A DNA stretch of 63,961 nucleotides, filler included, from Reticulomyxa filosa (taxonomy: Eukaryota; Protista; Foraminifera): the NCBI GenBank assembly GCA_000512085.1. It is 17 parts of 17 records of this genome, joined end to end, with 100 filler letters (N's around TTAATTAATTAA, not from the genome) between each part and the next. Parts side by side here need not be neighbours in the genome. Positions count along the whole stretch, not along the records: positions 2,287 to 8,062 come from ASPP01006306.1; 16 more parts are not named here. One strand, 5' to 3'. Positions 1 to 63,961 of the stretch are shown here, one piece after another. The position numbers and the translations under genes are program-made. The notes under the pieces are model-generated. The model saw only the letters and a program-made list of their open reading frames with translations, did not search any database and was not told the DNA's origin. Numbering within the stretch: position 1 is the first letter of the stretch; the number at the start of each line of letters is the position of its first letter.

Positions 1-650
1 AAACAATTCGTTTATGGGATGTTGAAACATCAAGATCATTACATATTTTCAATGGACATAAAGATTGGGTTTGGTGTATTGATATTTCACCATTACAATG
101 CAATAGTAATAATAAAAAAAATAATATCGGCGTGATTGGTGGAAATGGATATACTATTTGTTCTGGATCATGTGATAAAACCATTCGAATATGGGATATT
201 GAAACAACAAAAAAATTGAATGAATTCGAAGGACATGCAGACGTTGTGGTGAGTGTAAAATATGGATCAAATGAATTATTTAATACAGTATTATCTGGAT
301 CAGAAGATAGCAGCGTTCGTTTGTGGGATATTCGATATGATGAACAAATTCATGTGTTCAAGGGACATACAGATATTGTGTACGCTGTTGAATATTCACC
401 ATTTGTTATGAAGAATAGTATTGGTAATTCAAATGTGATATGTTCTGGATCATATGATAATACAATTCGTTTTTGGGATATTCGGGCAAACAGGAAAGAA
501 TTATATGTGATCAAAGGAAGTGATGAAGATGATGGAGTATGTTGCCTTAAATTTGTATCATTGATAAAGAAAGTAAATGATAATGAACAAAAATCAAAAG
601 TTCATTTATATTATGGTTCATATAACGGTTTAATTCATATTTGGGGATGA
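1..650 (+). CDS. WD40-repeat beta-propeller protein, 5'-truncated at the window edge
   Basis: Repeated SGS.D.TIRIWD and GH...V..V.YS motifs. Ends 'YGSYNGLIHIWG*' like the paralogs at 9089-16196. Confidence 0.93.
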   Translation, partial: TIRLWDVETSRSLHIFNGHKDWVWCIDISPLQCNSNNKKNNIGVIGGNGYTICSGSCDKTIRIWDIETTKKLNEFEGHADVVVSVKYGSNELFNTVLSGSEDSSVRLWDIRYDEQIHVFKGHTDIVYAVEYSPFVMKNSIGNSNVICSGSYDNTIRFWDIRANRKELYVIKGSDEDDGVCCLKFVSLIKKVNDNEQKSKVHLYYGSYNGLIHIWG

Positions 651-2186
651 ATATGTATAAATGAAATTTTGTTTTGATTTTCGTTTTTGAATTTATTCAA
701 TTTACACTTTGAATTATCATTTAAAAAAAAAGGTTCATAATATTTTTACGCTTTAATAAGATATGCGGAAAATAATTTTCCATAAAACTGAATTTTGGTA
801 TTTGATACTTTTGAGAAGTAAGAAATGCGTATTAATTAAAAAAATGTGGAATATCATGTATATTACAAATTGCATTACATTATAAGCATATATCACATGA
901 TCAATAGTTCTAGACTATTGTATTCAAACCAAAATGGACATATGTTTTTCAAATACTTAAAGTACACCAGTAACAAAAAATTATAGTAAACTACAATTTC
1001 CAACAATAAACTTTAGTATTGAATTAACTGCAAATAAAATTTAAAATTAAACTCAAAACAAGCGAATTAAAGCGAAAAGAGTTTTAAAAACTCTTCATTT
1101 CTTCTATATCAAATTGTTCAATATTATATCATGCAATTCCGGTGTTAAATTTGTCTTTGTAAAGGCTTTGAATGTGAATAGTGCAGAACCAAAGTTTTTT
1201 TGTTAATCTATTCAAATTGAACAATCATTTAAATCATTTCTGCTATTTGAAAGTAATGAGAAGATAAAAAAAATAAAATTCGTTCCAATAATATAACTTT
1301 CAACATATTTTGCATAAAAACACAGCATTATCATTTATGGAGATTTGGAAATTAACTGAAGCAAAGTTTGAGAGAATATGAAAAAAGATAAAACACAATT
1401 ATCCAATAAAAATCGAAAGGCAAACACATAATTTGAAAAATTTTATTTGCAGTCCTGATTTTGTATCACGCGTTACTGCTTAAACACGCTATTTTCATTG
1501 TATTCCATATACAGTACCATGATGTCCTTTTAAAATTGTAATCAGTTTTTTTAATTCATGCTCCTGCTGAAACTTTTGAGCCAGAAAAAGATGAACCAAG
1601 AAAATACAAAAAAAATTAGTTCAATTTCAGCAGTATTAGCACTTTATTATCTTTAAAATTTCAAGGTTGTCATGAACACAAAACAACAAATGATAAAAAG
1701 GAGAAGCTCTTTCTAAAAAAAAGTTGAACTTGACTATGTAAGAAACATGACCTGATTTTTGAAGTTCTTTGTTTGACTGCTGTTTGCATTTTTTTTTGTA
1801 AAAATTTACATTGCCTTCCTTTTATTTTTTGCTTTGCTTGAAACTAAAATTGAATTAAAATTTTTTAAAAAACATGAAAGTGAGCTGGAGTATTTTATCA
1901 AGTGATAGATGTTCATTTTGAAGGAGTGATTTATAATTTAAAACTACACAAAGTATACATATTTCAAGATTCTTAATAACTAATTCTTTTGGCTACTTTA
2001 ATTTAAAAGAAAGGTACAACATCCATGTTTCTGATATTTTCATTATTTCAAGACTCAGTAATATTCATTTTCTAACTTTTTTTTGTTTTTATCAGAAGGA
2101 CGACTAATTAATACTGAATAATTTTAAACGATTTTTTTGAACTTGCGAACGACAGAAAAGCGGTTTAATTGTATCTCAAGTAGATT

Positions 2187-2286
2187 NNNNNNNNNNNNNN
2201 NNNNNNNNNNNNNNNNNNNNNNNNNNNNNNTTAATTAATTAANNNNNNNNNNNNNNNNNNNNNNNNNNNNNNNNNNNNNNNNNNNN
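2187..2286. other. Artificial contig spacer (first of 16)
   Basis: N-run + TTAATTAATTAA (stops in all six frames) + N-run. The same 100-nt unit starts at 2187, 8063, 17273, 19321, 21396, 22775, 24243, 31525, 32830, 34211, 35930, 38036, 43643, 52713, 58122 and 62813. Confidence 0.99.
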
Positions 2287-2363
2287 ACAATAATAACAAT
2301 AATAACAATAATAACAATAATAATAACAATCACGACAACAAAGAGAATGCTAACAGTGCGGTA

Positions 2364-5300
2364 ATGTTCAACGCAAGCTCCATGCATGATCGATATCAGT
2401 TGAAATCAGCACCCAAACCACGTACGGGGAGACCTCGCGCTCGACCAGGTCCGAGCATGCGGGCCAAGCCTCCGCCTCCTGTAATCCCCAGCGGAAGCGT
2501 CGGAGCAAAAGGGAAGAACTCGCGAGGCATTGCCGGATTGATGGAATATATATCGCGACGCGAGGGAGTGGGTGGCGATCCTTCGGTGATGGCATTGTTG
2601 GAGCGTATCAACGATACGTTCAACGAACACGTTCCCGACGTTCAAAAAATGCTCGACGATCGCAGCGAAGACATCCAACGCAAAATGTTGCGCACAGCTG
2701 TGGTGAAACGACGAGCCGGGAAAAACGACACTCAACCAAATACCAACTCCAATCAAACGACAATTCAGCCTCATCCTCATGAGAATATCAACATTCGAAG
2801 GGGTACTGTGAAGTCATTGCGCGAACGCTTTGATCATAAGGCCCAAGAGAAGCCCGCAACATTCCGACGCACTCGCAAGAACACCACGACGACACTGAGC
2901 ATTCCAGACGGCAATATTCGTCATCGTCGTCGCGTCAGTGGAGGAATAGATATTCAGTCCTTGAAGCAGGGACACTTTTCGAGACAAGGGTCTTTAGGCA
3001 GTGATGTAACATCCCCGGCAATGGCCGCGTTGGGTGGTCCGTCGGATATTGCCAATTCCAGTCAATTGAGATTGCAATTGCAACATCGCGAGTCGAGTCA
3101 TTCGCGTGATTCCTCGAGTTATGAATATTCACAAACACTCATCACAACCACGGAAGGAGAGGCAGATCCCTTGGATCAATTGCGCAAGATACTCCAAAAA
3201 GAGCCCAACGCAAGGACCGACGAAGATGTGGACGTGATGGTCGATTATTTTGACAATTATCGAATCATGAGTGAGGACATTGATATATACTCTGGAAAGT
3301 CTACATTTCGGGCATTCATTCAAGAAACTCGATATCGCAAATATCAACCAAACAAACAGATCTTCGAGCAAGGCGAATTGGGAAACGAGTTTTATTTCAT
3401 TTTGACCGGCAAGGTCAGCGTGCTGGTCAATGAGGATGTCAATGACACAGATAACAAGGATGGTGCTTCCAACAATCCCGATCCCAATCAACAACATGAA
3501 CAACATAACGACAATCAAGATGACGACGACAATGAACGGCTGCCCAAAGACGAACAAAATCCCCGTTTGATGTCACCGCCATCGGCAACTGTCACAATTC
3601 ATGAAAACGACGACAATCCCGACGACGACGACGACGCGAATGAAAACGATCCAAAGAAATTGAATCCAAAAGGCGGTCATGGCAAAGGCAAAGAGAGTGG
3701 TCGATATGTGCAGCCTCGAATTAGCGCAGAAGAGTTTGTGGCACGAGTAGAAGAAGAAGAAAAGCAGAATCAGCCAAAACAACCAACGTTTGGAATATGG
3801 AACGCGACGAGTTCAAGCTCTTTGCCCAAACCACCAAAGCGAAAAGAAGTGGCCGTATTAACTTCACACGATTTGTTTGGAGAATTGGCTGTGGATGGAA
3901 AGGACAGTCGTCGAGCAGCAACGTGTGCGTGTCAAACGATTGTGGAAGTCGCATATTGGACGAGAGAGACGTACGATCGATATATTCGACCTTTGAAAGA
4001 CAACAAAAGAAAGGCATTGCAAGTGCTATTCGATAAGAATGATAATATGCTGGGCGAAGAAGAGCTAACGCAAAAGGCAGCTCTATTCTTGGACGATGTA
4101 ATGCAAAAGCGACCATTGAAAATGCATCGCACGAGCAAATGGCCACAAATGGTCCATCATTTGACTAACAGCACTTGGTTTACATTCAGTATGTACTTAA
4201 CTTCCATGTTGTTGCTTGGTCTGATCCTTTTGGAGCCGCCTTGTTTTGGCGATTATCGCGAGGGTGGCATCTACAAATCCAGAATTGGTCCTCTGTTGGC
4301 TGTGGAATGGCTCTTCTTTTTCATATTTCTAATGGAATGTCTGCTGCGAGTATATTCGTTCGGGTCCAAATGGTTTTTGGACACACCCGTCCACAAAGGT
4401 CGCATTGTGGCATTAACCATCTTTGGCTTGGATCTGCTCATTGCCACGAGCATGGGCGGGAGATCATTTCGATTTAGTCGAGTCTTCCGTCCCATGTTTT
4501 TGTTTATTTTCTCAAGATCCTTGCGACAAGCCTATTTTGTGGCCGTTCGCTGCTTGCCGGCGACCATAGAAATATTGCTGTTGACATTCTTATCATGGCT
4601 GTCTTTGCGCGTGCGGGCATTCACATGTTCAAATTCTCCAAAGACTTGTATGTGCCCTATAATTTTACCAACGGTCTGTCTCCCTACACCGACCTAAAGG
4701 GGAATTGCGATCAAATACAGTGTTTTCAGGACAAATCCAAATGTTGTAACGTCGATCCCACCGTCTTCCAATCCTTTGATAGTTTTGCTCGAGGAATGGC
4801 CTCGCTATACGTACTTATGACCACTGAAAACTATCCCGATATCTTTTGGCCGACTTGGATGAATGGTCATTTCTATTGGACCTACTTTTTGGTGTTCCTT
4901 TTGTTGGTTACCTTCTTTTTAATGAATCTCTTTAGCGCTGCCATGTATGATGCATTCTATCACATCCTATCCAATGTCGTATGGGTCGAAGAGGAGCGCA
5001 GCGAGTCGGAGGCCTTGCAGGCGGCCTGGACTTGTCTGGATCGCAATTTGTCGGGCAAAATATCCTTGAATAAATTCAAGCAGTTGATGAAATACTTAAA
5101 GCCAAATTACACCGACGTCCAAAATAATGTCTTGTTTAGTTTGTTGGGAGCTGCCCATAAAGATGATGAGATTGACGAAGAGCAGTTTAGCATCAATATT
5201 GTCAGTGTGATGTATTTAAATATTACAAAGGTCAAACCTCGTGCACAATCGCGCAAAGAATTATTAAAGAAATGCCCTTGCTGCTCCAAACAATTGTTAT

Positions 5301-6877
5301 TTGATATTATTCGAGCATTTGAAAGTCAATACTACAATGCGCTGAAATGTCTACTGATTGTGCTCGATTGTTTGGTATTATTAATCTATCATGACGCCTA
5401 TCAAGCGTGTTGGGTCATCGACACTGTCATGGCGTTCTTATTTGCCGTGTTAACGATATGCGAAATCGTATTTGTACATAGTTTGACGTGGCGCTTGTTC
5501 TGGCCGGAATCTTTGGAGGAAGGGCTGATCAACAAAGTCGAATTTGTGGTGGGCGTGGTGCATTTGGGAAGCGCATGCATTGGTTTATACGATGACAAAG
5601 CGTGGATTACGGTATTTCGATTTGTCGCTTTGGCGAGGGCCTCCTTTGTTGCCAAGTTTTTGTTTCAAAATATTCGCGGATTGCGATCGAGTATGAGCCA
5701 TGTGTTGACGAGAACATTTCTGCGAATGCTTCCGGTATTTTTTGGATTAGTCTTTGCTTTTTCCGTGGGTTTAATGTATGTATTCACTGTCGTTGGCATG
5801 GAATTATTCAACGATTCAAATAAATATGGAAAAAATCGTTGTGATGAGTCTGGAGCATTGAATCATGATCCCACAGCCACATTTTGTGATGCTCAAATGA
5901 CAATCATTACACTGTTTCATATCTTTTGCAGTAACAATTGGAATGTCGATATGTTCTCTGCAGTCAAGCATTTCAATAATAATATGGCCGTCAGCATTTA
6001 TTTCATTTTGTTCCATTTCAGTGGACCAATCTTTATGCTCAACATGTTACTGGCCGTGTTCTTTGAAATGTACTTTGAGATATCTCAGACGTTGGACAGC
6101 GATCTGACTGCAGCTTTCGTTGACGAATTTGACAATATTACAGACAAATCCAAACCAAAGGACGAACGCGGTGACACACAAAAGCAGGACGAAGATAAGG
6201 AGGGCCATAGTGACAACAACGCTGAAGGCGATCAAAAACATACTACCATTGAACTAGCAAACAACAGCAAAGGAAACTCCACCGACGCAAATGTAGATAA
6301 CAATGGAGACGTCGCATTAAAAGATATCGCCAAACAACTTCGCACGCATTTGGAGCTACGAAGCTTCGTCTTATCCGACGGTCAAATATTCGAAAAGACC
6401 TTCACTGGCACACAAGCTGTCGATTATTTGGTGTCCAATAAATTGGCACCGGACAAAGAAGAGGCTGTTGATACGCTCACGCAATTGATAAGCCAAGAAA
6501 TGTGTGCACAAAGGGTCGATCCAGGAGCACCCAACGAATTCGAAAACATACCAAACTCTCATTACAAATGGATTGACGACGTTGACGAAGAAAGTGCCAA
6601 TATTCATATTGGCTTGAAACAGTCTTATGGAGGTTATCAGCATATCATGAAACGCACCCATACCATTGAAAAAATGCAGAGTGAAATGACCAAAGCTCCA
6701 GGAGGACTGAAACGAGCACGAACTGTAGGAAATTTGTTAGTGGATAACAAAAAAACCCCTGTTCCAAATACTACTGGAGATAAGGATAATAACGCTAATG
6801 CTTTGGATACCGAAAAAGCCAATGACTCCAATGAAGAAACAGTTCACCTTTGTTTAGTACAATTGCTTTTCCTTTGA
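2364..6877 (+). CDS. Two-pore channel (TPC)-like cation channel with N-terminal cyclic-nucleotide-binding domain, EF-hand linker and C-terminal DEP domain; one frameshift at about 4590 joins ORFs 2364-4697 and 4595-6877
   Basis: CNBD: 'IFEQGELGNEFYFILTGKVSV' ... 'FGELAVDGKDSRRAATC'. Repeat I: S4 'RSFRFSRVFRP', pore 'LYVLMTTENYPDIFWP'. EF-hand 'DRNLSGKISLNKF'. Repeat II pore 'TLFHIFCSNNWNVDM'. DEP 'FEKTFTGTQAVDYLV...EEAVDTLTQLI'. The frame is open back to the contig edge, so the true start may be missing. Confidence 0.85.
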
Positions 6878-7689
6878 ACAAAAGAATTTGTGTGTGTAAC
6901 AGACACGATTGAAAGGTGGAAACTTATATCCAGGACCTGGAACAGGTGTGCGTGGAAGTGTTTCCAAACCAAAAGATAGCGTGTAATATAGACAAGACGG
7001 ATCAAAACCAAGGTCCAAAAAAAAGACAATTTTTTTTCGTGTTTTGACTTCTGATGTACACTTTTTTTTACCGGCGCATTCTCAAAAAAAGGGACAAATG
7101 CCACCTTAATGTTTATTCAATTATTTGATAATAAAACGCTATAAACCAACTCTTAATCTTTAAGCACAAATGCTTTGCAACATGTTGAACGTATCCGCCT
7201 TGTTTCATTTATTTTTTTCTCTTTTGTGTGAATGGTCAGTTTGTGTTGGCTTCTTTTTTTCTTTCTTTTGTTCAATCATTTTCCCAAAATCATGTTGTTG
7301 AAGAGAAATTTTTTTAGATGAACTCATTCATTCTCTTTTGCTTACTGTTGTCCGTTTCACCACAATGTATGATAGCACAATTCACTTTTTTGTTTCGATA
7401 ATTTTTTATATTAAAAGACGATTACATCATTTAATTCAATACAATTTGTCACTGTTGCTTTTAGTTTTTAAATGGCAGTAGTGACAATTCAATACATTAA
7501 TAATAACTTTGCAAAAAAAGTGTATTTTGAAGTAGCCGAAAACAGAAACAACTAGACTGCATCTTGCAATATCTAGAAGAAATTTTAAGAATCTTTTTTT
7601 TTGCTAATTATATATGATGATGAAGGATGTATTATTTAATTGGAATTTCAAGATTATATATGTTCCAAAATTGTGAAAACGTGCAAATA

Positions 7690-8062
7690 TTGTTACAATT
7701 ACAAAACCCGATAAAGATACAGTGTATGCAAGAATTACAGAATACTTTTACTGTTATCTGGAGTTGGAAAATTATTGGAAAAGATTAAGATTAATGTGAT
7801 ATTTAAATGAAAATAAGCTGTAGACACTCATTGGAGGAGATTGGAATGCTAATCATCCTGCATGGTTGGATCATAACATCGATGATGTGATTGAATGTAT
7901 TCTTGATTTCATTGTACATATTATCAATACATTGCCATTTGACTGCACGTTCATGAAAGATAATGCGACATCAAGCATTGATATCACATTATGTTCATCG
8001 TCTATTCTTCCATTAATTAGTAATTGGAGAACGGATGATGTTGAATTGGATGTACACTCAGA
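7690..8062 (+). mobile_element. Degenerate APE (EEP-fold) endonuclease of a non-LTR retrotransposon ORF2, cut by the contig end
   Basis: From about 7824 it reads 'TLIGGDWNANHPAW...CTF...SSIDITL...NW...VHS(D)', matching the GDFN, ID and SDH motifs of LINE endonucleases. A broken 'PD....QE'-like motif lies near 7706-7735. Confidence 0.75.
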
Positions 8063-8162
8063 NNNNNNNNNNNNNNNNNNNNNNNNNNNNNNNNNNNNNN
8101 NNNNNNTTAATTAATTAANNNNNNNNNNNNNNNNNNNNNNNNNNNNNNNNNNNNNNNNNNNN

Positions 8163-8659
8163 TTGGGACACAAACAGCACAACGAAGACTATTGTTTTTT
8201 GGTATTCCTTCAGCAGAAAGCATTAGAGTGGACAGATCAGGAGTAATCGCAGAGGAACTTGTGGAACATTGCTTTTATGAATTGAAAGACAAAACAGAGG
8301 GCCTAACGCTGCCTGAAATCTTTGACAAATGCGAGCAATTGTATAAAGAATATTACTTAGACTTGCGTTTCGTGACAACACATTGGGCGAATGTCGAAGT
8401 GTTTATCTACAAATTAATTGCAATGAGACAAGGAAATAAAGAGAGATATGTTTGGGTCAAAGATGAAAATGAAAACGAAGACGAAGATGAAGATGAGAAC
8501 AAAAACGAAGAAGCTGGCCTTCCTCCACTTGACAAATTTATTAAAATCACGGAAAAGTATTATAAAAAAAAGGAGCCCGAACAAGAAAAAGATGACATGA
8601 AATATGAGGCAGACTCTTCTGTGATTGAAGATGACAACAGTGGTAACGCTGACAATTGA
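8163..8659 (+). CDS. Hypothetical protein, C-terminal part (acidic tail)
   Basis: Open frame from the contig edge with coding-like composition. No family recognised. Confidence 0.55.
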
Positions 8660-9088
8660 AATCAGCACAGGAATATTAAATAGAATAAAGAAATGAAGCA
8701 TTCATTTTTTATTTTTTTTTTTGCTATGATCAAAAGATACAGTATATAAGCAGTTCGTGATCATCAAACAATACACAATAAACATCTTTATAAGAGAAAA
8801 AGTACAACAGAGTGTAAAAGTTCAACTGTTGTAATTTGTTTGTTTGCTGCACTTTATTTCACGCTCTGCTTCTAATTAAACTAAGTATTCCATTTCTTGA
8901 GAAAAAAAAAAATCAGAAAAAAAGCTTATTTAAAAGTGCATTCAATTGTGACAACTGTGTTTGAAGAAAGGTAATTTATTCTAAAAATTGCAAACTGAAT
9001 GCTTAAAACGCATATTGTTAATCAATGTGAAAAAAAAAAAAAAACTTGATTGAATTCACTCAAAAAGAATCAAATTTGGAAAAATGAT

Positions 9089-10474
9089 CTATCCCCATAT
9101 ACAAATTGGACCTTTAAATGAACCATAACACAGATTGATACCATAACCACGCTCATCTTTGTTTTTTGTATTATTTTTTAATTGAAAAAAATTAAGACAT
9201 AATATTCCATTGTAATCTTTAATCATATGCAGTTCACTCTTATTTGATCGAATATCCCAAAAACGAATTGTATTATCTCTTGATCCAGAACATATCACAT
9301 TTGAACTATGACCAACTTCAATATTATTTACAACAAATGGCGAATATTCAACAGCCCATACTTCATTTGTATGTCCATTGAACACTTGAATTTGTTGACC
9401 AGATCGAATATCCCACAAACGAACACTTGTATCTTCTGCTCCAGATAATATTGTATTTGCACCACCATTGATTCCTAATTCATTTGATCCGTATTTTACA
9501 CTCCTCACCACATTTTCATGACTGTTGAATATAATCATCTGTTTGGTTGTTTCAATATCCCATATACAAATTGTTTTATCATGTGATCCAGAACAAATGG
9601 TATATCCATTTCCGCCAATCACACCTATATTACTGCTTTTACTGTTATCATTCTTGTTATTACTTTGCAGTGGCGAAATAGCTACGCACCAAATACCACT
9701 TGTATGTCCATTGAAAACATGTAATGATTTGTATGTTTCAACATCCCATAAACGAATTGTTTTGTCACCAGATCCAGAACACAAATATCTACCACCATTA
9801 AATGGTGAAAATTCAATGCCACCAACCCATGAAGTATGTTCTTTAAATGTTTGGAATGGTTGATCATCTTTTATATCCCAAAAACGAATGGTTTTGTCAT
9901 TTGATGAAGAACAGACAACATTGCGATGATTAGTACGATAATGATATGGTGAAAATTTTACACAATATGCCCAGTCTGGATGTGTATTGAGCGATCGAAT
10001 TTGTTTGTTGGTTTCAGCATCCAACACACGAACGGTGTTGTCAAATGATCCAGAACAAATGAATTGGCCATCATCAAATGTTGAAAAATCAATACTGTAC
10101 ACATAATCAATGTGCTCAGTGAATATTTTGAGTAATTGTGATGATAAACGAAATGTGTCAAGCATAAAAAAATTGTTTGCCTGTAAAACAATTTTATAAA
10201 ACAAATAAATGTTTGACAATCACTAAATGAAATAAAAACAAATGAAACATAACATAATTGAAAACATATTTGTCAAATTCCTGAATCCACCCGAATCTAA
10301 TTTTTAACATCCGAGTCCAATAATGATAATTAATTGGATTTCTTCTTTTGACTGATTCAATTATAATCGCAATGTGTACAGTTAAAACCGAACACAAGAT
10401 AGTTTAAAAGATTGAATGAATCTTACCAATACCAGCTGTAATGAGGGTTGTCTTTCATTGCTTTGATTATCCAT
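9089..10474 (-). CDS. WD40-repeat protein (3 exons); apparent frameshift in exon 2 near 10325
   Basis: Exon 1 MDNQSNERQPSLQLVL|gtaag. Exon 2 'SKEEIQLII' is one base out of frame with 'HYWTRMLKIRFGWIQEFDK'. Exon 3 is an intact WD40 propeller. Confidence 0.88.
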
Positions 10475-10821
10475 TCTTTCAATTCTTTTTTTAAAATTAT
10501 CTTTGATGATGTAAGAAAAAAATGATTGAACTTTTTCTTCAGACCAACGAGAGGGGCGTCAACAACACTTTGATATATGAAAAACAAAATTTGAAAAGAT
10601 TTTAAAAAGCGATATGAAAAACATAACTATTCCATTCATAATAATCAAAGCACTACAGTAATGTAAATTTAAATATAAAATTAAACTTGTTATAACTTTT
10701 GTAAAATTGGTCACGATGCCCCTTCATTGTGCATGAGATAAGTTCAAGTATTTTTAATCTTACGACGTCAGAAAAGTTGAAGGAATGTTTAATTTTTTAA
10801 AAAAAACCAGGAATTGGAAAA

Positions 10822-12243
10822 ATTGGTACTCTTGGAAAAGAAAATCAAATTTCAGCACAACTACCGTTGGTAAGCTTTATTTCACGCTTCTAAAAAGCTA
10901 GTTATCGCCATGTTTTATTGTATACAATTTTAATTAAATCAGTCTGAAGAAGAAGAAATTCAAAAAATTGTCCAACATTGGATTCGAGTATTTAGCATTA
11001 AATTAGGATGGATCAAAGATTTTGATAAACTTGTTATCAAATATGTTATGCCTTTTATTCATTTGTCTTTTCATTCGATTACAAATTTATATATGTTATT
11101 ACTCGTAATATTTTAACACAGGCAACCACAATTTTCATGTTTGATACATTTCGCTTGTCATCTAAATTACTCAAATCACTCTATGGACATCACTTTTGTG
11201 TGAATAGTATCGATTATTCAACATACGATGGGTATCAATTCATTTGTTCTGGATCAATTGACAACACAGTTTGTGTGTGGGATATTGACAACAGCAAGCA
11301 AATTCGATCATTCAATGAACATTCAAGTAGTGTGTCATGTGTGAAATTTTCGTCGTATCATTATCATAGTCATCGTCAAAATGTCATTTGTTCTTCATCA
11401 GGTGACAAAACCATTCGTTTTTGGGATTTCAAACGTAATAAGCAATTACAAATTTTCAATGGACATACATACGCTGTTTGTGATATTGTATTCTCACAAT
11501 TTAATTGTGGCCAATATTTGTGTTCTGTATCGTGGGATAAAACAATCCGTTTATGGGATATTGAAACATCCAAACAATTGCATATTTTTAATGGACATAC
11601 AAGCGGTGTCTGGAGTGTGGATATTTCACCATTGCAAGGCAATAACAACAAGAAAAATGATAATATTAATAAAAGTAATAGTATTGGTGTGATTGGTGGT
11701 AATGGGTATACCATTTGCTCTGGGTCAGATGATAAAACCATTCGAATATGGGATATTAAAACAACACAACAATTGATTGTATTCAAAGGACATAATAATC
11801 TCGTGAAAAGTGTAAAATATTGCTCAAATGAATCAGGAAATATTGGTGGTGCAAATACAATATTATCTGGATCAATTGATAAAAGTGTTCGTTTGTGGGA
11901 TATTCGATCTGGTCAACAAATTCAAGTGTTCAATGGACATACATGCTATGTAAACGCTGTTGAATATTCACCATTTGTAGTAAATAATAATGAAGTTGTT
12001 GGTGATATTTCAAATGTAATATGTTCTGCATCAGCTGATAACACCATTCGCTTTTGGGATATTCGATCAAACAAGAATGAATTATATGTCGAAAGGAGCG
12101 ACAAAGAAGACTGTGGGATAAATTGCTTTACATTTTTTAAAGTGAAAAAGAAAGAAAATAAAATTGAAAGAAAATATAATCGTGGTTATGATATTAATAT
12201 GTGTTATGGTTCATACACTGGTATTATTCGATTTTGGGAGTAA
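10822..12243 (+). CDS. WD40-repeat protein (3 exons); the homologous start codon reads ATT, alternative ATG at 11137
   Basis: The 16-codon exon 1 ends CCG TTG|gtaag as in the paralogs. Exon 2 'SEEEEIQKIVQHWIRVFSIKLGWIKDFDK'. WD40 ORF 11137-12243. Confidence 0.88.
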
Positions 12244-12666
12244 AAGATTGAATTTTTTAAAAAACAACAAATTTTAATCTTTTTAAGGGAACTAAATGAA
12301 ACAAATTTTTCTCACATAATCAATCAACACAATTTCTTTTTTTATGAAATTATTTTTTAATGAACTTTTACATTCTCAACGCAAAAAAAATAAGATTGAT
12401 AAAGTAGTTATTATATGTTAACAAACTTGCAGTGAAATCATTTTCAAAGATCTTCACAAAGAAATGAGCAAAGCAAATAAAGAAAAAACAAATTAGAATA
12501 ATTGGTAAGAAGTTCAGGTTAAAATGCAAAATCATTTTTATAACAAACATCAATTGAACCACATTCTGAGGATTTTGCCCTCAATGAAAAAAAAAAAAAA
12601 AATGAAATCAAAACAAATTTATTCTTTTTACTTAAAGAGAATCCAAAAAAGTTTCATCACATACAT

Positions 12667-24342: not shown

Positions 24343-26563
24343 GAGGTATTGGTAGGCACATTAAGTGATGTACGCACTGTCAAAAAATATCCAAACAAAA
24401 AAATAGAAAGCAGCACTTTGCGAACCAGCAAGAAATTCCAAGAATTTACAGGCAACTGAGCAAATAGAATTTGAATTGGAAAGCCGAAAGGCAATAGAAG
24501 CCTTGGAACATGTCGTTGAGGAACAAGTTCAGTTACAAACAAAAAAAAAAACTTTTTTTTTTTCCTCCCCCCCCCTTCTTACAGGTACATGAACTTTTTT
24601 AAAAAAAAATTTGAACGTTGCAAAGGATAAACATGTGTCAAACAACAACAGAAAGAAAAAATCGAAGAGCTTCAAATGTGGAAAGAATCAGTGGGCATGC
24701 CCGCACTGGAAAAGGCATCGCGCCTGGAGGTGTTACTGCGAATGGCCCAAGAGGAAACAGCCGCTATGGAGCGAGAACTGGCCGATTCTTTGCATCAAGT
24801 TGAGAGATATTTGTACGTATACAACAGAAGAGAAAAAAAAAAGGGGGGGGGAAAAAGAACAAGTTTAGGGAGGATTCGGCATTTAATTAAAAAAAAAATT
24901 TGTATTTAAAAAAAAAAAAAAAGTCTTCAATGTTAGGGGAAGAGATAGCAATGGCAAATGAAAATGTAACCGGTGTGAATGACATGTTTGACGAAAATGT
25001 GCGATTGATAGACGAAATGGTGTTGTTACGGAAGCAGTCAGTGGCAGACGAGTCGGAATTAGCGAAAGAGATTCAGCGCAACAAGCAATTGGAATTTGAA
25101 GTGACACAGTTGCATCAAATCAACGATAAGCACAAAGAGCAATTTTCAAAGTTGCAAGAGCGCCTGCAGTTGCTGGCCAATGCAAACAAAGAAACAAAAG
25201 AAGAAAACCAACATCTGAAACAACAGGTTCGTTTATTATTTATGCAGCTGCGCACATGTGTAGTGCGGACACATATACACGTTTTTATATGCACAAACAT
25301 CAAAATTCATTTCCGCCCCTCCCTTTGCAAAACTTTTTTTTACGATAAAAAAAATAAATAAAAAAAATAAATAAAAATAAAATTACGCAAAAAAAAAAAA
25401 AAAAAAAGTATGAGGATATGCTTCGAAAACAAGCCGAATTAATTGCCAAGTTTGAAATGAACCAACATGACAATAACGTACCGCAATCAATCGAATCAGT
25501 TATTGCCAAAGATACACATCTGGATTTGAATACCGCGATCGGATAAAATTAATAATAATAAACACAAATACAAATAGAGACAAGAGACTATCAAAATGTT
25601 TCGCGATTTTACTACTCGTATGAATCAGTCTAGAAACACGGTAAGAAATAAAAAGTCCAGTATTTCAAATGACTTTGGCAAAGAATTTGGAAAAGCTGTT
25701 AAGAACATTAAACAAAAGAATGTCAATATATATGTACATATATACACATGTTTTTTATGATTGTTATTGTTACCTATATATTCCATACCTCTAAAAAAAA
25801 AAAAAAACCAATTAATGAAAAAGATAGATTTTTGATGATATTAATGATCTAGAGGAAAATAAAAATGGATTTGTTCGAATGTATTCAGGTGTCACTATTT
25901 TTTTTTTTTTGTTTAAGAATAATAATGATAACAATTCCTAAAAATAAAAAAACTATATATAATTGCTTTCATTACAAAATGGCATATACACTTGGATAAA
26001 TAGAAGAAGAGAGAGCACAAACGAATCATGAACTCTTGGCAAGTGCATTAACGGCAACCATTCGAGCGGATGAAATAATGGCAAATCGGTTGGAATTGGA
26101 ACTCAGAGACAAAATTACAACGGAGGTGCAACAAAGAGTTCGAGAAGAACTCACTTTACAATTTCAGGCTGAATTTGAAATCAAAGAAAAAGAAATCAAT
26201 TCTCGTTTTCGATTGGAATGCATGCAAATACAGTCCAAACTCAAAAAAGAGATAGACCAGCTTCGATATACTCATATGGAAACTATCAATGATTTAAAGT
26301 CCAAACACACACAACAAATCATTCAACTCAAGCAACAACGAGTTTTGCTTTTTTTTTTTTTTGGCAAAGGGGTATAGTTCAACTTTTGAGCAACAAAACG
26401 ATTTGCTTTTTTGTTCTTGTTCTTGTTTTAGAATCAAACAAGTCCTTCCGCAAAAGTCGAAGAGAAAGAAGCTGAGAATAAAAAAAAGCCATCTAGGAAA
26501 GCCCGGGCTTATGATATAGAAGAAGCTGCTGCTTGTGTAGTGTGCAAATTTCAGATGTGGTAA
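24343..26563 (+). CDS. Multi-exon coiled-coil protein, 5'-truncated
   Basis: E/K/Q-rich heptad exons at about 24660-24810, 24940-25226 and 26005-26340. Last exon ends 'EAAACVVCKFQMW*'. Confidence 0.6.
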
Positions 26564-27036
26564 TTTATTTGTTTGTTTTGTTTTGACTGATTTGATTTCT
26601 TAATTTTGTTTTTTATCTTTTTTTTGTTGTTTGTTCTTGTTCTTTTGTACACAATTATTATAATTTCAGTTTGTTTTTGTTTAGACAGTACTTTTGTCAG
26701 TATTAAAATTTGGATTTGATTGGTATTTGACTATTCTCTTGTTTTAATAACTTTCAATAAATAATTTTCATCTTTATCTAGTCCCTACCTCACCGGGCGT
26801 TACAAGACATTTTTTGCTCAAATAAAACTTGAAAAGTGTATCCGCTAAATGAATGCTTTTTTTTGAGCTCCAGTGATATGTTTGATATGTGCTTGTTTAG
26901 AATCAAGAAGAACTGTGTATCCAAAATATATGTTTACGTTTTCCTATTTCTTGTCCGAAGGCGCAATTTTACAAAAATAATGGAAAAAAAAAAAAAACAA
27001 CGATCAAAGCCTGCAACTCTATGAAGGTTACAGTTT

Positions 27037-27996
27037 TCAAATTAAGGTCATAACACCATCAACCATAGACACAACTGATTGAAAAATTTGTTTCGGTGTC
27101 CCTTCGTACATGTAGGCAGGGGCAGTAACGACTTTGTTAGTTTGGTCAATGTGTGCCAAGTTGAAAGCTTTGACAACATGTTTAGCGCCCATTTTCGGAA
27201 TTTGAGCAGCAGTTTCGGCATAAGGCCAGAGACCATCACGATTTTGATCACTTCCGACCGTGACATGAACCCCAGAAATGAGACGAGCGGCAAGAACTGG
27301 AGCAATACAACAAAATCCTAAAGGTTTGGACAATTGATGAAACTCTTTAACTACACGTTCGACCTGAGGATGAACACGACAATTTGCGCCATCAACGGCA
27401 AACGAAGAAAGGTTTTTCGCTGCGCCAAAGCCTCCAGGGAATATGATTGCATCATAATCTTTGCCTTTCAATTCCTCTACACTTTTGATTTTTCCACGAG
27501 CAATTCGCGCGCTCTCCACCATCATGTTGCGACTCTCATTCACTTTTTGTCCGTTTGCATGATTTATCACCTCTTTCTGGTTTTCATTAGGAGCTAACAA
27601 AAACATAAATAAATAAAAAAAAGGGGGGGGGAGAACATATACACACTGACGATTGATACCATTTTTTTTTAAAAAAAAACAAACTATTATATGGTAACAT
27701 TGCAAAAGACACATACCGAAGACTTGGTAATCTGCTCGTCCACTCAGTGCTATTAATGTGCTCACTGCTTCTGTTATTTCTGATCCGTCATCTAAATTTT
27801 TTAAATAATCCCTGATTCAATTGTTGTTTGTTCTTATGATAACAAAAGTGACTACTCGTTTTTGGCCTTAACATACTCCACAGCCACTCAACACTACCGC
27901 TACTTTTGGCAACTTTGGGTCGTTGCTAAAGTTTAATCGCAACTGAGTCACTGGGCAGAATGTTCGGTAGCTTTGTCCAAGTACTCTCAAACGCAT
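27037..27996 (-). CDS. ES1/ElbB/GATD3-like DJ-1/PfpI-superfamily protein with a putative mitochondrial presequence (3 exons)
   Basis: Spliced reading: MRLRVLGQSYR...KVAVVLSGCGVYDGSEITEAV...FAPN...ESRNMMVESARIARG...FPGGFGAAKNLS...KPLGFCCIAP...VVTAPAYM. Confidence 0.93.
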
Positions 27997-30453
27997 TGGT
28001 CGACAAATTCTGAGTTTGTTTATTTTATTTTTTTTGCGTTGTTCAAATCTGAAGACAAAAAATAATTATTGGAATTAACCTTTGCAACATCGACATCCCT
28101 CCTATTATCGGATTTAAGACTGTATGTTAAAAAAAGCTCCTATCTCTTCAAATCAGGTCGAAATTAACACTATTACTTCAAATGAATGTATTATTAGTAG
28201 AGCACGTTGAAGTTTTTTTTATTACTTAAACTAAAAACGGACACGTTACTTTTCTTTTTTAGTAGTGTAAAACAAACGCAATAAACTGATTTCTCAAGTT
28301 GAAGAAGCATATCGTCAAAACGACACTATACTTTGGGGAAAAAAAAACAAAAATAACTTAAAATCTTCAAATATTACAATAACCCATATGTCGAAAATGA
28401 AAAATTTTTTTTATGTATTCACAAATGCGAATGATTTTTCCAGATTTTTATGTATGAATTTACTTTCTATTCGAAAATAAAAAAATTTTATATGCAAATT
28501 AATTACAGAAAGCAAAATTACTTATTTTGATTGCACTAAGATATATCAATGCTTTAAAACATTTCCAAAAGATTGATGAAAAAAGATTTAAACTTTACAA
28601 GACAAATGACACCAACATTAAAAACAAAAATGAAAAAAATATGACGTTGAAATAATTACAGATACAGTCTTTTCATTTTGGACTAAATGCAAATTAGATT
28701 TAAAAACAATATTTAATATAAAGATATTTACAAAGTGCAATTTGACATTATCAAAATTATTGATATTCTTCAATAACCAAAAACAATAAGCTTTTAATAT
28801 ATATTGACAAATAATGCAAGAAATCATGAAAGATATAAATGTAGTAATATAGTACAAATATATATCATGTTATAGCTATGACAGCAATTATAAAAAGAAA
28901 AATGTACATTTAATATTATAATATTAGATGAAAAAACTGATTACATTAAGTCAAATCTAGCAAATAGATGATATAATATTAAATCAATTTATAGCTCATC
29001 AAAAGATACCCATTAATATAAATTTGATGAACAAGCAATACAACAAAAAGAAAATAGAAAATTACAATTGGTTTTGTGCAAACAACAGTAATCAACAAAA
29101 TCAGTTAAATCAACAACAAAAATTACAAAATACATTTCAAAGATTAAAGTAAAACATATATAATTTTATTCCTTTGAAAAAAGAAACTAAACATATTTTA
29201 GAAATAGAAATAACATATAATCGAAAAAAAGTTACAAAAAATTATTGTAAAAACGAAACGGAAAGTGAACAATTTCAAACATAGTGAACCAAACTATTTC
29301 AAATAAATTAAAAACAGCAAATATTACGACATGATAAATTAATTTTCTTTTGTTGTAAATAGTTTAGCCATTATATATTTTTTTGTGTTATCCTTTTTTG
29401 GATAAGGTGTGCAAACTTAACTTACAAAATTTCTAAAACATAATAACTTTCGTTTTTGAAATAATTTTTGAAATTTTTTTATTTTAAAATCAGAATTTAA
29501 AAATTGATTAGCTTTATTAGCTTCTTGTTTAAAATATCGTTATTTGTTTGTTTGGCCAGCGAATGTTGAAAATTAGTTAAAGTGATTATTTTCTTCAGAT
29601 AAGAATTCATAAACTTTACTTTCGATTTTTTTTTTGTTATTTGTGGCGTAGTGTGCCACGCAATGTCGCAAATTTTAGTAACATTTCTTTGATTTTAATT
29701 AAAGTGATTATACAAAAAAAATATCTTTTTTGAACAAAATAATTGCTCAGTGCTATTTTTGATTTTATTATATTTCAATTTAACATAGAATGATGGCATT
29801 ATAGTGCTTCTAGGAAATGAAACAATGTGTTTTTATACGTGTTGAACATAAGTGACAAATTACAAAACTTGCCGATAAATGAAAATATAAAATCGATTTT
29901 TTGCTTTTTTTATTAGTCTTTGGTATGATGGTTGTATGCTGTCAATGTTATCATTTTTAAAAAAACAGTACGTAAAACTTATTTATATCTTTATGTAACA
30001 AAGTGCGAATGAAAATAGAAAAAAAAAGAACTGATGGAAAAACAAAGCAAGATTGGTTTGATGGGGCTTCAATTATAAATGTTATTACCTTATCGAAGAA
30101 ATTAAGCACTGAGGAGAGAAAAAGGAAGCAATGGTATAAAGTGAACAGAAAAATTAGAACCGAGGATTGTAAAATGACTAAAATGAAAATGGAAATTGGA
30201 ACATGGGACAAACAATAAAAGGAGCAAAATTAAACAAGACAAGACGAATCAAAACAATTGAAAACATCATCTGTTTACCACTTTCTTTGGATAGCATGCA
30301 CATACTACTAAACAGAGTAAAAATCGGAAAAAAAAAACAAACCCCCCCAAAAAAAAACGAATTTTTTTGAGGGTAAAATCCCTCCCCCCCCTCTCTATCC
30401 CTTTCTGAAACACAAAAAAATTTCAAACAATAATCGGAAAAAAAAATAAAAAA

Positions 30454-31460
30454 TCAAAGGGGTGGGATTATAGCATGTAATTGTGTTTGAAAAAACTCAG
30501 TTTTTCGAAACCTCATTAGCGAATCATCCAACAAATCAAAAAGTTCAGACAAAATGCGTGTCAAAACAAGTATGGTTTCGTGAACGAAAATAGAGTTGTT
30601 GTGTTGCAAATTAGTCAGTTTTTGTGTCATTTGTAGTACTTGTCGTGCTTGTTCAAAAAGGTTGTGGGACACATTCAACTCGTATTCGGCCTCTCCTCGT
30701 TGCAAGAACTTGTAAAACAATAACACATATTTCATTTTCAAAACCTGCACCCATTGGTCTTCTTTTTTCAAGGAAAAGCTATGTCGAATCGCGCGATAAT
30801 ACTTGGCATAATTGGCGTCCATGAAATGGATCGAATTGATCGTGGATTGCGGGATTTTATGTGACAATTGGATGTATCCAATCTTATTATTCCATATCGT
30901 TTTGATCAACGACACATTTACATACATATTCAATTCGTTGTTCTTTTCGACTTTTTTCTCGTTTTCTTCTTTTTTTTCTTCTTCCTCCTCCCAAACATAC
31001 GCAAAGTGTTGTCGACACCAAGTATACAATTGAATCAATTCTATAAAAGCTAACATAATCCCCCCCCCCAAAAAAAAAAAACAACGTACATACATACAAC
31101 AACCAAAAAAAAAAAAAAAAAACAAAGTAGTTTTTTTATTTCGATCCGCTTCTTGATTCTCCCTTTTGCAATAAAAAAAAAAAAAGAAAGAGACAATGTA
31201 CCAATTCCGTTTTCCATTGCAAATTCAACATTTAAATGCTTGTAAAAGGCGGTAACAGCATCTAAGTTCCCATATATTAAGTGGAACAACTCCACCGCAG
31301 GCATTTTGATTAATATTTGAGTGTTTTTATATGCCACGGTGTTTTTGTCTATTTCGACCATTGTGCGGCGCAAGACATTTTCGGTATCTCGTAAGTCAAT
31401 CCGCTCTTGATTCATTTTGTGCAACACAAAATAGCAATGTACGAATCCCATTCCTTTTTT
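30454..31460 (-). CDS. RGS-domain protein, C-terminal part, preceded by a possible transmembrane end
   Basis: 'AFYKHLNVEFAMEN|MLAFIEL', 'FYKFLQRGEAEYELNVSH' and 'LFDLLDDSLMRFRKTEFF' match RGS F...L..EFS.EN, E(V/L)N(I/V)S and DS..RF..S. Confidence 0.8.
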
Positions 31461-31481
31461 TTTTTTTTTTTTTTAATTGCA

Positions 31482-31518
<37 letters not shown>

Positions 31519-31624
31519 TAACAANNNNNNNNNNNNNNNNNNNNNNNNNNNNNNNNNNNNNNNNNNNNTTAATTAATTAANNNNNNNNNNNNNNNNNNNN
31601 NNNNNNNNNNNNNNNNNNNNNNNN

Positions 31625-32159
31625 AGAAAGAGAAAGAGAAAAAGAGAATGAAAAAGAAAAAGAAAGAAGAAATTCAGCACAACAAGCGAGTGCAATGAAA
31701 CTGAGGAGAAGCAGTCCACCTATAGCAGTACAACCTACTTATCGCTTAGCAGAAGACAAGGAGAAGGGCAAAGTGGAGTCTGATTTCCACAAACCCTCCG
31801 CATCGAAGCCGATGTCAGCCAAGCGACATCCAAACCGGTCATTACCAAAAAAAAAGGAGGAAAAAGAGGAAGATGATGAAAACGAGCAACCACGACAACG
31901 ACAAGACGAAGAAGAAGCGGAGGAGGAAGAAGAAGAAGAAGAAGAAGAAGAAGTGGAGTATGTCCGCCATGGCAATGGTAATCGAAGCGAAGTGGAAACC
32001 GAAACAAAAACAAAAACGGAAATGAAAGTAAAGATCGAACGACAAGAACGGAGAGAGACGAAAACAGAGCAATATAGCCAAACGAAACAAACAAAAGTGA
32101 AGCAAAAAGCGGAAACCAATCTCAAAAATACCAATAAAAAACAAGCAAAAAAAGCTCAA

Positions 32160-32195
<36 letters not shown>

Positions 32196-32829
32196 AATGA
32201 AATAAATGGGAAGAAACCAAAAGAAAAACAAAAATCAGTACGCATATCAAAAGAGCGTGTCGAAGAGACAGCGGAAAGATATGAGCGAAAACGCAAGAAG
32301 CAGAAAGAAGATAAGTCGTCGTTTGTGCAAAAGAGCGTTGAGATCAATCGCTATGAGCAACAGCAGCACCGCCATCATCATCATCGACAGCACTACCAAC
32401 ACATACCCAAAAAGGGTCGACACACTCCTCCAACGGGAACCTCACGATCGCAAGCGCAAAGTCGACGCAGCAGTATTGCAGACGATGAAGAAGAGGAGGA
32501 AGAAGAAGAAGAAGAAGAAGATGATGATAATGATAATGATAATGATAATGATAATGATGATGATGGAGAAGAAGATGACAATGACAATGATAATGATGAA
32601 GAAGATGAAGATGAAGATGACGATGAAGATCGACGATTGATGGATGACACACGAAGTGAGTATAGTGCTCGAAGTGAGATGTCGCTATCCAGCAGTGAGA
32701 ACTCGAGGATGACATATATGAGTTCCCCCAATCACAATCGCACCAGCACTGCCAGCAATGGACTCATACCCAAACACCAACGCAATACCTCTCCTCATTT
32801 GACTGAGCCAAGAGGAGGAGGAGGAGGAG
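31625..32829 (+). CDS. Low-complexity (E/D/K/N/H-rich) internal coding fragment
   Basis: Long open frame of trinucleotide-repeat tracts running to the contig end. Confidence 0.55.
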
Positions 32830-32989
32830 NNNNNNNNNNNNNNNNNNNNNNNNNNNNNNNNNNNNNNNNNNNNTTAATTAATTAANNNNNNNNNNNNNNN
32901 NNNNNNNNNNNNNNNNNNNNNNNNNNNNNAAAAAAAAAAAAAAAAAAGTATGTGCATGTATAACATAATATATATATCTATATACAACT

Positions 32990-33103
32990 AGAAAAAAAAT
33001 TGGAGAGATCGAGCCTACAGATGCAGTGAAAAAAAAAGTAGAAGAGACAGTTCAAACTCTGGATTGGTTTCGTGATCCTTCCAAAGAAGGTTTTATTAGT
33101 GAG

Positions 33104-33139
<36 letters not shown>

Positions 33140-34210
33140 TCAATTAACATCGGAATGTGTGTGTGTATGTGCGTGTGTTTTGTGTGCTTATGCAGAGAAG
33201 ATGGATTGGGAAAAATGGAAAGATGCAGACATACCCACGTTGGCTAATCGCTATGTCCAGTGCTGGTGCAACAACTCGCGAGATAGCGAAAGCACAAACA
33301 AACTGAGATGGCTGAAAGTACGTATCACATTGCAAGTGACCAAACATGTAATCAATGAATGCATTTTTCAAAAGTGCCAAGTGCCATTGAAGTTTATTGA
33401 ACAGGTGGTTATCAGTCTCGTCGAAATCGATCCCATGTTATCATCCACTACCGCTACCGAAAACACTCTTCAAGCCACAAAGGCATTGAAAGAATTCATT
33501 AAGCGCTTTCATGAGAAAAGCGAGGAGGACGAGGATTGGGACACCTTGCAATCCGAATTGAAACAAATCGAAGACGTCTCACTATCAAGAGAGCCAGATC
33601 CATTCATCAACCTTTATTATATTGTGTCGCATCAAAACACCAAGAGTCTGCGCATCTATCTCTATTGTCCACAGCACACCGACTACAAACAAAGACGTAT
33701 TCGTTCCATCTTTTTTCCAAGCACTCCCGAAGGTTATTCGAAATTCCCTCCTATCTTATATAACATATATGTACATATACATGTATGTAGTTTCAATAAA
33801 AAAATGGAGTCATACAAAAAAAACAAAAAATTACTCAGAAAACCGCTTTCTATTGCGATTAGTAAAAGCAGACATCCCTTGGCTATATTGGGGCGATTTC
33901 CAAGTGTCTGCGAGCAACAATTCATTTTGCAGGGTCTATTCTCGCACAGAAAAAAAGACAGAAGCGGACATCCCTCTCTCCACCAAGGCTTTCATCATTG
34001 AAGAAAAGTCGTTTCTTTCCACATCGAAAAATTACAGCAAAATCATCGTGGATCATCTTAAAAGGGAAATCAAGGATGAAAAGTCGTTTTGCGCCGCAGT
34101 TACTATTGCCAAAGATTTGAAATCACTCCAATTGGAGTTGGCGGGCATTAGAACGATATTCGACGCAGTTGCGCCACATTTGAATCATCTCGACTCAGTA
34201 ACAATGCAAC
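32990..34210 (+). CDS. Hypothetical protein, internal multi-exon fragment
   Basis: Coding-like blocks at about 32992-33089, 33196-33732 and 33839-34210, separated by GT..AG introns. Confidence 0.55.
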
Positions 34211-36029
34211 NNNNNNNNNNNNNNNNNNNNNNNNNNNNNNNNNNNNNNNNNNNNTTAATTAATTAANNNNNNNNNNNNNNNNNNNNNNNNNNNNNNNNNN
34301 NNNNNNNNNNTCAATAATGTTTACAATCAGCTAGCAAACTAGTAGATCAGTATGTAAAAGTCAGCATCATTGTTGGCATCGAAGATATTCTTTTATATTC
34401 AAATCTCCAATGAAATCTTGAAGCATTGCAGTGTTGAAAAAATCTGTCCTTCCTATTACCTTCAAACAAATTATATAACTACGCTATTTATGTAACAGAC
34501 GTTAAGATTTGTTTAAATTTCAATACTCGGTTTGAAAAGATATTTATTTAATCATTGCATTTTGAATTTTCTCATAACAATCAAATTAATTGAATTGAAT
34601 AATTTAGTTTATCATCTAAATTATTCAATATCTAAATGTTCTTAAATATTAATTTTTAATGAAAATGTTTTGTTTACATTTGTAAGTTTGAGTAGAATAT
34701 GCAAAGAAGCTAAGTTAACATAGACACGTTAATTTTTTTTCCATAAGATGTATCTTTGCGATACTCGAACTATTTTGTTATTTTAATCTATTGCGCTTTT
34801 GAAATTTGTAAAAACATTGGATGCATTTTGTTTTTCTGACTTTTTTTCCCAACAATTTTAAATAAAGTGAAGTGGACAAAACCTTCAAACTTTGAAAGGA
34901 ATTTCAATTATCCATATCATTAGGATTGATGAATATAGTTGTTTAACATTTTAAATGGGTATTTTAAAAATCTTACCTTGAAAAATTGTAGGACTATTTT
35001 TATTATCAAAAATAGATTTTACATTGCAATTACGATCAGACAAAAGTTAATGTTTTTTTGAACTGTATTGAATATGATAATATTATTATGTGTTTAAGTA
35101 AATATTTCGTTTTCATTTGTTAGTGTAGAAATTTAAAAGCAATTTTTTCATAAACACTAAATAAAAAAATTATTATTGTTCTTTGTTGACAAATGAACAT
35201 TAATCATAAATCACTCTTGATAACATATGAACAACAACAAGTTTTTTGGTTTAAACGATATTTCATAAATGTTTTGTTTTATAAAGAAAAAAAGTAATTA
35301 AATGATTTTAATTAATAACAAAATGGACAATTTTCGTCAATTTTAAGTGAATTGATAATCCTGTTGCGCAAACAAAAATAACTCAAATTGGTAATTTTAA
35401 AATGTTTATTTTTTGTCACTCTGCTAAAGCGCAATGCCTGAAAAACATAATTTTTTAAGAAAGGGACGAATGAGGTTGTACAGTAGTGCGTCTACTTGTT
35501 CATGCCAAAGTTGTAAAAATCTTCCAACTTAGAAAAGTTTCTTCTACACAAAAAAAAAAAAAAGTGAACTTCTTTAGGAAAACAGGAAAACGGTTCAAAA
35601 ACAATCCCTTTTTTTCCAGCAAGCAACATTGAAAAAATCCAATTTATTTGCGTACATCTTAACAATTAGTAAAAATTGATTTTTGATCAGTTAAATTGAT
35701 CTGCAGATTATTTCCATACTATTTTCTTTGTCCCATGAAAAAGGAACAGAACTCATTACAAACTGGTATCCAGTTTTGACACTCTTGCTGTAGCAACTCA
35801 AAAGCAATGCTTTTAAAGTTCTTCACTGTGCAAAAAAAAAAGTAACCTCTTTTTCAACAAGGAATGTTCTTTTCGAAATGTTTTCGACACGTTTTAAAAA
35901 AAGGAAAATACCGTCCAAAAAAAAAAAAANNNNNNNNNNNNNNNNNNNNNNNNNNNNNNNNNNNNNNNNNNNNTTAATTAATTAANNNNNNNNNNNNNNN
36001 NNNNNNNNNNNNNNNNNNNNNNNNNNNNN

Positions 36030-36428
36030 CACGTACTTCATCAGCTCGCGCGGCAGCGTGAACCACAGCGTGCGGTTATCGGGACTGGTCAGCACCTCGC
36101 TCACAGTCGCGGTGCAGATGATGTGGCCGGACATGCTGTGGCCGCCGATGTCGTCGCCAAAGCGGGCGGCACGCTCCACGTTCACCGCATCGCCGGCCTG
36201 CAGGCTGCCCAGATTGGTCAGGCGCAGCGTTTCGGCGATCAGGTCGAAGCTCACCACGTCGCCGTCGATGGCGGTCACGGTCAGGCAGCAGCCGTTGTGC
36301 GCCACCGAGGCGCCGATCTGCAGCCCGGGCAGCAGCGCCGCCGGCAGGCGTACCTTGTGGGTACGGAACTGGTTTTTCTCTTCCACCGCCACCACGGTGG
36401 CCATGCCTTGCACGATACCGGTAAACAT
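36030..36428 (-). CDS. ribC: Bacterial riboflavin synthase (alpha chain), 3'-truncated
   Basis: N-terminal MFTGIV motif at 36428, '[13 protein letters not shown]', '[22 protein letters not shown]'. Confidence 0.95.
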
Positions 36429-36595
36429 TCTGCGGGCTCCGCTTACATCCGAAAGCCCGATTGTACCGTGTTGCACTGCAAATACGAGGCGATACGCGGC
36501 AAAAGGTTGGCCGCAAGGGCAGACGCGGCTTCTATGGCGCGCCCTTAATGCAGTACAATCGCCTGTTTTTCCGAATCTTTACCAGACGAGCATCC
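36429..36595. promoter_or_regulatory. Divergent bacterial promoter region between ribC and prfC
   Basis: TACAAT -10-like hexamers at 36554-36559 (+) and 36460-36465 (-). Confidence 0.45.
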
Positions 36596-38035
36596 ATGTC
36601 CGCCGAACTGACCCGCATTGCCGAAGAAGTTGCCAAGCGCCGCACCTTCGCCATCATTTCCCACCCTGACGCCGGTAAGACCACCCTCACCGAAAAACTG
36701 CTGCTGTTTTCGGGCGCCATCCAGATGGCCGGCACGGTAAAGGGCAAGAAAGGCGGCAAGTTCGCCACCTCCGACTGGATGGAAATCGAGAAGCAGCGCG
36801 GCATCTCGGTAGCGTCGTCGGTGATGCAGTTCGACTACCGCGAGCACACCGTCAACCTGCTGGACACCCCGGGTCACCAGGACTTCTCGGAAGATACCTA
36901 CCGCGTGCTCACCGCCGTGGACAGCGCACTGATGGTGATCGATGCCGCCAAGGGCGTGGAAGAGCAGACCATCAAGCTGCTGAACGTATGCCGCCTGCGC
37001 GATACGCCGATCGTTACCTTCATGAACAAGTACGACCGTGAAGTGCGCGACAGCCTGGAGCTGCTGGACGAAGTGGAAAGCATCCTGAAGATCCGCTGCG
37101 CGCCGATTACCTGGCCGATCGGCATGGGCAAGACCTTCCGCGGCGTGTACAGCCTGCTGAACGACGAAGTCATCCTGTTCGAAGCCGGCAGCGAGAAGCT
37201 GGTGAGCGACATCGAAGTGATCAAGGGCATCGACAACCCGCGCCTGGACGAACTGTTCCCGCTGGAAATGGAACAGCTGCGTATGGAGATCGAATTGGTC
37301 AAGGGCGCGTCCAACGACTGGAACCTGGAAGAGTTCCTGGCCGGCGAGCTGACCCCGGTATTCTTCGGCTCCGCCATCAACAACTTCGGCGTACGCGAGA
37401 TTCTGGACGCACTGATCAACTGGGCGCCGGCACCGCAACTGCGCGATGCCACCAGCCGTGACGTGGCACCGGAAGAAGGCAAGTTCTCCGGCTTCGTGTT
37501 CAAGATCCAGGCCAATATGGACCCGAAACACCGCGACCGCATCGCCTTCCTGCGCGTGTGCTCCGGCCGTTTCGAGCGCGGCATGAAAATGAAGCACCTG
37601 CGCCTGAACCGTGACATCGCCGCTTCGTCGGTGGTGACCTTCATGTCGCACGACCGCGAGATCGTGGAAGAAGCGTTTGCTGGCGACATCATCGGCATTC
37701 CCAACCACGGCAATATCCAGATTGGCGACAGCTTCTCCGAAGGCGAAGACCTCACCTTTACCGGCATTCCGTTCTTTGCGCCGGAACTGTTCCGCAGCGT
37801 GCGCATCAAGAACCCGCTGAAGCTGAAGCAGCTGCAAAAAGGCCTGCAACAGCTGGGCGAAGAAGGCGCGGTACAGGTGTTCAAGCCGCACAGCGGCGGC
37901 GACCTGATCCTGGGTGCCGTGGGCGTGCTGCAGTTTGAAGTGGTGGCCAGCCGCCTGGCGGCCGAATACGGCGTGGACGCGGTGTTCGAATCGTGCAGCA
38001 TCTGGTCGGCACGCTGGTTCAGCTGCGACGACCGC
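36596..38035 (+). CDS. prfC: Bacterial peptide chain release factor 3, 3'-truncated
   Basis: '[23 protein letters not shown]', '[16 protein letters not shown]', '[14 protein letters not shown]', '[17 protein letters not shown]'. Confidence 0.98.
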
Positions 38036-38356
38036 NNNNNNNNNNNNNNNNNNNNNNNNNNNNNNNNNNNNNNNNNNNNTTAATTAATTAANNNNNNNNN
38101 NNNNNNNNNNNNNNNNNNNNNNNNNNNNNNNNNNNTTTAGGTATGGCAGTTTTTTTTGCAATCTACTGTATTTATTAAAATGTCAGAATAGGTTTGAAAA
38201 TATTTGGATTTATGTCGACCCTAAAAGGGTAAACAATGAAAAGAAGTAAGTCTGTTATACAATTCTGTAGCTACTGTAACGTCAACTTTCGGGTGAACGT
38301 TATCGCAAAGCTTTTTTTTATTATCAAATGCTTTTGTAGTAACATAATCCCTTCCC

Positions 38357-41300
38357 ATGACACAATCACTTGCAGCAGCAACCAGTCTTATTGACTTGGT
38401 TACCCATGATTGGAAAAGTACGCATTTTTGTCAAATAAAAAAGGGGAGGAAAAACAAAAGACTGAAGCGAGAAAGAAAAGGGGGGAAGCAAAAAGACAAC
38501 AAACGGGGTAGGGCAAATTGAAAATGAAATGTACGCATAGAAATCAATTTATCGGGATTACGAAGTGAATTGGACGACAACTTGGAACAATGGCACAACT
38601 TGACAGAAGAAAACAAAAAAAAGCGAGGATTTTTAGGCCAACTAAATAAGGGTGAGTCCATCGAAAAGATTGTGTCTCAAAAAAAAAAAAAAATACATAT
38701 ATATGATCATACATACATATGCATTACATATTAAAGAGTATCGTCAAAGTAAACCAGAAGAGAAAAAAAAGCAATTGGGAAATTTAATCAAGGCATATCA
38801 AAACCACATTGATGAAGAATCAAATCGTTGCAAATTTCTTGAAAACGCATATTTAAAAATATTTCAGGCATTTTTTGTTTGTGTGTTTGTTTTTGCTTTT
38901 TATTGAGCTTTCTTCATTTCTGGCACTAAAAAAAGGGGGTGGTAAAAAAAGTTCATACATACTTTTTTTTTTTTTTTTTTGCTTGTTTATCCTCTTTGAG
39001 TTTACTTCAATGTGGTGAAGCAAAGGAGATGACCAAAAAAAAACAACAACAACAACAGTGGAACGAAACAACAGATATTGACAGATGCTCCTGATCCAGT
39101 GGATGCACTGAACGAAGCACGCGCAAAGCTTTTGGAAGCGCAAAAGGCGTTTTTGGATGTGGAGGAAATGAAGATGCAAGTGCAAAGCTACGAGAACGAG
39201 CTGAAGTCGTTGAAGAATCAAGAAATCACTGTTCGAAATTTGAAAGAGCAGTTGGAGTCGAAGGAGATTGAAATGCAACAAAAAATGTCCCAAGCGGTTT
39301 TGGAAGAGACTCAACGTGTCGAAAAAGAGTATGAAGCATTGTTGCAAGCCGCAAAGCAAACTGAAAATGAGCAACGAGCGCAAGTTTCTTTTTTTAAAAA
39401 AATAAAACAAAACAATGCTGAATGTCTCAAACATAAACATATGCATATGTATGTGTATATGTGCATAGTTACAAGAGAAAAGAAAGGCATTACTGGAATT
39501 GCAAAAACAATTTGATGAAGTACAAAATAATTTGTTTTCACAAAATGTGCAAACAGGTTGAACAAGTTCATTAAAAATATATATATATATATGTACATAT
39601 TTTTGGTGTTTTATTTTGCTTTGTTTCATTGACTCAAATGTCGAATGTGATGAAAGACCCTCACAATTCATCATACAATATATGATATGTACGTGTCAGA
39701 AATAATGACACCAGTGTTGTATGTAACATATTTCGTTTCGATCGTAAGCAGTGTCTGTTTGTGTGTATCGCAGAGGAAAGTACAATATACGAAGAAAATG
39801 CTCGCAGTATGCTGGAAGATGAACTGGAACGGGCAAACGCAACGATCGCGGAATTGCAAAAAGAAAAGGACGTGTTGAATGCTCAATTGGAACAATGGAA
39901 AAAGTACGAGCGACATCGAGCACAAAAGCAAAAGTATGACAAAGACGACAACATAAGTATGCCGGATTTGAGCTCTCTCAATATCAGCTCATTTGACAAC
40001 GACTTGTCGTTGCTCAATGACCCGGAACAAATGCAATTGGAAATTCGGACTTTACGTAAAAAAACGAATGACAAAAACGACGAAATTCAATCCTTAAAAG
40101 CAAAACACGCGGATAAGGAAAAAGAAATGAATCATATCATTGAATCCAATCGATTACATATTGAAAGATTGCAACAAGTTTGTTTTTTTTTTTTTTATAA
40201 TTTTTTATTTTAATCAAACTTTTTTTTTTTAATTAAATAAAAAAAAAAAAAGCAACTCGATAAATATCGAAATGAACTTCAAAAACTACCGAGCGAACTG
40301 GAATATGAAGCGTTGAAAAAAAAAGTGGTGGTGTTGCAACAGCAGTTTTTACAAAGCTCGAAGCATGGCGGAAACATGGCAAACGATGGGAATAATAATG
40401 ACAATGATAATGATAATGACCACGACGGTGATCGTCTCAATGAAAAATTTGAACTTCATGACGGTGATCAACATGACGACGGCAATAATAATAACGACGC
40501 TGGTGATGGCGATGACCAGGCTCATCTCAATGTAGATATGAGCTTGGAAACGTTGTTTTATCGCAAAACAAGAAAATTGGAAACACAAATCACCAAACTC
40601 AAAGTTTTGCAAAATTACGACAAAAAAAAAAAAAAGAAAAAATGTATGTACATATAAATATATTTATACATATACATATTTATACATATGTATACTCCTT
40701 TCTATCACTTTTGCTTTATATGTGCAATATACAACAGCTGCAACTGTACAAGAAAACAGACAAAATTCACGAGTTGGAAAGTGACTTGGAAAAATTGAAA
40801 GAAAAAAACGAAGAACAACAGTCATTGATCACGCAGTTGGAAAATGACTTGGCGCAATTCATTGGGGGTGGCAACAACAACAACAACAACAACAATAACA
40901 ACAATAATAATAACGAGAACAACAATGGTAATAAAACCGCCAACAAAGGAAAAACAGACACATTATCCAGATTGATTGGAAATGACAGTGGCGAAGACAA
41001 TGAAAAAAAAGTAAAAGAAGAACCGGAGATTGTCATTGACCTCGCCTCGATGTCGTCCGAGTCCAATCCGTTGCCTAAGTTGGATGACTCGGAAACTCAA
41101 CCGCTAAACAAATCCATACGACCTGTAAGAAACACAGAAAGCTATTTCGAAAATCGAGAAGCAAAGGAACTGCAAATTCGACAAAAGTCAGACACCACTG
41201 CTTTCGCAATTGTTTGTCAACAAAGAGATCGCTTTCGTGAAAGAGCGACAAACTTGGAAAATGATCGAATCAAATTACAAAGCAAATACGATCGCTTAGA

Positions 41301-41934
41301 AATTGAACGCAACACTTTGAAGTCTGAAAATTTGCAATTGTATGCCAAAATTAAATTTTTAGAAACATACAACCAAAACAAATCTTCTTTGAGTGGTCCA
41401 AGTTTATCTATTACAAAGGTATTTTCTATTTACAAAAAAAATTTGTTGTAACAATGAAGAAAAAATTATCGAGAGGTGACTATTAATTTCATACTCAACA
41501 CTTTAGGGCAATTCACAATTACGTTCACGATCCGAGTTATTAGAAACTAATGACGTTGAAATGAAATATGCCGAAATGTATGAACAACAAATGAATCCTT
41601 TTTCAAAGTTCAAGCAAATTGAAAAGCAACAACGAATCCAAAACCTGCAATGGACGGAATGGATTGCATACGTTGTAGGTTCCACAGTTTTAAGGTTTGT
41701 TACAATGAGAGAAAAAAAGACAGCCACAGCCGAACAAATACAACTCTCGTGTGTTGAATGCTTTTTTTTATTGATAGTCGGAAAACGTTTCGAGTATTCA
41801 CTGTATTTTACGCACTTGCCTTACATTTGCTTACATTTTTTGCGCTGTACCATGAGTTTAGGTCGCACGGATTTTCACATCCTGACTGTGACACACATAA
41901 TTACCCGCTACCAGGTGTGACACTATCACATTGA
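38357..41934 (+). CDS. Golgin CASP / Coy1 (CUX1 alternative product)-like protein, multi-exon
   Basis: N-terminal 'LIKAYQNHID...LENAYLKIFQ|ILTDAPDP', long coiled coil, CASP_C 'IVCQQRDRFR...LKSENLQLYAKIKFLETY...YEQQMNPFSKF', and C-terminal TM 'FTVFYALALHLLTF' with the conserved Y and H. Confidence 0.92.
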
Positions 41935-43375
41935 TCAAGTTTTACTTTTTCTTCTCAACAGTAAGCAGCATTATTTTTTTTACAAATGTTGGTGAATTGA
42001 CCTTTTGCGTTTCGTGCAAAATCATATGTTTTCCTCGACTTTTTAGCGAGGATCAAAATCATGATCAGTTAAAATGTAACAAAGACACAAATTGGGCATT
42101 CTCGCTTAATGTCAACAACTTTTTTGAGCAACTGATTTCTTCTTTTAGTAACAATTTTAAAGAATAATACAGAATTTTGATGTTTCAAAAATTCGAATAT
42201 TTTCATTTTTCAACAAAGACATTAAAAGAATTTTCAAAATGACACAATGCTTTCAAAAGAAAAGTAACAAAATGAAAAGTGCAAAATAAATCTACTCTTT
42301 CATTGCGAATTTGCGCATTTATCTTATTCAGCAAACCACCTGTACACACATAAACTACAAGTTTGAGAGAGAAAAACAAAACAAGCTTAAAAAAAAATTA
42401 CACAATCAGTGATAATATTCAATTCACTTGTTGTCATTAATTATATGGTTTTAAGCCATCATGTAAATTTTCAAACAATAAATATAAGCCAAACTAAACT
42501 GCTAAACTGGCCATTTCAGCGTTTTCAAAAAGGAAAGAAAGCAAAATAAAATATTTTTTGTTGGTAGTTCGTTTTCCAAGTTTTGTTGACAAAAGGGCAG
42601 CAAATTTTTTTCGTACGTTTCGAAAACAGGCTGAACTGAGAGGGTTAAGGCAATGTAAGTCTATGATGCAGAAAAAATTTTCATGATCATGTTATGTTGA
42701 AAATTATAAGAAAAACGTCAAAGAGTACGTTACTAAAATTTTAGATAGTGAGAAAAAAAAATCGGATAGTCAAATTTTGAAACAATAAAAAACATACAAT
42801 GCACCATGAAGGCACATGAAACAATATGGAGAAAAGAAAAAAACTAAACAAACACACTACAAGCAAAATTACCAAGGGTGAAACTCTCCACATACCGCTA
42901 GCAATCATGCTTGCGTTAATATATGCGTACATATTTCCTTTTTGTTGCTTGCAAGAGCCAGCAACCGCTGAAATCCTTTGCTGACAACATTTTAACAAAA
43001 AAAAATACACAATTCTAACAAAAGTCCATTAAAGATCACAAAAAAATTGCCTCTCTTTTGAGAGATACACGCACACACAGAACACACACCAATAATGAAA
43101 CACTGCAAAAGAGAAGTAGGCAAAGCAGCAAATCAAATAAAAAAACAATAATGTGACGTTTACGCAATTGAGACTAGCCAACGACAACAAAAGCAAAAAC
43201 GTCAACTTTTGGATTTTTTTTTTGGTGTTATTAGCATCGTGTCATTTATTACAACAATGTATCCTATTGCAAGGACATAAGGAACGGATCAGGAACGCAC
43301 TTGCACAAAACTGGAATTAAAGAGGAACAAGACAAGGAAGGAAAGAGAGAGAGAGAGAGAAAGACAGGGACTGGA

Positions 43376-43622
43376 CTACTCTTTGTCCGATGAATACTGC
43401 ATCGTGGCAGACATGATCGAAGTGGAAGTCACTCGATGGGCAGTTGCGCTCATCTCTTTGGCTGCGTCCGTGTGGGATGCCACCAGGTGCTCCCCTGAAG
43501 TGTCTTGTGGGATCGGCAGTTGTTGACGGTCCACCATTTGTGAAATAGTCAGAAGCGACGTTGTGGTCTTTTCAGGTATCGGCGACACGTTTCGCAAAGT
43601 ATTGCGATACCAATTGAACCCC
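43376..43622 (-). CDS. Terminal exon of an unknown gene
   Basis: Open, higher-GC frame after an oligo-A+AG acceptor at the contig edge, ending 'QYSSDKE*'. Confidence 0.45.
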
Positions 43623-44973
43623 TTTTTTTTTTTTTTTTTTTTNNNNNNNNNNNNNNNNNNNNNNNNNNNNNNNNNNNNNNNNNNNNTTAATTAATTAANN
43701 NNNNNNNNNNNNNNNNNNNNNNNNNNNNNNNNNNNNNNNNNNAAATTTGCTAATCTTTTTTTAATCAATTTTTGATATTTTCCCTTTTTTTTTTTAGGTG
43801 TTTGATATTGATTTTTGTCATTTTGATTATTTTGTTGCCAAAATATTTATTGACAAACATTAGATGAAAATTCCATAACAATAAGCGCAAATTTTGGTAG
43901 TGGAAACATTTTAGTCTGGTCATGTTTTGGAGCATTATGAACAGGTTACGCTTGCAAGGTGGAAGATTGAGTAAATACTTATATATATAAAGAAATTTTA
44001 TCTGACGAAGTCTAAAGAGCATCAATTGCTTTAGTAAATAATTGAAAATCTTTGGTGGATATTAAATACAATGATTAAAAAAAAATGACCATTTAATATA
44101 ACGTAAGAACTTTGGGGCTAATTCGAAACAGAATGTGAAAAAATTGAAACAAACATTTTTGAAACCTTAATAAAGTCTATGCTAAAGAGAATACATCAAG
44201 TTAAAAAAGCCAATAAGATTTAACACGTTGGTAAAATTAAATTAAATTTTAAAAAACAATCTTATCATACTCATGCATCACAAAAAATTTTTTTAAAGTA
44301 AATGAAAGATTAAAATTTTTGAAAAAATTGTAAATACTTAATAAAAAACCAAAATGATATTTAAAAACTACATTATTCGTAGATATTTTAAAAATTTTTG
44401 ATTAAATGTTGTTTTTCATGGAGAAATACAATAATCTCTATAAGGTGGCATTTTATGTGTAAACTTTCTTTTTTATCCTACTGTAATAGCATCAATAAAT
44501 AAACATAAAAAAACGAAAATTTGACGTTGAAGCTACGTGGCGTAAAATAAAAAAGTTTTTTTTCGATAAATGAAAACAAAATTTATATAAAATAGATTTT
44601 TATTGAACAGTTATTTGCAATATGTATAATGTATACTTTTATATAAAGGAATACTAGCAGTCGTTTTTACACAGAAGAAGATCTGTAATTGCAATGTTAA
44701 ATCACAAACTATTTTAAATTTTGAATTCTTAATATAATTTCCAATAAAATCCAATTAAAAAAGCTGAAAAACTTAATTCATCTAAAGTGAATTGGAGCCT
44801 ATCAGTATTTTTACTGTAAACGTTGGAGTGGCTGTCCAATGTGAAAGGAAGGCACAGTTTAGAGCCAAAGTTTTGCACAAGGGTTTTACTGTTTAAAACG
44901 GAACTTTTACAAAAAGCAATTTTTTTTTACTTAGTTGGTCATAAAATAATACTTCCGAGTGATATTTTGTGAA

Positions 44974-47481
44974 ATGGCTGCAAGTGAAGTGGAGTTTCAA
45001 ACAAACGAAGAAAACGACGTAGTGAACAGTGAAAATGACAAAGAGAAAGAAAGCGACGAAAACAACCCAAAAAATGCCAATAATAAGTGCCGTTCCATTG
45101 GTCGATGGCGCATAGGAGAAACCCTTGGAAAGGGTGGTTACTCATGGTATGTTTTTGCAACAGGAGAGGCAAAAATGACAAATACAAAGTAGTTATTGTG
45201 GATGTGCACAGGGTAAAAAAGGGATACGACAAGAAGACATCCAAATGCGTGGCATTGAAATTTATGGCAAAAGCGGATCAGTCTTGGTCTCAAGAGCAAG
45301 TATTCATATTCTAAACTTTTTTTTTTGATTTATTTATCTTGCTTAATTTTATGTGCCGGATATTTCTTGTGAACAAACGTATACTTGGCTTTTATTCTTT
45401 GCTATTACTACTATTTCTGAAAGACTTTAAAAAGAGAGCAGTCTTTATCCAAACAACCAAACATAAGCAGTCGACAACAATAAAAAAAAAAAATTTAGAC
45501 AAAACAAGTAATTATCGAAATTGAAGCATTGAAAAAAGTTCGTCACCAAAATGTGATCAAATTGTATGCGTACAATTTGAACGCAAAATACCCGATGAAG
45601 AACAATGAAAGATTGGATTGCATTTTGTTGGTTTTGGAGTATGCTCCTGCGGGAGAGCTCTTTGACATTTTATACTACACTTCAGCCTTAGAACCAGTTG
45701 TTGCACGTACTTACTTCAGACAATTCATTGCCGGTAGACAAAAAAAAAAAGCTTTTGTTTTTTTGACATTGAACTACGTATAAACTGCGTTTCATTATTT
45801 GTCAATGTTTTTGTTTTTTTAAAAAAACATTAGGTTTGGAAGCTTGCCATAATGTAGGTATCGCGCATCGTGACCTTAAGCCCCAAAATTTGCTATTAGA
45901 CGCAAAGTTCAATTTGAAAGTTAGTTTTATTTTTTAAGTATACATAAATTGTTAATTTATGTACTTGTCTTGGTGGATTTTTTTTTTTCCCCCCCCCACA
46001 ACAAAAACAAAAATTCTTGTATACATGTACGCTAAAACAAATATCAAGCTAACCGATTTTGGTTTGTCCAAAGTGTTTGAATCGGATGCAGACACTGTGA
46101 TGAAAACATCGTACGTCGGTACAAAAGGCTACCAAGCACCTGAGTTATTGTTGAATCGTCCATACGATTTGTTAGCTGATGTTTTTTCTGCTGGCGTTGT
46201 GTTGTTCATCTTGTTGACAGGCTGTTTAGTGTTGTCTTTTTTTTCTTTTTTTCCTTCTACACGAAATAATAAATGGACTGTGGGATCGTTTGTGTGTATG
46301 TTGCGTGATACCATTTGCGGCATATCACAAAAAAATTAATGGAAATTGGCAGACCCACCATTTGAACAAGCACATAAGAATGATCGATGGTTCCGTCCTT
46401 TAGCAAAAGCTGATTATAAGAAATTTTGGGAGTTGCATTCAGGATGCCAAATTAGTAATGATCAAGATGTAAAAGATCTGTTGCAACAAATGCTAGCGTA
46501 CAATCCCAAAAATCGTATTACCATTACAGACATAAAGCGTCACAAATGGTTCAATGGAAAATACTTAGAGTTTATCATTTTATTTATTTTTTTTTTTCTT
46601 CTATTTTTGAGACAATAAAAAGTTGCTGGGCGGTATTGAAATGGTATGTTGTAACGTTGTGTGCGTGGTGCGGGGGAGCAGAGGAAAAGATTTGGTGAAA
46701 GTGCTGCGCGGTCGCTATCGACAGATGGAACAGAAACGAAGAAAAGATGCAAAAAAATTAAAGGATATGCAAAATAGCCTGACACGGACAATCGAAGGAT
46801 TGCATGATCATGAGGCAGAAGTGCCGTTGTATCCGTTGGGTGAAGTTGAGGGAGTATGGGACACTCATACTACTGCCAAGTGGAAAGACGTATATAATGC
46901 TGTCAACACTGTTGTCCATGAAATCTCTGGTCACGCTGTTTACAACTTTGATGATAACACTGTTAAGATGTTCAATTTTTTTTATTTGTTTATTCTTTCT
47001 TTTTTTTTTTAACTATTGAATTACAAATAAAAACGAAATTTTTTTATTTTATTCGTAATTCAATTTTGCCAAGTAAAAGAATAAACAAATAAAAAAACAA
47101 ATTGTAACACAATGGACTCAGTTGGTGTGCTCGGTGAAATTGCAAAATCCACATTTAAGCGGAGAATCACTAGTGCGATTCCATGTGCAAGTCTTCCGTT
47201 CCCGAGAGTTTCAAAGTGGCCCTACACATCATGATAGTGACAGTGATCAAGAAGTGAACAAAGCCGCGGCAGACACTGTTCATGTCGTACGATTCCGGCG
47301 TCTTGAGGGCGATGTTCTGGATTGGAAGAAAATATTAAATCAGGTTATTTACAAAAAATGTACATCGGTTCTAACTGGATTGCCTCGATGGGCACGTCGA
47401 GAATTGAGCAAAGTTGCTGCCACACAAAACACTGAAGATGATTATGACAAAATTTTAGCCAAAGAAGGATCACTCTTCTAA
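44974..47481 (+). CDS. Ser/Thr protein kinase (CAMK/AMPK-related group) with a KA1-like C-terminal domain, multi-exon
   Basis: [37 protein letters not shown] and G|YPPF. Tail 'VRFHVQVF...[17 protein letters not shown]'. Confidence 0.93.
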
Positions 47482-48230
47482 CATTATTATTTCTCATAGC
47501 TGTAATATTTGTTTCTTAAATTTTTTTTACTCATCTCGTTTGTTTGTGTTAGCATATTGATGTTTCAACAAACCTTAAAACAGCTATGGAGCGCTTTCAT
47601 GTTTTTTAAGCAGATTGTTATTAGCACAGCACGGTAACTTATAGCTAATATCATTTGCTTTTTTTTTTTGCTGTGGTTTGTTATTGTAAAATGAGCATAC
47701 TTGTTTTGACTTACTTAGCTCGCAAGTTTTTACTGCGATGTGTTTTTTCTTGTTTTGAACAAAATTCAAACAAGGTTATGTTTTGTGTGATTACTTAGTA
47801 ATTGAAAAGGAAATTTGTAAAGCCCACGGAAAATGACTTGTGTGCGTCTAAAAATCACTTGCAGCATAAATATTAAATTGTCTTACAATAACAATATCAT
47901 TGAAAAAGTAATTTGAAAGATTCGATTTGTCGTCAATATTTAGCTAAAAATGCAGTAGAAACAAGTAATTTAAAATTTCTATATTGGCAAAAAGGGAATT
48001 ATGCTGCCTGAAAATCTTTTAATCGGTTTAAAAAGAGAGATCAAGTTTTCCATGGATTTAAACAACGAGTCATATATTTTTCGAAAGTTGTAATAGTCAC
48101 AAAGACAAAATAGCAAATTAAGCTATGTCCAGGACAGTATCAACACCAACTCATAAATGTCCAAAAAAAACCACCAAAAAAATAAACTTCACAAAAAACT
48201 TTTAGTTCAAAACTCTTTAGATTCGGATGA

Positions 48231-51173
48231 TTAGCTTTCCGTTTTTTGCTCATCAGAAGCTTTTTCAGCTGAACTTTGATCAATTTCATCAGATTTGCCC
48301 CAGTAGCTACGTTGTTTTTCATTAACCAAATTGCCGCGGTGTCCTTTGGCCTTATCTTCCAAATCTCTTTTTTTGACTTTTGTTTCACCAATGATTTCTT
48401 GTAATCGGTGGCTTGCTCTCATATGTCCACCTTTGTTTCTTTCTTCGTCAATCAAGAAGCACATGAATATCGTGTTAATGCCAGTGTCAAAAATCAACAA
48501 AAATTGCCATGAAATGGCCCATGTAATAAGCGCAACAATGAGGAGGATTATCAACAATGACGAAACACGATCACCATAGACCAAACGACATACCATCACA
48601 GTAATACCACAATTGAACGCAATAATGGTAAATTGGCCAATCTTTGTCAGGTATCCACTTACCATGTCTAATGCAGCGGCTCTGACAACGTTTTGGAATA
48701 CTAATGCCAATCCTTTGCTAGATGCAGCACACAAAGGCCATCCATAAATTGCCGTAACAATAATACCGTGTTCCTTTTTCATTTTTTTTACAAGAATTAT
48801 CGCATAGAAAAACATGTAAAAAGTTTGCAAAATAAAACAAAAAAAGACGAAGAATAACATTAATTCGATCAATGATGCATGCCAAACACTTCAACAAACA
48901 GTGAATCACTGCCAATAAAGCTTTTTGAGCAAAAGTGGGATCTTCGTCCATCAATTTCTTTTCAAAGTAAGTCAGCATGGTATCACACCATTGGACAATA
49001 GCTACCAACAAAGCAGCGTAGGACACAGTTCCTAAATGGAATTTGTTTGTTCTTACTGCTGATGACCTTAATGGGTCATTGCTCAACTCTCCTTCACCTT
49101 CACCTCTCTTTTTCAAAGTTTCCTCTGCATCTGCCCAGTCGGCAAAGTACCACTCCGCATAAATCCCACTGACCACCATGTACGAATGATACGTGAAAAA
49201 GTTTAATATCCACAATAATATGAAAAAGTGGTACATCATCGCATATTTGTAGTCATCCACAACGTGATAATAGTGGAATTGCGAGTGTCCTAAATTCAAT
49301 GACTTATTTAAGGTCTTTCCTCCTTTGTAGTAAGGTTCATTCACACCAGATGGAAAATTTTCAACTGTTTTTTCGGAAACTGACACCAACACTAAAGCGC
49401 CTGTTGTACACACGTGGCAACCAAAAAAAAAAATAAAAGATTGTGGTGTTGAGAAACACACAAACAAACAAAAAACAAAGACAAAAACGTACCAAAGACC
49501 CAGTACAAAAAGTACAATCCCAATAAGAAAAATGGAATGACTGGATAAAAAATGACGTTGGCTGCTGCCGACAATGCTCGCGTTGTTTCTTTGGCCAAAG
49601 CCACAGCCAATTGAATTCGACGGATCATGAAAAGAACAGCCAAGAAATACATACCATCCAATGCGAGCAATATGTAGCCACCATAATACATGGCATCACC
49701 AATTTTATCATACCCATATTTGTAAGCTTCGTGGCTGTACTTGATCAAAAATGTCGATATCAGTATAATACCAATTAACACCAAAATAATGCTGGCCCAG
49801 ATCAATATGTCTGCTATTTGTCGCAGTGCACGACTGTAGCCAACTGATAATAGGGCTGCGCCGATGCATCTATACCATCACATTGTATTCCGTGTTTTGC
49901 AAAAAAAAAAAAAAAGAGTAGCTTCGCGTTCATGCTTAAAAAAAAAAACCGTACACAAAAGAATTAAATAAATATAATTTTTAAAAATGCACATACGCTC
50001 CAAATAGGATTGGCCAAGCAACCAGGAAATCATTAATGCCCTTGTTAATAGCTTCTTGCAAGCTATCCAATTGTTTTTTGTAATGGCTGTAATAATCCTT
50101 AAACGACACTGAGACAAAGCTGTCGGTCGAGTTTGGGTCAGGAACACAGTGATGTATAACTTAATGATTTATTTCAATACACACAATTTTTGTAAAGTAT
50201 TTTTTTCCCCCTCTCAAAAAAATTTTACACTTGTGTTTTAAAAAAAAATATCTTGACTTACATCGGACAGTTTTGTAGCCCCAAACATGATCAGAGTCAT
50301 TATACGACTTGCTCAGGTCCGTGTTGAAAGGAGGGGTGACCATTCGATCATCAGTTAAAGTTTTGCGGCATCTGTCCCGCAAATCATTATTTTTTCCATT
50401 CGAATGTCTGGCCAGGCAGCCAATTTTCCTTCTGGTAAAGGTATCACATACAAATGCAACGAGGTGATTGAGGGTTAAAAAAAAAGGGGACAGGGTAACG
50501 TATAAACCCTGAAGATTTTTTCATCTCTTCTCCCCCTTTTTTTTGGACCATAAACATTGACCAAAGTAAACCTTAAAAAGTCATATCATACCTGAATTTC
50601 CAGGTTTACAAACGGTGCCATTGTAGTCGGCTCCATGCACTAATCTGGCTGGATCAGCTCCTCCAGTCAACGCAGTAATCACAATGATAAATTGTACAAA
50701 TAAACCCACCAATAATAGCATACAACATGGCACATCTGTCAATGTCAGCCCATTTTTATTTATTTATTCTTTGATTTGTCAAGTAAAAAGATTTTTAAAA
50801 TTTTTTTGCAATTTTCTCTTTACAATTACAAAACCTTGCCTGTGCAAAAACGGTCTTTTTTTTCAATGTGCAAAAAAAAGCGCTTGCGTCCTAATTCTTC
50901 ACAACAGCAACAATGGCAACCGATTGCAAATCCAATCACGCGACAGCAATTTGCGCATGGGCGACAAGGTTTTCCTTCAGCACAACAAGGCTCCTATATT
51001 TGGTGTTGTTGTAGTCAAATAACAAGTTTTCAGCGTTACTAAAAAGAAATTTCAGACGAAATGCTTACGCAAGGCCCCCAATCCTCGAAATTGTCTGTTT
51101 CGTCGTATTCGGCTGACTTATTATCTCCACCGCCTGATTCTGTTCCCTTCAAGGGGCTTTGCTCTGATGTCAT
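48231..51173 (-). CDS. Choline transporter-like (CTL/SLC44/Pns1) protein, multi-exon
   Basis: 'LTDVPCC...RLVHGADYNGTVC', 'RRIQLAVALAKETTRAL', 'FHLGTVSYAALLVAIVQ', 'TAIYGWPLCAASSKG', 'INTIFMCFLIDEE'. Confidence 0.9.
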
Positions 51174-52812
51174 CACTTCAGAAAATTATTTCAAGACTTG
51201 CTGCCAAGAGTGAATTCGGACAAAGTGGGCTACAACTAGAAAAGCGTCTTCAAAAGAACTTCAAAGTTTCACTTTAACTTTATGGGACTGTTATAGTGAA
51301 TAATCTGTCCAGGATTAATATTTTTGTACCTTTTCGCTCCATTGTTGCTTGAAGTATTGAAGTGATTTAGTTGCTGTTGTGAAAAATGTCAGAGTTTAGA
51401 ACTGATAGAGCAATCTTCGAAGAATTGATTTTAAAATAATTACTTAACTTACTGTATAATTAGATGACTTGGACATAATTTGAATTTTTTTGTTTTCTTT
51501 TATGTCAACAAACACATCGTTTACCTCAACTTTTTAAATTTATCGAAATTTAGAATGGAATATAGCATTTTACAAAATAACTTATTCCATACATTCACTA
51601 CAAGCAAGAGATGTGTAATCATTTGTATGTATCAGAAAAAGATTAGTCTATTTATGATTTTTTTGGGTTTGTGCAAGACAGAAGAGTCCTTATTTGCCAA
51701 TTCGAAAATGTACAGGTAATCTCTAACAAAACAACCACCTTGAAGCTCAATAAAATGATTGAACTCTAATACAGTAACTATTGCTTCATTTACTTTAGCT
51801 AAGTGACTCTATAAGTCAGATTTATGCTGGACCGTCGTGGAAGAATAACCAAACATAATAACTAAAACTTGCACATAAACCTCCTTTTCTTATCCATTAC
51901 GTGTTTGGTCAACAGTCAAAAAGAGAATTTTTTTGTTCGGACGTTTCAATTAGGAGGTTGTTACAAAAAAAGTCACTCCAATGTAACTTCGCCATACAAG
52001 TTTAGTGATCACTCAAAATATGGTGAACACACACAAAAACTCCGTAATCATTATTGGAAAAAAAACCACAACACCCAAAAGGAAGGGGAAAAAAAAGACA
52101 GTCGAAAACAGTCAACAAAAAAGTTTCCAAGCTTTCATCGAACCACACAAATGCGTTCAACTCTTGGCCTTTTTTTTCTCAACAAGCACAAAAAAACAAA
52201 AAAAAAAAATAGATGAAAAAAAAACAAACAAAAAAAAAAATCAAAAGCAGGAAATTGAAACAAAACAAAAAGATTTCCATTTTACAAACAACAAAGAAGT
52301 GTATTTACCCCCACAAGGGAAAAAAAACAGAAAGGAGTAAACAAAAAAAAAAAGAGTATCGAGCCCTTTTTGACAATTTTTGAAAACAATTTCTACGTTA
52401 TTTTCATTGTTAACAACAAACAAGGATTAAACAAATTATTTTTGCTTGCATGTGTGGGGGAGAGAGGGGGGGGAAGCAAACAACACCGACAAAAAAAAAA
52501 GACGTGTATAGTAAAAGGTGGAAATAAAAAATGACATAATAAAAAAAACAACTCTGAATTTGACTTTTTAATTGAGGTCTATCATTTGTCTGTGCGCACG
52601 CACATCACAGTTAAAAAATAAAAAAGGGAAAAAAGTAAGGGGAAAAAAAAAAGTTCATCCACAAAGTGATCCCGCATTCACTTAACAAAAACAAGCGAAC
52701 GGACAAACAAACNNNNNNNNNNNNNNNNNNNNNNNNNNNNNNNNNNNNNNNNNNNNTTAATTAATTAANNNNNNNNNNNNNNNNNNNNNNNNNNNNNNNN
52801 NNNNNNNNNNNN

Positions 52813-54821
52813 ACAGCAACAGCAACAGCAACAGCAACAGTGATAGTGGTAATAAGAATGAGAAATGGATCATTAAAGATTTGCTGTGTCAGCCAATGTT
52901 GGACGAAAACACAAGCACTAACAATAGCAACAGTAATAAGGATGATAGTAATGAAAAAGAGATGTATGCGTCATTGCAAATAATTCACAAAAGCTTTTTA
53001 TATTTGGGCGATTTGAGCCGATACGAGACAATGTATGTGAAGAAGGACGACAATTGGGAAGGGTCATATCGCAACTACGAGTTATCTCGACAGTTGATGC
53101 CATCACAAGGGAACCCACATAACCAAAAGGCGGTATTGGCGACATATGAAAAGGACACAATGTCGGCGATTTACGAGTACGTGTTGAGTGTGTCTGTCAG
53201 TCATCCGTTTCAAACGTCACAAGACAACTTGAAATTGCTTTTACAAAACCACTTGAAACGGTTCTTACAGCACGTGGACGCGGTTAAGTCTTTGCAAGTG
53301 GTTAAGCTCACTTGCATGACCAAGTCCAAGCATTGGCGCGATCTGGAATACTATGTCATCGTCATCTTCGCCGCCCTCTGCACCTACCACGAGGCCTATC
53401 TGTCCATCGTCACCGAGTTGCAAGACTTGGTCTTGGCCAAGCTGCGCAAGCTCTTGTTTCAATCCAAAGATCGCTCCGTCGACGCCGAGTCTGTATCTAC
53501 TGATTCCGCCGACTATTTTATGGGTGGAAGAGATGAGTTTGTCAAGCATATTGTTACCATTCAACAACAACATGAACAACAACAACAACATGAAGACCGG
53601 TCGGATACGCATACACATCAATGCGATTTTGCGTCGGATGAAAAAGTGCAAAAAAATGTGGTCGACTTGAGCATGGCGATCACCATTTGCAGTTTGCACT
53701 TTTTGCAACAATGCTTTCATTCGAACTCGAAGCAAGGGGTGTTGGAAGCCAACGCCTGGATGCTGTCGCTCGTATCGACGATGATGGAATGTGTGTCGAC
53801 CGATCACCTCACCTTGCTCCCCGCCATCAGCGTCGCCTGCCAATGGCTGCGCACACACTTTTGCTTTATCGTGCCCGACATGGCCATGTCCCCGTGGGCC
53901 GCCATTCATCTCAAGCCAACGCATCTGGCCTCGCACAATGAGTTCTTTTCTCAATTGGCAAACATGCTCAATGTATTGGCCGAGTGTCAGTTTCAAACCA
54001 AGATCGACCGTGACCGCTTTCAGCAATTGCAATCACAATCTCAATTGCAATCACAATCGCACACGAGAAAATTACTACCTGAAGAGCATGCTCTATTCGA
54101 CACACAGTATGTAATGTCCATGCATGGGAATGCTACGAATACTGTTGACCCTTTGGCTTTTTTCGAACATCGCAGAAAACAGTACGTATCCTCCTCCTCC
54201 TCCTCCTCTCTCATTACTACTCATCATTTCGATCCTTTATCTTCTTCTTCTTCTTCTTCTTCTTCGTTGTTGTTATCGTCGCAGGTAGATTTGACCGTGG
54301 ATGAAATGAACTACTGTCGGTATCAGAAGATCATGTCGCTGGTCGAATTGGCATGCGTCCAAAAACCAGGCATTTTGTTGTGTGAAAGTGGCGTTTGGTC
54401 CGCCAACCGCTTGTTGACCGTTGAAAACCAAGAGGAAATCAGCCAAACTACCAAATACTTGGCTGCGATGCATTCTTCATACAACACTACTACTACTACT
54501 GCTGCTATTACTAATAATAATAATAATAGTAATAATGTTACATGCTCCCCGCACTCCTATGCACTGGCTCCCCGTTCACAGTCTCCTCCCAATACTAGTG
54601 CTTGGCCTCTGCCCATGGGTGAGCGCTCGCATCATTCGTATGTATGCACTGGCATTCATTCGCACTCGTCGCACTCACCACACTCGCCTGACGTCGCGTA
54701 CAGACACAAGGCTTCGTCGCCGTTTTGGTCCAATTCTAGCATTCCTTCCCTCACACTCACCCCCAATCCCAAAGAAAACGCTCCCACTTTAGACTTTGAA
54801 CGGGTCGTCGGACGGACTTAA
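52813..54821 (+). CDS. EST1/SMG5-6-7 family protein (14-3-3-like TPR/EST1 domain), 5'-truncated, no PIN domain seen
   Basis: 'FLYLGDLSRY', 'PSQGNPHNQKAVLA', 'AIYEYVLSVSVSHPFQTSQDNL', and later 'LLPEE' and 'R...I' motifs. Confidence 0.85.
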
Positions 54822-55333
54822 AGACAATAAGAAATGAGAATGAGAGAGAGAGAAAGAGACTGGTGTTGTGCTTTTATTTTTTTATTTTTTTTTTTTGTTA
54901 TTTTGATGACTGATTCGGGGAAGTCATCTTCATTGTATGATGTGTTTACTTTTTGCTTTGTTTTTAATGTTTGTGTGCGTGTTGCGTGTTTGCTTGTGGT
55001 TGTGGTTTGTCTTTTTATTGTCTCACTTGAGAACGGTCGTAGGCGGGGCAAGGTTGTGATAGTCAAATTTTTTGCCCTTTGTTCTTTTTCTTCTCTTCCA
55101 CAGTTCATAGCATTCTTTTTTCTTTTTTATTTTATTCGCATTTTTATCTTTGCATTCATTAAAATAAAAAAAGGAAATGTTAAAAAAAAAAATCAACCAG
55201 TTCTATTTTTTGTGGTTCAAATTGAAGTTTCGTAAAAATAATACGGCTCTACCAATATTTAATCTCTAACATATTGTAGTCTCTTTTCCAAAAAATAAAA
55301 ACTTAATCAGTCAATAAGTGGTAGATAAACGAA

Positions 55334-56699
55334 ATGTGTATTGGGACTTTGCTGGCGTCCTGCTGTGCAACATGTTTTGTGAACTGTTGTTGCTCAGGAC
55401 TTAAAGAATGCAACGCGAAGCGTGGACCAGCGTCTCGCATTCCTTACATCTTTATAATGTTTGTGGCGTGTGTATTCAGTGTGGTGATGACATTGTACGG
55501 GGAGAAGCAACTGTATTCGAACTCGCTGCTGAATACGTCATTGAAGGTATGTAACAAAAGCAGTTGCGAAGGAAACGGGGTCGTATATCGTACCTCGTTT
55601 GCATTGGCATTATTTTTCATAATCCATGCCATTTTGGTTCGAGCGTTTATGGCATTCCATTGGATGTTTTTAATCATAAAACTGCTATGTTTGTCGTGCT
55701 TTTTGGTCGGATCGTTTTGGTTTCCAAACAACTTTTACCAAGGCTATGCCGAATTTGCGAGAGTGGCATCGGTAATATTTTTTAGTCCTCCAAGTGTTGG
55801 TGTTGGTGAACTGGGCATGGGACGTGAGTGACAACGTGTTGGCAAAGTTGGAAACATTGGAATCGGAGAAATCGGAAGAAAATGATAACAAATGTAAAAT
55901 CGGATGTTATCAGATGATGTTGGTTGTGGCCACGTTGTTTTTAATAGGCGCCATGATCACTCTCTGGGCATTGATGTTTGTCTGGTTTGGCAAGACAGGA
56001 TGCACGACCAGCAAAGTATTGATCTCTCTCACCATTATCGCCGCCGTGGCCTTGTTTATAATCTCCGTCTCCGTTCAACATGGCAGCATCTTCGTCACTG
56101 GCATCGTCACGTTATATGGCTCGTATCTGTGTTACAACGGCTTGCAGTCCAGACCGCAAGAGTCGTGCAATGCATTTGCCGGCGAAAAGAACACGCTCAA
56201 CTTATGGCTCGGCATCTTGATCACGGCTGCCGCTTTGTCGTATGCCGGCTTTTCGGTTGCCAGTTCCACCAACAAAGTCATCAAACAAAGCACGGATGAG
56301 TCTGGAGTCGATTTGAAGGTGAAAAAGGAGGTGAAGGATAAAGAGGATAAGGATGACACTGCAGATGCCGAGGATGTTGGCAAGTCCAATTATGACGACT
56401 TGGATGATGATGAAGATAAAAAACCTAAGAAAAGCTTGAGTGGAGAGGTCCTCAGCGAAGATGACCTCCATGAACGAAGACACAATGTCATCTTCCATAT
56501 TTGCATGGCCTTTGCTTCTATTTACATTTCCATGCTTTACACCAACTGGGCCACCGATACTGCCAGCTCCACTCGAACTAGTGGCAGAGGAGATATCAGC
56601 TTGGGAGTTAACATTGCCGCTGAGTGGCTGAGTTTCCTTTTATATTTCTGGACTTTGATCGCCCCCTCTGTTTGCTCAAACCGAAGTTTTGACCAATGA
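55334..56699 (+). CDS. SERINC/TDE (serine incorporator) membrane protein; one frameshift in the T6 run at 55778-55783
   Basis: Cys-rich N-terminus, 'CEGNGVVYRTSFALALFF', 'F(L)VLQVLVLVNWAW', 'FHICMAFASIYISMLYTNW', 'LYFWTLIAPSVCSNRSF'. Confidence 0.93.
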
Positions 56700-57739
56700 T
56701 GCCGAAACTTCCTTTCTATGCTTTTTTTTTTTCCGAAGGAATAATTTCTCTTGTTAATTTTCTCTTTAGTTTTGAGCTTTTTCTGTGAACATGATTGTCC
56801 AATCGGACCGAACAAAGACTTTTGTAAATCGATAATCTTTTTTTTTAAATTGCAAGTAATATATTGTTGTTGAAAGAAATCAATATTACGCCTCTACGAT
56901 ACAAGCACACTACACTCGGTACGTACAGTTTTCCAGTCAATTTCTTTGTACAAATTTTAAACTTTTTTCCCTTCCATGCGACATGGCATCGACAGAATGT
57001 CTACTTTACAAAAAACAATCTCCTTCATATACTTGAACACCAAGCGTTACGTAGGGTAAGGCGTTCACTTTTTTGGAAGGGCTTTCGCGTCATGAACCAG
57101 CTTTTCACGCCAGTGAGGTAGAAAACGTTGATTCTGTATTATACGACCACAGTATGTTTCCAACAGCGGCAATACCAAAAACAACAAACGACCACACTTT
57201 AGCAACTTGTTTTTATCACGTCGCGCAAGGCGTCAAATATTCATAACGTGTGCAAAAAATGGCATATATTGAAACTACTGTGTGTCACAACGTGAGGTGA
57301 AGCAACCAACAGCGGTTATTTGGACAATTGATCACTTGGGCATAAGTGTCTGAAATGAAAAGGACAAGGTCGGCGTGTGCTGTATGCGCTGCGAGCATAA
57401 TCAGTTCAGTCACAAAAAAAGTGACAAATCAATATGGACATCTTGAGCAAATGCTCGACGCGCTACTATCAAACCACCTACAATTCAAGCGCACAAATAA
57501 TCACAAAATGGACAACACTTACAGGCAAAGCTTCGCGCATGTAATGAACTGGAAAAAGGGGTGTTCAAAAACGAACATGCGACAAATTGATGTGATGACA
57601 AGAGACCAACAGCTGATCGATAGAATTTGTTTTTCTGGAATAGCAAAGATCAAATCAATGTTCGCATTATCATTATAATACTAAGTATGTTTGTAAAAAT
57701 ATATTTTTTCCTAAGAGTAGTCAATGATTGTTTTTTTTT

Positions 57740-58046
57740 TAACGGTGGCTGGAATCGAACCAACTTCTCCACTTAAAAAAAAAAAAAAATTGCACAAAAA
57801 CCCCACATTGAAGATATTGCTATCTTCAATATGAAATAAATGTGTGCCCACATCGAGGGTAAGTGTAAATAAACCCACTGCGACTTAAATTTAGTTACAC
57901 TTAACGCACCCCCTCGACATGGACCAACCTAGTAACTCTTTTGAAGTTACTCCACTCCCCCGAACTCCAGGCAACCCTGAAGCCCTGAGAGTGGATGGTC
58001 CTAATTTTTTTTTTTTCGGTGGACTTTACCATTAAGTTACACCGCT
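57740..58046 (-). ncRNA. tRNA-shelled structured RNA (tRNA with a large insert in the anticodon loop; possibly an interrupted tRNA-Lys(UUU))
   Basis: Acceptor stem AGCGGTG/CACCGTT plus A73. D-arm ACTT-AATGGTA-AAGT. T-arm GTTGG-TTCGATT-CCAGC. CCAC/GTGG stem continues into A12TT/AAT15 and a multibranch domain. Many G-U pairs work only on the minus strand. Confidence 0.75.
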
Positions 58047-58221
58047 TTTAGTACACTTTTTTAAATTTACTTTTGTGTTTTTTTTTTTTTTTGTGCAAAA
58101 GGTCAGACACGCAAACAAACGNNNNNNNNNNNNNNNNNNNNNNNNNNNNNNNNNNNNNNNNNNNNTTAATTAATTAANNNNNNNNNNNNNNNNNNNNNNN
58201 NNNNNNNNNNNNNNNNNNNNN

Positions 58222-58675
58222 ACTGCATACCGCAGGTTTCCCCTTGTATAATTGTGTACCCTTTTTTTTTTTTTTTTTTTTTTTGGATTTGCATTGACAC
58301 CTTCGACAGACTGGATCTTGGACCCTCGAACAAATAGTCCATACTTCGACTCGCATTTGAAAAAACGGGTTCCTACCACTGATCCATTGCTACGTCCTTT
58401 TGGTTCCGTTAATTCTACTCCGTAGTAGTGGCCTTTACGCTCTGGAAGTTCTCCAACGTATCGGATAGTCCCGTGCAATCCCTTCAATAATATCACCTTT
58501 TTTTTTACGCATATACACACACACACACGCCCAAATTAAAAATTGTTCCAATGTATCGCGTTGCGGTCATTTCGATTGTCTCTTTACAGTTGTAACACAA
58601 TTCAACTTTGTCTTCTATCGTCATTGTGTCGTCGGGGACATTTGTATCCTCACATGATTCTTGATTACTTGTCAT
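58222..58675 (-). CDS. CAP-Gly domain protein, N-terminal part
   Basis: 'GTIRYVGELPERKGHYYGVELTEPKGRSNGSVVGTRFFKCESKYGLFVR'. Confidence 0.92.
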
Positions 58676-59128
58676 ATTGTATCACTCAAGAAAAAGTGTT
58701 TCTTGATAAATATAACTGAAAGGATTGAATAAATGTCCAATAACAAAATTATATCGAAAAAAGGTCAAAGATCAAAAATTCCTTAGTTTGTCGTGCCCAG
58801 ATTGGGAGGTTTTTGTAGACAAGCATTAAAATAGGATTTTAATATAAACTGCAAGAAAGTTTATTTTTTCAGGTTGTATCTTTAATTTTGAAATATAGGA
58901 TTTTATTACCAAAAAAAAAAAAAAAGATAAATAATAGTTGTGTAAATAATTATTTCATTAACATATGAGCAATATCAAGTTATAAGCTGTCGATAGAGAC
59001 GAGAATAATCAAAAAAAAGAAATTTTTTTACTTTGAGAATAGAATTGGTAAGTGATGAAAACAATAAGATAAAGAGACAATTTGAGTGAATTTTATATGA
59101 ATGCGAAACATAGATGACAGTAATGTCA

Positions 59129-60445
59129 TTACTGTGAGGTTTGTTTACTATCTGGCAAGGACATCTCCTCGTCCACAGGGTTTTGAGAAGACTCATTGTT
59201 TTGTTTGTTTGGCTCATGTTCCGTTTTGGCTTTGGCTTTGGCGTCTTTTCTCTTTTGAATCCGTAGCAAACGCTTTTGATGTTTTTTGCTAACATTGGGA
59301 GGATTGAGATGTTGAGATGAGGACATTGGAGCATCTTGATGCCGATCATCAGTTGTTGCACCAACTTCATGGTCACATTTTTGTTCGACAGCAGCAGTAG
59401 CAGAAGCATCATTATTACGTGGGACGTCAATGTTTCTGATAATCTCTTGGGCATTGTGTTTGGAGGGACATTGCAGCGAGATATTTGGCAAGTCTCGGAG
59501 ATGTCGATACTTTTGAAGAAACTGCATACGAGGTAGTTCGATGCCCCCAAGTGCAACTTTATAATCCATGGTCATACCCAAATCCCATAATTGAAATCCA
59601 CACTTTTGTAAAAGTTTTCCAAGGCCAGCCAATTGAACAGTACCACATCCACTGTATCTCGATCTTGTTTTTTTACTTTTCAAAATGGATATATTATTAT
59701 TATTATTATTATTATTATCTTGAGTATCGTCTTTAACAACAAAACCAGTCAAACTGGTATAAATGCTTCCTACGCTACTGCCAAGTTCACCGGCAACCAG
59801 TTTGCCGGTTTGAACGTCCCAAAGTTCGACGGAGTGGACTTTGACGCCATTGAATTCTTTGGTGCCGCCTTTGAGGAACAGATAATACAACATGCCTTGC
59901 ATGGGAGGGTACAGCCAGCTTATGCCGTGCTGCTTCAGACAGCCTTTGCACACGTCCACAAAGGCCTGGTCGACTGTGATTGCATACTTGGAAGCACGTT
60001 TGACCGCATGTTTGGAAATGATCAATGCCCCGGTCAATTGGCTTCGCAGGCGCTCACATTCGATTTCGTTTTTGCTTTTCTTGTTATATCTTCGTTGTCA
60101 CGTTTCGTTCTCTGTTTCCTCGACTCTGATTGTCTTCGCTTCCTTTCCTTCTCGTCTTTCGCCGCTGCTTTTAACAGCTCGATCGATAGCACTTTGTCTG
60201 GCCTCTTTTCGCACGTCAAATCGATCACGCATCTCTTTTGGTGCAACTTGGGCAGCAGCACGTACAGTCCATCCGCTACCTCTGATGCTATGCTTAAGAA
60301 GCCTTCATAGATCAATTGCGATACAAATATCGGGTTCCAGTCCAATGACCAACAAAAATCTGCTGCTTCTCCGGCTTTGGTTTTTATTTGCATTTTTCGT
60401 TTTGATTGATTTGTAATATATACATATATATATATATATCTTTTT

Positions 60446-60477
<32 letters not shown>

Positions 60478-60823
60478 GTTCATAGTATGTCCCTTTTTTT
60501 AACTTTTACTCTCTCTCTTTTCTAATAACGACACAATCTGTTTACATTCTTCGGAAATCCGTCCCTTGCTGACATGTGCTGGTATGACAAATGTTGTGCT
60601 AGCTGCGCTTCCAGATATGACAACATCCCTTGCGGAATTATACCTAGTTTTGTTAGAACATTAGTATCAACGTTCTATCCTTCTTTTTTTTTTTTATAAA
60701 TGGACAAAGACAACTTTCACCTGAGACGACTGGCTTCCATGCTCCAGGTGCTTTGTCATACCCTTCCTCTTCTTCCTCCTCTTCTTCTTCTTCTTCCGGG
60801 TTGATTGATTTTTTTTGGGACAT
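59129..60823 (-). CDS. Leucyl/phenylalanyl-tRNA-protein transferase (Aat)-like aminoacyl transferase, eukaryotic intron-containing form; one frameshift at about 60035-60097
   Basis: 'LIYEGFL...LLPKLH.KRCV', 'ITVDQAFVDVCKGC...SWL', 'HSVELWD...LVAGELG..VGSIYTSLTGF', 'GTVQL..L...L...GFQLWDLG...YKVALG'. Confidence 0.88.
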
Positions 60824-61495
60824 GATTGCCAAGCTCAAGATGCCCACACCCAAATAAGGGGACTTTTAGGAAACTCGTTCTTGCAAAGCTCTAACAAAAA
60901 ACGTAGTGCTCAGGGTTCAATCATATTTGCTACCACTTTTTTGGTACTAATAGTTTTTTTATTTTGATTTCTGCTTGTCTGAAATCATTTTTTTACTGCT
61001 TGTCTGAAATAATCTTTTTACTGCTTAAGATTGCACAATAAAGAAATTCTAAATTAACTAACTTTGACACGTATTGTCTTTGTTTATTATTGTTGTTTTG
61101 TTATACGAGCATCCAACGTAAAAAATATCAAAATTTAATCGAGCAGGCAAAGCAAATTTCATTATAAAACGCCATATAAAAATAAACAAGTAAAATTTCG
61201 ATTGCAACTTGTTGTGTTGAAGGGAGAAAGAAAAAAAAATTAGAATCAGCAAGCAATAAAACTGCCAAAGTTAAGTTTTCATGTAAAATGGTTGAAAAAA
61301 TTGCAAAAACAAGTGAAATTTTTATTTTTGGTTTGCATGTTGTCATTGGCTTTCGTGTCCTCCCAAAGACTTTGCCAAACCTCAAAAAACTGGCTTTTCA
61401 TCAAATCCAAGCACAATAAAAAACAGAAAAGTGGTGGGTGGTGGTGAACACATACAGACGTTTCTCCAATAGAGAAAGACAGAAGAAAAGAAATT

Positions 61496-62624
61496 ATGGA
61501 CACCACAGTCATTATTATATTAATTGTGTTAAGTGCATGCACAAAGGAGAGAAAAAAAGAAAGCGACATTGAGAAAATGCTGTAGTTCATGTGACGAATA
61601 AAAAAAGTGAACAAAAAACATGGAAGCAATTTAAAAGACTACATTGAAGACATTTTGTTCCATAAAAGCAACTTTTTTTTAATTTTAAAAATATGACAAA
61701 GCAAAGGGGAAGGAGCGGAGGAAAAAAAAATTGTGTATATGTGTACGTGTAATGAGTATTTTTTTTCCGCCCCTCTCTTTTCCGAAACTATACAAAAAAC
61801 GAAAAAAAAAAAATTATTTTTGGGTGGATCAGAGTAGTGCACATACACCACACTTTTTTAAAAAAAAAAAATGCAGCGTATTAGGCAGTTTTGTATTGTT
61901 CCTAATTGCCCTTGTAGGGTACAAGTTGTATCAGCGACGACAACAGAGAAATAAACCGAATGCAATCGAAGACAAAAAAAATACAAATCTACAAAAAAAT
62001 AAAACAAAATCTCCACAAAATGATATCGAAAATCCTTCACGCGAAGGTAATGCAAATGGAACAAATCACACAACGACAACGACAACGACAACAACAACAA
62101 CAGCTCCAACCACAGCTACAACAGCGACCACTACAGCTGCAACATCGACAGCAGACACGACCACAGCAAAACAACCGACAGATCGCAGACATAGCAATAG
62201 CAAAAGTGGCACAAAAAAATCGAATGATGTTGAACCAAATTCAAACGGAGCTCTGAAAGATATTCCAACAGATAACCGCTCTCGAAGTAATAGTCCATCT
62301 CCTGTAAAAAAAATCAACAACAAACACAACAGCAATGCATATGATTCAAATGACGACAAACAAAACAGTTCTGACAAACATGACAATTCTTCTAACTCTC
62401 CTGAAAATACTCACGAACATGAAGCCAATGCACCGTTCCAAGCCCCTTTCGTAGAACGGCACTTAAGTGAAAGCAGTATCGACAGTAGTCATATTCCGTC
62501 ACGAGCTTATCACATTAAAATTACTACACCAGGAGGAACCAACTATGAAGCTGATTCATATGGACAATTTGAAAAAAGTCATGTCACTGGTGATGACTCA
62601 AACACAGCCGGTCTTGGTGCATAA
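61496..62624 (+). CDS. Single-pass membrane protein (N-terminal TM, Thr/Ser/Asn-rich disordered tail), 2 exons
   Basis: Splicing GT|gttaag...cag|C gives MDTTVIIILIVVLGSFVLFLIALVGYKLYQRRQQR followed by a low-complexity tail. Confidence 0.6.
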
Positions 62625-63157
62625 ATGAGTAATTCATATAATGCTATCATTTTTCTTTTCTTTTTCCACTTCCCCCCCCTTCCTCCTTCTATCCCATACC
62701 TTTTCTTTCCGAGATTGGGGGACAAAGAGAAGAGTGTAGATAATGGTGTGTTATGAATGGTTGTTTTTTTTTTTTTTTTAGTATTACAAAGCTTGCTTAT
62801 TGCGGAGTGTTTNNNNNNNNNNNNNNNNNNNNNNNNNNNNNNNNNNNNNNNNNNNNTTAATTAATTAANNNNNNNNNNNNNNNNNNNNNNNNNNNNNNNN
62901 NNNNNNNNNNNNCGTTCCGCTGGCGGATGCCTTCGGCCTCCGCATTTTGAATGTTAAAAACTTTCTTTTTCGCCATTTTGCCATGTGAGATGTATTTGGA
63001 CATTTGTCCCTTCCCTAAGACTTAGGATATATATTTTTTTTTTCCCCTCTCTTCATTCTGCTGTGACATATTGTTATTCTTAAGAATAATAAAAAATAAA
63101 ATTAATAACAATATCAACCCCCAAATTAACAAAACCAAATCAAAATAAATTTGAAAT

Positions 63158-63961
63158 TTAACAAAAAAAATTTGGTTTCCGGGCTTTGGTCCCTTCTTCT
63201 TGCTTTCCGGCCTTTCCTCGCGTTGTGTCTCCGCGCATGTTAATCCGCCATTTAGTTTTCCGGTTGACATGAGTGTAATGTATTTGGGCATCTTGCCCTT
63301 CCCTTTTGTCCCGGTGTCCCCGATTGTGGCTTTTAGTTTGCCAATGATGAAAGGGGATTTTTTTTTCTTGTTCTGCATCTTTATTATTCTTTCTTTTATT
63401 CTTCTTTCTATTTGCCCTCTTCTTCGGTTTCTGAGGTCCATTCTTGCCTCCAAGTTTTTCTCTTGCTTTGCGAATCATATCACATTGCAATGAATCACTT
63501 GGATGCTGCTTTCGGCATAATACACATTTATGTTTGCTTGTGTCATTTTTATATCGACATTTTGCCGCTTCGTGATTTGCCAATCCTCAATACTTACATA
63601 CTTTGTGCTTCTTTGGGCATTTACGAACAATATGGTTCAATCTATAGCATTTCTTGCATTGCTTGAAATGCGATTTTGGCCTTGATTTGCTTTTGTCAAA
63701 TAGTTCCACTTTCACCATTGAATTCCAATCTGAATATCATTGTCTTTTAAGATCTTGACAATATCTTCAGTCTTGGATTGTTTGACGTTATTTTGGATTA
63801 TCGTTGCTTGTTTTTGGTATCATGCATATCAATACAATATCAATTCCATTTCTAATGCCACTATGCATACTGGCATTTGATAATTCCTAGTGGCAGACAT
63901 GTTCTTTTTTTTTAGATAGGTTGCAGTGGGGGCGTGTCAAGTGTTGAACTACTCTCACGCT
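63158..63961 (-). mobile_element. Degenerate gag-like ORF1 (three CCHC zinc knuckles) of a non-LTR retrotransposon
   Basis: 'QCKKCYRLNHIVRKC..VCKY*GLANHEAAKC..KCVLCRKQHPSDSLQC' followed by a basic tail. In-frame TGA at 63587-63589 and a frameshift near 63720. Confidence 0.75.

Follow-up and report, generated by a model that had tools for sequence, protein, structure and literature searches.

The gene and its features

The window analysed here is a 63,961-nucleotide stretch of joined Reticulomyxa filosa DNA, in which a contig of 5776 bp is the source of the gene described below. GenBank already annotates this gene as the hypothetical protein RFI_08106 (ETO29020.1). Its coding content consists of two long open reading frames, ORF1 (2364-4697, 777 aa) and ORF2 (4595-6877, 760 aa), encoding in this order an N-terminal tail, a cyclic-nucleotide-binding domain (CNBD) with a 135-residue insert, a linker helix, 6TM repeat I, an EF-hand pair, 6TM repeat II and a DEP domain. 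A sequence-only reading had proposed that CNBD, repeat I, EF-hand linker, repeat II and DEP stand in one reading unit, and this is borne out by Pfam and HMM matches and by the same order in other foraminifera. The features are as follows:

2289-2363, plus strand: upstream open frame, poly-Asn; translation is open from the first ATG back to the contig edge
2364-3164, plus strand: basic, low-complexity N-terminal cytosolic region, with patches kept in Nonionella, e.g., HRRRVS and SRDS (alignment)
3165-4082, plus strand: CNBD with N-terminal helices, beta-roll and B/C helices (Pfam PF00027, PDB matches, family CNBD HMM, AF2 of orthologue)
3435-3839, plus strand: 135-residue insert within the CNBD's beta4-beta5 loop, with many Asp, Asn, Pro and Glu residues (family alignment)
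3876-3923, plus strand: phosphate-binding cassette FGELAVDGKDSRRAAT (read from the sequence; family alignment)
4059-4145, plus strand: conserved helical linker between CNBD and S1, EELTQKAALFLDDVMQKRPLKMHRTSKWP (family conservation KA..F.DDA.HGR.LK.HR; helix in the AF2 model)
4176-4592, plus strand: 6TM repeat I, S1 to mid-S5, frame 0 (Pfam Ion_trans positions 6-141, hydropathy)
4587-4594, plus strand: frame break, net -1 nt, within S5 of repeat I (family HMM contiguous over both frames)
4595-4942, plus strand: repeat I continued in frame 2, with the rest of S5, pore loop I and S6 (Pfam Ion_trans positions 142-236, AtTPC1 alignment)
4949-5188, plus strand: EF-hand pair in the I-II linker (Pfam EF-hand_8, AtTPC1 alignment, AF2)
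5330-6076, plus strand: 6TM repeat II (second Pfam Ion_trans stretch, hydropathy, AtTPC1 alignment)
6311-6607, plus strand: C-terminal DEP domain (Pfam, PDB profile search, AF2 and Foldseek)
6608-6877, plus strand: C-terminal tail and stop codon, the latter at 6875-6877 (ORF list)

An AAT tandem repeat occupies positions 2287-2330, and the Nonionella orthologue aligns with about 115 extra residues at its N-terminus; the true N-terminus of the Reticulomyxa filosa protein may be cut off by the contig edge. At the other end, the GenBank model (P0008) has its last residues spliced from about 6853 to about 6991 instead of ending at 6875-6877. The contig also carries a retroelement fragment, and Rfam and tandem-repeat scans of the contig piece gave nothing relevant. 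ORF1 and ORF2 were searched separately; for the tree only, the two pieces were joined with an X at the break. The GenBank model formed one row of alignment A5. A word search gave no matches to the CNBD and repeat I part of ORF1, and a large representative-sequence search was used instead to find its relatives.

The frame break in repeat I

A family HMM from which the window sequence was left out matches frame 0 as far as its position 152 (nt 4586) and resumes in frame 2 at position 154 (nt 4589), which therefore places a net loss of one nucleotide within 4587-4594, just where a 1-nt shift at about 4590 had been suspected. At the break, only 2 nt remain where relatives have exactly one residue, and an intron at this place was rejected for that reason. 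The 68-nt GT-AG intron of the GenBank model (4502-4569) was rejected as well, since splicing it out would cost the protein S4-S5/S5 residues which are conserved and fit the family HMM in frame 0; its GC content of 0.50 is coding-like, compared with 0.306 in the flank. Programmed frameshifting was likewise discarded, there being no slippery or stop-codon context and the orthologues being encoded in a single frame. Most likely, the single-base break is a mistake in the draft assembly or, failing that, a lesion that the R. filosa copy acquired very recently. The CNBD and S1-S5 of repeat I share one uninterrupted ORF, and the fusion is therefore independent of the frameshift, as had been argued beforehand.

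The channel core

The two Ion_trans repeats, one of which is split by the frame break, comprise 12 hydrophobic or S4 segments in total. Repeat I as a whole extends over 4176-4942 in both frames. Its S4 (4458-4493) displays four Arg, one at every third position (RxxRxxRxxR), and its S4-S5 linker contains Arg717, Arg719 and Arg722 (S-R-S-L-R-Q); in the family alignment, R, R and R of repeat I are invariant together with a Glu in S2 and an Asp in S3. The S4 of repeat II (5612-5659) has few charges (R, R, K). The pore loop filters read T-T-E-N in repeat I (4820-4831) and S-N-N-W in repeat II (5927-5941). Between the repeats, the EF-hand pair reaches 19.9 bits with EF-hand_8, under the cut-off of 28; it aligns to the EF-hands of AtTPC1, and in the AF2-modelled orthologue the pair comprises four helices. 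Canonical 12-residue Ca2+ loops were not found in the R. filosa pair, loop 1 ending in Lys and loop 2 (AAHKDDEIDEEQ) having no Asp at positions 1 and 3; according to the family alignment, loop 2 is canonical in most relatives. The R. filosa copy has probably kept the EF-hand fold, but its Ca2+ binding is doubtful.

Searched with phmmer against solved channels, ORF2 matched AtTPC1 first (9e-17), in a single alignment (aa 60-495) running over pore I, the EF-hands and repeat II, followed by Cav3.3 (6e-10) and hTPC2 (2e-9). The PDB profile search gave higher summed scores for four-repeat Cav channels and fails to separate TPCs from Cav channels, because four-repeat channels sum more repeats; per repeat pair, TPCs scored 200-221 bits and Cav3.2 III+IV 166 bits. 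For the assignment, weight was therefore given to the scores per pair of repeats, to the search with a single sequence and to structure. For the latter, the Nonionella orthologue was modelled rather than the broken window protein (AF2, pLDDT 78.7). Foldseek ranked TPCs at 1-18 (1.6e-18 to 1e-9; target-normalised TM 0.62-0.76) with Cav/Nav channels appearing only from 5e-9, and the structure-atlas matches of the model are TPC clusters. Both pore loops carry the filter Asn, T-T-E-N-Y-P and C-S-N-N-W aligning to T-T-S-N-N-P and V-M-G-N-W of AtTPC1, and the family consensus is LLTTENxP and TTxNW. A channel-core tree, calculated without named TPC1-3, grouped the CNBD-bearing clade with other two-repeat channels and apart from the Cav3 and Cch1 halves (SH-aLRT 99). 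By its sequence matches and the predicted structure of its orthologue, the channel is placed with the TPCs, and to that extent the original assignment as a two-pore channel is supported.

The cyclic-nucleotide-binding domain and its linker

In ORF1, Pfam cNMP_binding (PF00027) scored 41.4 bits against a cut-off of 27.5, the match being split in two by the insert; the orthologues scored 49-64 bits, unsplit. PDB matches were the CNBDs of Plasmodium PKA-R and Epac2, the family CNBD HMM matched at aa 299-365 and 493-573, and the AF2 model of the orthologue displays a canonical beta-roll. The insert is absent from Nonionella, Elphidium and Amorphochlora, present in the R. filosa paralogues ETO32248.1 and RFI_20040 and, judged by this distribution, specific to the Reticulomyxa lineage. 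An unspliced intron was rejected as its origin, as it is in frame, open and of coding-like GC content (0.464 versus 0.306 in non-coding flank), with equivalent acidic inserts in the two paralogues.

The cassette, F-G-E-L-A...R-R-A-A-T, has kept the Gly-Glu and Arg-Ala-Ala-Thr ligand residues. Its counterparts read KRSAT in Nonionella, Elphidium and P0158, IRTAT in Amorphochlora, and RTAT or RSAT in environmental members; Ser/Thr-type cassettes (RSAT/RTAT) are the type of PKG and CNG channels. RAAT had been taken to favour cAMP. While this motif is indeed present in the R. filosa copy, the preference does not hold for the family, because the relatives carry RSAT or RTAT. In some environmental members (P0029, P0033, and P0055), the cassettes are degenerate, and ligand binding is therefore not universal across the family. 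The helical linker between CNBD and S1 is the best-conserved cytosolic segment of the family and a candidate coupling element.

The DEP domain

Pfam DEP (PF00610) scored 26 bits on ORF2, under its curated cut-off of 32.7, and 22-28 bits on the orthologues. In the PDB profile search, the top matches of this region were the DEP domains of pleckstrin-2 and DEPTOR. An AF2 model of positions 6242-6700 showed the order H-E-E-H-H-E-E, as expected of a DEP fold (helix, beta-hairpin arm, a pair of helices and two short strands), with a core pLDDT of 80-88, and the Foldseek ranks 1-43 of this model were DEP domains throughout. At the level of the predicted structure, the DEP fold is confirmed.

Relatives and alternative explanations

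The same full layout is found on single uninterrupted ORFs of Nonionella (P0006, 1639 aa), Elphidium (P0009, 1838 aa) and an environmental assembly (P0158, 1556 aa). The chlorarachniophyte Amorphochlora (GAB5367910.1) and several environmental assemblies have a CNBD and a two-repeat channel without a C-terminal DEP. In the channel-core tree, every member with a CNBD falls into a single clade (SH-aLRT 100), within which the DEP-bearing foraminiferal members are a subclade (SH-aLRT 100). The environmental relative P0024 reveals DEP-DEP-CNBD ahead of the channel, which is the Epac order. As we found no published description of the CNBD-TPC-DEP architecture in the literature, this layout has apparently never been described before.

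That the fusion is an artefact, be it a chimeric assembly or a CNBD gene and a neighbouring channel gene mistaken for a single gene, is extremely improbable. Draft contigs carry this risk in general, and the Bolivina transcript was assembled as two fragments (P0007 and P0001), but the R. filosa CNBD lies with S1-S5 in one uninterrupted ORF, the order recurs within one ORF each in Nonionella, Elphidium, Amorphochlora and a number of independent metagenome contigs, and the best conservation among cytosolic segments falls on the very linker between CNBD and S1. A more serious alternative, though still an unlikely one, is that the base loss is genuine and the R. filosa locus a recently inactivated pseudogene giving no full-length channel, in a family that is itself real. 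The position of the break outside any long homopolymer would fit this, as would at least two paralogues in R. filosa, an EF-hand loop 2 that is degenerate in this R. filosa copy only and the retroelement fragment on the same contig. Against it, about 1537 codons are without another stop or frameshift, the family-invariant residues are all intact, the GC content is of coding type all along the gene and the source is a short draft contig.

The other alternative concerns function. The domain could be a CNBD by descent which no longer senses a ligand, like the KCNH homology domain, and would then serve only as a structural or regulatory module, with voltage, Ca2+ or lipids gating the channel. In favour of this, ligand is not bound by the CNBDs of KCNH channels and of some dinoflagellate tandem channels (PMC7576140), and the 135-residue insert in the beta4-beta5 loop and the degenerate cassettes of the three environmental members point the same way. 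However, this loop lies on the surface and distant from the cassette, the Pfam scores exceed the cut-off, and the Gly-Glu and Arg-x-Ala-Thr contacts are kept in the R. filosa copy, the other foraminifera and Amorphochlora; we consider a loss of ligand sensing improbable.

Proposed mechanism and significance

With a probability of about 0.6, we favour the explanation that a single R. filosa gene encodes a member of a Rhizaria-wide TPC-type subfamily, in which an N-terminal CNBD would tune the channel and, in the foraminiferal members, a DEP domain would anchor it. The protein would assemble as a TPC-like dimer, and voltage would be sensed by repeat I, which has a charged S4 (RxxRxxRxxR) and keeps counter-charges to it in S2 and S3. 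On binding cAMP or cGMP, the N-terminal CNBD would displace the conserved linker helix and thereby shift the opening of a putatively Ca2+-permeable pore, the filter of which has Glu/Asn in repeat I and Asn/Asn in repeat II. Such modulation would be HCN-like in manner, but exerted from the N-terminal side. The DEP domain would most likely tether the C-terminal end to a membrane surface with acidic lipids or to a partner protein. Direct gating by cyclic nucleotides is plausible as a hypothesis; a point against it is that we know of no characterised route by which an N-terminal CNBD is coupled to a channel gate.

A broader proposal, to which we give slightly less than even odds, is that Rhizaria possess a distinct class of TPCs on which cAMP or cGMP acts directly, opening or tuning them via the N-terminal CNBD. 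This class would link cyclic nucleotides to cation or Ca2+ flux and would have arisen independently of CNG/HCN channels, with a coupling geometry that is new in working through S1/VSD-I versus the S6 C-linker, and DEP domains would have been acquired on two occasions, at the N-terminal end in one lineage and at the C-terminal end in foraminifera. For characterised TPCs, the controls are voltage, Ca2+, NAADP-binding proteins and PI(3,5)P2. If the proposal is true, a TPC-type pore under the control of cyclic nucleotides would add a new gating mode to those of the TPCs and represent a second, independent union of a CNBD with a voltage-gated-like channel; because the CNBD sits before S1, its mechanical route would differ from that of the CNG/HCN C-linker. 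This would be of interest for channel biophysics and for the engineering of cAMP- or cGMP-gated cation channels. Foraminifera, whose reticulopodia are highly dynamic, rank among the major calcifiers of the sea, and to our knowledge almost nothing is known about cyclic nucleotide-Ca2+ signalling in Rhizaria, for which a family present in foraminifera and one chlorarachniophyte offers a molecular handle. The intact orthologues of Nonionella, Elphidium and Amorphochlora open the gating question to direct test.

Comparison with known systems

The R. filosa channel shares with AtTPC1 and animal TPC1-3 the two 6TM repeats per chain and the filter Asn in both pore loops, and with AtTPC1 also the EF-hand pair within the I-II linker, the loops of which, unlike those of AtTPC1, are degenerate in the R. 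filosa copy. In contrast to AtTPC1 and animal TPC1-3, it has a CNBD in front of repeat I, attached by a conserved linker, and ends in a DEP domain. It further differs from TPCs in the Glu preceding the filter Asn of repeat I (T-T-E-N versus T-S-N or T-A-N) and in having its strongly charged S4 in repeat I, not repeat II.

Like CNG, HCN and KCNH channels and the bacterial MloK1 and SthK, it carries a CNBD with the same type of cassette covalently on a member of the voltage-gated cation channel superfamily. Those channels, however, assemble as tetramers from subunits of one 6TM unit each, have a K-channel-type pore and bear the CNBD after S6 via the C-linker, whereas the R. filosa channel has a TPC/Cav-like pore, a two-repeat subunit and the CNBD before S1. 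Tandem protist channels likewise combine two 6TM repeats with CNBDs, but consist of duplicated HCN/CNG-like units (6TM-CNBD twice) with GYG-type filters (PMC7576140), while in the R. filosa family a single CNBD precedes a TPC-type core; none of the tandem 6TM-CNBD channels were found in foraminifera (PMC7576140).

The joint presence of DEP and CNBD is reminiscent of Epac1/2 (RapGEF3/4), and the N-terminal part of the R. filosa CNBD matches CNB-B of Epac2 (3.5e-5), although the effector is an ion channel here and not a Rap exchange factor, and the foraminiferal DEP is located at the far C-terminus. In this position it resembles that of LYCHOS/GPR155 and other membrane proteins with a C-terminal DEP, which are found among the structural matches of the DEP model and are also polytopic with a cytosolic DEP at their end, their membrane domains being unrelated.

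Locus and gene model

The piece of Reticulomyxa filosa DNA at window positions 2287-8062 (5776 bases) carries one channel gene in two overlapping open reading frames. The minus-strand ORFs of this piece are short and overlap the channel gene, and an Rfam scan of the piece gave no match. A search of representative proteins returned as top match the hypothetical protein RFI_08106 (ETO29020.1; UniProt X6NRW1), 98% identical over the matched part; the gene is thus annotated, but unnamed.

Features of the channel locus (window positions)
2364-4697, plus strand: ORF1, 777 aa
4595-6877, plus strand: ORF2, 760 aa
3435-3839: acidic insert of 135 residues in the beta4-beta5 loop of the cyclic-nucleotide-binding domain (CNBD)
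4502-4569: intron 1 of ETO29020.1, 68 nt, GT-AG, bridging the frame break in that model
about 6853-6991: intron 2 of ETO29020.1, at the 3' end, altering the last residues

ETO29020.1 begins at a methionine (MRAKPPPP) downstream of the ORF1 start. The frame of ORF1 is open 5' of 2364 as far as the contig edge, via a poly-Asn run, so that the N-terminus of the channel protein may be incomplete. At this edge (2287-2330), an AAT/ACAATAATA tandem repeat forms the poly-Asn codons in the frame of the channel gene. The 3' flank is AT-rich, with a GC content of 0.31. At 7866-8062, an ORF cut off by the 3' contig edge showed a weak match, below the cut-off, to Exo_endo_phos_2 (E 7e-4), the endonuclease of endonuclease-reverse-transcriptase elements, and is probably, judging by this match, a fragment of a non-LTR retrotransposon adjoining the channel gene.

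The two ORFs are separated by a frame break in S5 of repeat I. A family HMM built from five relatives, with the window sequence left out, fits frame 0 as far as HMM position 152, where the match ends at nt 4586, and picks up again in frame 2 with position 154, at nt 4589. In the relatives, exactly one residue separates the equivalents of ...EILLLTFL and MAVFARAG..., at a place where the window has only two bases; on this sequence evidence, one base has on balance been lost between 4587 and 4594, in agreement with the 1-nt shift near 4590 of the sequence-only reading. An intron at this place was rejected, as the GenBank intron at 4502-4569 would cut out the S4-S5 linker and half of S5, the residues lost match the family HMM in frame 0, and its GC content is 0.50 versus 0.31 in true non-coding DNA. 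It is present only to bridge the frameshift.

Domain content and channel type

ORF1 and ORF2 were searched separately, no joined read-through being used in any search or fold prediction. In ORF1, Pfam revealed a cNMP_binding match above the cut-off, divided into two parts, along with positions 6-141 of the Ion_trans profile; in ORF2, Ion_trans resumes at position 142, followed by a second Ion_trans repeat, with weak EF-hand matches and a DEP match of 26 bits, below the cut-off of 32.7. By hydropathy, ORF1 likewise covers S1-S3, S4 and one half of S5, and ORF2 the remaining S5 and S6 of repeat I plus S1-S6 of repeat II. The S4 of repeat I carries four Arg, one at every third position, three of which are invariant in the family of CNBD-bearing two-repeat channels, as are one Glu of S2 and one Asp of S3; the S4 of repeat II has few charges. 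The EF-hand pair is probably kept as a fold. In the R. filosa copy, Lys closes loop 1, and the first two Asp are missing from loop 2, which is canonical in most relatives; Ca2+ sensing by this copy is therefore doubtful.

The channel had been proposed to be a two-pore channel (TPC), and comparisons of both sequence and predicted structure support this. Compared with PDB sequences via phmmer, ORF2 matched Arabidopsis TPC1 best (9e-17), in a single alignment that begins at pore I and takes in S6, the EF-hand linker and the whole of repeat II, followed by Cav3.3 (6e-10) and human TPC2 (2e-9). The family profile covered TPC2 in one stretch across both repeats and scored TPCs at 200-221 bits, compared with 166 bits for the combined repeats III and IV of Cav3.2; the higher totals of four-repeat channels are due solely to their larger number of repeats. 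For an AlphaFold model of the Nonionella orthologue (residues 440-1470, 25-row alignment, pLDDT 78.7), the first 18 Foldseek matches were TPCs without exception (1.6e-18 to 1e-9), with Cav/Nav channels from 5e-9. The ESM Atlas returned TPC clusters and no large cluster joining CNBD and Ion_trans. The pore loops T-T-E-N-Y-P and C-S-N-N-W align to T-T-S-N-N-P and V-M-G-N-W of Arabidopsis TPC1, so that the TPC-type Asn is present in both; a Glu just before the first filter Asn is kept in most family members.

The C-terminal DEP assignment is based on the sub-threshold Pfam match together with profile and fold evidence. A profile search of the PDB with this region ranked the DEP domains of pleckstrin-2 (1.5e-4) and DEPTOR first, above weak non-DEP matches (E >= 0.29). 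Its AF2 model has a confident core of DEP topology, for which the first 43 Foldseek matches are DEP domains throughout, with Epac2, Dishevelled, RGS7, P-Rex1 and LYCHOS among them.

Cyclic-nucleotide-binding domain

The N-terminal helices and first strands of the CNBD match Epac2 CNB-B and the half with the phosphate-binding cassette matches Plasmodium PKA-R. In the cassette, F-G-E-L-A-V-D-G-K-D-S-R-R-A-A-T, the Gly-Glu and Arg-Ala-Thr contacts are intact. The residue following the cassette Arg, by the PKA-versus-PKG rule a guide to cAMP versus cGMP, is Ala in the R. filosa copy; the remaining foraminifera have Ser at this place, and Amorphochlora and most of the environmental proteins have Thr or Ser. 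The family would therefore lean to cGMP, and only the R. filosa copy to cAMP or to no preference; the suggestion that 'RAAT' favours cAMP was guessed from one residue and does not hold for the family as a whole. The 135-residue insert is present in R. filosa paralogues and absent from other genera. Three paralogues (the window copy, P0010 and P0013) have a long Asp/Asn/Glu-rich insert at the same loop, which is thus older than their duplications. The segment between CNBD and S1, KAA.F.DDA.HGR.LK.HR..W, is the best-conserved cytosolic stretch and helical in the model, and hence a likely coupling element.

Relatives and phylogeny

The order CNBD, repeat I, EF-hands, repeat II and DEP, read for R. 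filosa across the break, is found on uninterrupted single proteins of three relatives, confirming the proposed fusion.

Relatives with DEP domains
Nonionella stella (P0006), 1639 aa: complete CNBD-to-DEP order
Elphidium margaritaceum (P0009, MMETSP1385), 1838 aa: complete CNBD-to-DEP order
P0158 (ENA assembly), 1556 aa: complete CNBD-to-DEP order
P0024 (environmental; Logan ERR14822400, L001 1171-7164): DEP-DEP-CNBD and two-repeat channel

Bolivina contributed two fragments of a CNBD-channel-DEP protein. The EukProt sequences of Bolivina argentea (P0001/P0007) and N. stella P0006 form one 90%-identity cluster, near-identical over hundreds of residues, which in two genera may reflect cross-contamination of transcriptome data sets. 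Besides the window copy, R. filosa itself has no fewer than two other paralogues, ETO32248.1 and RFI_20040, both partial. The combination of CNBD, two repeats and EF-hands without a C-terminal DEP is found in the chlorarachniophyte Amorphochlora amoebiformis (GAB5367910.1, 1510 aa) and in seven environmental proteins (P0018, P0022, P0055, P0033, P0029, P0030 and P0020). In P0024, two bona fide DEP domains (78.8 bits) lie N-terminal to the CNBD.

A maximum-likelihood tree (quick search) was calculated from channel cores alone, with 28 rows, without named TPC1-3 reference sequences and with the two R. filosa pieces joined by X at the frame break. All CNBD-bearing channels form one clade (SH-aLRT 100), which fits a single fusion event; within it, the foraminiferal DEP-bearing channels form a subclade (SH-aLRT 100) and P0024 groups with the Amorphochlora protein. 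Two-repeat channels stand apart from Cav3 and Cch1 half-channels (SH-aLRT 99). A separate case is the oomycete protein P0159 (Saprolegnia diclina SDRG_01746, 1429 aa), a channel that has four repeats as well as EF-hands and whose halves are mutual closest relatives (SH-aLRT 100) nested among two-repeat TPC-like channels and not Cav/Cch1 halves; this four-domain channel seems to have arisen independently, by duplication of a TPC in tandem.

Discussion

We propose that the channel would assemble as a dimer like that of TPCs, with VSD-I as its voltage sensor. In this model, cyclic-nucleotide binding by the N-terminal CNBD would move the conserved linker helix and bias the opening of a cation pore, probably permeable to Ca2+, and the DEP domain would anchor the C-terminus at acidic lipids or at a partner.

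That the CNBD-channel fusion is a chimera of assembly or annotation is highly improbable, given the single proteins of the relatives and the genes of P0018 and P0024, each traced to a contig as one uninterrupted ORF. The frame break could point to a recently dead copy; apart from it, about 1537 codons read without interruption and no family-invariant residue is missing, so that the break is either a draft-assembly error or a very recent mutation, and we regard a dead locus as unlikely. Similarly small is the chance that the CNBD, split in its Pfam match and interrupted by the acidic insert, is a ligand-blind CNBD homology domain, its cassette contacts being kept.

Full-text literature searches turned up no account of a TPC that carries a CNBD or DEP domain, an earlier mention being possible. 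DEP-DEP-CNBD, as in P0024, is an order like that of Epac. The closest published case is the tandem 6TM-CNBD channel of dinoflagellates and oomycetes (PMC7576140), a member of the HCN/CNG lineage that was not found in foraminifera in that work; the R. filosa channel is of the TPC type by sequence and predicted structure.

Follow-up and report, generated by a model that had tools for sequence, protein, structure and literature searches.

A complete tRNA shell around a large folded domain in Reticulomyxa filosa: a possible tRNA-derived gene encoding a structured non-coding RNA

In engineered tRNA scaffolds the tRNA body provides for RNA polymerase III (Pol III) promotion, end processing and stability, and the cargo takes the place of the anticodon loop. 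In the tRNA-miRNA units of MHV68 the hairpins follow a tRNA-like part that is complete, and the split tRNA halves of Nanoarchaeum are encoded by separate archaeal genes, possess GC-rich complements and form a proper bulge-helix-bulge (BHB). Termination of transcription by Pol III takes place at oligo(dT) tracts. In SNR6, the yeast gene for U6 snRNA, box B is located past the terminator, boxes A and B are separated by ∼200 bp and a TATA box is present at −30 (PMC13475603). Among long structured tRNA introns the closest precedent is Drosophila tric31905, at 113 nt (PMC4536317), and transposons that target tRNA genes, such as Dada, are dealt with in PMC8869645.

The locus described here is found on the minus strand at positions 57740–58046 of the window, i.e., the entire analysed stretch of 63,961 nt (filler included) of joined records from the foraminiferan Reticulomyxa filosa, and was delimited by sequence reading and folding. 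It belongs to the piece ASPP01021810.1 (∼5.3 kb), which sets the scope of all piece-wide scans. Nucleotide n of the RNA corresponds to window position 58047 − n, and all coordinates given below for its parts refer to the minus strand. The 307-nt unit consists of a complete tRNA shell interrupted at the anticodon arm by a run of 12 A (A12), a three-arm domain and a run of 15 T (T15); at the place where an anticodon loop would be expected there is thus an insert of ∼245 nt, of which the three-arm domain (hereafter the cargo) makes up 215 nt. The neighbouring reading frames correspond to EST1/SMG6-like, Serinc and deaminase-like proteins, and the piece is eukaryotic nuclear DNA with coherent flanking genes. 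The unit itself is intergenic and lies 61 nt past the stop of the deaminase-like frame, to which it is convergent. We tentatively regard the locus as a tRNA-derived gene that encodes a structured non-coding RNA, as opposed to a decoding tRNA.

The 5′ strand of the acceptor stem (nt 1–7; 58040–58046) forms 7 bp with 57741–57747 at a mean probability of 0.95. The stem, AGCGGTG/CACCGTT, includes G2·U71 as its one G·U pair and has C3-G70, with no G3·U70; its 3′ strand (nt 300–306) and the discriminator A (nt 307) together occupy 57740–57747, and the discriminator runs into a run of 10 A. U8 and A9 lie between the acceptor stem and the D arm (58023–58037), which reads ACTT-AATGGTA-AAGT and hence has a 4-bp stem and a 7-nt loop with GG, and the T arm (nt 283–299; 57748–57764) reads GTTGG-TTCGATT-CCAGC. 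The tRNA invariants U8, A14, G18G19, A21 and G53-C61 are present, as is the T-arm signature G53-T54-T55-C56-R57-A58-C61, and the shell stems are found in the minimum free energy (MFE) structure at pair probabilities of at least 0.95. In the sequence as it stands, ARAGORN made 0 tRNA calls, whether run at default or with introns of 0–400 nt, which was the long-intron check proposed in the initial annotation, and the Rfam tRNA model gave no match at E ≤ 1. When the insert was deleted in silico, a tRNA was called at the default ARAGORN threshold in 93 of 704 deletion variants; the calls listed have a Lys(ttt) or an undetermined all-T anticodon, which is meaningless, the loop having come from the T run. 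The arms recognized at the outset (acceptor, D and T) are therefore borne out by the sequence, the MFE structure and the deletion calls, and the shell is a true tRNA fold of tRNA origin, but the unit is not a tRNA.

It is in the anticodon region, which reads TCCAC-CG-A12-TTA-(∼211 nt)-AA-T15-AA-GTGGA, that the shell departs from the tRNA pattern. The UCCAC of UCCACCG (nt 24–30; 58017–58023) pairs with GUGGA (nt 275–279; 57768–57772) at a pair probability of 0.96, and the 5-bp stem UCCAC/GUGGA so formed takes the U that closes the D stem. Under standard numbering, with nt 26 present and a 5-nt variable loop, there are three standard anticodon-stem pairs plus 26:44, beyond which come C·A and G·A mismatches, seen as a CG/AA 2 × 2 loop. 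The CCAC/GTGG pairing originally described thus stands, although not as a 5-bp anticodon stem, which can be had only with the D-stem U. A canonical 5-bp stem with a 7-nt loop, U33 and an anticodon is absent.

Folding of the 307-nt minus strand with RNAfold gave −126.5 kcal/mol (z = −10.8), a value that 0 of 100 shuffles equalled, and the plus strand folds to only −84 kcal/mol. With 200-nt windows slid along the whole 5.3-kb piece, the minus strand of the unit gave z values of −5.3, −10.5 and −6.4, and elsewhere the absolute z was below 4; the observation is confirmed, far beyond chance. The MFE structure comprises the acceptor, anticodon and T stems, a helix of A12 with 12 U, and three arms meeting, as had been proposed, at a four-way junction. 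Pair probabilities of the helices are 0.75–0.99, the exception being the slippery A:U helix (0.38), in which A12 (nt 31–42; 58005–58016), located by the fold and a run scan, has the U run as its partner. Arm 1 (nt 47–121; 57926–58000; probabilities 0.75–0.99 in the fold) is Y-shaped, with an 8+10-bp hairpin capped by GUUG and an 8-bp hairpin capped by CAAAA; arm 2 (nt 123–201; 57846–57924) folds as a 14+9+8-bp hairpin with a 7-nt bulge, and arm 3 (nt 203–254; 57793–57844) as a 4+17-bp hairpin with a GCAA tetraloop of the GNRA type. All three of these loops are as first claimed. The two hairpins of arm 1 were likewise recovered, but not the GGACCA/TGGTCC helix thought to enclose them; at the border of arms 1 and 2 the MFE structure prefers GACC/GGUU and GUCC/GGGC, with GGACCA/UGGUCC as a competing alternative. 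The cargo hairpins measure 21–31 bp and single-stranded sequence is nearly absent. A K-turn at the 7-nt bulge of arm 2 was considered and rejected, the bulge being without tandem G·A pairs.

Possible internal relationships were assessed by local alignment against shuffles. The arms are not significant as mutual duplicates, nor is the AGTGGAG shared by the shell and arm 1, a match that 216 of 500 shuffles attained. A resemblance to shell nt 4–25 is seen at the tip of arm 2 (nt 146–165), where 2 of 500 shuffles attained the alignment.

An A·C mismatch on one strand of DNA is a G·U pair on the other, and neutral decay of inverted repeats should yield both equally. The helices of the insert contain 66 Watson-Crick and 16 G·U pairs and 0 A·C mismatches (binomial p = 3e-5), and the plus-strand fold is without any G·U pair, in accord with the strand-specific G-U pairing and RNA-level selection originally suggested. 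It follows from 16 G·U against 0 A·C that the helices have been kept at the RNA level and in the same sense as the shell, and this bias in the sequence points to selection on the minus-strand RNA of the insert.

Both internal elements of a Pol III promoter can be recognized in the shell. An A-box-like motif (nt 8–18; 58029–58039) has one mismatch to TRGCNNANTGG, and the B box GGTTCGATTCC (nt 286–296; 57751–57761) matches the consensus at 11 of 11 positions and is the sole such site in the 5.3-kb piece. With a perfect B box and a near-consensus A box, TFIIIC-dependent Pol III transcription is therefore to be expected, and both boxes fit the early suggestion that a tRNA serves a cargo RNA as promoter scaffold. 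Two T runs are situated inside the unit and upstream of the B box, a position that the initial annotation did not remark upon: a run of five (T5; nt 247–251; 57796–57800) in the sequence of arm 3, which may be a weak terminator, and T15 (nt 258–272; 57775–57789), identified in the run scan, which is the partner of A12 and a candidate strong terminator. The elements hence follow the order seen in SNR6, with the A box close to the 5′ end, then an oligo(dT) run and, downstream of it, a consensus B box. If T5 and T15 do act as Pol III terminators, the RNA more likely ends before the 3′ shell half is reached; this would not apply to a transcript made by a different polymerase.

Upstream of the unit, an AT-rich, TATA-like stretch (58057–58069) extends from −23 to −11, counted from the first nucleotide of the shell, although in AT-rich intergenic DNA this sequence alone is not significant. 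The leader also has a run of 15 A on the sense strand (58078–58092; run scan). The leader further contains 11 nt that are complementary to the base of arm 3. A or T runs of at least 8 nt number eight in the 5.3 kb, all of them between genes and four of them in or beside the unit; because such runs are common in the intergenic DNA of this genome, A12 and T15 may partly mirror a genome habit.

The reading that we tentatively place first is that the main Pol III product stops in the T runs and that the 3′ half of the shell is a downstream B box. The tRNA remnants would then constitute a split Pol III promoter, with the A box at nt 8–18 and the B box at nt 286–296. Pol III would start just 5′ of nt 1, pass through the 5′ tRNA half and then the cargo, and stop in T5 or T15 ahead of the B box; the 3′ half would be left uncopied and would act as a B box past the terminator, in the manner of yeast SNR6. 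The predicted product, of ∼250–270 nt, would begin with a 5′ hairpin, CGGUG/CACCG, around the D arm and continue into the three-arm cargo, which would be closed where A12 pairs with the U tail at the 3′ end. When a truncated RNA ending in the U run was folded, the cargo was closed by A:U pairs and the first 30 nt formed a hairpin of their own, through the alternative pairing of CACCG with CGGUG of the 5′ acceptor strand, in which C29 and G30 pair with G4 and C3; both nucleotides are unpaired in the full-length model. The terminated product is ranked first, on the strength of promoter and terminator rules, because the truncated RNA folds well and makes use of C29 and G30. The tRNA origin of the shell, the presence of the promoter parts, terminators that precede the B box, the sense-strand selection on the insert at the RNA level, the architectural precedent of SNR6 and the eukaryotic nuclear context all accord with it. 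It is most likely, speculatively, that the cargo would be a stable structural RNA or a small-RNA precursor. Less easily accommodated is the perfect complementarity to the 5′ half that the acceptor 3′ strand and GUGGA, both past T15, have retained, since a complementarity that is not copied has no role; its intactness would be in keeping with a full-length RNA or with a unit that arose very recently. Furthermore, T5 in arm 3 would also shorten the Pol III product, A12 and T15 are common low-complexity runs whose pairing could be incidental, the termination rules of Pol III are general ones that may not be those of this lineage, and no homologue or second copy was detected in the collections searched.

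Comparison with known RNA families yielded no assignment. Rfam 15 gave the unit no family match, either in the scan of the 5.3-kb piece (E ≤ 1) or in that of 57803–58046 (E ≤ 10), which settles the check for a known family proposed at the start and, consistent with what was then stated, rules out a group I or II intron, RNase P/MRP, SRP RNA and snRNA. A tmRNA can be ruled out by the D stem, G2·U71, the lack of a tag frame and of pseudoknots, the nuclear context and the lack of an Rfam match, and ARAGORN in tmRNA mode returned nothing even with thresholds at 80%; the resemblance to tmRNA is, as the initial annotation had it, one of topology only, given the D stem and the missing G3-U70. An ordinary intron-bearing tRNA was rejected because removal at 37/38 leaves no functional loop and T5 and T15 are internal, and a box C/D or H/ACA snoRNA because no boxes were seen by eye. 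Telomerase RNA was considered in view of the EST1-like neighbour and rejected, there being no template-like repeat; the neighbour is taken as coincidence.

No second copy of the unit was found in the 5.3-kb piece, and direct repeats that might represent a target-site duplication are absent from the insert junctions. A 21-mer from the 5′ half, spanning the D arm and anticodon stem, had 0 matches in 241 million metagenome records and the viral collection. A 19-mer from the 3′ half (T arm and acceptor stem) matched 75 loci, 49 in metagenomes and 26 in the bacterial and archaeal genome collection. Most were ordinary tRNAs as called by ARAGORN, of many types (among them Met, Tyr, Cys, Asn and Trp), and for the remainder no tRNA was called in the ∼90 nt upstream of the matching site; the named genome records among the matches were all bacterial, and none of the 75 loci had an insert or the same 5′ half. 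Three words from the arms of the insert had 0 matches in the viral collection, and blastn in distant mode was likewise negative against phages. To catch possible paralogous copies, a spurious 43-aa ORF spanning arm 1 was compared with 1.84 billion protein representatives; it matched only two tandem-repeat proteins at 30–41% identity, which is taken as chance. The best relatives of the neighbouring Serinc gene are 62–66% identical and are found on contigs of 1–1.6 kb, so that the collections searched do not cover close kin of the source genome; among public sequencing runs, a single run contained 5% of the sampled words. The literature on foraminiferal tRNA introns, Reticulomyxa tRNA genes and unusually long tRNA introns yielded nothing alike.

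The terminated Pol III product has to be weighed against several other explanations of the locus. It is doubtful that the unit is a dead tRNA gene or tRNA-like pseudogene in which the anticodon region has been replaced by an unrelated and already structured sequence, e.g., a mobile or duplicated element, with no function for the whole. Such a history would account for a single locus with no relatives in the collections searched, for a shell that deviates from functional tRNAs in having A10 and no proper Levitt pair and in the irregularity of nt 26 or the anticodon stem, for the absence of the 21-nt D-arm/anticodon-stem word from the 241 million metagenome records, and for low-complexity A/T runs on both flanks of the insert. 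Two copies of CCACCG with an A run behind them are present, one at nt 25–42 and one at the 3′ end, which hints at a rearrangement through microhomology; together with the likeness of the arm 2 tip to a 5′ tRNA half and the arm 3 complement in the leader, this repeat keeps the dead-gene explanation live. However, a ratio of 16:0 for G·U over A·C is unexpected for neutrally decaying inverted repeats or MITEs, the junctions are without a target-site duplication, the shell stems are all intact, and an insertion into an intact loop should have left loop remnants, none of which are present. It is judged unlikely that the unit gives rise to a full-length 307-nt tRNA-scaffolded RNA with both halves, the cargo replacing the anticodon loop, which RNase P, RNase Z and the CCA-adding enzyme would process and stabilise by way of the acceptor/T minihelix. 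All four shell helices (7, 4, 5 and 5 bp) are indeed preserved, the MFE structure of the whole unit has exactly such an architecture with shell stems at 0.95 or above, A12 and T15 prolong the anticodon stem coaxially, and the cargo appears to be under selection on the sense strand. T5 and T15 would nevertheless sit inside the transcript, and since Pol III would not pass 15 T, such an RNA would call for a different polymerase or a host transcript. There is, moreover, no T run directly after the 3′ end, the first being ∼45 nt downstream, there is a CG/AA 2 × 2 loop, and either nt 26 is absent or the anticodon stem is broken. As regards the 307-nt RNA with both halves that was initially put forward, the shell and the fold are therefore upheld and its production as a Pol III transcript is not, given the intervening T5 and T15. 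Its extension to a natural tRNA scaffold, whereby a full RNA made by a polymerase that ignores T runs, or derived from a host transcript, would be CCA-tagged and its tRNA identity would confer stability, export or organelle import on the cargo, is regarded as quite unlikely.

A functional tRNA with a giant structured intron of ∼237–239 nt, cut out by the tRNA splicing endonuclease and perhaps stable or circular like the tricRNAs of metazoans, is very improbable. Long structured tRNA introns do exist, and with ARAGORN thresholds lowered to 80% the unit is called as tRNA-Lys(ttt) with a 237-nt intron; at these thresholds, however, seven other calls are made in the 5.3 kb, and at the default threshold, with introns up to 400 nt, there is none. 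The Lys(ttt) assignment arises artificially from the T run and presupposes an intron at a non-canonical position, whereas splicing at 37/38, placed by the ruler rule or by the one relaxed BHB that can be drawn, would give the loop CGAAAAA, with G33 and the anticodon AAA; to our knowledge, there is no functional tRNA with such a loop. A relaxed BHB can be drawn at 37/38 by slipping the A12/U15 helix, but its central helix would consist of C·U, G·U, A-U and A-U, where the MFE structure has the 2 × 2 loop, and T15 in the precursor is incompatible with transcription by Pol III. An assembly or amplification artefact, such as a chimeric join in a fragmented protist assembly, would be in line with an assembly apparently made of short contigs and with the proneness of homopolymer runs to error. 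It is scarcely credible given that the tRNA halves are mutually complementary and correctly spaced, that the insert is made of three separate hairpins with G·U pairs and is not a simple inverted duplication, and that the flanking genes are coherent.

If expressed, the unit would have an unusual build for a non-coding RNA gene, in which the halves of a dismantled tRNA gene provide a split Pol III promoter, may double as a processing handle, and surround a highly structured cargo of 215 nt, a layout that is not represented in Rfam. Should the full-length version be true, it would be a natural counterpart of the tRNA scaffolds engineered for recombinant RNA and a eukaryotic nuclear analogue of the tmRNA topology. 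Even as a dead gene it would be an RNA-selected structure embedded in a tRNA pseudogene.

Several of the systems that the unit calls to mind differ from it in the placement of the non-tRNA sequence. Engineered tRNA scaffolds are artificial, and in the unit the shell is divided by the cargo and its 3′ half comes after a putative terminator; the MHV68 units keep their hairpins outside the shell, whereas here the cargo is inside it. With tRNA-derived SINEs and tRNA-targeting transposons the unit shares A/B-box tRNA sequence joined to non-tRNA sequence, but SINE heads are contiguous and followed by body and tail, which is not so in the unit, and transposon insertions leave target-site duplications, which its junctions do not have. 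As in Nanoarchaeum, the stretch that follows the 5′ half can pair with the one preceding the 3′ half and thereby bring the two together, although the halves belong to one eukaryotic locus and the complements are A12 and T15. Like tmRNA, the unit has ends that form an acceptor/T-arm domain around a large structured middle, from which it is distinguished by its D stem, by G2·U71 in place of G3·U70, and by having no tag frame and no pseudoknots. The tricRNAs resemble it in the highly paired sequence of the anticodon region, with hairpins of the size of small-RNA precursors (PMC4536317); the insert of the unit is, however, twice the length of tric31905, leaves no sensible loop upon removal at 37/38, would form at best a relaxed BHB, and has T5 and T15 inside. 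A further parallel is SNR6, as both have an intragenic A box, then oligo(dT) and then a consensus B box, with more than 200 bp between the boxes (∼270 bp in the unit compared with ∼200 bp in SNR6), and both have an AT-rich element upstream. This likeness is probably one of gene layout and not of family, because there is no Rfam match to U6. The unit differs in having only the AT-rich stretch at −23 to −11 and no TATA box at −30, and its A and B boxes, with their flanks, still form a complete tRNA cloverleaf.

At the tRNA-shaped element (57740-58046, minus strand), CCACCG with a run of A after it is present in two copies of the same sense, one after the D arm of the shell formed by the tRNA halves (CCACCG at 58017-58022, followed by A12 at 58005-58016) and the other at the shell's 3′ terminus (CCACCGTT-A10, with the motif at 57743-57748 and the A run at 57731-57740). 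The two copies may be a trace of microhomology-mediated rearrangement. Upstream of the shell, an 11-nt leader segment (58090-58100) is, in minus-strand sense, a perfect complement of the base of cargo arm 3, the third hairpin of the insert (57790-57800, including T5), and is followed by an A15 run. Because the sequence is of low complexity, this complementarity could be due to chance, or an inverted repeat may have left it behind.

Plus-strand frames that resemble a zinc-dependent deaminase (57073-57678) converge on the element and stop 61 nt short of it. The stretch 57346-57678 gives a weak match to MafB19-like deaminase (E = 0.002) and has a C-A-V-C motif, and an H-A-S-E motif lies within 57073-57246. 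A serine incorporator (Serinc) gene is located at 55334-56699 on the plus strand, encoded in two overlapping frames, 55334-55831 and 55794-56699, which cover positions 1-150 and 155-434 of the Serinc profile, respectively; the split likely reflects a short intron or a frameshift near 55794-55831. The closest relatives of this gene share only 62-66% identity with it. In the same 5.3-kb record part, Pfam recognises EST1 and EST1 DNA/RNA-binding domains (E = 2.6e-20) in a plus-strand open frame of 646 aa (52881-54821), which also has Asn/Ser/Gln-rich low-complexity stretches. The frame looks like an SMG6/EST1-like gene, and it may be truncated at the edge of the record part. An Rfam match to the archaeal C/D-box RNA sR52 (54212-54259, minus strand) falls within a coding stretch of GAA repeats and is weak, at 20.8 bits (E = 0.46; gathering score, 50); it was taken as chance.

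Two proteins matched a spurious 43-aa frame across cargo arm 1. P0016 (896 aa) consists of 15 near-identical tandem repeats and P0017 (812 aa) of seven; both are probably translated satellite-like DNA, and their matches to the frame were taken as chance. When metagenomes were searched with the 19-nt T-arm/acceptor word of the shell, matches were found on contigs L008 (362-380), L019 (1466-1484), L030 (212-230), and L041 (353-371), in each case in a tRNA gene cluster that runs Cys, gap, His, Asp, Lys, with the match inside the gap. The sequence there, which has no relation to the tRNA-shaped element, may be an unusual tRNA: its T arm and the 3′ strand of its acceptor stem are normal, and ARAGORN does not call it.
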